Source: Ginglymostoma cirratum
Taxonomy: Eukaryota
Reading direction: 5' to 3'
NCBI GenBank assembly: GCA_024137785.1
Contig: JAHRHZ010000042.1
Location: 23,673,424-23,737,423 of the forward strand
Length of the DNA: 64,000 bases
The translations under genes and the position numbers were made by a program. Within the stretch, counting starts at the first letter, position 1. The number at the start of each line of letters is the position of its first letter. Shown here one piece after another: positions 1-64,000 of the stretch. The notes beneath the pieces are model-generated. The model did not search any database. It was not told where the DNA came from and saw only the letters and a program-made list of their open reading frames with translations.

Positions 1-1763
1 GACAGATGACTCTGCAAGTCCAAAGCAATGGCAAGAATGAAGTTCTGGAGGTCTAGATTATAGATGGCAAACAAAACTTACTTCTTATAGCTAAAGCAAG
101 TCTAAATCTAAATCTCAAAGTATAAAGAAAAGGTTTGCAATGTTTTGCATGACATTAAACCATTGGCCACAGAACAAATCTTAAAGGCATACAATGATGT
201 GTTAATGGGGTTAGGATGCATCCCAAGAGTCAAGACCAATTCAGCATCGAACAAGGAAAGCTCTAGCTCCCTCAATGTCAACTTGAAAGACAAGGTAAAA
301 GAGGTGGAATGAAAGGGAGTAATCAAGAAAATGACAATTCTTAAAGAGTGGATTAGCAACATGGTAGCAGTGAAACAAGCTGCAAAACTGCGAGTATGCA
401 TCAACCCAAAGGATCTGAATCAAACTCTGAAAATACCTCCATACTCTATACCAACCATTGATAGAAAATCACTGCAAACTTCACTACCCTGCATGCAAAG
501 GATAGTTACCGGCAAATGAGGCTGGATGAAACAGCAGTTTGCTAACTACATTCCGGACACCCTTTGAGAGATACAGTTGTTTCTACATGCCATTTGGTAT
601 ATCCACAGCTTCAAAGGAGTAATAACACAGACAACATGAGATAATTAGTGATCTCGTTAGAATGGAAGCTACAATGGATAAATAGCTCATGTATGGATTA
701 GCACAAACAATGGAAAAAAAGAAGTCATTGCTGATCAAGATGAAAATCTAGAGTGGCTCTCACCAGATGAACCTGATTTAAACACAAACACAATTTTAGT
801 TAAACATGTCAAAAGACAAATTCATGGACCAAGTAGTCACTGTAAATGTTCTTCACCTGGATCTTTAAAAAAGTGTCAAGCTATAGCAACAATGCACTCA
901 CCAACAAATATAAAAGCAATGCAATAATGTGTGGAACTTGTCAAATATTCAGCAAAATTCTTCCAAATCTATCATTGTAATGCAACTGTTAAGCTAACTC
1001 ATGGCCAAGAATACAGTCGAATTAAGATATGGCATAAGAGGCATCAGTTACCACAATCAAGCAACCTTAGGACTGTAATGCGATAGTGTAAATTATGATA
1101 TCACGCTGCAGTGTGATGCCAGTGAGATATGACTTGGAACAACTCTCATGCAACAAGAATAGCCAGATACATTTGAATCAAGAATATTTTCATAACGGAA
1201 TCAGCACTATGTTCAGATTCAGAAAGAGTGCCTGTCTTTGCTTGTGAGCATTTTCAACAGAACCCACGCGGAAGAGACAAAGTGACGGTTGAATGTGACC
1301 ACAAGCCTCTTCAAAGTACTTTCTTGAAGCTGATACAACCTGCTACAAGATTCTTTAAAGAATGTTGCTCAAGTTCAGAGATGCTATCTGATCATGACAG
1401 ACAAGCAAAGGAAGCTGTTCATTGCAGATATGCTGTCGAGAGCAGCACTCCTAATAGAGAAAGTATTGGATGCCATGACAGAGTGTAAAATCTTCCAGAC
1501 ACCATGTGAAGCAGCAGTTCAACATGCTCTGGAATTCATCAATTCATCAGAGACTCTAAATCTGTTAGATGAATGTCTTGCTCAAGTCAAGTGAATTACC
1601 AAACAAAATGCAACTCTTCAAGTGATGCAAGAGCTAGTGATGAAAGGATTGCTCAAAGCATGAAGGAAACATTTGATGCTATAACAGCATATTTCAAAAA
1701 CAGAGATAAATCAACAACCCAAGATAGCATATTTTACCAAGGAAACAGAGTCAATGTCCCAAA
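1..1763 (+). mobile_element. Degenerate Ty3/Gypsy LTR-retrotransposon pol fragment (protease end, RT, RNase H)
   Basis: Frameshifted motifs: RT KLRVCINPKDLNQTLK..YSIPTID (331-519), TTFRTPF and MPFGIS-like segments. RNase H LQCDAS..GTTLMQ, VFACEHFQQ..VTVECDHKPL and LFIADMLSRA. Many stops. Confidence 0.9.
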
Positions 1764-2650
1764 TAGTCCAATCAGGGCCAGAAACATTTTTCTTGGCACT
1801 GATTGGATTAAAACTTACTTACTTACCTTTAGATACTTTCTGTGCTGGAGATTCCTGGATAGGGACCCCATTATTATTAGGGGGTGTGTGAAGTGGTCGG
1901 ATGGCATCTGGGGAGGGGCTGTGGAGTGAAGTGTCTTGTCTGGCTGGATCAGGGCCTTACGTTGATCGCTGGAGGTCTTAGATTTCTTTTGGGTCAGTCT
2001 ACCAAAGAGGGAGGTGTAAGGGCTGGGGAAAATTACTGGTGTCAGATCTGGTGAGGGAGGGGTGAACTCACTGAAAGGAGATGTGTCAGTACCAGGACAC
2101 TGGTCAGGCTTGGCTGACAGGGTGGCAAAAGGTGTTAGGTCTGAGGGATCAAGTCGGTGGTTTGGAATGCCAGATTTGGATGGGGATGAAGGCAGATGGT
2201 TAAGGCCAGATCCAGGGAGATTAATCTGGTGGCAGGAGGTATTAGTTGTGGATGGAATTAGTCATTTCAGGTTGGGGCTGGTGGTGGTGGTAGTGTGCAA
2301 ATTGAGATGGTAGGGAGTAATTGAGGGTCTGAGAGTTGTTTGGAATTGGGGGAAGTGTAGTCAGAGGAGTCAGTGGTGAATCTGGGGTTTCAGCTTAATC
2401 ATTATCCAGGAATGAGATAAGGGTTTTGATCCTCTAACATTTCTTGGGTAAATTATCTCAGACGAACCTTGTAAATTCTCTGAATTTAATGGAATCTTTC
2501 AGAGGGTTCCAGACACAGGAGAACTGTCCATTGTAAGATTCAATTTCTTGGACAATTCTCATGGATGCAGCTGCATCAGAGACTTCACATGTTACTGACA
2601 TACAACTCCAGTCTAGACAGCTCCAACAAGTCTCTGCCCATTTGGATACC
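1764..2650. repeat. Unclassified G-rich interspersed repeat inserted into the Gypsy pol
   Basis: Interrupts pol at the RVIIPK motif. Flanks agagtcaatgtcccaaa (1747-1763) and agtgtcatcatcccaaa (2651-2667) match at 13/17. Shares segments (ggttttRatcct...tgggtaa...aattctctgaa) with the block at ~3660-4135. Confidence 0.55.
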
Positions 2651-3120
2651 AGTGTCATCATCCCAAAGGAGGTGAGAGGAGAAATGCTAAACTCATTTCG
2701 TGCAAGCCACCAAGAAATTTAAGTCAAGTGTGGGTGAGACAAGAGATGTGGTCTACTGGCCAATCATGAACAACAAAGTCAAGGACATCAGCTAAAGCAG
2801 TGCCTGTGTGATGACCAAACTCAACTGATGACACTGGGCACCTCAGAGAGACCATGAATGAAGCTGGTAGTAGATCTCTTCACTTCTGCAGGAACTGATT
2901 GCGGTGTTCCTCTAGACTTCTATTCTGACTACTGTGAGGTGGATGAGTTGACTTCAATGATAATCAATGAGATTGTCAAATGCTTCAAAGTGCACTTCAA
3001 CCATAATGGCATTCCCAACTTTATGTCGAATGATGATGGCCCTCAATTTGAGTAAAGAATTCTGCTTCTTCATAAAGGATTGCAAAATTCAACACCATAC
3101 ATCACCTCCACATTAACCCC
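2651..3120 (+). mobile_element. Continuation of the Gypsy element: integrase zinc finger and rve core (degenerate)
   Basis: VIIPK..EMLN..HQ, YWPIMNNKVKD, KLVVDLFT..LDFYSDYCEVDEL..HNGIPNFMSNDDGPQF. Confidence 0.85.
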
Positions 3121-3659
3121 AGTTATGATTGGAGCCTGTTTATCTAGTGTCTCAAATGGGCGAAGGAGCTGTTCAGTGCCACTCATTTTACTTTAGAAAC
3201 GGATGTGCCCCTTTCATTCTGGTTGATTTTTGCTCTATCTATTACGTGTTCAAGACATTCTTTTTAATATTCAGGGACTTTAAGATTATAACATTGAAGA
3301 AGTGTTGGATTAGGTTCCAGTTTTAGCTGTAGCATGTACAAAAAGAAAAATATCCAGGCAACTGGTTGCAGCTTGTTGTCTCATGTTGTTGTTAATGCAA
3401 ACGGAGGCCCCAAATGCTCTGACCTGGTTGGAGTCTCAAATTCTGACCCAGATTGAGCAAGATGTTGCCTATTTAGTTCAATGCAATTTTTCAGGCCTGA
3501 CTGCTGATGCAAGCTCCATTTCGACTCAGTGTGTAGCAATCCTTGCAGAGAGCAGCATGAAGATTTTTATTAGAAACCACACCACCTTTTTTTGACACCA
3601 GCTGATAAGAAACAAAGTCTAAAGGTCCACGGCTTCTTCAACAAGCAACAAAGCAAAGT

Positions 3660-4135
3660 TGTGTGTATGTGTGACAGGGAGGGCAGCAGATTGGCTGTTG
3701 AAGGGTTTAGGTGGCTTGTGTGGGGAGTAGGGTGCTTAGTGGAGGATAAGATAGGATGGAATTTGGTTGCGTGGGTAGCATGGGTGAGGAGATTAGAAAA
3801 TGTTGGCAGTAGGGCATAAGATTGGGTTGGGGTGCTGGGTATCAGGGGAAGGCAGGGTCAGGTACTAGCATGTTGCGAAGATGTTGGGGGTCATTTGAGT
3901 GACTGGGGTTGGGGTTTAGTGGAATAGTTATGTCAGAGTTAGTGCAGGTTTTAATCCTTTTATTTCTCCTGGGTAACTACCCATGAAGGTAATCCGGAAT
4001 TCTCTGAAAGTTTTGACTCTAACTTCCGGGGCCATTGCCCCATTGTCATTATGTTGGGACTTCCAAGAAGTCCTGTCTCACATCTTTCAGTCTCTGTCCC
4101 ATCTTCAGTTATCTGGAGATCACAAGATCTGGGTG
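3660..4135. repeat. Second copy of the unclassified G-rich repeat family seen at 1764-2650
   Basis: G-rich body followed by ggttttaatcctttatttctcctgggtaactacc...aattctctgaa, which aligns by eye with ~2420-2485. Confidence 0.45.
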
Positions 4136-7100
4136 TTTGTTTGTAACCTATGCCCAGTGTTGAATTGGTGATGTTAAATTCGAATGAGTTTGCGTTGTCC
4201 ACTGATCACATAAATATAGCTTTGACTGGGGTTGTCTAAGTAACACTCCTAATTTTGATGTTAGCACAACTGCAACTTCACCTACACTGTAAGGATTAAA
4301 AGTGAAGTTTATGAAAGCTCCTATATGTGGTTCTAAAATCTTAAAGGTTAAAGTGTATTGGCCACCAGTATGAAGTAGATACCAGGAAACGAAAGAACGT
4401 TTAGTGGTCTCAGTTCATTGTGTAAAATGGGCAGCTAATTTTGTTTTATCTTCAATCTGTAATTACACATTTAGGTTGATATCAATGCAAGACTGCTTAT
4501 GTGTGTGAATAGGCCAAAAGTATGAACAGTCGGAACCAGATTCACACATCATCCCATCAGTAAATATGTACTCCACTCCTGTCTTGAAGAAATGTTCCAT
4601 TTTATTTCGTACATATTTCAAAATTTATACACAATCGAGAGGTTTCATACATTAGCAGTAAGTACAATATAGCAGCCACAAAGTGGGAGATGGGGGAAGA
4701 AAAGAAAAATACATATATGTAGAAATTTCCTCAGCAGATCTTACCAAATGAGTGAAATGCAGTAAATCATCTTATAAATGTGCACTGGATCAAAGACTGT
4801 AGAGCATATGGAAGTATGTGACATCCATTTGTAGACAGGTTGCAATGAATTCTCATAGTACACTCAGTTTTTACTTCCCCATGGAAGGAACAGCACAACC
4901 ACCAAAAACAAGCCACTTAACACAAGTTTCCTAAGCGGTACGATGCACAGAAGCAGCCACTGAACATAGTCAGAATCACATCCTAGAAACTGAGTGCATT
5001 ATTAGAAAAATTAACATGTGCAACGTTACAGGAGTTGCTGGTGCACCTTGGCAAAGGGCCTATCTGTGAACTCTCCTTTGAACAAAGTAAGCCCATCCCT
5101 TGCAAAATGGCATGCACCCTACTAATGTAACTCGATTCACCCAATCATCCTGAGTTTTATAAAAAAAAGCAATTAAGAAAAGGAAAAGAAAAAAGTCCCA
5201 TCAGAAAATGACATATTTATTGTAAGGTTGGTTATTGTATGGCAATTACACTGCATCCTTATTAAAACATACACTAACGCGACTACAGTAATATTAACAG
5301 CAGTACACCTGTCACACAGAGGAGACAATTAAGCATTATTTTACAGAAGAGAGGCTTAATGTAGCATACTTCAGCAATCAGAAAACATTAGACTTTTTAA
5401 ATACATTACAAGAAGACTGTTTCGAATCTCAGTAAAAATTCCACTGTAGAACACAGGATTATTTTCTTAATTCTGTGCCCAATACAGAACTGTGATGACA
5501 TTGATATAATATACAAAATAGAACCACAATAGCAAATTTAGACCATCATATTGCGACACAATGGAATTTCCTTCAAAGACAATATCATAAAACACATCAG
5601 GTTTGAATTAGTTTAACCATAGTGACAATATGAATTGAATATTGAAAACTTAACTTCCTGACATTGTAATCTGACATGTCGGTGAGGTATCATTGGCGAT
5701 GGTAACACTGCAGATGATTGAAACCCAGGTTGAAGTAGCTGACATAATTGTCAATAGGACTTAAGAAATTGTCACAACATATTGTAATAATCAAAATGTG
5801 GTCTTCTAGCAGTTACGAAAGTCAGATACATTATGATTTAAGAACCCCTCATCTTAAATAATTAATAATCTTTTTACATTTATACACCTTTTTTTAAGGA
5901 AGAATTTCAGGTGGTAGATTTTTGCACATAAAGCATTTTTATTTAATCCTCTTCTAGCCTTTTATTGTCACACAATTTAAATTTGAATTTTTCAGTGTAC
6001 GAGCAAGCTAACGTATTTTATCATATATATATATTTAAAAATCTTGTCTATATTTTAACTTGCATGCAATTATAAAGGGTCAGCTTTGTGTTTAGATGGA
6101 TGATTAGTTATGAATATGCTGCTGCCGTAAATTTGCTTGTGAAGTTATAGAAAAAATTGTACACACTATATGGATTCTACTAGTCTGGGGAATCACTATC
6201 TAATGTCCACTGTGATCAAGCAGATTGGAGACATACAGCTGCTGTAATGTGTAGAGAGGTGAATACTGGAATGTGGATTGTTACTTTGCAGTAGTTAAGT
6301 TCATTTTATTGCTTTTCATTTCTAAATGATCAAAAGGGGCTTTTGCTGTCAGGTCATGTGCCTTGCGAAATGAGCAGTGGTAAACAAGGGGATATAAATT
6401 CTTGCTGCCCCATCCCCTAAATCTTTCAAACATTTAACACAGGGGAAATTGTAGAGCAAGGAGTTTATCGACTGGTAGGTACATGGCCCCCCCAGCATGT
6501 TGTATTTTGACTGGCACCAATATGGATCGCCAGCTGAATTCTTGTTGCAGGCTATTGCTGTGATTACAAAAACCTCAAAACAATCTTGATGCCAGAGTCA
6601 ATTTTACTTGTCACCTGCTGAAAGAACCAAACACTTCAATGGAAATTCAGGTAAGATTTAGGTAGTCCTATTCCGAAGCAAATCAGAATCCCCAGATTGT
6701 GTTATTTTTCTTCACTGTGTCTCTAGTCACAATATATCATTCACTGAATGTTTGGTGTTGTTAGGAGAAGGTAATCCTTTGTAATGTAGAAATAAAACCT
6801 TCGCCACACAAACAGAACATCTCCACCCTGCAAAAGCTGAATTGCAAGCGGAGCAACAAGCCATCAAGCCTGTTAATGTCACTGTTATCATTTCCATTAG
6901 AACAGCATAACTGTGTTAATAAACATTATGGGTGCAGTGGAGTTTTCATCAATTTCAGGGATAAGCAGAGAAATGCCATTTAAATATGTAGGTGTTGTTA
7001 CAGTGGGGAATCCAAGATTGATGCCTGAGCAATGAAGCCAAGCAAAAAAGCACTTAAAGTAGTCAAAAAACTGAAGGATCATATTACATGAGGATTTTCT

Positions 7101-9779
7101 AGCACAATAAAGCTGGAGAATAAATCATAGAATACTGGAAAAGCATTATCTGAAGGATGTTACCAATATAAAAGTAAATGTTAAAAAATAAATTCTGGTT
7201 ACTGTATGTTTTCTCTGCCTCATATCAAATGGCTGTTACTTTAAAGCATAGATGGGCAATCTCTGCAAGAAAATACTGTGCGGAATTTCCGTCTGTTGCT
7301 GCCTGATTTATGGCTAGAAACAGGGCAGCAGCAGAAATAAAGTCACACAGAGGATTTGCTGTAGTGACTTGCTGTAGGTTTTGATGGTCAGAGTTCACGA
7401 GAGGAACAGGCAGGGGCTCATTAATAAATAAGTCAGGCACAGATGAAGAAGTTAGGGCCCCAACACTATTTTTGTCTCTGCCATCATTGTCAGGCAGTTA
7501 CCTCGAGCAGCATTTACCAAGATATGGAGCTGCTGTAGAAGAAAGCTAGGAACCAGTCTGGCATATAGATGTTCTACACCTACACACTCTGGCCTCTTCC
7601 TTATCCCAACGCTTTCACACTGTGCTCTCCCAGGCCAAGACCAGCAAGCTCAGCTTCTTCGCTGGATTTGGTCCTTCCACCTCCACCGTTGCTGTGCACA
7701 CCTCACACCACAAATTGACAAGATGTCGGGACAGAGCAAAATTTATGCTAGAAACTGCCACTTCATTGTTAATGAGGCCTAGTCACAAAAACTGAAAGTT
7801 TCAGTCGGGTAAATAGGACGTTTAATGTAATGGACACAAAGATTGCCCCAGATTGTTAAGTAAGTTGATGACTATTTTTAAACATATCTGCTCACACAAA
7901 ATACAGATAAATCGCCTCATTATTTAATAGCACTAATAATATATCTGGAGCAATGTTTTTTTTTTCAAAAAATCCCAGTTGGAAAATTTTAAAATTTTAT
8001 TGTCATTGAATCTCCAATGTCGTTATTTTCCTTTGCCAGCCTTTTCAATCCTTCTGCATCTGTTTTCTCCTTTAGGTTTTAATTGACCGATATTTAATTG
8101 ACCCTTATTCCTTTTCCGAACTCTGCAGCTACATTTTTAAATTCAGTTCTTAATCATTTTGAAATCACTTTCAAAAGATAGGTACTTCATGTAGACCAGG
8201 CTACGCATTCCAGTAACTGGTTTAGTGTTGACATCTTTCATAGGCTTTTCTTCAGCAGGGTTAAATGCCTTGTTGGCAGCAATGGAGCAGACATGCCAAG
8301 ATGAGTCTTCTCATCTTTGGCAGCACAGCAACAGGGTTTAGGATATAAATGGGTATTGGGAATGAGGAAGTTTGGGGAGAATCAAAAATCTGTTGTATTA
8401 CTTGCATCTCCTGTAATGAGCAAAAGTGATGAATTAATAACACTGCTCAGTAGAAGCAAAAAATTAAAATTAGTAGGTATTTCTAAACCTTGGTACCTAT
8501 TTTGAACCAATTACCTACGTTGGTGGTCAAGAATGCAATCAAGCACAAATCAACATATTTACATGGTATGCTGAGCCATGTGATGTTCCTCAGTATAAGG
8601 AAGAATGCCTTCCTACAATTGAAAAATTGAATCATAAAATTTCTTGACAGAGATAGCTCATCAGTTGGAGCTATCTAAGCTTCCTGAGATAGCTTTCTGG
8701 CTATTCCACTGTAACGGTTAGCTTTGGAAATATTTACATGAATGGCTTGTCATGTGGAATCTCTAGACAACTATTTCTTTTTAAGAAAGAACACAACAGA
8801 GTTTAATAATCCCTGGGGAAGATTGTCCTCAGGTGTAGCATGTGGCGAAACCGTAAAAACGCTCTTGGGAAACTTGTTTTCAATTTCAGTGCATTTATGC
8901 AGAACTAATTTTCCCTGAACTGCCCCTTTACTCTCATGCTATTGTTTAAGCTGAAGACACGCAGAAGATTTCAAAACCATGTTCTGCTCCATTACAATGA
9001 ATTGTATTATAAAGTAGTACATTTGCTATTTTGGGGGTGCACTTTTCAGGTGAATAATATGACAATGAGTAGACTGCATTATTTAACAGGTAAAATTACA
9101 AATCAATAGACAGGAGAATATCTTCTCCCTAAAGTGCTAGGCTTGGCAGATCAATCCCTTTGAAAAGCTATGATATAATTTGTCAGCACAAACTGGGAAA
9201 ACTAGAAATGTACTCTACAGTCAATTCCAATTTATGCCAAAGTGAATCAATTCTGACACAAGGATCTGCCTTTTCCAATTAAACAGCTGCTGATCAGATA
9301 ACATCTAATTCGTCCATTAAACTATTTGCAACAGATAAATAACAGAGATTAAAATCAGTACTTGCAAATGAAGGAAACTTACAGATGTAATTCCTCAATG
9401 AACATGTTCCCTGGTTCCAAGTCAAAGTTATAGAACATGTTCAGCTGTACTAAAGGAAAATTATCATTATAAATAACTGAGAGTAATCAAATTTGTTGCA
9501 GAAATGTGATAAAATCTCACACTTGTGCATTCGGAGCAAACTGAACTGCTATAAATCAGATAGATATATTGACAGCCAGTGTAGAAGACCTAAGACACTG
9601 ACATCAACGTAAATCATAGGCTTGACATTCTACTGAGAGTTTGTGCAGAAAGTCCAATTCTTGACGCACTGCAAGCAAAATCACCACAACAGACAAGACA
9701 AAGTTATACAGAATACTAGATATATCTCTTACTGACTTTAACTAAGGCCACCTGATAGAATTCAAAAAAAGCATTAAAA

Positions 9780-9915
9780 GCCAAAAGAACTATGCCTGCA
9801 ATCAGAAACAAAAACAGAACCTGAAGGGTCACTGGACCCTGAACGTTATCTCTGATTTCTCTTCTCAAACGTTGGCACACTTGCTGAGCTTTTCCAACAA
9901 TTTCTGTTTTTGTTT
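9780..9915 (+). mobile_element. Penelope-like pseudo-LTR fragment with a decayed hammerhead core
   Basis: ctgaagggtcactggaccctgaacgtt...ttgctgagcttttccaacaatttctgtttttgttt. Same family as 44079-44227 and 54356-54456. Confidence 0.65.
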
Positions 9916-9925
9916 AAAAAGAAAA

Positions 9926-10555
9926 CATTCTTGGGATATTGGCATAGCTGATAAGACTACCACTCGTTTTCATCCTTAATTGCTCCATGAGAAAGTGGCG
10001 CTGTACTACTTTTTGAGCCGGTGCGGTCTACATGGTGCAGGTCCACCCACAGTGCAGCTGGAATGGAAGTTCCAAAGGAAGCCTTTTGATTTATTGATAG
10101 CAAAGGAACAACAATACTGTTCCACATCAGTGGCTTGACAGGGATGTCGCAGTTGGTGGTATTCCCATGCATCTTCTGCTCTTGATCTATTGAATGGAGG
10201 TGAAAGTTTAGGATGATGGATGGTTCATAGATCACTGTTTCCCCAGTGGCTTTGACCTGGATGCTCTGGAGCTTCTTGAGTAATATTGGAGCTGCACCCA
10301 TCCAGGCAAGTGGGCAGTATTCCATCACACTTCTGATTTGTGCCTTGGAGATGGAGGACAGACAGTGGGGAATTGGTTTACTTGTTACTGAATGCCCAGC
10401 TTCCGATCTGCTGTGGGACATTCAACAATGGTTTTGCCACTGAATGTTAAAGATAATGGTTGGATTATATCTTGCTGAGAATGATCAATGCCTGGCACTT
10501 AAGTGGTGTGAATGGTGCCTGCCAAATTGTAGCCCAAGCCTAACTGTTGTTCAGT
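9926..10555 (-). mobile_element. 3' fragment of a non-LTR retrotransposon (CR1/L2 group, RT C-terminus plus tail)
   Basis: ORF 9957-10421 contains KAQIRSVMEYCPLAWMGAAP..LKKLQSIQ, typical of the RT thumb region. The 3' tail gcaattaaggatg... is shared with the SINE at 53491-53856. Confidence 0.8.
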
Positions 10556-11571
10556 ACTTTCAGCTGCTGATCCTAAAAATTTAATGAGAACATCAGGGAT
10601 TATGTTACAATCTAAAATCACTAAAATTTTGAGGGGACAATATACGTCAGAGTGATCATTTCACTTCCTAATATCTTTCTTTCTCCTTTTGCTATTTTCA
10701 GTTTTTGCAATCGGTTATTGACTCCAGGAATACCTGTAACGACACAATGTCTATGTAACAAAAATCCCTGGCTATACGTAATGAACAATGAATACAAAAC
10801 AGCCAACTCATCAAGCGCCTCGCAAAACATGGCATAAATCTACAGAAGTTTGAACATACGAGGTTGAAGTTTGAATTATTCCTCATCATCAAGAGAAACA
10901 GAGCTAAAATTGGTCGTGTCTAACAATGTTAATTAGTCCAGGCAGTTTTATTCAAGTTGTGATAATGTAAATACTGTTTGCAGCTTATTGTATTGAATTG
11001 GTAAATAATGGGACAACATAATTCAAAGATGAAAGATTATGGTATAATGACAGGAGTTGTTCTTCAATAATCTACAATTGATGACTGGGAAATACAGCGT
11101 TCAAAATTCTATTCATTATAACGTTCAGCTGACACTATCTTGTGGAACAACACAATCTGTTAATCATGCTGTTGATGGATAGGAAAAAAAGGAAAGAAAT
11201 TAGTGAATTAGACTAACTGCCTTATGAAAGAGCTCCAGTAAACAGAAGCTTTGGAAGAGAGGAGTGGTTTGAAAGAATAGAATCCCACCAGTTGTTTGTA
11301 CAAAATACGATATTACAGCAGCTCTGCTTCTGGTGCAAAATTATGACTTTCGATTTGAAGGTTACCTCATGAGATCAGACCAGGCACACTATGAAGTTTC
11401 TACTGACAAAAAAATATTGATTCAAAAATACAAGAACAATTATATATATTCAGGTAATAACCAACACCAGAGTTTGTTTCAAAACAGTGATAAAGTTGAG
11501 GTATGTTGTTCATTCTATAATGCCATCTAAATCATGAACTGTGATGCTGCCAATAACATCCTTTAGATAAC

Positions 11572-11975
11572 GGCCATGATTTTACACAGAGTTGAGAGCC
11601 CCACACACCAATTAGAAAGTCAAGGAAAGACTGCCTTTGCAAGCCTGGACGCCATAATCTATACCTGATCTCCTTCAACTAATTGCCTATAGTAGTACCT
11701 GCCACTCCTCGGAGGCTGAATGTCCCACCTCTAATGGCCGCTGGCCAGCTGTTCAATCCAAGCAGCACAAACAAAGCTGTGGCTATTGTTGGTATTGCAA
11801 CAGTTCCCAGGCTGGCCACAAAGGAGGAGGTCTGGTGCGCAGGTAAGAGTGGTCGGGGCTCACCAGAGCCAAATTGTCAGGCATTGGCAAGGGCAGGGGC
11901 ACGGGCACAGTCTTCCAGTTGGGGGAGCTCTTCTTAGGCCACAATCCTGCCTGATTGGGGCGGAAATTTCCACCC
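11572..11975. mobile_element. Probable non-autonomous PIF/Harbinger-type DNA element (old)
   Basis: Imperfect termini ggccatgatttt...aaatttccaccc resemble the gggctgaatttt end at 21782. The body is GC-richer than its flanks. Confidence 0.35.
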
Positions 11976-14900
11976 AAGCTGAAAGGGAGAACACCATGTT
12001 TTACTGGGCTGTCTCCCCAGTGGCAAAGATAACAACAGTGGGCAGGAAGGTGATGGGCGTGGCATCTGCTAAAACCCCCCAAGTTTATCCCAGTGCCCCC
12101 CACTCTCCCAACACACTGCTGGGGTCCGTATGTTATTCTGTATATAACATGATCCTTCAAGATCATTTTGTGCTCTCATAACCTAAAGATAAAACTTCGT
12201 TCAGGTTTTTAACCTTGTTCAGCTTCTACAATAGTTAAGTTTATTTTAAAAAAAAGTTATCCATCATGTAATATCTTCCAAGGTATCGCTTTGTCTTTAC
12301 CACATTCCCACACACATCCTCCACAGTATCTGTCATCACATCTGCGAAACATTCCCAGAAATTAGATGTTATTCTTTGTCTCACACACATCAGATTTTTA
12401 GGTGTTGCCTACATTACACACACTTATTGTCATTTTCTCAAATAGAATTAATAAATTAACCAAACATACCTCACAGCTGATAGAACTACAATAGCATCAT
12501 CACATATTAATTCTATGGATCCTAACAACTGCCTTACTATCTATGCTGACAAAAGAAAGTAGAATTAAAATGGAAATCAAATTACCCAAACTGCATCAAA
12601 TGTCTTAAGGTTACACAGGACAGATTACAGGCCGCAATCATAGTTAATATGTTGACTATAAAGCTACTCAAGTTTCAGTGTGTGGTGCCATTTGAATGGG
12701 ATGCCTGCTGATCATTTTCTAGCACTCACCTGTCTCAAGACTCTTGGCTCTTATCACAGTAATTGGCAGAATGGCAATTAAAGGATGTCATTATGCACAC
12801 CAAGAGGATGTGATTTCGAAAGAATGTGCTTGTAAAGAACATCAAAACAAACAAAAGCAGTCCTATCCAGAGCCTAAACTTTGTTTACTGAAACTGTGTT
12901 TGTCCTATATGCTTCTGTTCAATTCTCTGTTTTGGTTTCAATAGGATGTAAAATCAGTATTCATCAATTATGTTAACTAGGGTGAGAAATCAATTTGGAA
13001 AGTGGTTTCAATAAGTAATGCTGTTAAGTTTATTTATCTTATAATATGCATTATTGCTGTCTCACAACTAAAATGTATAATTCATATTGTGCTATGCAAC
13101 CTGTCAAGCAAATCAATATATTGATAGCAAAATATTATTAAAACTGTTGAGAATTTTTTGAGTTTAATTAGAGAAGTAGGTTGTTACATATCTTTGCATC
13201 TGTATAATTTTGTCTATAATGTAGATCTCTTTAGTTAGTTCGAAAGTGTATATTAAAGTTATATGATTAATAAAAATGAGTATGCTAATACAGGCAAAAA
13301 GTTCATGACATGGTGTTTTATAATTTTGATGACAATATTATTAAAGATCTTGACTAAATGGCTCCTTTTCTGTAACATATTGAAAGGGTGGAATTTAAAT
13401 CAATGCTTGGGGTGAGAATATGATACTTTGCAGGCAAAAAGACACTGTATTTGTAAAACTTGGATATGATTTGCCACTGCTTATTTTATCAGTGGCACAG
13501 TTCAATGTTGAGATATTCTGATGAATAGAGGAAGGATATGTCCGTTGATGCGAACCAACATTTTGACCAATGTTGCAAACAATCTGGTTCCAACATCTTA
13601 CTGAAGTATTACACAAGGAAAGATGGAAATAACCCTATCAAGAAAGTTTGAAAGCTTGGAATTTTTAAAGCAGGTATTTCTACAATATGCTGAGATTTTA
13701 ATTTCCTTAACTTTGTCACTTTGCATTATGTGCATAATTGTTCTTTCAACCCTCGCTCCTCTACAATTAAGCTGAATTGTCAACTTCACACAGTAAAAGC
13801 ATCTATGTTGGGGCATACACAATCAATGAGAAGAAATTTTTACAATTGTTCTGGTGCCAGGTTTGTCAATGTGTACATCACGCAAAGGGCACAACTGTCA
13901 TGTGAAAGGGCTGGGCTGGAATATTTTGTGCAACAGATTAATAAATGGAGAATATAGGGCAGACCATCATCCTATAAAAACAAGGATTAAGATACCAGCA
14001 GAGCAGAGATGACGACACCTTACAGAACCCCTTTTCAACATATAACAATAAACCTTCATGTGTACAATTTATATCAGCGGCTTGACGTAACTTAGCAAGT
14101 AATAACCTCTTTATGTTTAAATTATGGAACTATTGCATGGAAACTTTTAGAAGCAATCCCATGCATAGGTCCAGAACTAATTTGTAGCCGCTTCTGCTGT
14201 TCCTGCTACCATCAACATTGTCAATTGTTTCACTTTTGTGAAATAAATAATCAACCACAAGCAAAGTCACTTAATCAAGCCCAGGATTCAATTTTCCCTG
14301 TTTCAATTTCAGAAACTGAGGGCATTCCTACTCACAACTACATCTATCAGATTGTAGATATACATGATCATGCTTCAAAGCTCATTGAGAATGCAGGTTT
14401 CCTGTTTCTTTTAGCACGCCTGCCTGTTGTTTACCCAGCACAAATTGAACAAAACACAGTTCTGAAATGATAATTGATTTGATGCTAGTTGTAGCAATGG
14501 ATTGTACAATATGCTTACGAAGCCATTGCATATTATACAGAGAGAAAAAAATTCTTCATCTCAATTAGATACTGGATCAGTTCTAATAACTTTTAAAATC
14601 ATATTAAACATATCTAGGAATGAAACCATAAGCTTCCAATGCTACAGGTTACCAAAAAAAACACACACACCTGATTAAAGCACCTGAAGGTTCCCCAAGA
14701 GGTGCGCTGATATTCAAGCTGCCTTTAGTTTTCTTGCAAATTATGGATTATCATCCTTTTGAGAGGGTGAAGGGAGAACCTGATTAGGTTGACTCGTTGT
14801 GTAATTTGCTTCTTTTTTTTTATGACACAATATGATCTCCACTTCCTATTTCTTCACAGGAGTCCAAATAACACTTGACACTGATCCAGGTTTGGTTGAG

Positions 14901-17900
14901 TGCGCAGGAATGTGAGTAACAAACTCACTCACCAATCCAGAAATGATACCCATGTTTCTTTCAACTGAAAGGTCTCATTTAAATCACATTGGCTGTCTTT
15001 TTGCCCTACCTGGGCAGCAAATACACTAGCCTGTGTCTGCTGATGAGTGGCAGGATCAGAAACCATAATGTCTTCATCATTAGCATGGGGGAATGTTTAT
15101 ACCAGAGGAGGACCAAATTTTGCTTGTATGGACCCCAGGAATGACATTTCTACTCCTTTTTGCCCCAGAACAGGGGTAAAACGATGATTTTAAAAAAACA
15201 CCTTTTGGGCCTCTTCTTATTTGGATATGTATCTCTGGTAGGAAACTCATTGTGATCCATGCTCGTGAGTTATTATCACATTCAAGTCTTGATAATACTG
15301 TCGCTTGGTAAGCAGAAGGATCGAGCCAACTCTGTACTGATGTAATTCCTGGCTGGTCAGTTCACTCAGGGTCTCCAAGGCAGGAGCATAACGTGGGATG
15401 TGAAATACCCATCTGCTTGACTTCCATTGAGTTGGTTCAATGAAAAATTTGCACTTCAGAACAGTGGCTTAAATGTCCCTGTCAAAGACTTCGTTTTCAC
15501 ATAAAACAATTCCTAATTTGCAATATTCTCAGAAATACAATTAAAGTCTGTGAGGGGAATTAAGAATGGTAGTCATAAAGTTAAATAAGTTAATTTTCAA
15601 TGACAAAAACATGAGGGAGATTATTTTGTTTGTTATTTAGGTGAAAATTTTCAGAATCTCCATTGCCCGAGCTGATTTTCTTCACATCAGCCTCTCCTCC
15701 TCTGACCAGTTGTCTTCCTTTCAGTGTTGAAGATGCTGAGCTGAACAATTTCACTGCTGCAACAGATCTTCAACAGCTCACTGTTGATCATGTAAGTCTA
15801 AATCTATCAGCAGCCTACTCAACCTTGGAGGGTATTACAGAAGAACCTGATTCAGCTATCACTTTTCAGCAAACGTCACAAGGTAATAGCCATGAATGAG
15901 AACCCTCTCTGAACTTCTCCTCAAAAGTCAAGTGCATTGAGGCAAATTCCAGTCCTCGACAAGATTGGATAATCAAGAAGAGATTCAGAGGTTAACCATG
16001 GACTTTTTGTCTTCTGTACGACTCAATGCAACACCAGGCAGTGCTTTTCTCTGCTAAATTGTACAAATTCAACAACTTCTTGCAAAATTGAAGTTGAGGT
16101 TGATGTGTTGTTATATGAATATCTTTGGGACGTATTCATTTCGACAGTTACAGATTCGTAATTACAAGCTAACTGCAAAGCCAAAGTTGATGAAAAGCTA
16201 TAAAAACAGAGATATTTGTCACTTGTACACTTGTTCCTCAAGAATCCCAACAATCTCATGGAATTACTTTAAGAAGAAGATTGGGACTCTCAGATTTGAA
16301 GAAATCTCCACAGCTGCTCTAGTTTCATGTCTGAATCAAGTGGAACTTAAACACCACCTTACACTGATACAGCTGAGAATAATTTTCAACCAAGTCAGAT
16401 GAACGTGACAGAATTAAAGAACCGAGGCCAACAATTTTTCAGCAGTGAATCAAATAGTTGAATACCTGATCTATTGTACCAGCATCTCTATAAAATGGCT
16501 GGCATTTTATTTCAATTGCTAACATTACAGCTAATGTTATAAAAGTTTTTGCCTTCTTCCTAGATTGTTTTCTCTGCTTTTTGTCAACAGGCTATGGCAG
16601 CTGAAGTCAAAGACAACTGATCGAACTCGTTCTAAAAATCATCCAAATATTCACAATATATTAATCCACTATGGACCATATAACAGTATGCATTTCCAAA
16701 ATTGCATTAAAACTTTACAATTTCTTTAACAAATAGAAAAGCACAATTGCAATTTCATGCTATGCACTGTCAGGTGTCATACTTGAGAAAAAAATCAAGG
16801 TTATTACTTTGAGGGTCACTATACTAAAAGCAAAAAGCAATAAATCTAACAAATGGAGGGGGCACAGTAGACAAGTATGATGAAAAATTGAAGAAGGTGG
16901 CTGGATATTTTGCAGCCGAAATCCTCTTGGAAACTGTTCATAGGATCACCAAAGTAGATGAGAGTTAGAAGTAGGTTTCCTAAAACTCCAGATTCAGAAC
17001 AGCCTAAGTAATAGACTTGAGTCACAGTGGCTGCAAGAATTCTCATCCCTCCTTTCAAAAATACATCAACTCTGCTCAACAACATGTCACTGAGGGATTA
17101 TGTGTTAGGCTTAGCAGTGAATGATACCATTACAGCCTCCTTTGTTAAAATGACTAAAATTTATATTTTAAATGCTGCTGCAAATAATTATGGTTGAATT
17201 TGCATAAGAGCTCATGGTCACGCATACCAAAAGGTAACTGCAGCTGATGAAGAGGTTCCTTGTGAACATGAACTCCATTTACTCATCGTGAACCAGTCGT
17301 GTCAGCAACAAGGCAGTATTATGTTGAGTCCAATAGAAGGTCTCTACATTCATATACAAAAGCTGCTTTCTTCCAAATGATCTCCCAGGGCTGACATTAT
17401 TGAAGTTGAACAGAACCCAAATTATATGCTGAAAGCACAGATTCTAGATTAAATTCTTTATTTTCTAAAGGCACCATGGATTAATAGGAGCACAGTCAAT
17501 ATCTGTGACTGGCAAATTCTTAATCCCAATTTATCATTGCTGAGAAGAATTGTCAGGACATTTGACCAGAGAAAGCATAGGTACTCATCAATATGCATAA
17601 CTTCCCTATGGAATCTCTTTACTTACCAAGTGGCTGTGATGGTGAGGAGGAAGCTTATGTTTAGGTTGCACTTTTAGCAGGGGTACAGTTGGGGAGAGGG
17701 TTAGGGTGCTGTTTTTGGGGTGTGGGACAATGTCAAAAACAGGAAAAGCAGAAAACATGAAACAACTTACCAAAAAACAGTTGATTAGTCTGCCAACTTC
17801 CTTCATTTCACTCTGTGGGCATAACTTCCACATGTATCTTTTTCCTAAGTGTTTCATAATCTGAGTGTTCCCTTTTCTGTTGCTGCAAAAAGCCATTTGA

Positions 17901-20153
17901 TATGTGACAAAAACATGCCTGTGGCCCAGAAATTCAAAGCTAAATGCCTTCTTTCTTAAAGAACTGAAGCAAGTAATATCAGAGATTAGTGATAATTGGA
18001 TCTTGTATTAGAATTTCACGAGCAATTTTGATATGGTTTCAAATGCCTTCATGACTCTGAAAGAGCCAAATTAATAAATTTAATTTACATTTGGCAACCT
18101 TTTTGCAAGCAAATTTAAATACACATTGTCACTCCTGTGCAGTGCCTGTTTTATTCTGTAAATTTGATGATATTCCTTCTCAAGACAGCTTCAAATTAAA
18201 TCTAGACAAAACTGACTGTTTGGATTAGCTCCCATGTGAAACTTTCCAACTCAAAAAAGGTGTATGAGAGACTGAAATTTGATGGATAAAATATTTGTTA
18301 ATTCCATTTCTTTTCTTATGAACTTTAAATACACGGATAAATTTTGCTGAACAGATCAGTTTTGCACTTCAGAAGCAAGCACCCCGTCTTTCAGCTAATT
18401 GTTTAAATTAGGGTGGTTTAAAGCATTGTGGGAGGCATACAATATGTTTGGAGTTCCAATCCTAACAATGGAGGAAACTCCAGATCATTTGAACTTAAAA
18501 TAAACTTGCTAGTTCCTAGACATTGCACTATTCCCCAAGATTGTACCTCTTATCCCAAAGGGTAAACTAAGTTCATGCATGATTTCTCAAGCATATAACC
18601 AGAATATTCCAGAACAGTGCCTCAGGTTTGAGAACTTAAGGCCAAAATAAATGATTTCATTCAATATCTTAATTTGCTCAATTGGAAAAAAAAATAGCCA
18701 CAGGAACATTGTTCCAGGGTAACATGAGGAAGAAAGACCCTTCCTCCCTCATCCCCAACAGTTCCTGGCGCTACCATGCTTCCCATTTCTGACTTAATCT
18801 TTTTCAGCACTGGTATCCGATGGGTAGCTCTACGAAACAGTAGCATTTAAAAGGAATAAAACTGCTCATGGTACATTACATATGACCTAGTAATGGGAAG
18901 AACTTTGTGAGCTAGCAGACAATGTGCAGCTGCCTGAGGCTTTCTGAACGAAACACTTCCTCCACTGTTAAACCAACAGATTCCCAAACACTGAAAAATA
19001 AACAAATATGCCTTGAAATTTACAGTAAACAATAATTAAGTTCTGAAGTGAAAGACACGTGGCATTAATTTCTAGAATTGTTTGAGCTAACTTCCGCGGC
19101 AAAGAAAAGATAGAACAAAATCTCACATAGTCAGATATAGTTTTTCATGGGTATCATTGTATACATTTAATTTGTTCTTATCGAAATGCATCATGCTAAC
19201 AAAATAGAAGGGATACTGCAGCTTTAAGCAACCATATGGCTTCCCTTTTCAGAAACTAGTAACATATAAACTAGGAGACACCAAATACACAGGACGCTGA
19301 AGAGACCTTCCAAGAATGCCTTCCAAATGGCCCTCTCTTTTTCTTGTGACTTGTTGTTAGTTTTGGCCCAGTTCCACTGCAGTACAAGAAAAGCCTTCAG
19401 CGAATCTTATCAGTATGTTGGACTCAAAGTGCAGAAATATGGTTATGTGCACACATAATACACAATCAAATGGAAACTGAAGAGTTATATATTTACCTTA
19501 ACGTACATGACATATACAATTGTATTAGTTTTCCACAATTTATATATGATGGCGAGAGTCAACATGGACCTAAATGTTAGTGAGAAATACGTCTGGAATA
19601 GAATTGTTCTAAGATAAAGATCCTTAAACTTTAATGTACAACTGCCCCTTTTGTTATACATGTGCAGCTTCTCTGCTAGATGTTTGCTTAGCCAGCCAAT
19701 GGGCTACAATCCACCTGTTAATTAGCCAATGGTCTACAGGCATATTACATTATTTATCTGGTAGCCTACAAATAGTATACAGGTAAATTATATCATCCAC
19801 CCAGTAAAACCACAGACAGCTTTACGTATGTGAGGGAAAGGTTAATGGCATGTACCTGCATAAATAAACATCATTAAAAGCATAAAATATGTAAACACTA
19901 CATCAGCTAAAACATGGAAGATTAAAAAGTGGAAAATCAACAGGAAGTGAACTAACAGTTTTGACAGCAATTATGCACCAGCGCCCTGCAGCCAACAGAG
20001 GGGAAATACCAGTATGGACTCACAAAAACAAATACTTGTCAGCACAGAACCTATACGCGATGTTTTACAGCCTGTGCACAACCTGTGCAGGATAAAGTTT
20101 ATTTGTTCTGTTCGGGTTAGAGGCAGTGCGCTGTTCAATGGCGCAGTGCCACG

Positions 20154-20257
20154 TCAAAATTTGAAGAGGAAGTGGACGAAGAGTATCACCAGTAGCCATA
20201 GTGAAGCAGTCATTCCTCCAGAAGCACGGTTGTTCCCATCAAGCACGGCTCCTGGAC
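20154..20257 (-). CDS. NTM: Terminal coding exon of neurotrimin (IgLON family), encoding the GPI-anchor signal
   Basis: Acceptor cttgtccctttctag|GT CCA GGA GCC, phase 1. Translates (G)PGAVLDGNNRASGGMTASLWLLVILFVHFLFKF*, matching the GPGAV...hydrophobic...KF* end of NTM/OPCML. NTM is preferred over OPCML because of the two upstream NTM-type microexons. Confidence 0.9.
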
Positions 20258-20772
20258 CTAGAAAGGGACAAGCACATATAGCCAGTTTAGTGATGCAAGT
20301 CATGTTTTGAAGCTCACTGTGCTGTACATAATAGCTTATATTGTCTCTGAAATACTTCTGAGAAGTGTTTGAAACCTTTGAAGCCACTGCATATTAAGAG
20401 AAAGTATCCCCTGTCTAGTACACTGTCTTTCACCTCAACAAAAACACTTTAAGTTCCAGCAAACTGATTTCTCTGTAAAGATCTTAAATTCAATGAATTT
20501 GAATTCAACGAATTTGAATTCATGTCCCTCATTTACATTTACAACAATTTGGCATAAGGCTTTGTCAGCAAACTGTAAATCAATAGCAATGAAGGAAGTT
20601 GGGGATTAGAAGGAGGGAAGAGATAATGGTATTTCAAATTTTCTACTCGTCAGCAGTTGATAGGCTGCAATGGTCTTTATCTGATTCTTTAAAATTTCTG
20701 ACTTAATGAGACTGACTGATGTACATACACTGAAGTTTTGCCTTGATAAAATAGCCAGTGGTCTGTTGGGAG

Positions 20773-20971
20773 ATAGCAGGAACTGCGGATGCTGGAGAAT
20801 CTGAGATAACAAGGTGTGGAGCTGGATGAACACAGCAGGCCAAGCAGCATCAGAGGAGCAGGAAGGCTGACGTTTCGGGCCTAGACTCTTCTTCAGAAAC
20901 GTCAGCCTTCCTGCTCCTCTGATGCTACTTGGCCTGCTGTGTTCATTCAGCTCTACACCTTATTATCTCAG
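20773..20971. mobile_element. Short palindromic Penelope-like pLTR insertion with TSD
   Basis: Inverted arms at 20801-20876 and 20896-20971. Flanking duplication cagtg(g/a)tctgttgggag at 20756-20772 and 20969-20985. The arm matches the pLTR at ~63035-63100. Confidence 0.85.
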
Positions 20972-21334
20972 TGATCTGTTGGGAGTTGCGTTGAAGCAGT
21001 GTGGTCTGCATTTTTGTATGTGGTGGACAGTACAGAATCTTGAAGGATACATTTGAAATTTAAATCCATATTTCCATTCATTTTGATAGGTGTTCATGGC
21101 AACAAATCTTGATGTTTTTAATCCAGTCAGAACAGCCTTTTCCAAGTCTTCAGATTTGAGACATTCAAAACAGATAGACCAGCAAATAGGTTACTTTGAT
21201 TGCAAAGAACAGATTTTCAGGGTCTAGGGCAGATTGGGGTCCCTGAGCTTCCAGTTTAAACTACTTTCAGATTGGGAAAAAGGGAACTCCGCTTATGATC
21301 TAATCCATGCTATAGTGAACCTAACAGTGCAGAT

Positions 21335-21540
21335 TGGTCTAGCTCAATTGGCTGGATGGCTAGTTTGTGAAAGAGTACAATGCTAACAACATGGGTTCAA
21401 TCTCCCACTTTGACTGAGGTTACAATAAAGGACTCTCTTCCACAACTTCTCTCCCCTTGCCTGAGGTGTGGTAGCCCTAAGGTTAAATCACTGCTCATTA
21501 TCTCTCTCTAGCAAGAAGGCAAGACTATGGTGACTTGACG
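21335..21540 (+). mobile_element. tRNA-derived SINE
   Basis: A-box-like tagctcaattgg and B-box-like gggttcaatctccc, followed by a body ending gactatggtgacttgac. Confidence 0.65.
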
Positions 21541-21781
21541 TAGCAATAACAGTGGACTAACAAATTGGGGGACCAGTTCATTCCTTAGTCATGGCTTCAC
21601 TTATGGAGGCAAGCAGATAACTCATATAAAGGTGGTGATCTTGTGATGTCTCTAAATTTTACTTGCTGGCATTTCCAAAGGAAAGCACAAAGAAGTTGAA
21701 CCTTATTTTTGGTGGCAGTATCAAAAAGGTGTTATTGCATCAGCCACATTCTAAATTCTGGGTCCAACAGTCATTGATATT

Positions 21782-24700
21782 GGGCTGAATTTTATCAAAC
21801 ACAGCCAAGAGTCCATTCCAGGGAGGTTCTCTCTATGAACTCCAACGAAGTATCTGATGCAATTTTTGGCTACTGATCTAGGCATCATACTCTTCCGGTG
21901 CATGCTAGCATTTTTGTGCATCCACTAATGGTGGAGGTATTTTTCCACACTCTGGATCTGCTGTGACATGGACCACTAGCCTCATATTTAAAATGCAGCT
22001 GTGCCCCAGGTCAAAGGCTGCAAACCAGGAATGGCCATTCGCAGACTGTTACTGCACAATTCTAAATGACACAGCTGAGAAAGGGTAGGTGGAGTCCCAG
22101 CCTTGCCTGTAGGGATCTGGGGGTCCTAGTTGATGGGGTAATGGAGAGAAGGGTCGTTGTCTTCTCTTGGTCGGCAACTACCATGGCTGAGGTTGCCACC
22201 CAGGGGAGTGCAGTTTCCATGGTCTGCAGAAATGCCCTACGATGCAGGAGCAGGCTAATGACCTTCTGTGCACCCTGAGTGTTAGTATCACCATATTCTT
22301 TCTGTTATCTCACACTCATTCCAACTTGGTCATTGGATCCGCCTCCCACCAAGTCTCATCGTCTACCACTGTCTCTACCACTCTTAATGGATGCAACATC
22401 TCTGTTTAATCACTCTTATCCACTACACATCCCCAACCCACAGCTGCCATACTTCCTACTCACTCACTTGGGACACCTTGACACTGTTCCTGCACGAGTA
22501 TTAACAGCTGTGCCACTTTCCTCTCAGTTGATCAGTCCTTTGGTCTCCTTCCAGGAGAACACAGCCTGCAGTAGGTCAGACAGAGCCAAGATGGGAGATT
22601 AGGTGGCCAACATTTGACTCCTCTGCAAGGACAGAATTTTGCCTTAGCAGGAGAAGACTGGTGGTGATGTGGAGACCTCTCTGTCCCTGCAGCCAAGATT
22701 AATTCCCATAAAACAAATTCTGTTCCATTAGCAGCAGTATGAAAGTATTCTTAACATACACTAGATACTACCCAAGTTTGCATTTCATTTCTTCTCTTGA
22801 CTCCAGTGGCATTGTACAGCTTTATAGCACCTCCTGCGGACATCAACTCATCCTGCACCTCTGAAGGAGAAACACAGACCCTTAAAAGTATGAACCAGGA
22901 AGATTGTTTTCTGCACCCTCTTCCAGCTCACTTGCTGACACCTTAATGAGTTCATTTGGGAATACGGTTGGGAGCATATTCTGGGGAGAGAATCACTGCG
23001 CTGCCTCCATAGCAGACCAAGGAAGGATTTCATGCTATTGCTGGCACTCAGAGGAGACCAGTCAGCTGCTCAGCCTCAGGCAGAGGAGGGTCCCAAGGTG
23101 TCATCTTGGAGACCCAGGTCCGGTTCACTCAAGGTCTGCTGGATATGTGCTGGATCTATATTTTATCACTTTAACCATTGATGCAGTAATGGCAAGGTGA
23201 CAAAGGAAAGTGGGACCTTGACCTCAATCCAGGTGCTTCTTTCTTTCAAGGACACAGGGCAGATCCAAGAGGCACCCAGCCAGAGAAAGAAACACATACA
23301 GGTCCACTAGATGTCTTCTCTCAGGCTAGCTCCGAGGTGTCTAACCTCTCCATCTCCATTCTGCCTGCAATCCTCAATCCTGTAGGAGTTCAAGAGCAGG
23401 GCCAACCCGCATCTAGCCAGGACAATCTCAGCATGACGGGGCCCTCAAATTACAAGTGCCCCCAAAACTCTGGTGAAAGCAGGATCCACTCTGCAGCAGG
23501 CTCCTTCCACCCCAGCTGTAGACACAGGGACTGTGCCTAGCCACAGCAGGAGGAAAGGAAAAAGAGGTGACATGGGAGAAAATTGGTTGTAAATAGGTCA
23601 CATTTCTAAATATATGTTCAGTTACAAGCTTAAAGGTAGAGAAGTTTCCACCTTTAGCGCCACACAAAGTTCTGAATAATATCTATGCTTTCCGTGGCAC
23701 CTAAATAAGCATGAGGCTTTGTGAGGATTGAATATGGGTATATCTGAAGCTTTTCATCAGTTTATAGCCTTCCCTTTTATTAAATAACAACAGAAGCACA
23801 AGAAGATTAAAACTGCATTTGCAGTAAGAAATAAGCTGGCGATGCTGGCCTCACCAGCATTAAGAAATTTAGTCAGTGAAAGATGATTGCACACAAATCA
23901 GGTCTGGTGAAAGAGATTCAATAGGAAGTCCTGCCTGGCTTGCTTAGGCTGACGAGGTGGTGTTTTAGGATCTTAAACAATCTCTCTCAGTATAACGTTG
24001 TGGCTCTTTTGAGTCTTCATTGTCCAACATATCATCTTGAGGCATTCTGCAGTTGTCTGAGGCAAAGCATCCAAGAATTATGCAATATCTTCTGTCTGTT
24101 CAACACTCCAACAACTCCTCAGCCATGCCCTGCATGGGAACTAGATGTAGAGGAGATATTTTATGATCCTCATTGACCCAAGTGGAATAAGGTGTTGCAT
24201 TACAGATATGCTGGGTATCACAATATGGCTTTCTGATTCTGCCTTCAATATACAGTAAATCATCACTCCCCTTCTCTCATCTTGCATTTGAAACTCCACA
24301 TCAGGAGGCTGTGTCACATCAACCGGGGGTTGATGCAGATCCTTGGTTTCCAGATGCAAATCTTCCTCATCTACTCTTGCAGGAGATACAGACACAACCC
24401 TAGCTGTTGTACTTGGGGACGGGTACAACGAGCCTATGTGAGCAAAGCAGTAATGAAGCACCTCCTCAATAATGTAAAAACTCAGCACAAAAAGGACATT
24501 TAATCTCATCATCCGTGAAACATCAGGATGTGCAAACTACTAACAAGGAAGGCAATGGGTGCCTGCACAAGGGCCTTTCACATCACTGACCTGATTCAGT
24601 ATATTCTGCTCAAGCCATTCGACACACACACATGCAGTTGGATGTTGTGAATTTGTCAGTGTAGAAGCAATAATGGAAACTTCTCTCCTGACTTCCAACT

Positions 24701-24950
24701 CTCACAATTCCCAAGAAAGGCAGCGTTGCACATTGGATAATAGTTTGGATGCTTTCTCATCCAAAGTGTGAAGTCAGCGGCTTCTGAATCTTTGAAACGT
24801 GGAAAATGACTGCAAATTGTCGAACTAGGGTGAATCTCTGCCACTCTCCTGACATTAATTGTGCTTTCACAGCCACAGGGAGTAATTTGTAATGTTGAAC
24901 AAGATAGTCAAGATTGTTGATGTTTTGTTGAGGTAGTCGGTCAAAATTTT
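21782..24950. mobile_element. Decayed PIF/Harbinger transposon: Myb/SANT-like gene (+) and HARBI1-like DDE transposase remnant (-)
   Basis: Left end gggctgaatttt. ORF 22066-22278 DLGVLVDGVMERRVVVF..AEVAT..SAVS..RNALRCRSRL is Myb/SANT-like, with a probable second exon after ctccttccag at ~22554 (ENTACSRSDRAKMG). Minus strand ~24140-24660 resembles the transposase C-terminus (LKxRFRC...IVxxCxxLHN-like). Right end uncertain. Confidence 0.7.
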
Positions 24951-24959
24951 ATTTCCTCT

Positions 24960-25050
24960 GCAACATCTGTTGAGGTGCTGAGTTTCTCCAGCTATTTCTG
25001 TTTTTTGCTTGCTTCAGATCTCAAGCATCCACAGTTTCTTTGTGTTGTTA
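24960..25050 (+). mobile_element. Penelope-like pLTR fragment
   Basis: gctgagtttctccagctatttctgttttttg...cagatctcaagcatccacagttt. Same family as 44079-44227. Confidence 0.55.
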
Positions 25051-25199
25051 TGGCGGTGACTGTCAATTGTCTCTGCCCGCACATTTCTCCCCACAACCTG
25101 TTGTGTGCCTGCACTCTATCATTTCCCACCCTGATATACTGAGATGCTTGCCTTAACAATGGTTGTTGCCTCTGAAACCCAGTCTGCTGCCTCCAATCC

Positions 25200-25312
25200 G
25201 AATGCCCAGGATGTTGGTAGTGGGAGGTTCAACAATGGCATTGTTATTGAATGTCAAGGTGAGGTAATTAGTTCCTTTCTCGTGTTAGAAACGGTCATTC
25301 ACTGCCTGGCAC
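25200..25312 (-). mobile_element. LINE fragment, same family as 9926-10555
   Basis: ttcaacaatggcattgttattgaatgtcaag...tgcctggcact aligns with ~10421-10500. Confidence 0.6.
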
Positions 25313-26561
25313 TATCCAGAAGATTCGCCGTAGCTAACATCCAGAAAACTAAAAATGGCTTCATTGTCTCTCTATCTTTGGAAATCATGCATCATTTCTA
25401 GTCAAACATCATCTCTGACCAAGAAGGCATATTGTTTGCCTCAACATCAAATGGCCATCTTATTATTTAATTATTTAAAATCGGGATTTTCCTTCTTCCA
25501 ACTGGGGAAGAATCTAGCTATTAGCTCTCACTTTACAAAACATCAAATTTTAACTGAGTGATCAGCCATGAGACTTTATTTTTAAAATGAACTCAAGGTT
25601 TCACCAATGAAACAATGTATTTTAAAAGCATTTATTGAAATTTTGTAACTAGGTTTGGGGAGACAAAGAGAGACTGACAATTGCCAGACATGGTAGCAAC
25701 GAACAAGGAGCAGGGCACAGCTTAAAAGTCTTGAGGCATCCATGATGATTGTGATGACTAATTTACTGGAATCTCTCCTAAATTATGCTGTCTTTTTTAA
25801 GGCAGCCTCAGGAGCTTTTCTGTGACTACTTATTTTCTGCTTTGCCGTCATGTCCTTTTCTTTTGTTTAAATTATCTTGTCACGATTAAAAAGTTACTAG
25901 ATGTTTTTCGTTGAACCAGCAATCGTGATGTTATTGTGTAAGATGCATTCTCACCACATTATCAAAATGATTGCTATTGACAAGCTGCTTCACAGAGTGA
26001 TAAACTATAATAGCACTCATAGTATTGTGCTCTATCCTAGCCTTAAAACACAGAATGCTAAGCATCTCTATTTATCGACAGGCTAGGATGACAAAAAAGA
26101 AACAAGAATTATCTTTGTCATAAGTTGAAAGGTGCAAATCATATGCTGAGTAATCACGGTGGCTTCAAAATCAACTGTGCTAGCAACGGGGTAAAATGCC
26201 TATAATTTTCATCTGGAATTCTTCTAATACATCAGAGGTATTAAACAAAGGACATAAACTGATGGCACATGAAGTTATGTCTGCTATAATTGTGGAAAGT
26301 GCGTTAAATAGGCAGTTTTGCCAATTACCCCATAGTTCAATTTCAAAGTCAGCATCCCATATCCCTCAATACCCCAGCAACAGCGTTGCATCTAGTGGCA
26401 AGCTCTGTAAATTAGATTCTTTTCACTTCAATCTTCATATCATATAATTTTTGTGCCACAAATTGCTGGAAATGCGAACTGATAAAGATGCAGTGAGGTT
26501 ATCTGGGTCTTCGATAGAAAAAGAAATGAAGCCAATGATGTGGGTAAAAATTTGGGTTTAC

Positions 26562-26568
26562 CAAAGTA
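26562..26568 (-). CDS. NTM: Candidate 7-nt frameshifting NTM microexon (or start of a short alternative terminal exon)
   Basis: Long pyrimidine tract ...tctctctttccctctctttgtttcgtttccag|TACTTTG|gtaaac. No AG on the minus strand from 26716 to 26571. The donor is only moderate. Confidence 0.45.
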
Positions 26569-27550
26569 CTGGAAACGAAACAAAGAGAGGGAAAGAGAGA
26601 ATGAATAAAGAGAAATAGAAAAGACACAAAATGGATACATAAGAAAATAATTTGAAATTTGCAGAACAAATCCAGCAATTTATCGATAGTCATTGCCAGC
26701 CAATGATGACATGCCACTTCATGTTTTCAGAAGCTAGAGCTGAGTGGAGGAGCACAAATGATCAAGCAATTTCTGCAAAGTCGTAATTTTGTTGCCTCAA
26801 ATTGCTGTTTCTTTATATATAAAACTTATATTGGCACCTGAAAATACTATAACTCTCCCTGAAATATCTGAGTCATGATCTTTATCATGTTTTCCTACTT
26901 AGCCAACATGATTGAAATGAACTTTTGCTAACAGGCCTGAATCCTGGCTTAAAATTAAGCAATTAATCACACAGCGGTCTGTAACATAACATTTTCAGTG
27001 ACCAAATCACATCTGGTAAGATCACTCTTCTCTTTTAATATGATTCGACATTGTATGTTGATCTTACCAGGGATTGGGCTGTCTTCTTTCCCATGAGCAA
27101 AAACTTTCAAAATACTGTCATATCACAATAATGCATATATTAAATATTTCAGTGTACAATTTGAAATGGTCCAAAGCTACTGATGAAAATAGAAACACAC
27201 ACATGCACATGTTTACAATGCATTCACTACAACAAACTGGACAACTGAACCAGGTCACTACTAATTGTGCTAATTGAACTACATGAATGGAAACACTACA
27301 AAGCAACAGACATTTTAAAGGGATCTGAATATTGGGAATTAATGCATGGAGCAAATTTTACTATGAAGCTATAAAGAGACAACAACTGTACTGGTATTGA
27401 AGACCAATTTCTTTGGGTTAATGGGTTAATTTGTTTGCTTGAACACCAGCATCTAGTTTAGTATCCTTTAGAACTCACAGAGACTGTTAAGTTGTAGTGC
27501 AGTTACAATTTCTTTCATGCATTTTAATCTTTTTCTTCAATTTTACAAAC

Positions 27551-27586
27551 CTTTCCAATTTGCAAGAACTGTGGAAGTTTTCTCTT
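27551..27586 (-). CDS. NTM: NTM 36-nt phase-1 microexon (E)EKTSTVLANWK
   Basis: ttttttgctttcttcaattttttttag|AAGAGAAAACTTCCACAGTTCTTGCAAATTGGAAAG|gtttgt. Frame-preserving. Resembles the amniote NTM cassette EVKTTALTPWK that precedes GPGAV. TGCATG lies ~30 nt downstream. Confidence 0.8.
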
Positions 27587-29921
27587 CTAAAAAAAATTGA
27601 AGAAAGCAAAAAAGCTTATGATGAACAATTTAAATGTAAACTAAGTTGCAACAAGAGTGTGGAGGAAACTTCAATACAGGATTTTAGTCTTAGTCATATG
27701 ATGCAATTGATGCCAGATCCAGAACAAAACACATGCAGTCTGAAATCAAAGGTTCAGTGTTACAAAGGGTGGGGATGCCAGTGTCTGGCATAAAACTACT
27801 GCAGGCACTAGAGGTGAAGTAGCCAAAACAAGAGCATCTGCTGGAGAAAGTTGTGACCTCCCTTTTGGAAGCTATCAAAACTGTCTCCTTCGTACCAGAA
27901 CTTAAAGCAGCAAAATTCTCAGAAGAGGAGTTGGCAGAACTCTCACTAACAATAAAAATTCTGCCAACCATCTTATTTCATTTGCATGCAAAAGAAGATT
28001 TTAATATCTTGCAGGTTAAATTACAGTGTTAATAATTTTGAATACTCAAACCATCAATGGATTGTTGATTCGAGAAAATTAGAACTGTATGTGCTGTTGC
28101 AAAATTTAGGTTTGGGACGGTTTTAGCAGTCTTGAATGCATAATACTCACTCAGCAATGTTTATTAAATTGGATATTTAATTCAAGAAGCAAGTATGAAT
28201 TCAGACTGAAGATATAATGAAGATTTGTCAATAGAAAAAATAGATTTTGGGCTTGCCCACTGACCGCAACAGTTATAGATTAATTCATAAGATCGACAAT
28301 ATACATTTTTAACTATGACAAATCATTAAAAAGATGATTGCAACAATATCAATGTAAATGATGCAAGTAATAAAACAGCTCAGCTCAAAGCAATGTATAG
28401 CAGTGTCTGCAAGAAATGTTAGTTCAAATATTTGATTCCTTATTTTATCTCCTTCAAACTTATAGATACCATATAGTTATCACCGTAAATATTATTCTGA
28501 AAGTTTCAACCTTTCTTCAGCACAATTCTCAATTTGAATTTAAACAAACTGCAATGTCGATGGTATTAACTGAATTTTGAGGGAGAAGCAACATTAGTTA
28601 TTTTAAAAGACAGATCTGGATGAACAGTCAAATGATACACAAGGTTAAACAGCACGTTTCTCCACAAATGAAATGGAATTTTTACCTCACTGCCCATAAA
28701 ACCACTTTTTTTTTATTGTAACCACTGCCTATTCTGTTCTAAATCAATGTGAGTCCCATTTCTCATGTCATTTGAAACACCATTATGGCTAAAATATGAA
28801 TTGGTTATATTGGACCCCTGCTGTTTACTGCATGTAATGACACTGGATTCTTGCATTTCTAGTACAAATCCTTACTAATTCCACAAATGGATTGATAGCA
28901 GTTAAATAACTTGTTCCTTTACTCGTAAATAAGTGAAAATGTTCTTCATAGGACAAACAATTTATTCTTAAAGATGTGCATCAGACTACTGTTGAACACG
29001 TTATGAGTACAAGGAAGTTTAATGGTAGAAAGGATCGGAATGTGTCTTTTTATCCTTTGGAACCTGAGCTTGAACACAAACCAAACTGGAGCTCTGAAAG
29101 TTTTTTTTTTGTCTGGAGGTTGACATGAACAGAGCTTAGGAAGTGTCAATTAAGTTCTTAGTAGCTCCAGGGGACAAAATTGCTCATACATTACCATAAG
29201 TGAACATCACATGTGGGTCAAGGATTCCATAAGGACCATTTATGTGGATTGTTGAAAAATCAAATTTGTAAGATTGAACAGTGCCTTTTAGAGATGAGGG
29301 AGGAATATTATTAGGGGAGGGTTCCAAATGAGATAACTTTGTACCTATGCTAGCATGTAATATTAAGAACTGTACTGATAATTCAGATTCCTTCCCAAAC
29401 AACACATAGGACTCTTGCTCAAGTCAACTGGTATTAGCTAATTTCCAGTAACGTGGTCCATACTCGAAAGACCACAATGTTCACTCATTGTGTCATACCA
29501 TTGTGTCATACCAGCAAAGGTTCCCAGAATGGGTCTGACAAACCAAGTCTGGAAAACAACATTTTCACCTCCAAGTGAGAATGATCTTTACCTATATTGA
29601 CCATTCCCTAAATAGTTAAAAATGCTACACAAATTTAGCATTGCGCTCAGTTGACTCATAAGTCATCCAAGGAGTCAACAATTTCCTCCTATTATTCACA
29701 ATGTCGTGCGTGTCAGGGGTTGCAATTGCATAAGTGCTTGCTGTGGTAACAATTGATTTTGTTTCAGAACAAATCTTTTGATTATCTTAAAACTAAACAG
29801 AGATTAGCAAGACATTTAGACGTGTCTCTGATCTGACATTATCTACTTGTTGATCTGATACCAGAAGAACAGGTTAGAGATTTTCTATTTGTTCTGAGGT
29901 CATTGTTATTATATTATGAGT

Positions 29922-32243
29922 AACACAGAACGTAGAACATAGGGCAATACAGCACAGGTATTGGCTCTTTGGCCCACCATGTCTGTGCTAACCATGATGT
30001 GAATTTAAATTAATCCCAACTGCCTGCAAATCGTCCATATCCCTTTATTCTTTGCCTGCTCATGTGCCTGTCTAAATGCCACGTTCATTGCTGTCGTATC
30101 TGCTTCCACCACCTCCCCTGGCAGTATGTTCCAGGCACCTACTATCTTCTGTGGGAAAAAAAATTTCCTCACATATCTCCTTTAAACTTTACTTCGCTCA
30201 CCGGAAATGCATTGCTGCTAGTATATAGCATTCCAGCCTGGGAAAAAGACTCCAACTATCTACCCTGTCTATGCCTCTCCTAATTATATATACTTCTATC
30301 AGGTTGCCCCTCATTCTCTAGCAAAAATTATTCCAAGTTTGTCCAACCTCTCCTTGTGGCTAATACACTTCACTCCAGGCAACATTCTGGTAAACCTCTT
30401 CTGCACCCTCTCCAAAACCTTCACATCCTTCCTATAGTGTGGTGACAAGAACTGTGCACAGGACTTCAACTATGGCCTGACCAATTTCTATTACATTGCA
30501 ACATGACCTGCCAACTCTTATACTCAATGCCCCAATCAATGAAGGCAAGCATGCCGTATGTCTTCTTTATCACCTTATCTATTTGGGTTGCCACTTTCAG
30601 GGAACTGTGGACTTGGACCCTAAGCTCCCTCTGCATAGCAATGCTCCTAAAAGTCTGGCCATTTACAATTATACCTTCCTCTTGCATTTGACCTTCCACA
30701 GAGTATCCCCTCGCATTTACCCAGATTAAACTCCATCTGCCATTTCTCACCCAACTTTCTAACTGATTGATATCCTACTACAACCTTTGATAACTTTTCT
30801 CACTATCCACAACTCAATCAATTTTTATATCATCTGCAAACGCACTAATCAGACCACCTGCATTTTCATCCAAATTGATTGTGGATATTAGCACTGATCC
30901 TTGTGGAACACCATTGATCACAGACTCCAAGTCAGAAAAATACCCATCCACAAATATCCTCTGTCTTCTACGGCCAAGTCAATTTGGTGCGCAACTTGCC
31001 AACTCACCATGTGATTTGATCTTCTAGACTAGTCTACCATGAGAGACTTTGTCAAATGTTTTAGTAAAGTCCACGTAGACAACATTCATGGCCTTAACAT
31101 CATCAATTATCTTCATCACTTTTTCACAATACTCAATCAAGTTTGTGAGACAAGACTTCCCCTGCATACAGCCATACTGACTATCCCTAATAAGTCTATT
31201 TTTCTCCAAATGTAAGTAAATCCTTTCCCGAAGAATCTTCTCCAGTAACTTCCCTACCACTGATGAAATGTTTACCAGCCTATAATTTCCTAGATTATTT
31301 TTGCTGCTCCCCTTGAACAAAGTAACAATGTTGACTAATCTCCAGTCTTCTCAGACCTTGCTTGTGGTTGAAGAGCATACAAAGATCTCTGAAAAGACCT
31401 CGGCAATTTCCTCCCTTAACTTCATTCAGTATCCTGGAATAGATCACTTCAGGCTCTGCGGATAATCTAACTTAATGTTTTTCAAGACATCCAAGACCTG
31501 CTCCTTCTTAATATCAACATGCCCGAGAATATCAACATATCCCACTCTAATCTTACCATCGTCTGTATTTTCTTCCTTGGTGAATACTGATGCAAAGTAA
31601 TTATTAAGGATATCACCCACTTCCTCTGGCTCCACACATAAAACCAATCCTTTGTCCTTGAGTAGATCTACTCTTTCACTGGTTACCTTCTTACTCCTAA
31701 TATAAATATAAAGAACCTTGGGATTCTCCTTAATTCTACTTGCCAAGGACATTTTCTTCTAGTCCTCCTAATTTATTTTTGAAATTCTTTTATATTTCTT
31801 TTATAGTTCTCAAAGCCCTTGTTTGATTTCTGTTTCCTAAATCTTACATATGCTTCCTTTTTCTTTTCAACTAAGCTTACAACATCTCATATCAACCTTG
31901 GATCTTTCTGAATCTTGCCGTCTTTCTCTTTCATCGACAGAGGAACATGCTGGTCCTTTTAAAAGTCTTCCACATGTCAGCTGTGGATTTACATTCAAAA
32001 GCTTCCCCAATTCAATTTTTCCAGTTTCTACCTAATACTGTTGTTAATAAGCCTTCCTCCAATGTATCACTTTCACCTGAAGACCAGACTTCGTCCTTTT
32101 ACATAATCATCTTTAAACTTACAGAATTACGATCACCGTTCCCAAAATGTTTCCCTACTGCAACTTTGATCAGCTGGCCAGGCTCATTCTCCAACACATG
32201 GCCCTTTTCCTTGTTGGACGATCTGCACATTGTTTCAAGAAAG
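29922..32243 (-). mobile_element. 5'-truncated CR1 LINE (ORF2 RT, degenerate)
   Basis: GNYRLVNISSVVGKLLEKILRERI..QYGCMQGKSCLTNLIEY..YVDFTKTFDKVSHGRL (31024-31320) and IKENPKVLYIYIRSK (31444-31752). 3' tail with agaaca(t/c) repeats near 29922. Confidence 0.95.
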
Positions 32244-32299
32244 GTTTCAAGATATGTGTCATCATGGTTCAGTGCTGCCTTTGAATTTAAAGACTAAAT

Positions 32300-32428
32300 T
32301 CTCACTCTGAAGGGTTACAGATACTTATAATCCTCCTGTTCAGAGATTTTATGGCACACATCTGGAGCAGGTAAAATTTGAACTCAAGCCTTTTGACCCA
32401 GAGGTAGGGGCATTACCACTGAGCCACC
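32300..32428 (-). mobile_element. tRNA-derived SINE, 5' part
   Basis: Minus strand gtggctcagtggtaatgcccctacctctgggtcaaaaggcttgagttcaaatttt carries A and B boxes. Confidence 0.65.
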
Positions 32429-32429
32429 A

Positions 32430-32790
32430 ATGGTGGGTTTTGAACCCACTCCAAGGATTTGTATACTGTGTAAACTCCATGCTGACATTTCAATGTAGAA
32501 CTGAGAGTGCTCATTTTGGAGGTGATCCCTTTTCGACTGAGGTTTCATCTATTGATTACGACTGACTTTAAAAAAATTCCACAGTCCTAAGTAAAGGAAA
32601 GGAGTGGAGTTGTGTTAGTCAACACTTATTCCTCAAACTCCACCACTGACCAGTTTGCTCTGTGCAAAGTGACTCTCCTGCTTGCCTGCATAATAACATT
32701 CACTGCTTTAATGTATTTATTTAGCATTAAGGTACATTAGAGTGACCAAAGGACATGAAATTTGCACTAAAAATTACTTAATTCTTTCCA
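32430..32790 (+). mobile_element. DeuSINE (SacSINE1/AmnSINE1-like), old copy
   Basis: B-box-like gggttttgaacccactcca, then gctgacattttcaatgtagaactgagagtgc...tttgctctgtgcaaagtgact...cataataaca, the Deu-domain pattern. Confidence 0.6.
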
Positions 32791-34106
32791 ATACTTGAAA
32801 ACTTGACCTTGCAAGGCTCTGGGGTTAACATGCATTCATCAATCATCATGATTGACTTCACACGACGATTGGTGCTGACTTTGATGCAGACGTGCTACAG
32901 CAGGGGTGTCCAAACTTATTACGTATTATTATGATTTTTTTTTCAAACATAGGACCATTAATGCTTTGTCTGAGGCTAGCGTTTGAGAGTCTGGTAAAAG
33001 ATGAGGGAATGGCACATGACAAGACTTTGGGAATGGTGGGGTGGAAGAGAAAAAAGAATGAGGGAGACTGTGGGAATGGATGGTGATGTGGTCTGTACTA
33101 GCTGGAAGGGGTTGAAGAACAGATGATGAGTTGGGGGCGGTGTTGACAAGACTATCCCCAGTCTCTTTCTCTCCCTCCTCCTTTGTTTTTCACTCCCTTG
33201 TTCTCTTTACTCATCCCACACCCCCAACAGTCCCTCTCTCTTCCCTCCACCTTCCTCTCCCTGTCTTTTCCGCCCTATCTCTCCATTTCCCATCCTCTCT
33301 CTTTTAGCTTTCTTTATGGTGCCAGCCATTTCCCAAACCAAGCTAAAAACCTGATCCCTGCCTACCCTTACATAGGCTCAGTGGCACATCTTCTCTACAT
33401 TTTGAAGTATCACTGTAAGGAGAAGCTGGCGGGCTGTGGGAAAATCTGCAAAACTTTACAGAAACCTGACAGCATCGTACCTTCCATTTCTTAACTCTGG
33501 TGGTCAGCAGGCTGGATATCAACTGCACTGTGGCCTATTGGCAATGCAATACACCCGCATGGTGGATGAAACTGACCCCAAAAGTCCTAAAGTACCCTAG
33601 ATCCAATCACTAGAGAAAAGTCACTCACATAAACAGAATGTAATGAAGAGTTCTCCTCCAGTCACGGGCTAATTCTTGATCAGTCAACTAATAGCACCAG
33701 CAGCTGCCAATGTGGAAGGCAAACCATCTGTGATGGAAAGATTAGTGAGCTGTCAGGTACCTGAGTGTTAGCAGCAAGGGCTTTACTGCGAAGAAAAACC
33801 ACCTGTGAGGGGAAGTGAAGGGGGTGTGGGAGTGGGAATGGAGGCAAAGGGCACATTGGGTATGGAAGACGGTGGCTGCAGGGAACTGGAGGGGGTTGAG
33901 ATCCAGCAGCCAGCAGAAATTTTTGTGATAGTGTGTCTATGTTTTATAACCGTGCATTGTTTGAAAATGTCTGCAGGACCAGATTTCATTGGATTTATAT
34001 GAGCGGTTGATGAAGTCATGATACGGTTTGACCCGGCAATGTTTATGAACAAATTCGTCAGCGCATTATCACTACTGGCGTGGTTGTAGACAAAGACGGG
34101 ACATTG

Positions 34107-34690
34107 TGGTTGGTTGGCTCGCTGAGCTAGTTTGTTGTTCTGCAGATGTTTCATTACCCTACTGGGTGACATCATCAGTGCAGCCTTCGATGAAGAGCTG
34201 TTGTGTTTTCCTGCCTGGTATTTAAACTCTGGGGTCCGTTGAGCTGGATTACCTCACTTCCGGTTTTCCTTCGCAGTGAAGTGTATATAGGGTCGATCTC
34301 TATGTGCTTGTTGATGGCTTTCTTTGTGGAGTACCAGGCTTCGAGGAATTCCTGTGCTTGTCTCTGCTTTGCTTGTCCCAGATCTTGGTGTTGTTCCAGT
34401 CGTGTTGGTGGTTCTCCTTATCCACATGGAAGCCTGGTACTCCATGAAGAAAGTCATCAACAAACACATAGAGATTGACCCCATATATATTCCATTACGA
34501 AGGAAAACCAGAAGTGAGGTTATCCTGCTCAATGGACACGAGAGTTTAGATAACAGGCAGGAAAACACAATGGCGCTTCATCGGAGGCTGCCCTGATGAT
34601 GTGATACGATCTGGAGAACAACAAACCAGCTCGGCGAGCCAACCAAACACAACATCCACAACTCAAGCGACAAATCTACTCTAAAACCTT
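34107..34690. mobile_element. Penelope-like element insertion with inverted 3' arms (GIY-YIG C-terminus plus pLTR)
   Basis: Both strands encode EAWYS.KK.INKHIEIDPIY..LRRKT.SEVI (ORF 34324-34596 on +, mirror copy on -). The minus arm also has HVDKENHQHDWNNTKI..QAKQRQAQEFL. Diverged flanking duplication at 34092-34106 and 34691-34705 (12/15). Confidence 0.85.
34141..34182 (-). ncRNA. Minimal type I hammerhead ribozyme motif (PLE-associated, partly decayed)
   Basis: TGCA-CTGATGA-T-GTCACCC-AGTA-GGGTAAT-GAAA-CATC-TGCA: 4-bp stem I, 6/7 stem II, intact core. Confidence 0.7.
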
Positions 34691-34899
34691 AAAGAGGGAA
34701 CAATGAATGACTAAGAGATGTGTCATTGTTCTTGCAATGACTCATTTCTCTGGTTGAAGAAATATGTTGGAGAATAGAAATGTGCATCAGTGTAACATCC
34801 GGGGAGACAAAAGCACCTGATCCTGGTAGCACCCATGTAATATAGTGTATTGGCAAAGAATGTGTTCCTCCATTTTTAAGAAGACCAGAAAATGGAGTT

Positions 34900-34986
34900 G
34901 ATGATCATGTCAGCCATGATCTCTTGAATGGTAGAGCAGACTTGATGCACTGAATGGCTAACTTCTGCTCTTGCGTCTTATGGTCT
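34900..34986 (+). mobile_element. CR1 3' tail fragment
   Basis: tcagccatgatctcttgaatggtagagcagacttgatgcactgaatggctaacttctgctc...ttatggtct, matching the end of the LINE at ~52620-52670. Confidence 0.65.
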
Positions 34987-35244
34987 GAGATAAATATATT
35001 TATGATGGACACAATACTCCACAGTTGATGGCCTGACATTTTTTCTATTCAGATCAAAAGAAAAAAACCCACAAATCCCGTATTGCACTATTACAGCCAA
35101 TACTCAATATTTATTGTTTCTATATTCCGAACTGCTGGAGACAAAAAGAGTTCTGTACTATATCGAGGAGCCCAATCTCATTGAAGGAAGGCAGACAAAA
35201 TTAAATCACAATCACCATTTTAACCATAATAGATTTTCATTTAA

Positions 35245-35548
35245 GGGAAGATGGTGCAGAATAGTAAAGTCACTAAACTAGCAATCCAGGAACTCAGGCT
35301 AATGTTTTGGGGATTGGGGATTAAATCCAACCATGGGAAATAATGAAATTTGAATTCAGTAAAAATCTGGAAGACAAATTAATTTAATGGTAACCATGTA
35401 GCCAGTGCTGATTGTCATCGGAATGCATCTGGGTCACTAATAACTTTTAGTGAAGGAAATCTGCCATCCTTATCTAGTTCCATCTGGGGATGGATAATGA
35501 ACGCTCACCTGGCCAGTGATGCTCACATGAACAACAATTAAAAAAACA
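35245..35548 (+). mobile_element. tRNA-derived SINE (same family as 53491-53856)
   Basis: aatttgaattcagtaaaaatctggaa...tctgggtcactaataacttttagtgaaggaaatctgccatcctta...ggccagtgatgctcacat, then an A-rich tail. Confidence 0.75.
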
Positions 35549-36231
35549 ACAATCAGCAGTAAAAACTAAGTTTGATATTATTTGATTTTGACAAAAAGTG
35601 TGTATTTTTTGAAAGAGTTGCTTCTTCATTCCGTTTCGGTGAAGCATTTAAGGCAATTGCATTGATTATCTGTCTAAATCGACAACTGGAATATTCCCTT
35701 TAATGACCATTAACTGACATGAAGAATGCTATGAATGAGGTGGATGCAATTCAAAACACTTGTTGCAAATGCAAATAGAAATTTCAGTATCTGACATGGA
35801 AATATCAACAATCATATGATCTAAAATTTATGGTGGCTGTAAACTGGTTATCAAAGGATTAAACAGAACCTGGGATCATTTGTACTTTGGACTGCGAAAT
35901 TTACTGAATATATCTTTCTGAATATTTTGCAGGATTTGTTCTTAGAATAACACTGAACATCTCTAAAAACTAGGTTCAACTTTGGTAGAGTGATGCGCTG
36001 CAGTCTACTACTCTCATGGTTAGCCTTAGATTTTGCTGTTTGTTCTTGCTGACATATGACTCAGGGAGTTAGCCACAATAACATTTTGCTGGAGTGTTAT
36101 GCAAAATATGATTTTGCCATTTTATGGGTGGGTGGCGAATGCCCGAAGGAGAGGATAAATAGATTTAGTCCACCTTGTTTGTCTATCACTTCAGAGCTCA
36201 ATTGGAAAATCAAAGGAACTTCAACAATGTG

Positions 36232-36490
36232 GGAGCTGGTGGTTCGGTGGAGACGGCCCTGGACCTGTGATCCAAAATCTCAGGCATTTTGTTATGAGGA
36301 TAATGGCACAAATGTCATCATGGTAACTGATGGAATTTAAGTTCAAATAATATATCTTTAAAATGTCTAGTTTTGAAAGCTAGTCTCAGGAAAGGGGGCC
36401 ACAAAATTATCAATTGTTATTAGAACCCATCTGGCTCACTAACATCATTTAGGGAACGACATTTGTTACCCTTACCTGACCTGGCCTACA
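36232..36490 (+). mobile_element. tRNA-derived SINE, 3'-truncated (same family)
   Basis: aacccatctggctcactaacatcatttagggaacgacatttgttacccttacctgacctggcctaca. Confidence 0.65.
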
Positions 36491-37159
36491 ATACCCTCAA
36501 GCACTGCTCAAACTGTCACCCCATCATTATTCATCTATTGCCAATCATGATCTGTCAGGCCTCATATCTAATTTGACCAGGCTTCAAGGGACCCTCTTAT
36601 TCTCATCACTTCTGCATGTTTCACATGTTGCACATACTGGATGGAAGACTGAGCCTTCCTTGAGGTTATGTTTGTGACATGGGGACATTTAATCAGGGTG
36701 AGTACAGCCTTACTACATACCCACCTCCGGCTCTGATTTAATCAATTGCAGGAGGGTCAAGGACAACCATCAAATCCTTTCTCTATTTGAAGCCCTTAAG
36801 TGGCTAGCTATTGACTACAGACTGGGCATTGTCTCATTGTCACTGATATTAAGCCAGTAGTGCGTTGAGCTTTGTGTAGCGGCATAGATGAGAACCATTG
36901 GCTCATTTACTTGCTGGCTCCCAGTGGTTTGGGCTTCCTGAGGGGGGTATATTCAAAGGACACTCTGACAGTCATATCCAACGTTTCTGCAACTCCTCTA
37001 CACTCTGCCCCCCTGAGTCCCTCATCTCTCAAAGACTCTTCTGCTACCAACCACTGGGGCTTTCAATAGCTGTCATTCCCGCAGCAGTTAGCACCTCCAT
37101 AGTGACACAGACATTCAAAAGAGTTCCTGCTCTCCGACTGATCAGCAACTCTCCTGAAA

Positions 37160-39085
37160 GATGTGCAAATAACCGGGAAGACCAATAAGGAGCATTTAGA
37201 GAACTTGTGCAAAGTCCTAAGACATTTCTCCTAGGTGGGTGTTTGCCTTAGAAGGGAACAGTGTGTGTTCCAGGTACCTCAAGTCAGCGACTTGGGCTAC
37301 AGAGTTAACAGGATTGGGTTAAACCCATTGGAAGATAAAGCAAGGGTGATTAAAGGTGACCTTGCTCCCACGTTTGTACTGGAGCTTAGTTCCTTCCTTG
37401 GCCTGGTGAATTATTACGGGAAGTTCATACATAACCGGGCCTCCATCCTGACACCTTTGCATCAACTCTTAGTAAAAATGGAGTGGCCTTGGAAATGATT
37501 GCATAGCCAAGCCATAGCTTTCAGGGAAGTGAAGAAACAGCTATCATCCTTTAAGGTGTTGGCACACTATGATCCCAAGCAAGATCAGGTATTGATATGC
37601 ATTGCCCTTCTGTATTGCATCGGGGTAGTATTAGCTCATAGGTGGCCCAATGGAAAGGAATACCCAATACAGTACACATCCAGAACTTTGGCTAATGCAG
37701 AGTATAAATATGTCCAGATGAATAAATGGCGGTCATATTTGAAGTCAGGAAGTTCCACCAATACTATAAAGACATAAATGTCTAATAAAAATAGACCATA
37801 AACCCCTGGTAGGTTGACTTAAAGAGGATCAGGCAGTGCTGCCCATAGCTTCAGGCTACATTCAGTGGTGGGCTGTCATACTAAGTGCCTATAATTACAA
37901 ATTGGAACACGGTCCGGGAGGCCATGTAACGAATGTGTATGCTTTGAGCTGCTTCCCGCTGGCAAATATATTATTGGTGGTTGCAATACTGGAAGAAACT
38001 GTAATCGTTTTAAATTTCTGGACACACTTCCAGTCACAGCTGACAATATCAGACTTTGGACATGGAAAGATCTGGTCCTGGCAAAACTGAAAGAGTTGGT
38101 AGTGATGGGGAAAACCAAAGGGCTGTCAGAACCAGAATTAAATCATTTTTGTACCCAGAGACACTAGATCACAGCAGTGGGCAGAATATTATTGTGGGAG
38201 CAGGAGTGATTTTTCCAAGCAAAGGTTGTGGCCAGACAATGGCTGAACTCCGCCAGGGTCATCAAGGGGTTTCCAAAATGAATACGGTGGTGAGAAGTTA
38301 TGAACGGTGGCCAGGATTAGATGCAGACATAGCTGCGTTAGTCGGATAAAAATTACCGCCAGCAGCTCCCTACATTCGTACGAATGGAGGAATAAACCCT
38401 GGAATTGGTTACACATCGACTATGCACATCCTTTCATAGGCTCAATGTTCTTAGTCACTCAAAGTAGTTGGATGTGCGTAGAATCAATTCGTCAAACATG
38501 GGGACAGTGTTAGAAAAGCTGCATGCATCTTTGCAATACATGGACTACACACAATGCGTCATCGTTTACCAGCAGGGAATTGCAGTATTTCCTGAAGCTG
38601 AATGGCGTTCATCAGATAAGAACAGCTTCATTCCCTCCATCATCCAATGGCCTGGCAGAAAGTGCAGTCCAAACTTTGAAGGCAAGCTTGAAAGAACAGC
38701 CCACAGCTTCACTAAATACTAAACTGTCTGGTTCCTGTTTGATTTTAGGACCACCCCTCATGCAACTATAGGGATAGCTCCAGGAGAGCTGCTAATGGAG
38801 ACAAGACTCCACACCAGGTTAAATCTGATCTTCCCGGATCTGGGTGGGAGGGTGAAACAGCATCAGAAACACCAATGCCAGACACAAGACTCTGCCAAGT
38901 GGAGTTTACTTCAGGAGTTGAAGTTTGGTGTGGGAACCATGGGAATGGCTCTGCATTGGTAAGAGGCATGGTCAGTGTGTGGTTAGGTCCAGAGACATAT
39001 AAAGCTCAGGTAGGTGCGATGGTCCTGAACAAGCATGTGGACCATACAAGAGCTGCAAACTTGCAAATGGTATGGGAGCAAAATG
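37160..39085 (+). mobile_element. Degenerate Ty3/Gypsy pol (RT C-terminus, RNase H, integrase)
   Basis: ELSSFLGLVNYYGKFI, VLAHYDPK..IGVVLAH..PIQYTSRTL, WAVILSAYNYKLEH, HQGVSKM..VRSY.RWPGLDADI, PWNWLHIDYA, FTSRELQYFLKLNGV..PSSNGLAESAVQTLK. Confidence 0.93.
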
Positions 39086-42000
39086 TGCCCAAAATGTGCA
39101 AAATGTATCATGCATCCTGCCAAACGATTCTATGGTCAAATTTACAGAAACATGAAAAGTCCAGCATCAACTTGGTGCAGAGTTTTGTGTTAACAGCATG
39201 GTGTATCCTTTCCAGCATGGACTTGGTGACAACTCCTTTTGCATACCTGTGGACCCAAGGATTATTCTATGTCTGATGGCTGATATCACAGCTTCCATGG
39301 CAGCAACATGTGTGGTTGTGTGCGTCTGTCTGTATCTATCTGTGTGCGTGTGTGTTCCAGTGGAAGCTCAGACTGCTGTCATGCAAAGACAGAATGCTGT
39401 CAGCTTAGCTTTGGATGACAATGTGCAAAGGATCTTGCAGAGGGTCAGCACTTTATAGTGAAATGGGAAAAAAGGACAGAACAGGTTTTCTGGTAATCAC
39501 AGGAATGTGCTTACAGCTAGATGTGAACATGTTATGATATGATTGAATATAATGTTTACTAACTTGAAATATAGACTGTATAAACACTGTTGGATAGAGA
39601 TATGAGTGAGTAAATGTGTAATATTTTGGTTGGAAATTATTATCTGTAGGAAGAGCTGATTGGAACTTTGTCATTGGTAAAAATAGTAAAAAATCCTTTG
39701 TTTTGTAATATAGTTTGAGCAATATACCATCTTTTGATAATGTACGTCTCCCATGCGTACATGAATGAACATTTACGTAAAGAAACCTAAGTCTTGTTTG
39801 ATTTAAAAAGGGTGTAAAGGGTTAAAATCACCCTTTCAACAAGAATGGCTGAGATGCTAATATGATGGAGCGTCTCTCACAGGAAGACAACATTGATTCT
39901 CCCAAACTGGCCACTCCTCCATTGTCCTTGCCTTGCCTGCCAGATAACCAGCTGAGATTATCATCACCCCCTACAGAGATAGTCTAATCTCTAGCCAGCC
40001 CTTTCAGACTCAGTGCTGCCAAAGTTTTTGTTCTTCAACGGCAAATGTATATGCCTTCACTGACAGTCAGCAGTCTTTGACCAGCCATGCTGCAAACTCA
40101 GAGATGGAAATATGGAGCAGCTTTCAGGCAGAAAAAGATGCAAGAAATACACGCACACATCTGGACAGAGAGGAAGTCAAATCCCTTTCTGTGGTTGTAT
40201 AGGATAGAGTTGCTTACAGATACCACAAATCGATTTTGTCCACAGTCAACAGCACTCTGCATTGTTGGGAAACCTGCTGTCTGATGAAACCCCAGTTTTG
40301 CTCTGCCCGCCCATCCCTGACAAGAGGGAAAGAAACATGTTTCAATCTTTTTGCGTAGAGAACCTCAGTGACCTCCTGCGTGTAACAGTGGATGGAAGAT
40401 TGCCATATGCTGTTAATATCACCCGGTTTCAGCCTGGAAGGCGTGTCAAGGTTCATTGCCCTGTGAAAGTTAAGGCAACCATTGGGATGCCCAACTTTTA
40501 GCTTAAAGTTGTGGGCTATTTCCATGGAACCATCTGCATTGAAGCACAGATAGACAAATTTGCCCTCCAGTCAGATTGGCATCCAAGCTGAGTTTGAGGC
40601 CTGATCCAAGAAGAAGGTGGTGCATGGATTTAGTAGGGCTGGTTTGTGGTGAAGGACTGTCAGAGCTGTTAGGAGAGAGATTTGAAGACAAGTTGGGTGG
40701 AAGATGGGAGTGGGGTTAAAATCATAGTCCTTGGGTTGAGGAGACATCTGAGACTTCAAGCAAAATCACAGATTTCATGGGTTGAGAGTGAAGTCCTAAT
40801 ATTCTAGAAGGGATTTTCAACCAAAAGGAGCAGAGATCATCAGAAATGATTGGACTGATTGGGATTGTGCATCTAATTGAGGGATGTTGTTGAAGCAAGC
40901 ACAGTCGATTCAGCAGAGCAATGGAAAGGCATTTACTCCCTGGATCCAAAAGTCCATGCCTTCCATTAGCCAACAGTTTCCCGCAGCTCAGAAAACCCGG
41001 CTATTCAGATTTAAATTTACAGTAATATGTACCAATGTTGGCACTCATATGGTGTCCAGTTTGCTTTATTATATAAGTTTCTGTATGCACAGCAGAGACT
41101 AACTTGGAGCTGCGAGGCACTTTGTAGCATGTGAAAAAAATGTACTAATGAAACCAATTTCTCAGCCAGTATCTTTAACAACACAATTAGTTGCAGCCCA
41201 GTGGAAAATGTGTTTACATAACCTTGAACTCATTAAAACAAGACAGAAGGAACAAGAAGCCACATTCTTTGGAATATTAAACAGCAAAGGTTTTAGGAAG
41301 AGAGTGATGATTTCAACTGTTCATTGCACTTAGATCAATTTAAATCAGAGGGTTACAGAGATCTAAAGGTGGAAGGAATGGGGCAGAAAAACAACTTTAA
41401 AATGTGTCTGTTTTAATCAAATAAGGTGACTCACTTTCTCTAATTATTGCTGTATTTTCAGAAATTAATGGTAGCAAGTTGGACTGGTTGAAGAGAATCT
41501 GAGGAGCAGACTTAACTAAAAATGTACTGAACCTGGCAACAGAATAAAATGGGAAGTACAATGTCTAAATTGTATCCTTCTATTTAGAATTCTCTAATAA
41601 AACAATCAGATATCTGTTGAGGTCAAATTAAGAAATGATTAATCTGCATCATCCAAGTCAATGCCAGCAGATTCTTATTTATTGACTGTATAATGAAACC
41701 AGTAATGCTACATGTCCACAAAATGTTTTTATTTTCATTGACATGCACCAGTGTGCAGGAAAGTACTTGGGTCTCTAAATATTTTATTTGCTTGGCTTTC
41801 TCCTGCCTGTAATTTTGCACCGCAGCATTGCATCTGAATGAACACAGAGTGGGAATTTATAACTGGCAACTGTGACCATCTCAACAACCTACAATTGTGC
41901 ATCCATAGAGTGAAATATCCACCTACACAATTTTACAGCAAAGTCACATCCAAATGGAACTTGATTCTTAGGCCTGATTATAGGTTGTCAGCTCTTACAC

Positions 42001-43300
42001 CATTCAGCAATATAAAATGTATTTTTTAAAGATAGTGGGGGAAAAAAGGGTTAACAAGACTTGGCATTATATTCACTGCGTAGAACATTCAGGAACCAAT
42101 TTGTGTAAACAAATTCCAACATGATAACTGTTCTTACAGAGACAGGGCTCCTTATATTCCAGTTATTTTCCACTTTTGGTGAAATGCTTATCATAGACTA
42201 ACTACATTTTTTTTTAGAAATGATCAAAATGTAAAGGGCAGAGCAAGTCTCCTTTAATTACATAGCAATTGGTTAGGAAATTTTAGTTGAGCAATACCAA
42301 ACTGTATTATTTAATTTAGTACCATATCTATATTTAATATAGTTGAAAGGAATTAAGTCACAAATCTCTACATTTTATTAAATCTAACATTAAATTAGAT
42401 AACTCATGGAATTATAAAAAGGCAGCACTGTCTCTTTTTCACAAGCAAACAGAGAGAAAACAGAACCCCAATAGCTTCCATCAAAGAAAGTAATCTTGGA
42501 GAGCAAGGTGTGTAAGATAAACAAGCCTGTGGTTCATTGGACAGGAATGGGTCCCTCATCATTTTTCTTCATCTAATTAACCATTAATGTTAGCTAAAGT
42601 ATTTTTCATCCAAGTATAATATGGACTAAAATTATTCTTTTGCAAAAGTTTTGTCCTTGCATATTATCCTTTTTGGGGGACCAGGAAATGGAAATGGAGT
42701 AACAAAGGGACACAATGAATATTATATGATTACTTACATGATGAAAATGAAAGAAGATAAAAAGCAGAACACGCCAAGTCCCCATGAGATTGAAAGAACA
42801 GACAGAAATGGAACAAAATAATAAGTTAGTTGAACAGCAACAAACACACCACCTGGGGTACCACTTTTCGCACTGACAGGGTATCATTAACATGAATTCC
42901 AATTGAATACTTCTGAAAGTTGAAATAGCTGTAATCTAGCCCAGAGCACCAAAGTAGTTCATCTGTTTGGTTTCCATTTTCTGTCTCTGAATCAAATGAT
43001 GTCGACATTCTGGCATGAATGGTGACAGGAGATTGGCCAATGTTGCACTTGCATGCAATGTCATGTGACTACATTCCTGGTTTCAGTTACAAATTTATGA
43101 CAAATAAGTTTTCCAGTGGGAGAAGATTATTAAACAAAAGTGAAGTCCTGCCATTCTAGTGCATTTATGAATGGGGCATTTCTAGTTCCAGTGAAAGTAT
43201 GGTACAAAATGAAGGCACAAGAAAACAAAAACAGCAGAATTAATTAGTGAAATTATACTGCACAATTCTAATGTGTGAAAGTGTGATATATCCATCTAGT

Positions 43301-43445
43301 ATCATGGAATCCCTACGGTGCAGAAAGAGGTTATTCAGCCCATTGAGTCTGCATCCAGTCTCTGAAGGGCATCCCACCCAGATCCAGCCCCCTACCCTAT
43401 CCTCGTCACCCCACATTTATCATTGCTAAACCATCCAATCTGTAC
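43301..43445 (-). mobile_element. HE1/V-SINE 3' fragment
   Basis: atcatggaatccctacggtgcagaaagaggttattcagcccattgagtctgca, the reverse of the 3' end seen at ~56540-56591. Confidence 0.75.
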
Positions 43446-44078
43446 TTTTTTTTGTCTGCTGTTTATTATTTTAAATGGCTTATTGGGCTAGATGTCCAGT
43501 TCGATGCGGAGGTGGGCTTCTGTGTGTCCATGCCTGGATCCTGTGCTTTGTCCATGGAGAAAGCACCATCATTTCTATTTTGATTGAAATGGCTGATTAA
43601 AAACATTGACACTTGAAGAGAATCTACACCTGAAAGTACATCTAATACTTGCTCCCTAACATTGATTGAGAGACAGTTTGTTTTGAAATTTAAATGAAAA
43701 CCTTCTGTTTTTTGTCTTTCCAGAAGTGCAGGCTATTTTTATTAACAGCTGTGGCCAATACCAATGCTTGGGTGAACGTCAAGTGCTAAAGTAAGTCTTC
43801 CATTCGACTGAGAATAAATAGCAGGTTCAAGAAGTTCTAATTACAGGTTGTCGCTTTGAAATTGTTTTGAAGGAGTTTACACAAGCCAATGGGAGTACAG
43901 CATGACAAAGTTTTTTCACATGGCAGAATACATTTTCTTCTCAGTATCAATGAATGGAGACTTCTTTAAGATGGTGAGGCGTTTATTTGTTTTTCCAAAG
44001 GATGTAAAATATTTTTCATTAATAGTGCATGGAATTTGACTATTGTACATACTGCATACCAGGTGAGTCATTATAGAA

Positions 44079-44227
44079 ATAAAAACAGAAATTGCTGGAA
44101 ACATTCAGCAGGTTTGGCAGCATCTGTGGAGAAATCTCTTGACAAATGCCACCAGACATGTTGAATTATGCCAGCAATTTCTGTTTTCTTTTAGATTTCC
44201 AGCATTTGTAGTTTTTTTTTGTTTAGG
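44079..44227. mobile_element. Short palindromic Penelope-like pLTR insertion with 12-bp TSD
   Basis: Arms aaaacagaaattgctgg..cagcatctgt and acaaatgcc..ccagcaatttctgtttt. Perfect gtcattatagaa at 44067-44078 and 44228-44239. Confidence 0.8.
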
Positions 44228-46535
44228 GTCATTATAGAAGATAAATGTGAGCATGGAGATGGCCTGGGTGATCTGAAGTGTCATGAAAGTTATGCAAGGA
44301 ACACAGGAAATGGCATGGGATGCCATGAATGATCTGGATGGGTACGGACATTACATGTAACAGAGGTGGCATGCGGTTACATGGTAATTTGGTGGGGCAT
44401 GGCCTAGTGTGCAATTGTGAGGAAGTTGGTGAGAAAGAAATGGGTGACGTACAGTTGGAAAACCTAGGTGGTCCTTCTAAACAGCTTGCCTCCATACCCA
44501 CTGTATGACCCATGAATGACTCACTGTCTGAACTCAACTCCAGTGTGGAAAGGCCAAGCAGCATGGAAAGTCATAAATAGACTGAGTGTGCAGTTTGCAA
44601 GATGCAAAAGTGCGTAACTAATGGTTTCCCATGCCCACAAAAAAAAGGCTCATTATCTCTGTTAGCTCTTTTGTGTATGTTATATCACCCAAAACACCAA
44701 AGTCCAAAAAACTTTACCTATTTCAACAAAGGGATCAAAGGGTGAAATTGCTTCTCTTGCTCATAACTAGATTATGGATAAAATAGAAACCTGTATCAAA
44801 GAAAGCAAGCCTTGTGTTTGGACGAAGAACAGCAACTTTGCTTTCACAATCATGGTTGTGTAGAGGAACATTAATATTAGAAGTGTCCTAAAAATGCAAC
44901 ATTTTTGCCAGTAACATTAAACACAAGAATATTTCTCATTCAGTAGGGTTGGAAAGTAACTAGGCATTTTTCAATCACTTTCTACAGCTTCTTGCTAATG
45001 GTTGAATGAGGGTACTCCATTTATCCTCAGTAAAATATTTTACACTTTTTTGCCCAATTTGCTGCCTCTCCTTCATGGCACAACCTACGGCTAGAGGCTA
45101 GCATACAGAATAGTTTGTGCCAATAACTGGAGTGAAGATATGAAGTGGCATTAACATGATAATTTATATTAAAAAAATGTGACCATCAAAATGTTGAACT
45201 GTGTGTTAAACAAAGGCACAATATCCTGATGAAGAATGTGGAAAGAGCCACGGCTCTTTGTTCAATTATCCTGAGTGATCTCCCTCTCTACAACCTTTGA
45301 AGTTTTAACTGCACATCCTGAAAAGTTAATGCAAAAACTGGGATAGAAATCTTAAATATGAAAAATAATCACACCTACCACAGTAGCTAACAATGATTTT
45401 TGACAGATAAGCCAAGAATATGTTAACCTACATAGCACTGACAAACTTGGCAGTAATTGCTTTATGAGTGTAACTCTCTTCCCTGCCTCGAAGCTACAAA
45501 TGCAGAAACTGTCACTTTTTTTTTTATGATTATATTTTTTTCAAATACAGGATTAAATTAAAAGTTTTTCATACCACCCACTCCAGTGCTTAGAAAATTG
45601 GCTGTGAAGTTATGAATACAAATTTATAACATAGGCTAAACAATAAATAGTGAAACATAACCTAATTAATTGCGATAATTCAAGGTTCAGTGAAATATAT
45701 CAATAGCTTACATTTAGTTCCAATCTCTGAAATTGTTTAACATGAACTGTTTCTAATTCTCACGGGATTATTCATGTGCTAAGATAGTTTAAAAAATGCT
45801 CAATTTCATGTTTTAACTAAACAACTTTTTTTTATATATCTGGGCGTAATGGACCTCTTATAAGCATTAAGTGCAAGAATGCAGCTGACACATGAAGTGA
45901 AGCATACTTTTTTTTCTCAACAATAAGCTGAACTGACAACTGAAAAACAATTTCCACTTCTCCCCCTCCCAGGAGGTACAAAGCATTAAGTGGAAGAGGA
46001 ATTTACTCTGTGCTGATAAAATAGGAGATGCTTTTCTTCAGTGAAATGAGATCGCTGTGAAAGGAGGTCACTTTACTCTTGCTTCTCTCCTTCTTCCAAA
46101 CCTGAGTTCATAAACCCTACCTCAGAAGAAATAAAATATCATTCTGTTTATGATGAAAGGATTTGGCTTGAAGCAGAAGTGTGGCCCTTCCTTTCCTTTC
46201 ATCCAATGTTTGGCATGAGTTCTGGTCTCTGCACATATGGATTGACAGATCAGAAAGCAAGCTCAGAATTTGTATAAAGTGTTTTGTATTTTGACTGATT
46301 CGAAACTTGCAGTGTAATCCTGGAGGTTTCAAACTGACTGCACAAAGACTGGGGAGGTTTCAGGGCACAGTGGGGGTGTCGGGTTTGGTGATTAGTAAAC
46401 AGCATTTGACAGGAGAGTGCTTTCTATTGACACTGCAAATCCATAACTGTGTTAAACAAGTTGCAAAGCGCCAAGGGGATTTGGTCAGACCTTTTGAAAC
46501 TTTGAGTTTTTGAAAAACAAACATCCTGCTATTCC

Positions 46536-46727
46536 GTGTGGAGCTGGAGGAACATAGCAGGCCAGGCAGCATCAGAAGATCAGGAAAGCTGATGTTTTGG
46601 GCCAGGACCCTTCTTCAGGCCCGACCCGAAATGTCAGCTTTCCTGCACCTCTGATGCTGCCTGGCCTGCTGTGTTCCTCCAGCTCCACTCTGTGTTATCT
46701 CTGACTCCAGCATTAGCAGTTCTTATT
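46536..46727. mobile_element. Short palindromic Penelope-like pLTR insertion with 13-bp TSD
   Basis: Arms gtggagctggaggaacatagcaggccaggcagcatcag and ctgatgctgcctggcctgctgtgttcctccagctccac. Perfect atcctgctattcc at 46523-46535 and 46728-46740. Confidence 0.88.
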
Positions 46728-47110
46728 ATCCTGCTATTCCACTTATATATAAATCAAAGAAGTTGATTGATACTCCAAAAAGAGTATGAAAACATTGAAT
46801 TTCTAAACTATCAGGTTAATAAGTTACATATTTCTTTTAATTTTTCTCCCCTTTAAAACAAAATAGATATTTAGTCTTTCATGTGCAATGCAGAGGAATC
46901 AATTCAACAAAGCCAGATTAATTCTACATATTATAGTCCTTTTTCCCATGGATAGGAAATAAGGTAAATGAACATTTTTACCAATGCAATTAGTGTTATT
47001 GATGTGAGCTGCTCCATCAACGCTCTGGAATTTAATCGCTTTTGACAATGTTCAGATGTCATGTTATAGAAATTAAAAATACATAATATAGGATGCAATG
47101 AACAAATATT

Positions 47111-47390
47111 ATCATAGAATCCCTACAGTATGCAAACAAACCATTTGGCCAAACAAATCCACACTAACCGTTCAAAGAGTATCCCACCCACACCCTCTAT
47201 CCTTGTAACCCTGCATTTCCCATGGCCAATTCACCTAACCTGCTCACCTTTGGACTGTGGAAGGAAGCCATGGCACCTAAAGGAAACCCACACACACAGG
47301 GAGAATGTCACAGACAGTGACCCAAGCAGGAATCAAACCCAGGTCCCTGGTGCAGTGAGGCTGTAGTGCTAACCGCTGAGCCACTACACT
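47111..47390 (-). mobile_element. HE1 (V-SINE), near full length
   Basis: Minus strand gtggctcagcggttagcactacagcctcactgcaccagggacctgggtttgattcc (tRNA head), V-domain cattctccctgtgtgtgtgggtttcc, tail ctgtagggattctatgat. Confidence 0.88.
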
Positions 47391-47824
47391 GCTCAGCTTT
47401 AACAGGTGGCATGGAGCTTTAACTGGAGCATTTTATGGAGCTTTAATGGATGCACCTTATAATTAGCAGAAGATTTGCAAAACCTTCCTCCAACACGTCG
47501 AATGAGTTGAACTGAGTTCATGATAAAGTAGCTTGCATATAGTCTGTAAGCCAAAACTCAAAATAGCAATATTTTATTTCAATCAAATAGCCTTGTGTCA
47601 GAGTGGAAAGCATTCTCGTCCAAAATGCAATCATTCAGATGCATTTATTCCTTTCAAGTATACATTTGTGAGCTCATTTTTTGCAATAGTTTGTAATTTT
47701 GCTCATGTCTTTGCTTGCTTTGTTTCCTTTGCTCGCCTAATTGGAATTACATTTTTGTTTTGGCATGGTAACAAATTAGAACTCTGCGTCTGCTGGTTAA
47801 CTTAAATTTATAATAACACAGACC

Positions 47825-48051
47825 TGTCATAACTTCAGGGAGGTCAGTATCTTGTCATCAAGTCACATTTTATTTACACGTGGAGAGTCCATGACACTGA
47901 TCCATCTTCCTCAGAGCCAGCTCTCAGAGTGAGCAGGATGTCTGACACTCCTGTTCAGCTAGGGCTCCCTGATTGGACCAGATTAACAGCCCCAATCAGG
48001 GAACTCATATTCTATGAGGTCCATCTGACTAACCTTTTAAAAATCATCACA
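47825..48051 (-). mobile_element. Solo LTR (227 bp)
   Basis: TGT...ACA termini, perfect 5-bp TSD agacc (47820-47824 and 48052-48056), internal AATAAA on the minus strand. Homologous to 57540-57647. Confidence 0.88.
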
Positions 48052-48694
48052 AGACCCATCCTCAATTCCCTTATAAACAATCACTATTTATTCTTTACAA
48101 TTAAAAGTACTTTTAAAAATATAAGTTGATAGATCATAAACTAAGCTTTGGATAAACCAAGCAAAATGATCTTTTAAAACAGCTGGAGATCAGTTTCCCT
48201 ATTGTGCTCGTCTCCATTTTCTGACATAATAAGTTTCCTTGCAGTCTAATGGAATTGTCTCATATTTAAACAATACCAATGGCAGATGGACAAATAGATT
48301 TCAGCTAACCGCCCCAATAATGCTTGATACTGAATGAGAAGAAAGTAATTTGACTGAACCTTTACATTGTATAATTTAAGACAATTGGAAGAAATGAGAT
48401 CAGCAGTACAATAGACCAATTTGGCTTCGGTATCCAAGTATTGTGCAGAATAATACTATAGTCAAAAAAACACATTTTTGTTTTGTTTTAAAGACAATTA
48501 TTTCACTCCTCTTGTTGCAATTAGTACGAAATTATTCTCAAGATGTTGGCAATAAAATTACAATTTGTTGTTGGCTCTTTGTTTCCAAAAAAATACGTTT
48601 TAATTCTGATAAGCCCCTGGCAGTGCTGAAAGAGGACCCACTCTCATGCAGTAAAGGAGATGCAGCCACAGAAATGACAGTGCTCCGTACTGAC

Positions 48695-48730
48695 CTTGAA
48701 TCTGAGTCGAGCTCGTAGGCTCACTTACTT
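48695..48730 (-). CDS. NTM: NTM 36-nt phase-1 microexon (E)VSEPTSSTQIQ
   Basis: About 70-nt AG-free pyrimidine tract ...ccattttctccgattatag|AAGTAAGTGAGCCTACGAGCTCGACTCAGATTCAAG|gtcagt. Frame-preserving. Resembles the NTM cassette ELNEPTSSTLLQ. Confidence 0.85.
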
Positions 48731-49849
48731 CTATAATCGGAGAAAATGGTGAAGGGGGAAGCAGGGAAGGGAAAGAAATGCAAAAAAATACAGTTTACAT
48801 ATCCTTACAATTATGGCACTGAGCAATAAAGTGAAGCTAATGACAACACACATGCAATAAAATGAACCTGAAACAGAATGAACGTTACACTTTGTTCATG
48901 GTCGTGCCTTTTGGGATTAAACTGGGAGGAATTCTCCAACGTTCTAAGTGGCAACAAAGTGTTAAGTACAATAATTCAACAATTATCACCATGCTATGCA
49001 TATTCCACCATTTCCCTGGCAAATAGCTCATTTTTGGGACTGGAGTGAGACCCTGCACAGACTGCTTTACAAATGAAAGTTTAACACACCAATTCGGGCA
49101 CTGGTCGAGCACGCTTTGGAACACTTGTGTTTTACCGTACTGATCTCCCTGTTTCTTTCTTGCGGTATACCACTGTATACCAATGTATACCAATACCAAT
49201 GTATTTCCTTTGTTTACCATAGGGCAAAGATATTTGAGCTGCCTTTAGTTGCAACTTGCAGCACCACTGAAAAATTGTGTCTGAGGCTCTGTCAGTATGA
49301 CAGAGAATGCAGTGGCTGTAACACAGAGTGCTTCTGATCACAAATTTCAAGATTTAAGAAACAAGATCACTCAGGGCATACAAGTGTTCTTTTGCTTGAC
49401 ATTATTTTTCCTTGTGAAGGAAGGAGAAATGGGGGAGGAGACTGGAATGTGGAGGAAGACAGGCAGAACTTGAAAACCATTCCTGCATAACCTTAGTTAG
49501 TTTCCCGGAAAAGTGCAAAATTTAAATTATTCTCTGCACTATTTACGTACTTGAACAAAGTCAACATAAGGAGTGAAAAATTCCACACGGAGATCTCTAT
49601 ATCTTATGCCTGATATATATCATATATCCTGAAAAAGAGAGACAATTCGTTGAATGTTTTTGTTTTGCACTTGTCAAGGTATTTCGTAAGAAACTCGTAC
49701 CTGCATCCAACATTAGATGTGATTTTGCAATTAGACAACCTTTTATTGGGTGATCCTGTGTGTACAAAGAATTATGCAGATAACGAAGGCTGTTATTCAG
49801 GCTCAGCCTCTGGTGCACGTGCATGTACTGGAAGCTACATTTATTAATA

Positions 49850-49930
49850 TCATGCTGCCAGAGCTGCTGAGCTTTTCCAGCAACTTCTGTTTTTGTTCCT
49901 GATTTACAGCATTCTTCGGTTTTTATTCTG
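49850..49930 (+). mobile_element. Penelope-like pLTR fragment
   Basis: tgctgccagagctgctgagcttttccagcaacttctgtttttgttcctgatttacagcat. Confidence 0.65.
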
Positions 49931-49954
49931 TCCAGTTTAAAATTTGAACAAACC

Positions 49955-50172
49955 ATGGCTATTGATTGTCAATCACCAATTAATTGGTGCTTTCCCCATG
50001 GTAACACCACTACCACTCAGAGTCCACATCATAACCAATAAGCAGTCACCTCTCATGCAATTTAATTTTTTTTCCCTTTATTAGATTTCTTGCGAAATAT
50101 TCTGATGAGTGCAAGAAAAGCTTTAACAATATGCTCCTTTTCAGCAAAAGTCATGTTCTGTATTACTAAATG
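49955..50172 (+). mobile_element. Short interspersed element carrying a decayed hammerhead core (probable PLE pLTR derivative)
   Basis: Contains atatt-CTGATGA-gtgcaa-GAAA-AGCTTT-aacaat at 50096-50130, with palindromic AAGCTT at the stem III position. Confidence 0.45.
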
Positions 50173-50504
50173 ACTATATCTCTATTTGTTTATTTCAAAA
50201 CCCAAATTATCTGAAGATATTTATAAGGTTGCAGCGAGGAATATGTGTTAAAAATGTCCATCTCAAAGCAATTCAAAATTCTTTTTGTCTGAAGCACTAA
50301 TGATAATAAAAAAAGTTTATTTCTCAGCCTATGTTTTCTGTATTGTTATTGCCATTTCTGTAAAAATAAACTGCAGAACACAGAGATTTGTGCCAAATAA
50401 ATTGTGTTTTTTATGTACAATATCGGTTTTCATTTTAACATATTAAGATTATCAATAATAGTTTTTTTTTTACTTTATTTGATTGCATTGGCAAGAGTTT
50501 CTGG

Positions 50505-52670
50505 GAGTAATTTGGGAGACACAGCAAAAATTCATCCCCAGGGAAAAGAAGTATGCTTAAAGGAAGGTTGAGGCAACCATAGCTGACAAGGGAAGTCAAG
50601 GACAGCATAAAAACAAAAGAGAAAGCTAGTGCTGTGGCAAAGGGAAGTGGGTAGCCAGAAGATTTGGAAACCTACAAAGACCAACAGAGGACAATGAAAA
50701 AAGAAATAAGGAGGGAGAAGATTAAATATGAAGCTAAGCTAGCCAGTGATATAAAAGAAGATTGCAAGCATTTCTTTAGATATATAAAGGGCAAAAGAGA
50801 GGCAAAAGTGAACATCAGACCATTGGAAAATGACGCTGGAGAAGCTGTAATAGGGAACAAAGAAATGGCCGAGGAACTGTATAAGTACTTTGTGTCAGCC
50901 TTCACAGTGGAAGACATAGGTAATATCCCAAAATTTCAAGACTGTCCTGGGTGGAGGGGGAGGGTGTGCAGATGTGACTATAGTTGCCATTACTAAAAAG
51001 AACGTGCCAGAAAAACTGAAAGGTCTGAAGATGAATAAATCACCTGGATCACACCCCAGAGTTCTCAAGGAGGTAGCTGAAGAGATAGTCAAGGTGTTAG
51101 TGGTGATCTTTCAGGAATCACAGAGAGAGTCCTAGAGGACTGGAAAATCATGAATGTAACTCCCATGTTTAAGAAGGGTCTAAGGCAAAAGGCAGGAAAT
51201 TACAGGACGATTCGTCTGACCTCAGTCGTTAGTAAGATTTGAGTCCATTGTGAAGGATGAGATTTCTGAACACTTGGAAGTGCATGGTAAAAGAGGGTAA
51301 AGTTAATGTGGTTTCATAAAGGGGAGGTCATGCCTGACAAATCTGTTAGAAATCTTTGAGGAGGTTACGGGTAGGTTAGACCAAGGAGAAGCAATGGATA
51401 TTATCTACTTGGACTTCCAGAAGGCCTTTGACAAGGTGCCACACTGGAGGCTGCTTAGTAAGCTAAGGGCCCATGGTGTTAGAGGCAAGGTGCTAGCTTG
51501 GATAAAAGATTGGCTGTCTGGCAGAAAGCAGAGAGTGGAGATAAAAGGGTCCTTCTCAGGATTGAAGCCGGTGAAAAGCGGTATTCTATAATGGTCAATG
51601 TTGGGACCACAACTTTTCACTTTATACATTAATGATCTAGATGAAGGAACTGAGGGCATTCTGGCTAAGTTTGCAGATGATACAAAGATAAGTGAAGGGA
51701 CAGGTAGTATTGAGGAGGTGGGGAGGCTGCAGATGGATTTAGTCAGTTTAAGAGAGTGGGCAAAGAAGTGGCAGATGGAATACAACAAGGGAACGTGTAA
51801 GGCCATGCACTTTGGTAGGAAGAACAGAAGCATGGACTATTTTCTAAATAGGGACAAAAATTCAGAAATCTGAAGTGCAAAGGGACTTGGGAGTTGTCGT
51901 ATTGGATTCTCTTAAGGTTGAGTAGGTATTATAGGACATAGAACATGGAACAATACAGCGCAGAACAGGCCCTTCGGCCCTCGATGTTGTGCCAACCTGT
52001 GAACTAATCTAAGCCCATCCTCTACACTATCCCATCATCATCCAAATTTCGGAAGGCAAATACAATGTTGGTATTCTTTTTGAGAGGACTAGAATATAAA
52101 GGCAAGGATGTACTTCTGAAGTTTTATAAAGCTTTGATCGACCAGATTTAGCTTATTGTGAGCAATTTTGGACCCCACTCATCAGGAAGGAGGTACTGGC
52201 CCTGAAGCAGGTTCAGAGGAGGTTCAGGGGAATGATCCCAGGAATGAAAGGCTTAGCTTATGAGGAATGTTTGAGGACTCTGGGTCTATACTCGATGGAG
52301 GTCAGAAAGATAAGGGGGATTCAATTGAAACTTACAGAATACTTAATGGCCTGGACAGAGTGGACATTAGGAAGATGTTTCCATTGGTAGGAGAGACTAG
52401 GACCCGAGGGCACGCCTTAGAGTAAAGGGAAGACTCTTTAGAGTGGAGATGAGGAGAAACTTTTTCAGCCAGAGGGTGGTGAATCGATGGAATTCATTGC
52501 CACAGAAGGCTGTGGAGGCCAGGTCAAAGAGTACATTTAGGAGTGAGAGAGATAGGTTCCTAATTGTCAAGGGGATCAAGGGTGACAGGGAGAAAGCAAG
52601 AGAACAGGATTGAGAAACTTATCAACCATGATTGAATGGCCTAATTTCTGCTCCTATGTCTTATGGTCTT
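50505..52670 (+). mobile_element. 5'-truncated CR1 LINE (ORF2 RT, degenerate)
   Basis: KLASDIKEDCKHFFRYIK, MDIIYLDFQKAFDKVPH, LGPQLFTLYINDLDEG..KFADDTK. 3' tail ctcctatgtcttatggtctta. Confidence 0.95.
51933..52045 (-). mobile_element. CR1 3' tail nested in antisense inside the CR1 above
   Basis: acatagaacatggaacaatacagcgcagaacaggcccttcggccctcgatgttgtgcc resembles the tail at 29922-29990 and interrupts the host RT C-terminus. Confidence 0.75.
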
Positions 52671-53490
52671 AGTTCAATCTGACATCATCAAGAATCCCTT
52701 TGCCAGGTGCTGCCATTATATTTTTCAGGAAATTCCGACATTACACTGTTCTTTTGCTACATATGTTAATGGTCTGACGTTATCCAGATTCCACAGGATT
52801 GACACATGGGCAGAAAACATGTTGCTCAGTTTTATGCATAAGCGCAGCCTGAGTTTCCTATGTTTTACCTTCCTTCTCCGCCCCTTGACAGTTATGGGGG
52901 GACCCACTGATGGAGGTCAAATCCAGACCCCGAATCAACAGCACTTCACACATTTTAGGGAGAAATATCTTATTGCAATTATACCATGTGTAAAGATTAC
53001 ATTATCATAGGACTCCCAACCACAAGTGGGTGTAGCCTGTAACTAAGTAATAACGGCCATGGAAGTAACAAGAAGGCAGAAATAAGGTCACATTGTGGCA
53101 GTGCAGCAAGGATGGGGTACAATGACAATTGTGCAGAAGCTAGTGACTTTTTGCATTGCTAACCACCCCAAAATAAAAGATATATGACATGAGGTACCTG
53201 GTATTGGACAAGTGGACAACTCAGCTGAAAACCCGAACTTCCAGAGTGAAACCAGAAAGATAGCTACCTAATGATTGAGGGAAGGTGTCTGGTCTCCAAT
53301 CTGCACCATCACATTTACAGATTTACTGTGCAGGAGAATCAATTGACAGAAACCCAAGGTGTAACCATCTACAGCACAATGTGCTGCAATTCCGTCCAGT
53401 ATTGTGCATAGCTCATACCACAGAGTGTTACCTGGGCAAGGCGGGTCTCCAAGGGTTTCACACAAACTGATTCCCCTCCCTCTGAGAACG

Positions 53491-53856
53491 GAAGTGGTGA
53501 CAGAGTGGTAATGTCACTGGACCAGTCAGTTAGACCCCCGATGCTAACATTCTGGGGACATGGGTTCAAATCCCACTTTGGCAGATTGTGAAATTTTAAT
53601 TCAGTAAAAATCTGGAATTAAAAGCTAGATTGTCATTAAAACAACTCTGGCTCATTAATGTATTTTAGGGAAGAAAATCTGCCATCCTTAACTGATCTCT
53701 TCTCTGTGCGATTCCAGACTCAAAGCAATTTCATTGACTCTAAACTGCCCTCTGAAGAGGCCGAGCAAGCCATTCAGATCCAGGACACTTAGCGATGGAC
53801 AATAAAATGCTGGCCCATCCAGCAACACCCACATCCCTTGAACGAACATGAAAAAG
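53491..53856 (+). mobile_element. tRNA-derived SINE with LINE-shared 3' tail
   Basis: A box gtgacagagtggtaatg, B box gggttcaaatccc, body tagggaagaaaatctgccatcc, tail gatggacaataaaatgctggcccatccagcaacacccacatccc. Confidence 0.85.
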
Positions 53857-54355
53857 ACAAAATCCCTCCACTGCTGCCCAGGCCGTTGCTTGCCACTGAG
53901 TCACATCTCGGACCGTATTCTTGGAAATTCAAATTACAGCATAACTCACAGGTAGACTGTGAGTTATACTAAAAGACGACATTCGGATTTGTTTTAAATG
54001 TCACACTGAATGATTCACGTACAATAATAAACAGACATATTTAAAAGTTAAACCAAAACTGATCCTCATTTCAAACACTTCTCTGCACTGATCAGAGCCA
54101 CAGCTCAATTATTTCCTGCTTGTGTTTTTGAGTAGCGGGTCACATAAGTTAATGGGGATTCTCCTGAATATGATTTTCAGATGAGAATAGTCTTCACTGA
54201 ATGACAGCGCTGTTAAGGAGCAGAACGAAACCATTCGGCCCATCATGCCTGCATCAGCTCTTCAAACGAGCATCGTTACCCTGTGGCAATCTCCTGCATT
54301 TACCCTACTTGCTTGCACACTATTTCTATTTCCATTTGATCATTTTAAATCTATG

Positions 54356-54456
54356 AAACAGACAGAAACTGCTGGAGAAACTCAGCAGGTCTGTCTGCAT
54401 CCATGGAGAGAGAAAAATACAGTTAACATTTCGAGTCTAGTGTGACTCTTCTTCAG
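54356..54456 (-). mobile_element. Single Penelope-like pLTR insertion with 9-bp TSD and hammerhead core
   Basis: aaatctatg duplicated at 54347-54355 and 54457-54465. Minus strand CTGAAGA-A-GAGTC-acacta-GACTC-GAAA-TGTT-aact. Confidence 0.8.
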
Positions 54457-56319
54457 AAATCTATGCTGTCTTATTCTTGATCCTTTTATGAGCAGGTACA
54501 ACATCTCCCTTTCTACTCTATCCATCGTTGTCTCAAGGAATTGCACTACCTGGGCTCAGAAACTGCAGTGACGCAGATTTAGACCCATACAGCCTAAAGA
54601 AAATGGCAATTCAAAAAGCTAAGGATATACCCAAAGTCCCAGGAAGTGAACTGTGGCTGAACTAGGGCAAGGTCCTGCTGATGGGCATGCTGCGAGCACC
54701 TTGCTGGCAAATAATGGAACATTGGTCATTTCATTTCATTTGGTAAATTGCCGATGCCAGAAATCACTCTGTATTGGAGGTTGTATCAAGAGACATGGAT
54801 GTGGGGAAGGCAATTGGAGGGCTGTGAGGAGAAGGCTACTGATGGTCAGTAAAAGACTCAGATTCAATGTGGAGCTGACAGGAGCAGGAGTTCTATGCCT
54901 CAGCAGTCAGTCAGCTCTCACCCTCCTGCCCGTTACCTGAGGGAAAGCACATAACCTAAAATTCATTTGTTGTAATGGGGCAACTGCCTGGAGAGAGGTG
55001 AAAGAATTGCATTGAATCTGAGCTTAATCTTTTGGACTATATCAGATCAAGCACATACTGCTTCGCCAGTGCCAATTTTGACCCCAGGCTAATTTCCAGC
55101 CCTGCATCTTTTTGGAATTTTCATGGCATGCACAGCAAATTGTCATCCATCCAGTTGTGCTTTTTTTCAAAGCATTTCCTGACAAGGTAATCACCACTTG
55201 ATGAGTTAGAGTGTTTTTCTTTAAAGAGAACCTTATTTTAAATGGAAAAGTTTTGGTGATTGTGTTTTGCTCTGAGCGGCTTGTGTCATTTCATCAACAT
55301 TTGCACCAAGTAACAAACATGTTCTAATTTGATTTATTTCTGGAATTAAAATGAATGCTTTGCAATCACTTTTCATGAAGACATTATCCTTCAAATTTTC
55401 TTTATCAAGTATACTGTGAAATGCGATTCAGCATTACATCCACTGTGTGATGTAATTTAATCATTAATTCATGTGTTTGACTTGCACTGGTTTCTAAGAA
55501 TTCCTTGATGGATTTTTTTTCAGTCAGCTGCAATTTACACTTTTGATTAATACTGTTCCTCAGGGTTCCCCACTACTCCAAGCTTTCAGCAGTTCACATT
55601 CCCAGCCAGAAGGTTGCTAGTGCATTTACCAGGCCTATTTGACATACAAACTCACTTGTCTTGGCTAAGCGTTCTGGGATATTACATTGGGAATGAGGAA
55701 ATAGCGATGTATTATGCTGGAGCAAGAGTATAAAGAGTGATGGAAAAGTTAGGCTACTTCTGTGTACAAAATTTCACAGCAGCATTAATTGGAGCTCTGG
55801 CTGTTGGTTCTGGTCTGCCTTGCTCTCAAGATTGAAGGAATCATACAGAGAACCACAGCCACACAGAGAAAAAAATCGAAGAATCTGTAACAAAAGCAAT
55901 ATACTCCGGATAAGGATTTCTGAATTGAAAGACAGAAAAAGCTGGAACTATGCAGGAGTTTTGGCTGTATTCCCATTTAGACAATGCTTTAGATTAATGT
56001 CCTTTTCTTAGAATTGATGTGATTGACCTGAAAGATTAACATTGACACTGCCAGATGGGATGAGTTTTTCCAGAACTTTCTCTTTATTAAAAAAATTATG
56101 AAATTACTAAGTGTACCATTTGGTTCTGTACAACTAACAGTTAGGAAGCAGGTTTATCACAGCACTGCCTCATGTTTTGACCTTAGGTGGCAGATCAACA
56201 TGAGACAGGTTGAGGCTGAAAATCCAACTCACATCAGACTGGAAAACATTAATTGATTGGTCAAATCAATCCACTCAGACATATGTTGTAGCCCTGGATA
56301 CGTCGGAGCTGACTGACTG

Positions 56320-56591
56320 AGTATCACTATGGTGGAGTTTGCACATTCTCCCGTGTCTGTGTGGGTTTCCTTAGGGTGCTCCAGTTTCCTCCCCGATCCA
56401 AAAATATGGAGGTTAGGTGGATTGGCTATGCTAAATTGCCCGTAGCGTCTAGAGATGTGCAGGCTGGGCCGATTATCTGTGGAAAATGCAGGGTTACAAG
56501 GATGTTGTGGGTTTGGTTGGGATTCCCTTTGGATGGTTGGTGCAGATTCAATGGGCCAAATGGCCTGCTTCTACAGTTAAGGATTCTATGA
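56320..56591 (+). mobile_element. HE1 (V-SINE), 5'-truncated
   Basis: gtggagtttgcacattctcccgtgtctgtgtgggtttccttagggtgctccagtttcctcccc...gggccaaatggcctgcttctac..ggattctatga. Confidence 0.88.
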
Positions 56592-57309
56592 TCAGCACAG
56601 TCTGGATTGTGATATATAAGAAAGCAAACTGAAAGGTGGGGAAGTAGCCTTCAAACAGGAGTGTCATTTTGCTTATCCAAATAGGTCTCAGATTTGATAA
56701 GCTCTGGTATTGAATTCAGGAACATCAAACCTGAAAATGTGAGAGGCTCTACAACTGATCTCAGAATACTGGGTCAGCAATAGTGCCATTTTCGCATATT
56801 CATGTGAAGGTCCTTTTTGTAAGAGTTTTGTGTTTTTGTGAGAGAAAGATAGAGAACATCAAGTGACTTTGAAACAAAGATTAGACTCAGTAATTAGCCT
56901 CTTCTGTCCTGTTAATGGTGGGTGCTTACCAGAAGGTATACACCTCAGTAATGGTCACATCATCAAAGCAATATGCTCCAGCAAAAGTTAATTTCTTCAC
57001 AAGGGGAAAAGCATGGCAGGAAAAATAAAATTGGAAGGAGAAAAATTAAACAAAATGTTTAGCATTGTATTTTTGGGGTTGGTGGAGCAAGGGTTACTTC
57101 GCTTCTTAATGCAAATCCGAGAGGATGATGTCCCGATTTAATGTTTGCAATGCTATATCCTATTTGACAGACACCACAGCTCTAAAGAAGGGGGAGAGAG
57201 AGACTCAAAAATCTTAACATGATAGTGAACCTTTGAACAATTTCTGGTGATGAAGGGAAAATATTTTGGAGAGAATGCATCTGAAGAACCAGAAGCAGAA
57301 TTAGTTTCA

Positions 57310-57647
57310 GAGGTTACGATATTGATGCAACTTTGCAAAAGCACCTACTAGCTGACACCCAACTGGACTTCAAACAGGCGCTACAATTGGCTTTGTCATT
57401 AGAAAATGTGGCAAGTGGAGATATGAGTTACAGGGCATGCTGTTGGAAGTGGGCACCTGCGCTAGGCCGACTGAGCTTGGGTGACACCACTTGAGTGAAG
57501 GCGAATGCATAGCCTCACTCAGGACATATCCTGAACAGACAGACTCAGAGCTGGCTCTGAGCAAGCCAGACCAGTGTCAAGTACTATGCAAGTGTAAGTA
57601 AAGTGTGACTTGGTGATGAGATACTGGCCTCTGTGGAGTTATTTCAG
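57310..57647 (+). mobile_element. Gypsy gag fragment fused to a partial 3' LTR
   Basis: DATLQKHLLADTQLDFKQALQLALSLENVASG (gag-like). 57540-57647 aligns with the solo LTR at 47825-48051 and ends gttatttca. Confidence 0.75.
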
Positions 57648-60600
57648 ATACTGAAAATCTGACAGCAGAAGTTAGAGATAAATTGTAGAAAGGGGACACA
57701 AATTGGCAAGTTAACTGATTTTGTGCCGTCAGTGCTTGAAGGGAAATTAGGTTAGAAAATCATTCCTACACTTTTGTAGCTCCTTCCTGAGCCTGTGAGA
57801 ACTGCTCCTTGCTTGAGTTGTAGAATCAATTAATTTATCCTGTTACATAAAGGGAAAAATACTTTTCAACGCAGACACTTTCAAGGAATGGAAGATTGTA
57901 CAGGTAAAGAGTAATCCATCGATCAAGGTAATTTCTTTTGTTAGCATTCCACTTTGCTGAGCTGAAACAAACAGCCTTGGGGACGAAATAAAAGCAGCTG
58001 TTAGATCGAAGGTATTGTTCTCCTGAGAAGGTGAGCAATTAAAGTAACAGCTTTCGAGAGTCTGAGCTTTTACTAGAAGAATCAGCCAACACTGATATCC
58101 TTGCTGTGCACAGCATCCACTCTGACCTTCTCAACAGACCTATTTCTAAGGAACGATGCGCATTTATAAAAAAAACATAAAGTAAAGATGAAATGGGAAT
58201 CTATGACGACATTGAATATCAACCAGACTGTCTCTTTAGATTTAAAACTTTCATATTTGATCTTGCAAGGAAGTTTCTTGAATATATTCAGCAAAACCAT
58301 TACCGTTTCGTTTTGACCAATATCACTGTTGACAGTCAACAAAATTAATTCTGAACATACTGAGTCTAGGTTTCTCCATCACTGCAGGAAATCGAAGCAA
58401 AAGTTTGTTCCTAATGCACATAAAGGCCACAGTGCATCTCATTATGTTTGCCACCTGCTAAGAACATGAAGTTGTTTCCACCGCTCTCGCTGTTGCCTCT
58501 ACTGTTCAAATATTAAATTCAAATCACAGATGTTCCTAATGTCTATTCTCCTCAGTTACCAGGTTTTCACCTGTAGCTGCAGCTCATTTTTTGCACTGAA
58601 CTTCACATAAAAACAATTTGAAACCTAAATAATTACAGAAACGTATGTATTTATCTTTCAACTTTTCTATTCTGATTTTAACTGCTTAGCTGAAAGAAAG
58701 TCACAGTTCTGTGTGATTTTTAAGCAATATGAGCTGGGTTTATTGTCAAAAATCTATCAAATGCGTCAAATAGCGGATTGTGTGGGTGAGTCAGTGTATG
58801 ATTTGAGATGTTGTAGATTTTATTTTCAAACTTGAAAAGGAATGCTTCACACTAATTGCAGATAAACCATGAAAGCGTGAAGTCCAATTAGTGAGAAAGC
58901 ACAGATGGCTGTATTGTACAAAATGTACTGTATCTATGCCAAGCCTGCAAGATGATGACTTTTCAACAACTTCCATAAGACCAGCCATTTTGTTGTCTGA
59001 AAGCCAGTGCGCCAATAAATTGCTATGAAGTATAAATTAGCTCACTCTGTGTGAAATAGGATTAAATGGTTAACATGTCTTCCAGTAATGCATCTTACAA
59101 TGTAGAATTCTTCAGGTGCAACTTTGTTTCCAATTCAGTTTAGGTTAATTAATAAATCATTACGACTGCACATCCAGTCAAGTCATGTGTGCCCGTTAAT
59201 CATTTCATAATTTTTATACATTATTAGGTCAATCAACACAATGCATGTAAAATTAAACTATAAAGTTGTTAAAATAAATCAGATGTGATATCCACATCAA
59301 TGTGAATATATAATGACAAATTATGGGAAAATGATGGCTGACTACTATCTTCTTAAGGGTCACAAGTTGAGCACAATGAAAATACTGCATATGTTGTAAT
59401 TGATGGAAATTACAAAAATGGCTTTCAGCGTTAAGAATATTTTAAAAAGGAATAAAATTTATGTCCAAATTTTGTTTTATTCGCAAGATTTTGCTGTTCA
59501 TTAGTATTTGGCTATTATTTTTGATTAAACAACATACTGTCCATGAGAATTGTTTTAAAACTGAGAATATATACTCACATATACCTATGATAGTCTGGTC
59601 CACTTTTGTAGGTGAGGGCATGCTTTGACATGGTTGGGACATGAGGTGTGGGTGTCATTAATAATTACAAATAATCCTTGGGGCAATATCAACAATCCAC
59701 TATTGCGATGCATTGCGAAGACTACGTGAACACCCACTGACACAGACGTTCTGTTATTAATTTTTTAAAGCGCTAGGAATTTATATAACTTCACAGTTCC
59801 CTCTCACTGACCTGGGCAGTCTACATTTATTTATGTATTCAAATGACTGAATACTCAGATACTTTCACAGCTTGACAGCCCTACAGAGGATATCAACCCT
59901 TCATGTGCATTTACGACTGTGCTAAAAAAAAACTCTCATCTTGAAGGCCAAGGACCTTGCTGCTTCGCAAAAGGGTCTGACTGAATGGCCCTGCTGAGTT
60001 CTTGTTTCCCTCATGTATGGATCATATGTTGGTGCCTTTCCCTGCCAATAAAAATAGGATCTGCTGAAAAGGAGCATGAAACTTCCAGATCCAGGTCGAG
60101 TCAATCATTGCAAAAGGTGAGTGGAGTGTCATGATCTGAGCTGATGATAATATTGGACATATCAGATCCCAGAACAAGGCCTTGCTTGGTAGATCATAAG
60201 ACTTTATTTTTGCCATTTATTTAACTTGGCGCTCAGTCGCTGAACATAGTCAAAAGAGGCCAACCATGTACTTTCATCACAAGAACAGAGAAGTCTATTA
60301 CACATAAAATTGAAGGAAAACAAAAAAAGCTGACTGCAATAAATGATACAGCCACTAGCTGAAATAGACTTCGTACAAAACATCAGAAATAAAGCTTCAA
60401 CCCTTGTGCTCTCAACAAAAATCCTTGCTGATACTGAAAGCAGAGTGAGGTGCCATTCTATCTGCACTGTAATGCTCCTTATGCAATTGGAACTGCTGTA
60501 ATTTGTTCATTTTTGGTAAATTTCCATTTAATGCATTTGCTCAATACAATTTCTTTAGTCAATGTTTCTACCTGGGACTTGTAAATAAACTGCTAACCCC

Positions 60601-62099
60601 TTACTTATTTCTTAATGTGGACTCCTTGAACTGATCTCTCACAGTTTCTCTTTCTTGAGATTTTCTCTGACTGATGTAAAGCCATTCAGAACTTCTTTTT
60701 TGCTGCCCTATTTTGAGGGCTGTAAAACCGGACTGCTGCTGGAACAGATTCATCTCTGGATTACCTACTTGTCTCTGAAAGAAACCTGCACTAAATTATT
60801 TTTCTTCCTGTCTTTGTCTTCATATCTTATAGGACACCTTTTTGATAGGCAGCTACATATTCTTTGCTTCTATTCTTTGTTCTCATGCCCTTAAGGATTT
60901 TAACAACGCAACACCATTCTCACAACTCACAAATGAAACTAAATCTGTCTCCTTCCCTTCTTAACGCACACATTGGAGAAATACAAATCAAAGTTAAAGC
61001 AATACACAATTTTCCCACTTTAGAACACAAGTTTTCAAGTGCAGTATATCATGACTCTTCGTCTCAGGATTCTCAATCTGAGTCTGGCTGTAATAAGTGT
61101 GAAAATACAAACATCCATCAGGCTGATAACAGACTAAACTAACCAAAAAAATGCCATTTCAGTTTGTATTTGTTAAACATAAAATTTTTAAAGTGTAGGT
61201 TCTCAGAAAGCAATTTTGTACCCCCTAACACCAGAGAAAACATTGGTGAATGTCAGACCTTCCTCAGAACAGTGCTCACGGTAATTATCACTTGTCATTT
61301 GGCTCATGCTTTATCCGACAAGGAAAGATACATCCTACTCCAACTCCATAGATCCATGTCTCGTACTGTTCTGTTCATTGGAAATGAGAAAGTTTGTCTA
61401 ATGAGCTTTAATTAATTTGGCACACAAATTTCATGCTAAAGAAGTATTAGATCTGCATGTTGTTCAGCAATTAGTTCAGGCATGGAAGAGCAACAGCTCA
61501 CAAGCATTGCAACAATTCATTGCGGACTCTGCTGGTTAGCAGTTAACCTCTTCCGGCTCATCTAGGCAACGTCCCTAAAATGAAGACAAATATAATTCCT
61601 GACAAAAATATCGGTAATGTTCAAAATGGGCAGACAAATTTAACTACAAATATCTAATTTCAGGTTTGCGCTGACTCCAGATCTTTTCCAAATTCTCAAT
61701 GCATGGAATAGACTGAATGTCACAATTAAGGATGAGCAATAAATACTCCCTTGGCCAGCAACACTGTCATCCCATCAACAAACTAAGAGTTGACCTTCTA
61801 TAATATTGTGACATAGGCAAACCGTCCTTGCTCTTTCTTTTGACCTGTCTAAAGAATTTGACACTAGCCTGGTCTAATGACTCTTCACTGTCATCCACCT
61901 GGTTGAGGCCGCACTTAGCTGGTCCCATTCTTATCTGCTCAGTCGTAGCTTGAAAATCGGTGGCTCCTCTTACATTCTTAAACCATGACATCTGTTGTCT
62001 CCTAAGCAGCTAGCATGGGTCAAGTTCAATTTATCATGACATATTGTCTATCAGTGGTACCAATTTGAATGCGCGTTGTCAGCTTCCAAAGGTAATATT

Positions 62100-62480
62100 C
62101 AGCCATACCTACACCCCAGTTGCCCTCACTATTGTGAAATCATCAGACTACTTGTCCACCATCAGGTACTGGATCAGCAGAAATTTTCTTCCCCTAAATA
62201 TTGGGAAGATGGAGCCATTTTCTACAATGCTCACCACAGTTCCTTCACTCTGACTATACCCTGTTTCTGGGAGCAGAGGGTGAACCATGCTATTTGTAAC
62301 TTTGATGTCACATTTGATCCAGAAATAAGATTACACCTTTTCCATTGCTAAGACCACCTATTTCCACTTCCATTGCACAACTCTGTCCTACCTCATCTCA
62401 TCAACTTCTGAAATTCTCAGCCAAGACATCGAGATTTTGAGACTTAACTACCCTAATGCCTTCTTTCTGTCCTTTATACT
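62100..62480 (+). mobile_element. L2-type LINE RT C-terminal fragment
   Basis: SDYLSTIRYWISRNFLPLNIGKME, then NFDVTFDPEI and KTTYFHF. Confidence 0.65.
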
Positions 62481-63031
62481 CATAAAACTCTGTTTGGCTT
62501 AAACAGCTGTTCAGAAGGATTTATACAGAGAAGATAATCCGTTATCTACCTTTCAAATTGCAGAAAGCAGCTCCCTTTGGACTTTAGTATATTCTTAATT
62601 TTTTTTTAAGCAAGTCATTCATAACTGAATCTATCGTTTTATCTTGCCGTGCATAGGGACACTAAACAGGGGCTTGCACTGTTTGGGAATGGACTCCAAA
62701 AGGACAAAAAAAATTGCAGCAGCTGCTGCAGAACGGGTTCTGTTGGATGCTCAGGGCAGCAATAGAATTTCCAATGGATAAGCCAAGGTGGTCAGAACAT
62801 GGCAGGCAGCTGTCGAGGGAAAACAAACAACAATCTAGCCAGAACGGAGGGAAGCAATGAATGAGCAGACTGCTCCCGACGGACAAATTTTAATTGTTAA
62901 ACCTCTTCCTGAGGCAATCAGGTGGAAATTAAGTCACAGCTGGTTTACAGTAATGCCATCACACCTGGGAAAACAAACTCTATAAGGAGTGCAGCATTCA
63001 GGCAGGAAGGATAAGGCAGATGATCAGAAGT

Positions 63032-64000
63032 AAATACAGTGTGGAGCTGAAGGAACACAGCAGGTCAGGCAGCATCAGAGGAGCAGGGAAGTCAATGTTT
63101 CAAGTTTACACCCTTCATCAGGACTTGGGAGGGGAAGGGAGTTCTGAAATACATAGATAGAGGGCGAGTGGGGCTGGGGGAGAATAGGTGGGATGGTGAT
63201 AGGTGGATGCAGGTAGGCACAAGTGGAGATTGGCCAATAGGAAGGGTGGGGTAGATAGGTGAGAAAGAAGATAGACAGGTTTTGTCAGGTCAAGGAGGTG
63301 GGGATGAGAGGAAGGATGGGACATGGGATGGGGTCAGGGATGGGAGATTTTGAAACTGGTGAATTCTATGTTGAGGCCTTCGGGCTGTAGGCTCCCAAGA
63401 CGGAATATGAAGTGTTGCTCCTCCCGTTTTCAGGTGACATCCTTGTGGCACTGGAGGAGGCCCAGGATGGACATGTAACCCAGGCAGTGGGAGGGGGAGT
63501 CAAATGGTTGGAAACCAGCAGGTGTTGGTGATTTAAGCGTACAGAGTGCCAGTGCTCAGCAAGTCTGTCACCGAGTCTGCACTTGGTCTTGTTGATGTAG
63601 AGGAGGCCACATTGGGAGCAACGGATACAGGAGGCCAGGTTGGAGGACATGGATCCCTATAAGATTGTTTGGGGCCTTGGACAGAGGTGAGAGGGGAGGT
63701 GTAGCAGCAAGTGTAACAGCTCTTGCTGTTGCAGGGAAAGGTGCTGGGCATGGTGGGTCGGTGGGGAGTGTGGAGCGGATGAGGGAGTCGCAGAGTGAGC
63801 AGTCCCTATGAAAGACAGATAGGGGTGGGGAGGGAAATATGTCTTTGGTGCTGGGGTTGGATTGCAGGTGACAGAAGCGGTGGAGGACGATACACTGGAT
63901 GCTGAGGTTGGTGGGGTGGTATGTGACGACCAGGAGGACTCTGTCCTTATTTTTGTTGGGTTTGGGGGAGGGGGTTTGAGGGCAGAAGTGTGGGAAATGC
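63032..64000 (-). mobile_element. Penelope-like retroelement 3' part (GIY-YIG endonuclease plus pLTR), running off the window
   Basis: FPCNSKSCYTC and SSNLASCIRCSQCGLLYINKTKCRLGDRLAEH (GIY-YIG), then a pyrimidine-rich spacer and the pLTR with a hammerhead. Confidence 0.9.
63089..63126 (-). ncRNA. Minimal type I hammerhead ribozyme motif in the PLE pLTR
   Basis: AAGTC-CTGATGA-A-GGGT-GTAA-ACTT-GAAA-CATT-GACTT: perfect 5-bp stem I, 4-bp stem II with two G-U pairs, intact core. Confidence 0.75.

What the first reader, a model, noticed from the sequence alone, without database searches (positions are those of the whole stretch)
26562..26716. Candidate 7-nt frameshifting microexon that would switch NTM from GPI-anchored to secreted
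Seen: about 1 kb downstream of the EEKTSTVLANWK microexon, the minus strand has a 146-nt AG-free zone (26716-26571). It ends in a nearly pure pyrimidine tract and ccag|TACTTTG|gtaaac, with YCAY motifs on both sides. Splicing these 7 nt between the upstream phase-1 exon and the last exon gives V-L-W-S-R-S-R-A-stop (TGA at 20241-20239), removing the whole GPI signal. Reading through the donor gives V-L-W-stop, the same outcome. Known: long AG-exclusion zones mark regulated 3' splice sites, stops in a last exon escape NMD, and secreted IgLON isoforms exist (chick CEPU-Se). Inference: a tiny anchor/no-anchor switch that gene predictors and short-read aligners would miss.
Basis: partly seen in the sequence, partly recalled or inferred. 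Interest (0 to 1): 0.7.

Follow-up and report, generated by a model that had tools for sequence, protein, structure and literature searches.

The report
Possible 7-base anchor-removing shark exon
The last intron of a shark nerve-cell adhesion gene holds an unusually strong splice signal that would, if used, add seven bases and likely release the protein from the cell surface, but no RNA seen here shows that it is used.

Summary
The sequence facts hold: a 146-nt AG-free zone (26716-26571), a long pyrimidine tract, AG, seven bases (26568-26562) and GT. Splicing them in predicts ...VLWSRSRA-stop with no GPI signal. AG-free length alone is common (34 sense, 32 antisense in 864 kb). With the tract added, this is the only non-repeat acceptor of its class among about 112,000 AGs, though the thresholds were set after seeing it. 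In one related shark, AG, GT, spacing and zone are kept and the 79 nt from branch point to AG are unchanged (P about 0.04). However, the exon has one change and its downstream flank drifts at 6%, against 1% for the neighbouring microexon. The donor is weak, YCAY is at background, and no UGC or TGCATG lies in position. None of 649 annotated proteins has the predicted tail, and a mouse microexon table lists none at Ntm's recalled position. The RNA contigs were uninformative. The gene is the single shark NTM/OPCML-type IgLON. Verdict: a plausible, unproven, probably lineage-restricted minor exon (0.40), nearly tied with an unused chance tract (0.38). Secreted NTM isoforms are already annotated, with tails that fit donor read-through.

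The parts
26571..26716 (-). AG-exclusion zone, 146 nt
   Evidence: same length kept in organism D
26639..26643 (-). putative branch point cTTAt, A at 26640 (-72); assigned by eye from the recalled yUnAy consensus, not computed
   Evidence: sequence; lies at the start of the block unchanged in organism D
26571..26638 (-). long CU-rich pyrimidine tract (53/60 pyrimidine before the YAG)
   Evidence: unique sequence in the genome; 0 changes in 26569-26647 in organism D
26569..26570 (-). candidate acceptor AG
   Evidence: kept in organism D
26562..26568 (-). candidate 7-nt exon C, phase 1 to phase 2; one C-to-T change in organism D (Leu to Phe)
   Evidence: inclusion not shown
26556..26561 (-). candidate donor GTAAAC, weak; its TAA (26560-26558) is the in-frame stop if the donor is read through
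   Evidence: rough PWM score 0.36, top 9.7% of all GT, below the donors of Ig3b, A and B
27551..27586 (-). microexon B, 36 nt (EEKTSTVLANWK), annotated in relatives
   Evidence: in 56 of 114 chondrichthyan proteins
48695..48730 (-). microexon A, 36 nt (EVSEPTSSTQIQ), annotated in relatives
   Evidence: in 60 of 114 chondrichthyan proteins
20154..20257 (-). coding part of the last exon, carrying the GPI signal (GPGAV...FLFKF)
   Evidence: contigs of X1 and X16 break off at this acceptor
20239..20241 (-). TGA reached in the shifted frame if C is included
   Evidence: sequence; peptide ends at S-R-S-R-A

Best explanation
The site is likely a real but minor, lineage-restricted 3' splice site whose use would insert a 7-nt cassette exon, shift the last exon by one base and so likely yield a secreted, GPI-less form of the shark NTM/OPCML-type IgLON. 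Shown: the acceptor anatomy, its rarity, its retention in one related shark, and the frame arithmetic (V-L-W-S-R-S-R-A-stop, hydrophobic tail lost). Inferred: U2AF binds the long tract behind a distant branch point at -72; PTBP-type proteins repress the CU-rich tract outside neurons; the weak GTAAAC donor is used only part of the time; the stop lies in the last exon, so the mRNA escapes NMD; and the signal-peptide-bearing three-Ig ectodomain is secreted. Inclusion, tissue pattern and protein are all untested.
For: Only non-repeat site with AG-free zone >=100 nt, >=50/60 pyrimidine and YAG: 1 of 55,255 sense AGs, 0 of 56,810 antisense AGs in 864 kb. At looser thresholds, a donor at least as good within 3-27 nt follows 3 of 7 sense sites (C, known exon A, one unannotated) and 0 of 16 antisense sites; 12.7% of all YAG have such a donor. 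The sequence is unique, not a repeat. In organism D the AG, GTAAA, 7-nt spacing and 146-nt zone are kept, with 0 changes in the 79 nt from branch point to AG against a local 4.1% (P=0.036 for that window). It lies in a phase-1 region that already holds two microexons. Peak 15-residue hydropathy falls from 2.48 to 0.02. GPI-less NTM isoforms are annotated (human isoform 16), and soluble Ntm is active (PMC5715320 passage).
Against: No junction was observed. The thresholds were chosen after seeing the site, and antisense near-misses exist (93/53, 90/52, 240/49). An 81-nt gap somewhere among 30 random changes in 726 nt has P=0.64. In organism D the exon has 1 change in 7 and the downstream 100 nt 6 changes, against 0 of 36 and 1 of 100 for B; the only upstream UGC (-95, upstream of the branch point) and one YCAY are lost. 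There is no TGCATG within 250 nt, whereas A and B have one on each side. The donor is the weakest of the four scored. None of 649 annotated IgLON proteins has the predicted tail, including 114 chondrichthyan proteins of which 56 carry B; annotation pipelines may miss 7-nt exons. The mouse MicroExonator table has no entry at Ntm's recalled position but does list the Opcml 27-nt exon.
Confidence: 0.4

Rival explanations
1. A chance pyrimidine tract ending at an AG in an AT-rich intron, with an incidental GT seven bases later. It is not spliced beyond noise and has no function.
For: Long AG-free zones are as common antisense as sense (32 vs 34); 16 antisense non-repeat sites pass looser thresholds; 12.7% of YAG have an equal donor nearby. 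The exon and downstream flank diverge at the local rate, and no regulator motif is in place. No annotated product.
Against: The best such site in 864 kb of both strands falls on the sense strand, in the 7.3-kb last intron where microexons cluster. The block from branch point to AG is unchanged in organism D.
Confidence: 0.38
2. A decoy acceptor. It binds U2AF or PTBP and tunes the inclusion of B or the retention of the last intron, but is rarely joined into mRNA.
For: Strong, conserved acceptor core with a weak donor and a changing exon.
Against: No data on intron retention; the intronic cover in X15 is spread along the intron. The decoy concept is recalled and was not tested here.
Confidence: 0.12
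3. The acceptor opens an alternative terminal exon. The GT is ignored, translation ends V-L-W-stop, and the RNA is polyadenylated about 0.9-1 kb downstream. The outcome is the same secreted protein.
For: In-frame TAA directly after the 7 nt; AATAAA at 25636 and 25580; weak donor. Annotated GPI-less forms in relatives end shortly after a donor (human GETVL, Amia KGW).
Against: The 300 nt that would be 3' UTR diverge at 3.8-6% in organism D. No annotated V-L-W end.
Confidence: 0.08

Closest known systems
Secreted NTM isoforms (chick CEPU-Se; human neurotrimin isoform 16, NP_001373895.1)
   Same: A three-Ig ectodomain without the GPI signal, made by alternative RNA processing of the 3' end.
   Different: Human isoform 16 ends GETVL right after the Ig3b exon, and several bird models end GE there. 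Both fit read-through of the Ig3b donor (inferred), not a frameshifting microexon. The CEPU-Se paper was not held; only its title was seen, so its mechanism was not checked.
SRRM3/4-dependent neural microexons (3-27 nt)
   Same: Tiny exon, distant branch point and long tract (bioRxiv 10.1101/2024.09.17.613571, passages), in a neural adhesion gene.
   Different: No UGC between branch point and AG (that paper finds one in 74-79% of such exons); the tract abuts the AG; the donor is weak; the flanks are not conserved; the length shifts the frame.
NTM stalk microexons A and B, and the OPCML 27-nt exon
   Same: Same phase-1 region between Ig3 and the GPI exon.
   Different: Those are in-frame, annotated from sharks to mammals, and B has highly conserved flanks.
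GPI/secreted switches by isoform choice (RECK short isoform; CD55/DAF frameshifting cassette and NCAM SEC exon, both recalled)
   Same: Splicing or polyadenylation changes the 3' end; CD55 is recalled as doing so by a frameshift of the last exon.
   Different: Those use long exons or polyadenylation. RECK was seen as an abstract only, which names splicing plus polyadenylation but not the anchor; CD55 and NCAM come from no call.

Membership tests
Neural microexon (SRRM3/4 type) | 3-27 nt exon bounded by AG and GT | tested here: met
   7 nt, (sequence only)
Neural microexon (SRRM3/4 type) | Included in mRNA, enriched in neurons | tested here: inconclusive
   no contig held C, but none held the known exon B either; raw run X20 had depth under 1 on the last exon; tissues are not on record
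Neural microexon (SRRM3/4 type) | Long tract with distant branch point | tested here: met
   53/60 pyrimidine, 146-nt AG-free zone; branch point assigned by eye
Neural microexon (SRRM3/4 type) | UGC between branch point and AG (present in most, not all) | tested here: not met
   Only UGC at -95, upstream of the putative branch point, and lost in organism D; A and B have UGC at -33 and -22
Neural microexon (SRRM3/4 type) | Highly conserved exon and flanks | tested here: inconclusive
   One close relative only: 0/79 upstream core, 1/7 exon, 6/100 downstream; B has 0/94, 0/36, 1/100
Neural microexon (SRRM3/4 type) | Dependence on SRRM3/4 | not testable with these tools
   needs a minigene or knock-down
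NOVA/RBFOX-regulated exon | YCAY cluster or TGCATG in the flanks | tested here: not met
   YCAY at background; no TGCATG within 250 nt
Secreted IgLON isoform | Product keeps the Ig domains and lacks the hydrophobic GPI signal | tested here: met
   predicted product only
Secreted IgLON isoform | Transcript or protein detected | tested here: inconclusive
   0 of 649 annotated proteins; cluster listings were partial and 7-nt exons may be missed by annotation
NTM one-to-one orthologue | Groups with tetrapod NTM to the exclusion of OPCML | tested here: not met
   tetrapod NTM and OPCML group together (90/93) and the sharks sit in an open fork outside. One search gave a weak 84/78 link to ray-finned NTM. 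One such locus found in G000
NTM one-to-one orthologue | Carries the NTM-type A and B stalk microexons | tested here: met

The most novel reading that the evidence does not exclude
A neurally regulated 7-nt frameshifting microexon, conserved at least across cartilaginous fishes and missed by aligners, switches the ancestral NTM/OPCML IgLON between GPI-anchored and secreted forms. It would be an anchor switch made by one of the smallest exons, older than the NTM/OPCML split.
Probability: 0.15. Interest if true: 0.65.

Novelty: new variant of a known kind. Interest (0 to 1): 0.33.

Why it matters
Soluble IgLONs are active: soluble Ntm changes neurite outgrowth, and shedding by ADAM10 is the route described in the reviews read. 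A 7-nt exon that removes the anchor at the RNA level would be a second, genetically encoded route, and a clean example of a frameshifting microexon that escapes NMD because it sits in the last intron. It would also point to a class of last-intron exons that annotation misses. If the exon is unused or confined to carpet sharks, it is a minor curiosity, since secreted NTM forms are already annotated.

Tried and rejected
RNA: no RNA holder was listed on record for the last exon. (X15, X16, X1, X20 on 17500-28000) was swamped by a repeat at about 20770-20970 and its tables were cut. X1 and X16 each show one contig at the last-exon acceptor (the bin depths 8.95 and 26.9 equal that contig alone). 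Each stops at 20258, one base into the AG. That fits an upstream exon ending in TTG (Ig3b or C, not separable) rather than AAG (A or B). X20 had depth under 1 there. (X16, X17, X19, X2 on 26250-27680) laid no piece of X16, X17 or X2 on C or B, only low-complexity matches; lack of cover is no evidence. I laid 7 of the 24 listed runs.

Metagenome scans for vertebrate host DNA around B: 0 hits with the shark pattern; 3 hits with the tetrapod pattern, all without splice context and judged chance.

Another sense-strand candidate about 390 kb upstream matches no annotated insertion, so it does not calibrate the signal.

The spliced peptides and stop position printed used a last-exon start that was off by one; one search replaces them.

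Papers not held: Lodge 2001, the human microexon atlas tried by PMC id, the microexon-evolution paper tried by DOI. The human brain micro-exon paper's main supplement could not be searched; its other files held no NTM. The largest MicroExonator file was too large to read. bioRxiv supplements are closed and may bear on shark microexons (listing). Ray 2020 has no Ntm in its main text. Searches listed no paper on a 7-nt NTM exon.

Earlier findings of this scan: nothing.

Full report
Gene context. The window holds the 3' end of a minus-strand IgLON gene. The last Ig exon (Ig3b) lies about 9 kb beyond the window. It is followed by microexon A (48730-48695), microexon B (27586-27551) and the GPI-signal exon starting at 20257. 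The Ig3b peptide is 96-98% identical to carpet-shark and lamniform proteins that NCBI names OPCML-like. The own-genome search lists one locus at 80-97% identity; the other IgLON loci are at 47-63%. In a tree of 24 Ig regions, tetrapod NTM and OPCML group together (90/93) and the cartilaginous fishes sit in an open fork outside. An earlier tree without tetrapod OPCML linked them weakly to ray-finned NTM (84/78). A review passage says the fifth IgLON arose by a duplication in tetrapods (PMC10084454). The gene is best called the single NTM/OPCML-type IgLON, with NTM-like A and B exons.

Observation. The coordinates, the 146-nt AG-free zone, the tract and AG-7 nt-GT are as described. After any of the three upstream phase-1 exons the product is V-L-W-S-R-S-R-A-stop, and read-through gives V-L-W-stop. 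Peak hydropathy of the tail falls from 2.48 to 0.02. A branch-point-like cTTAt sits at -72, assigned by eye from a recalled consensus.

Chance. I scanned 864 kb (the window plus 800 kb upstream in this gene; 8,800 N) on both strands, with repeats masked by self-BLAST. AG-free zones of 146 nt or more are not rare: 34 sense, 32 antisense. Adding at least 50/60 pyrimidine, YAG, a zone of at least 100 nt and non-repeat status leaves this site alone: 1 of 55,255 sense AGs and 0 of 56,810 antisense. At looser limits there are 7 sense and 16 antisense sites. A donor at least as good within 3-27 nt follows 3 of the 7 sense sites and 0 of the 16 antisense. The three are C, exon A (through an internal GT at +6, not its true donor) and one unannotated site. 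These thresholds were set knowing the site, and several antisense sites come close. The donor scores 0.36 on a rough matrix of recalled frequencies, below Ig3b (2.72), A (4.46) and B (1.65); 12.7% of YAG have one as good nearby. YCAY is at background and TGCATG is absent, whereas A and B have it on both sides. The only UGC is at -95. A preprint reports UGC between branch point and AG in 74-79% of SRRM3/4 microexons, and that it is not strictly needed (passages).

Conservation. One 5,008-nt contig of run X19 (organism D, kind not on record, continuous through the intron) spans 26250-27680 with 37 other letters, 36 of them listed, and one 8-nt gap. The AG, GTAAA, 7-nt spacing and 146-nt zone are kept. 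The 79 nt from the branch-point motif to the AG have no change, against 4.1% locally: P=0.036 for that fixed window, but 0.64 for so long a gap anywhere in the 726 nt. The exon has a C-to-T change, the downstream 100 nt have 6 changes, and the UGC and one YCAY are lost. B shows 0 of 94 upstream, 0 of 36 in the exon and 1 of 100 downstream. C therefore lacks the signature of an ancient neural microexon; at most its core acceptor is constrained. This is one comparison with a close relative.

Transcripts and proteins. The two read-laying runs could not test inclusion: no contig carried C, but none carried the known exon B either, and contigs drop minor forms. Of 652 proteins fetched, 649 could be examined and none has the predicted tail. 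They include 114 from cartilaginous fishes, 56 of them with B. Only up to 15 members per cluster were listed, and pipelines may miss 7-nt exons, so this is weak evidence. In the MicroExonator mouse table (PMC7821500, supplementary file 2, 2,988 rows), searches found no 7-nt exon of this sequence and no minus-strand entry at chr9 28-29.99 Mb, where I recall Ntm lies. The Opcml 27-nt exon next door is listed. This argues against conservation to mouse, within that table's embryonic samples and filters.

Mechanism. Most likely, by a small margin, this is a real minor cassette. U2AF would bind the long tract, PTBP-type repression would limit its use, a weak donor would give partial inclusion, and the shifted stop in the last exon would escape NMD and give a secreted three-Ig protein (0.40). 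All steps after the frame arithmetic are inferred. The rivals are an unused chance tract (0.38), a decoy acceptor (0.12) and an alternative terminal exon (0.08).

Comparison with what is known. GPI-less NTM is not new: human isoform 16 ends GETVL after Ig3b, bird models end GE, and an Amia model ends KGW after B. All fit donor read-through (inferred). CEPU-Se was seen only as a title in reference lists and as a protein named in an egg-white proteome. Soluble IgLONs arise by ADAM10 shedding and are active (passages of PMC10606101, and PMC5715320). PMC5967153 (passages) does not mention sharks. Nine paper searches listed nothing on a 7-nt NTM exon; several key microexon atlases and supplements could not be read.

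Verdict. Observation confirmed; interpretation plausible and untested. If real, it is a new route to a known kind of isoform. Interest 0.33.

Noticed in passing
window 26976-27550, minus strand: The 575 nt downstream of microexon B are far more conserved in organism D than the intron beyond (6 changes in 705 nt including B and its upstream flank, against 30 in 726; Fisher P=6e-5). They hold TGCATG at 27521 and 27207 and ATTAAA at 27528 and 27039. B read-through gives K-G-L-stop, and an Amia model ends K-G-W after B. This may be splicing-regulatory sequence or the 3' UTR of a secreted form made by intronic polyadenylation, possibly a better-conserved anchor switch than C.
   Followed up: partly
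L002 8904-8890 (G000:C42, about 9 kb beyond the window): Read-through of the Ig3b donor gives G-R-Y-Q-S-stop, the shark counterpart of the human GETVL secreted isoform.
   Followed up: partly
G000:C42: Only one NTM/OPCML-type locus was found in this genome. NCBI names the shark and coelacanth proteins OPCML although they carry NTM-type A and B exons, and the tree suggests a pro-orthologue.
   Followed up: partly
G000:C42, about 24,064,966, minus strand (intron between the Ig1 and Ig2a exons): Another non-repeat strong acceptor (86-nt AG-free zone, 51/60 pyrimidine) with a GT 24 nt later; an in-frame 24-nt microexon candidate with no annotated support.
   Followed up: partly
window 48730-48695 and 27586-27551: A and B both start with a tandem acceptor (AG-AAG), and annotated isoforms in relatives differ by one Glu there (P0130, P0010). 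A also has an internal GT at +6.
   Followed up: no
window 20770-20970, 21340-21480, 24975-25000: Very high-copy repeat fragments in the last intron that dominate RNA read laying.
   Followed up: no
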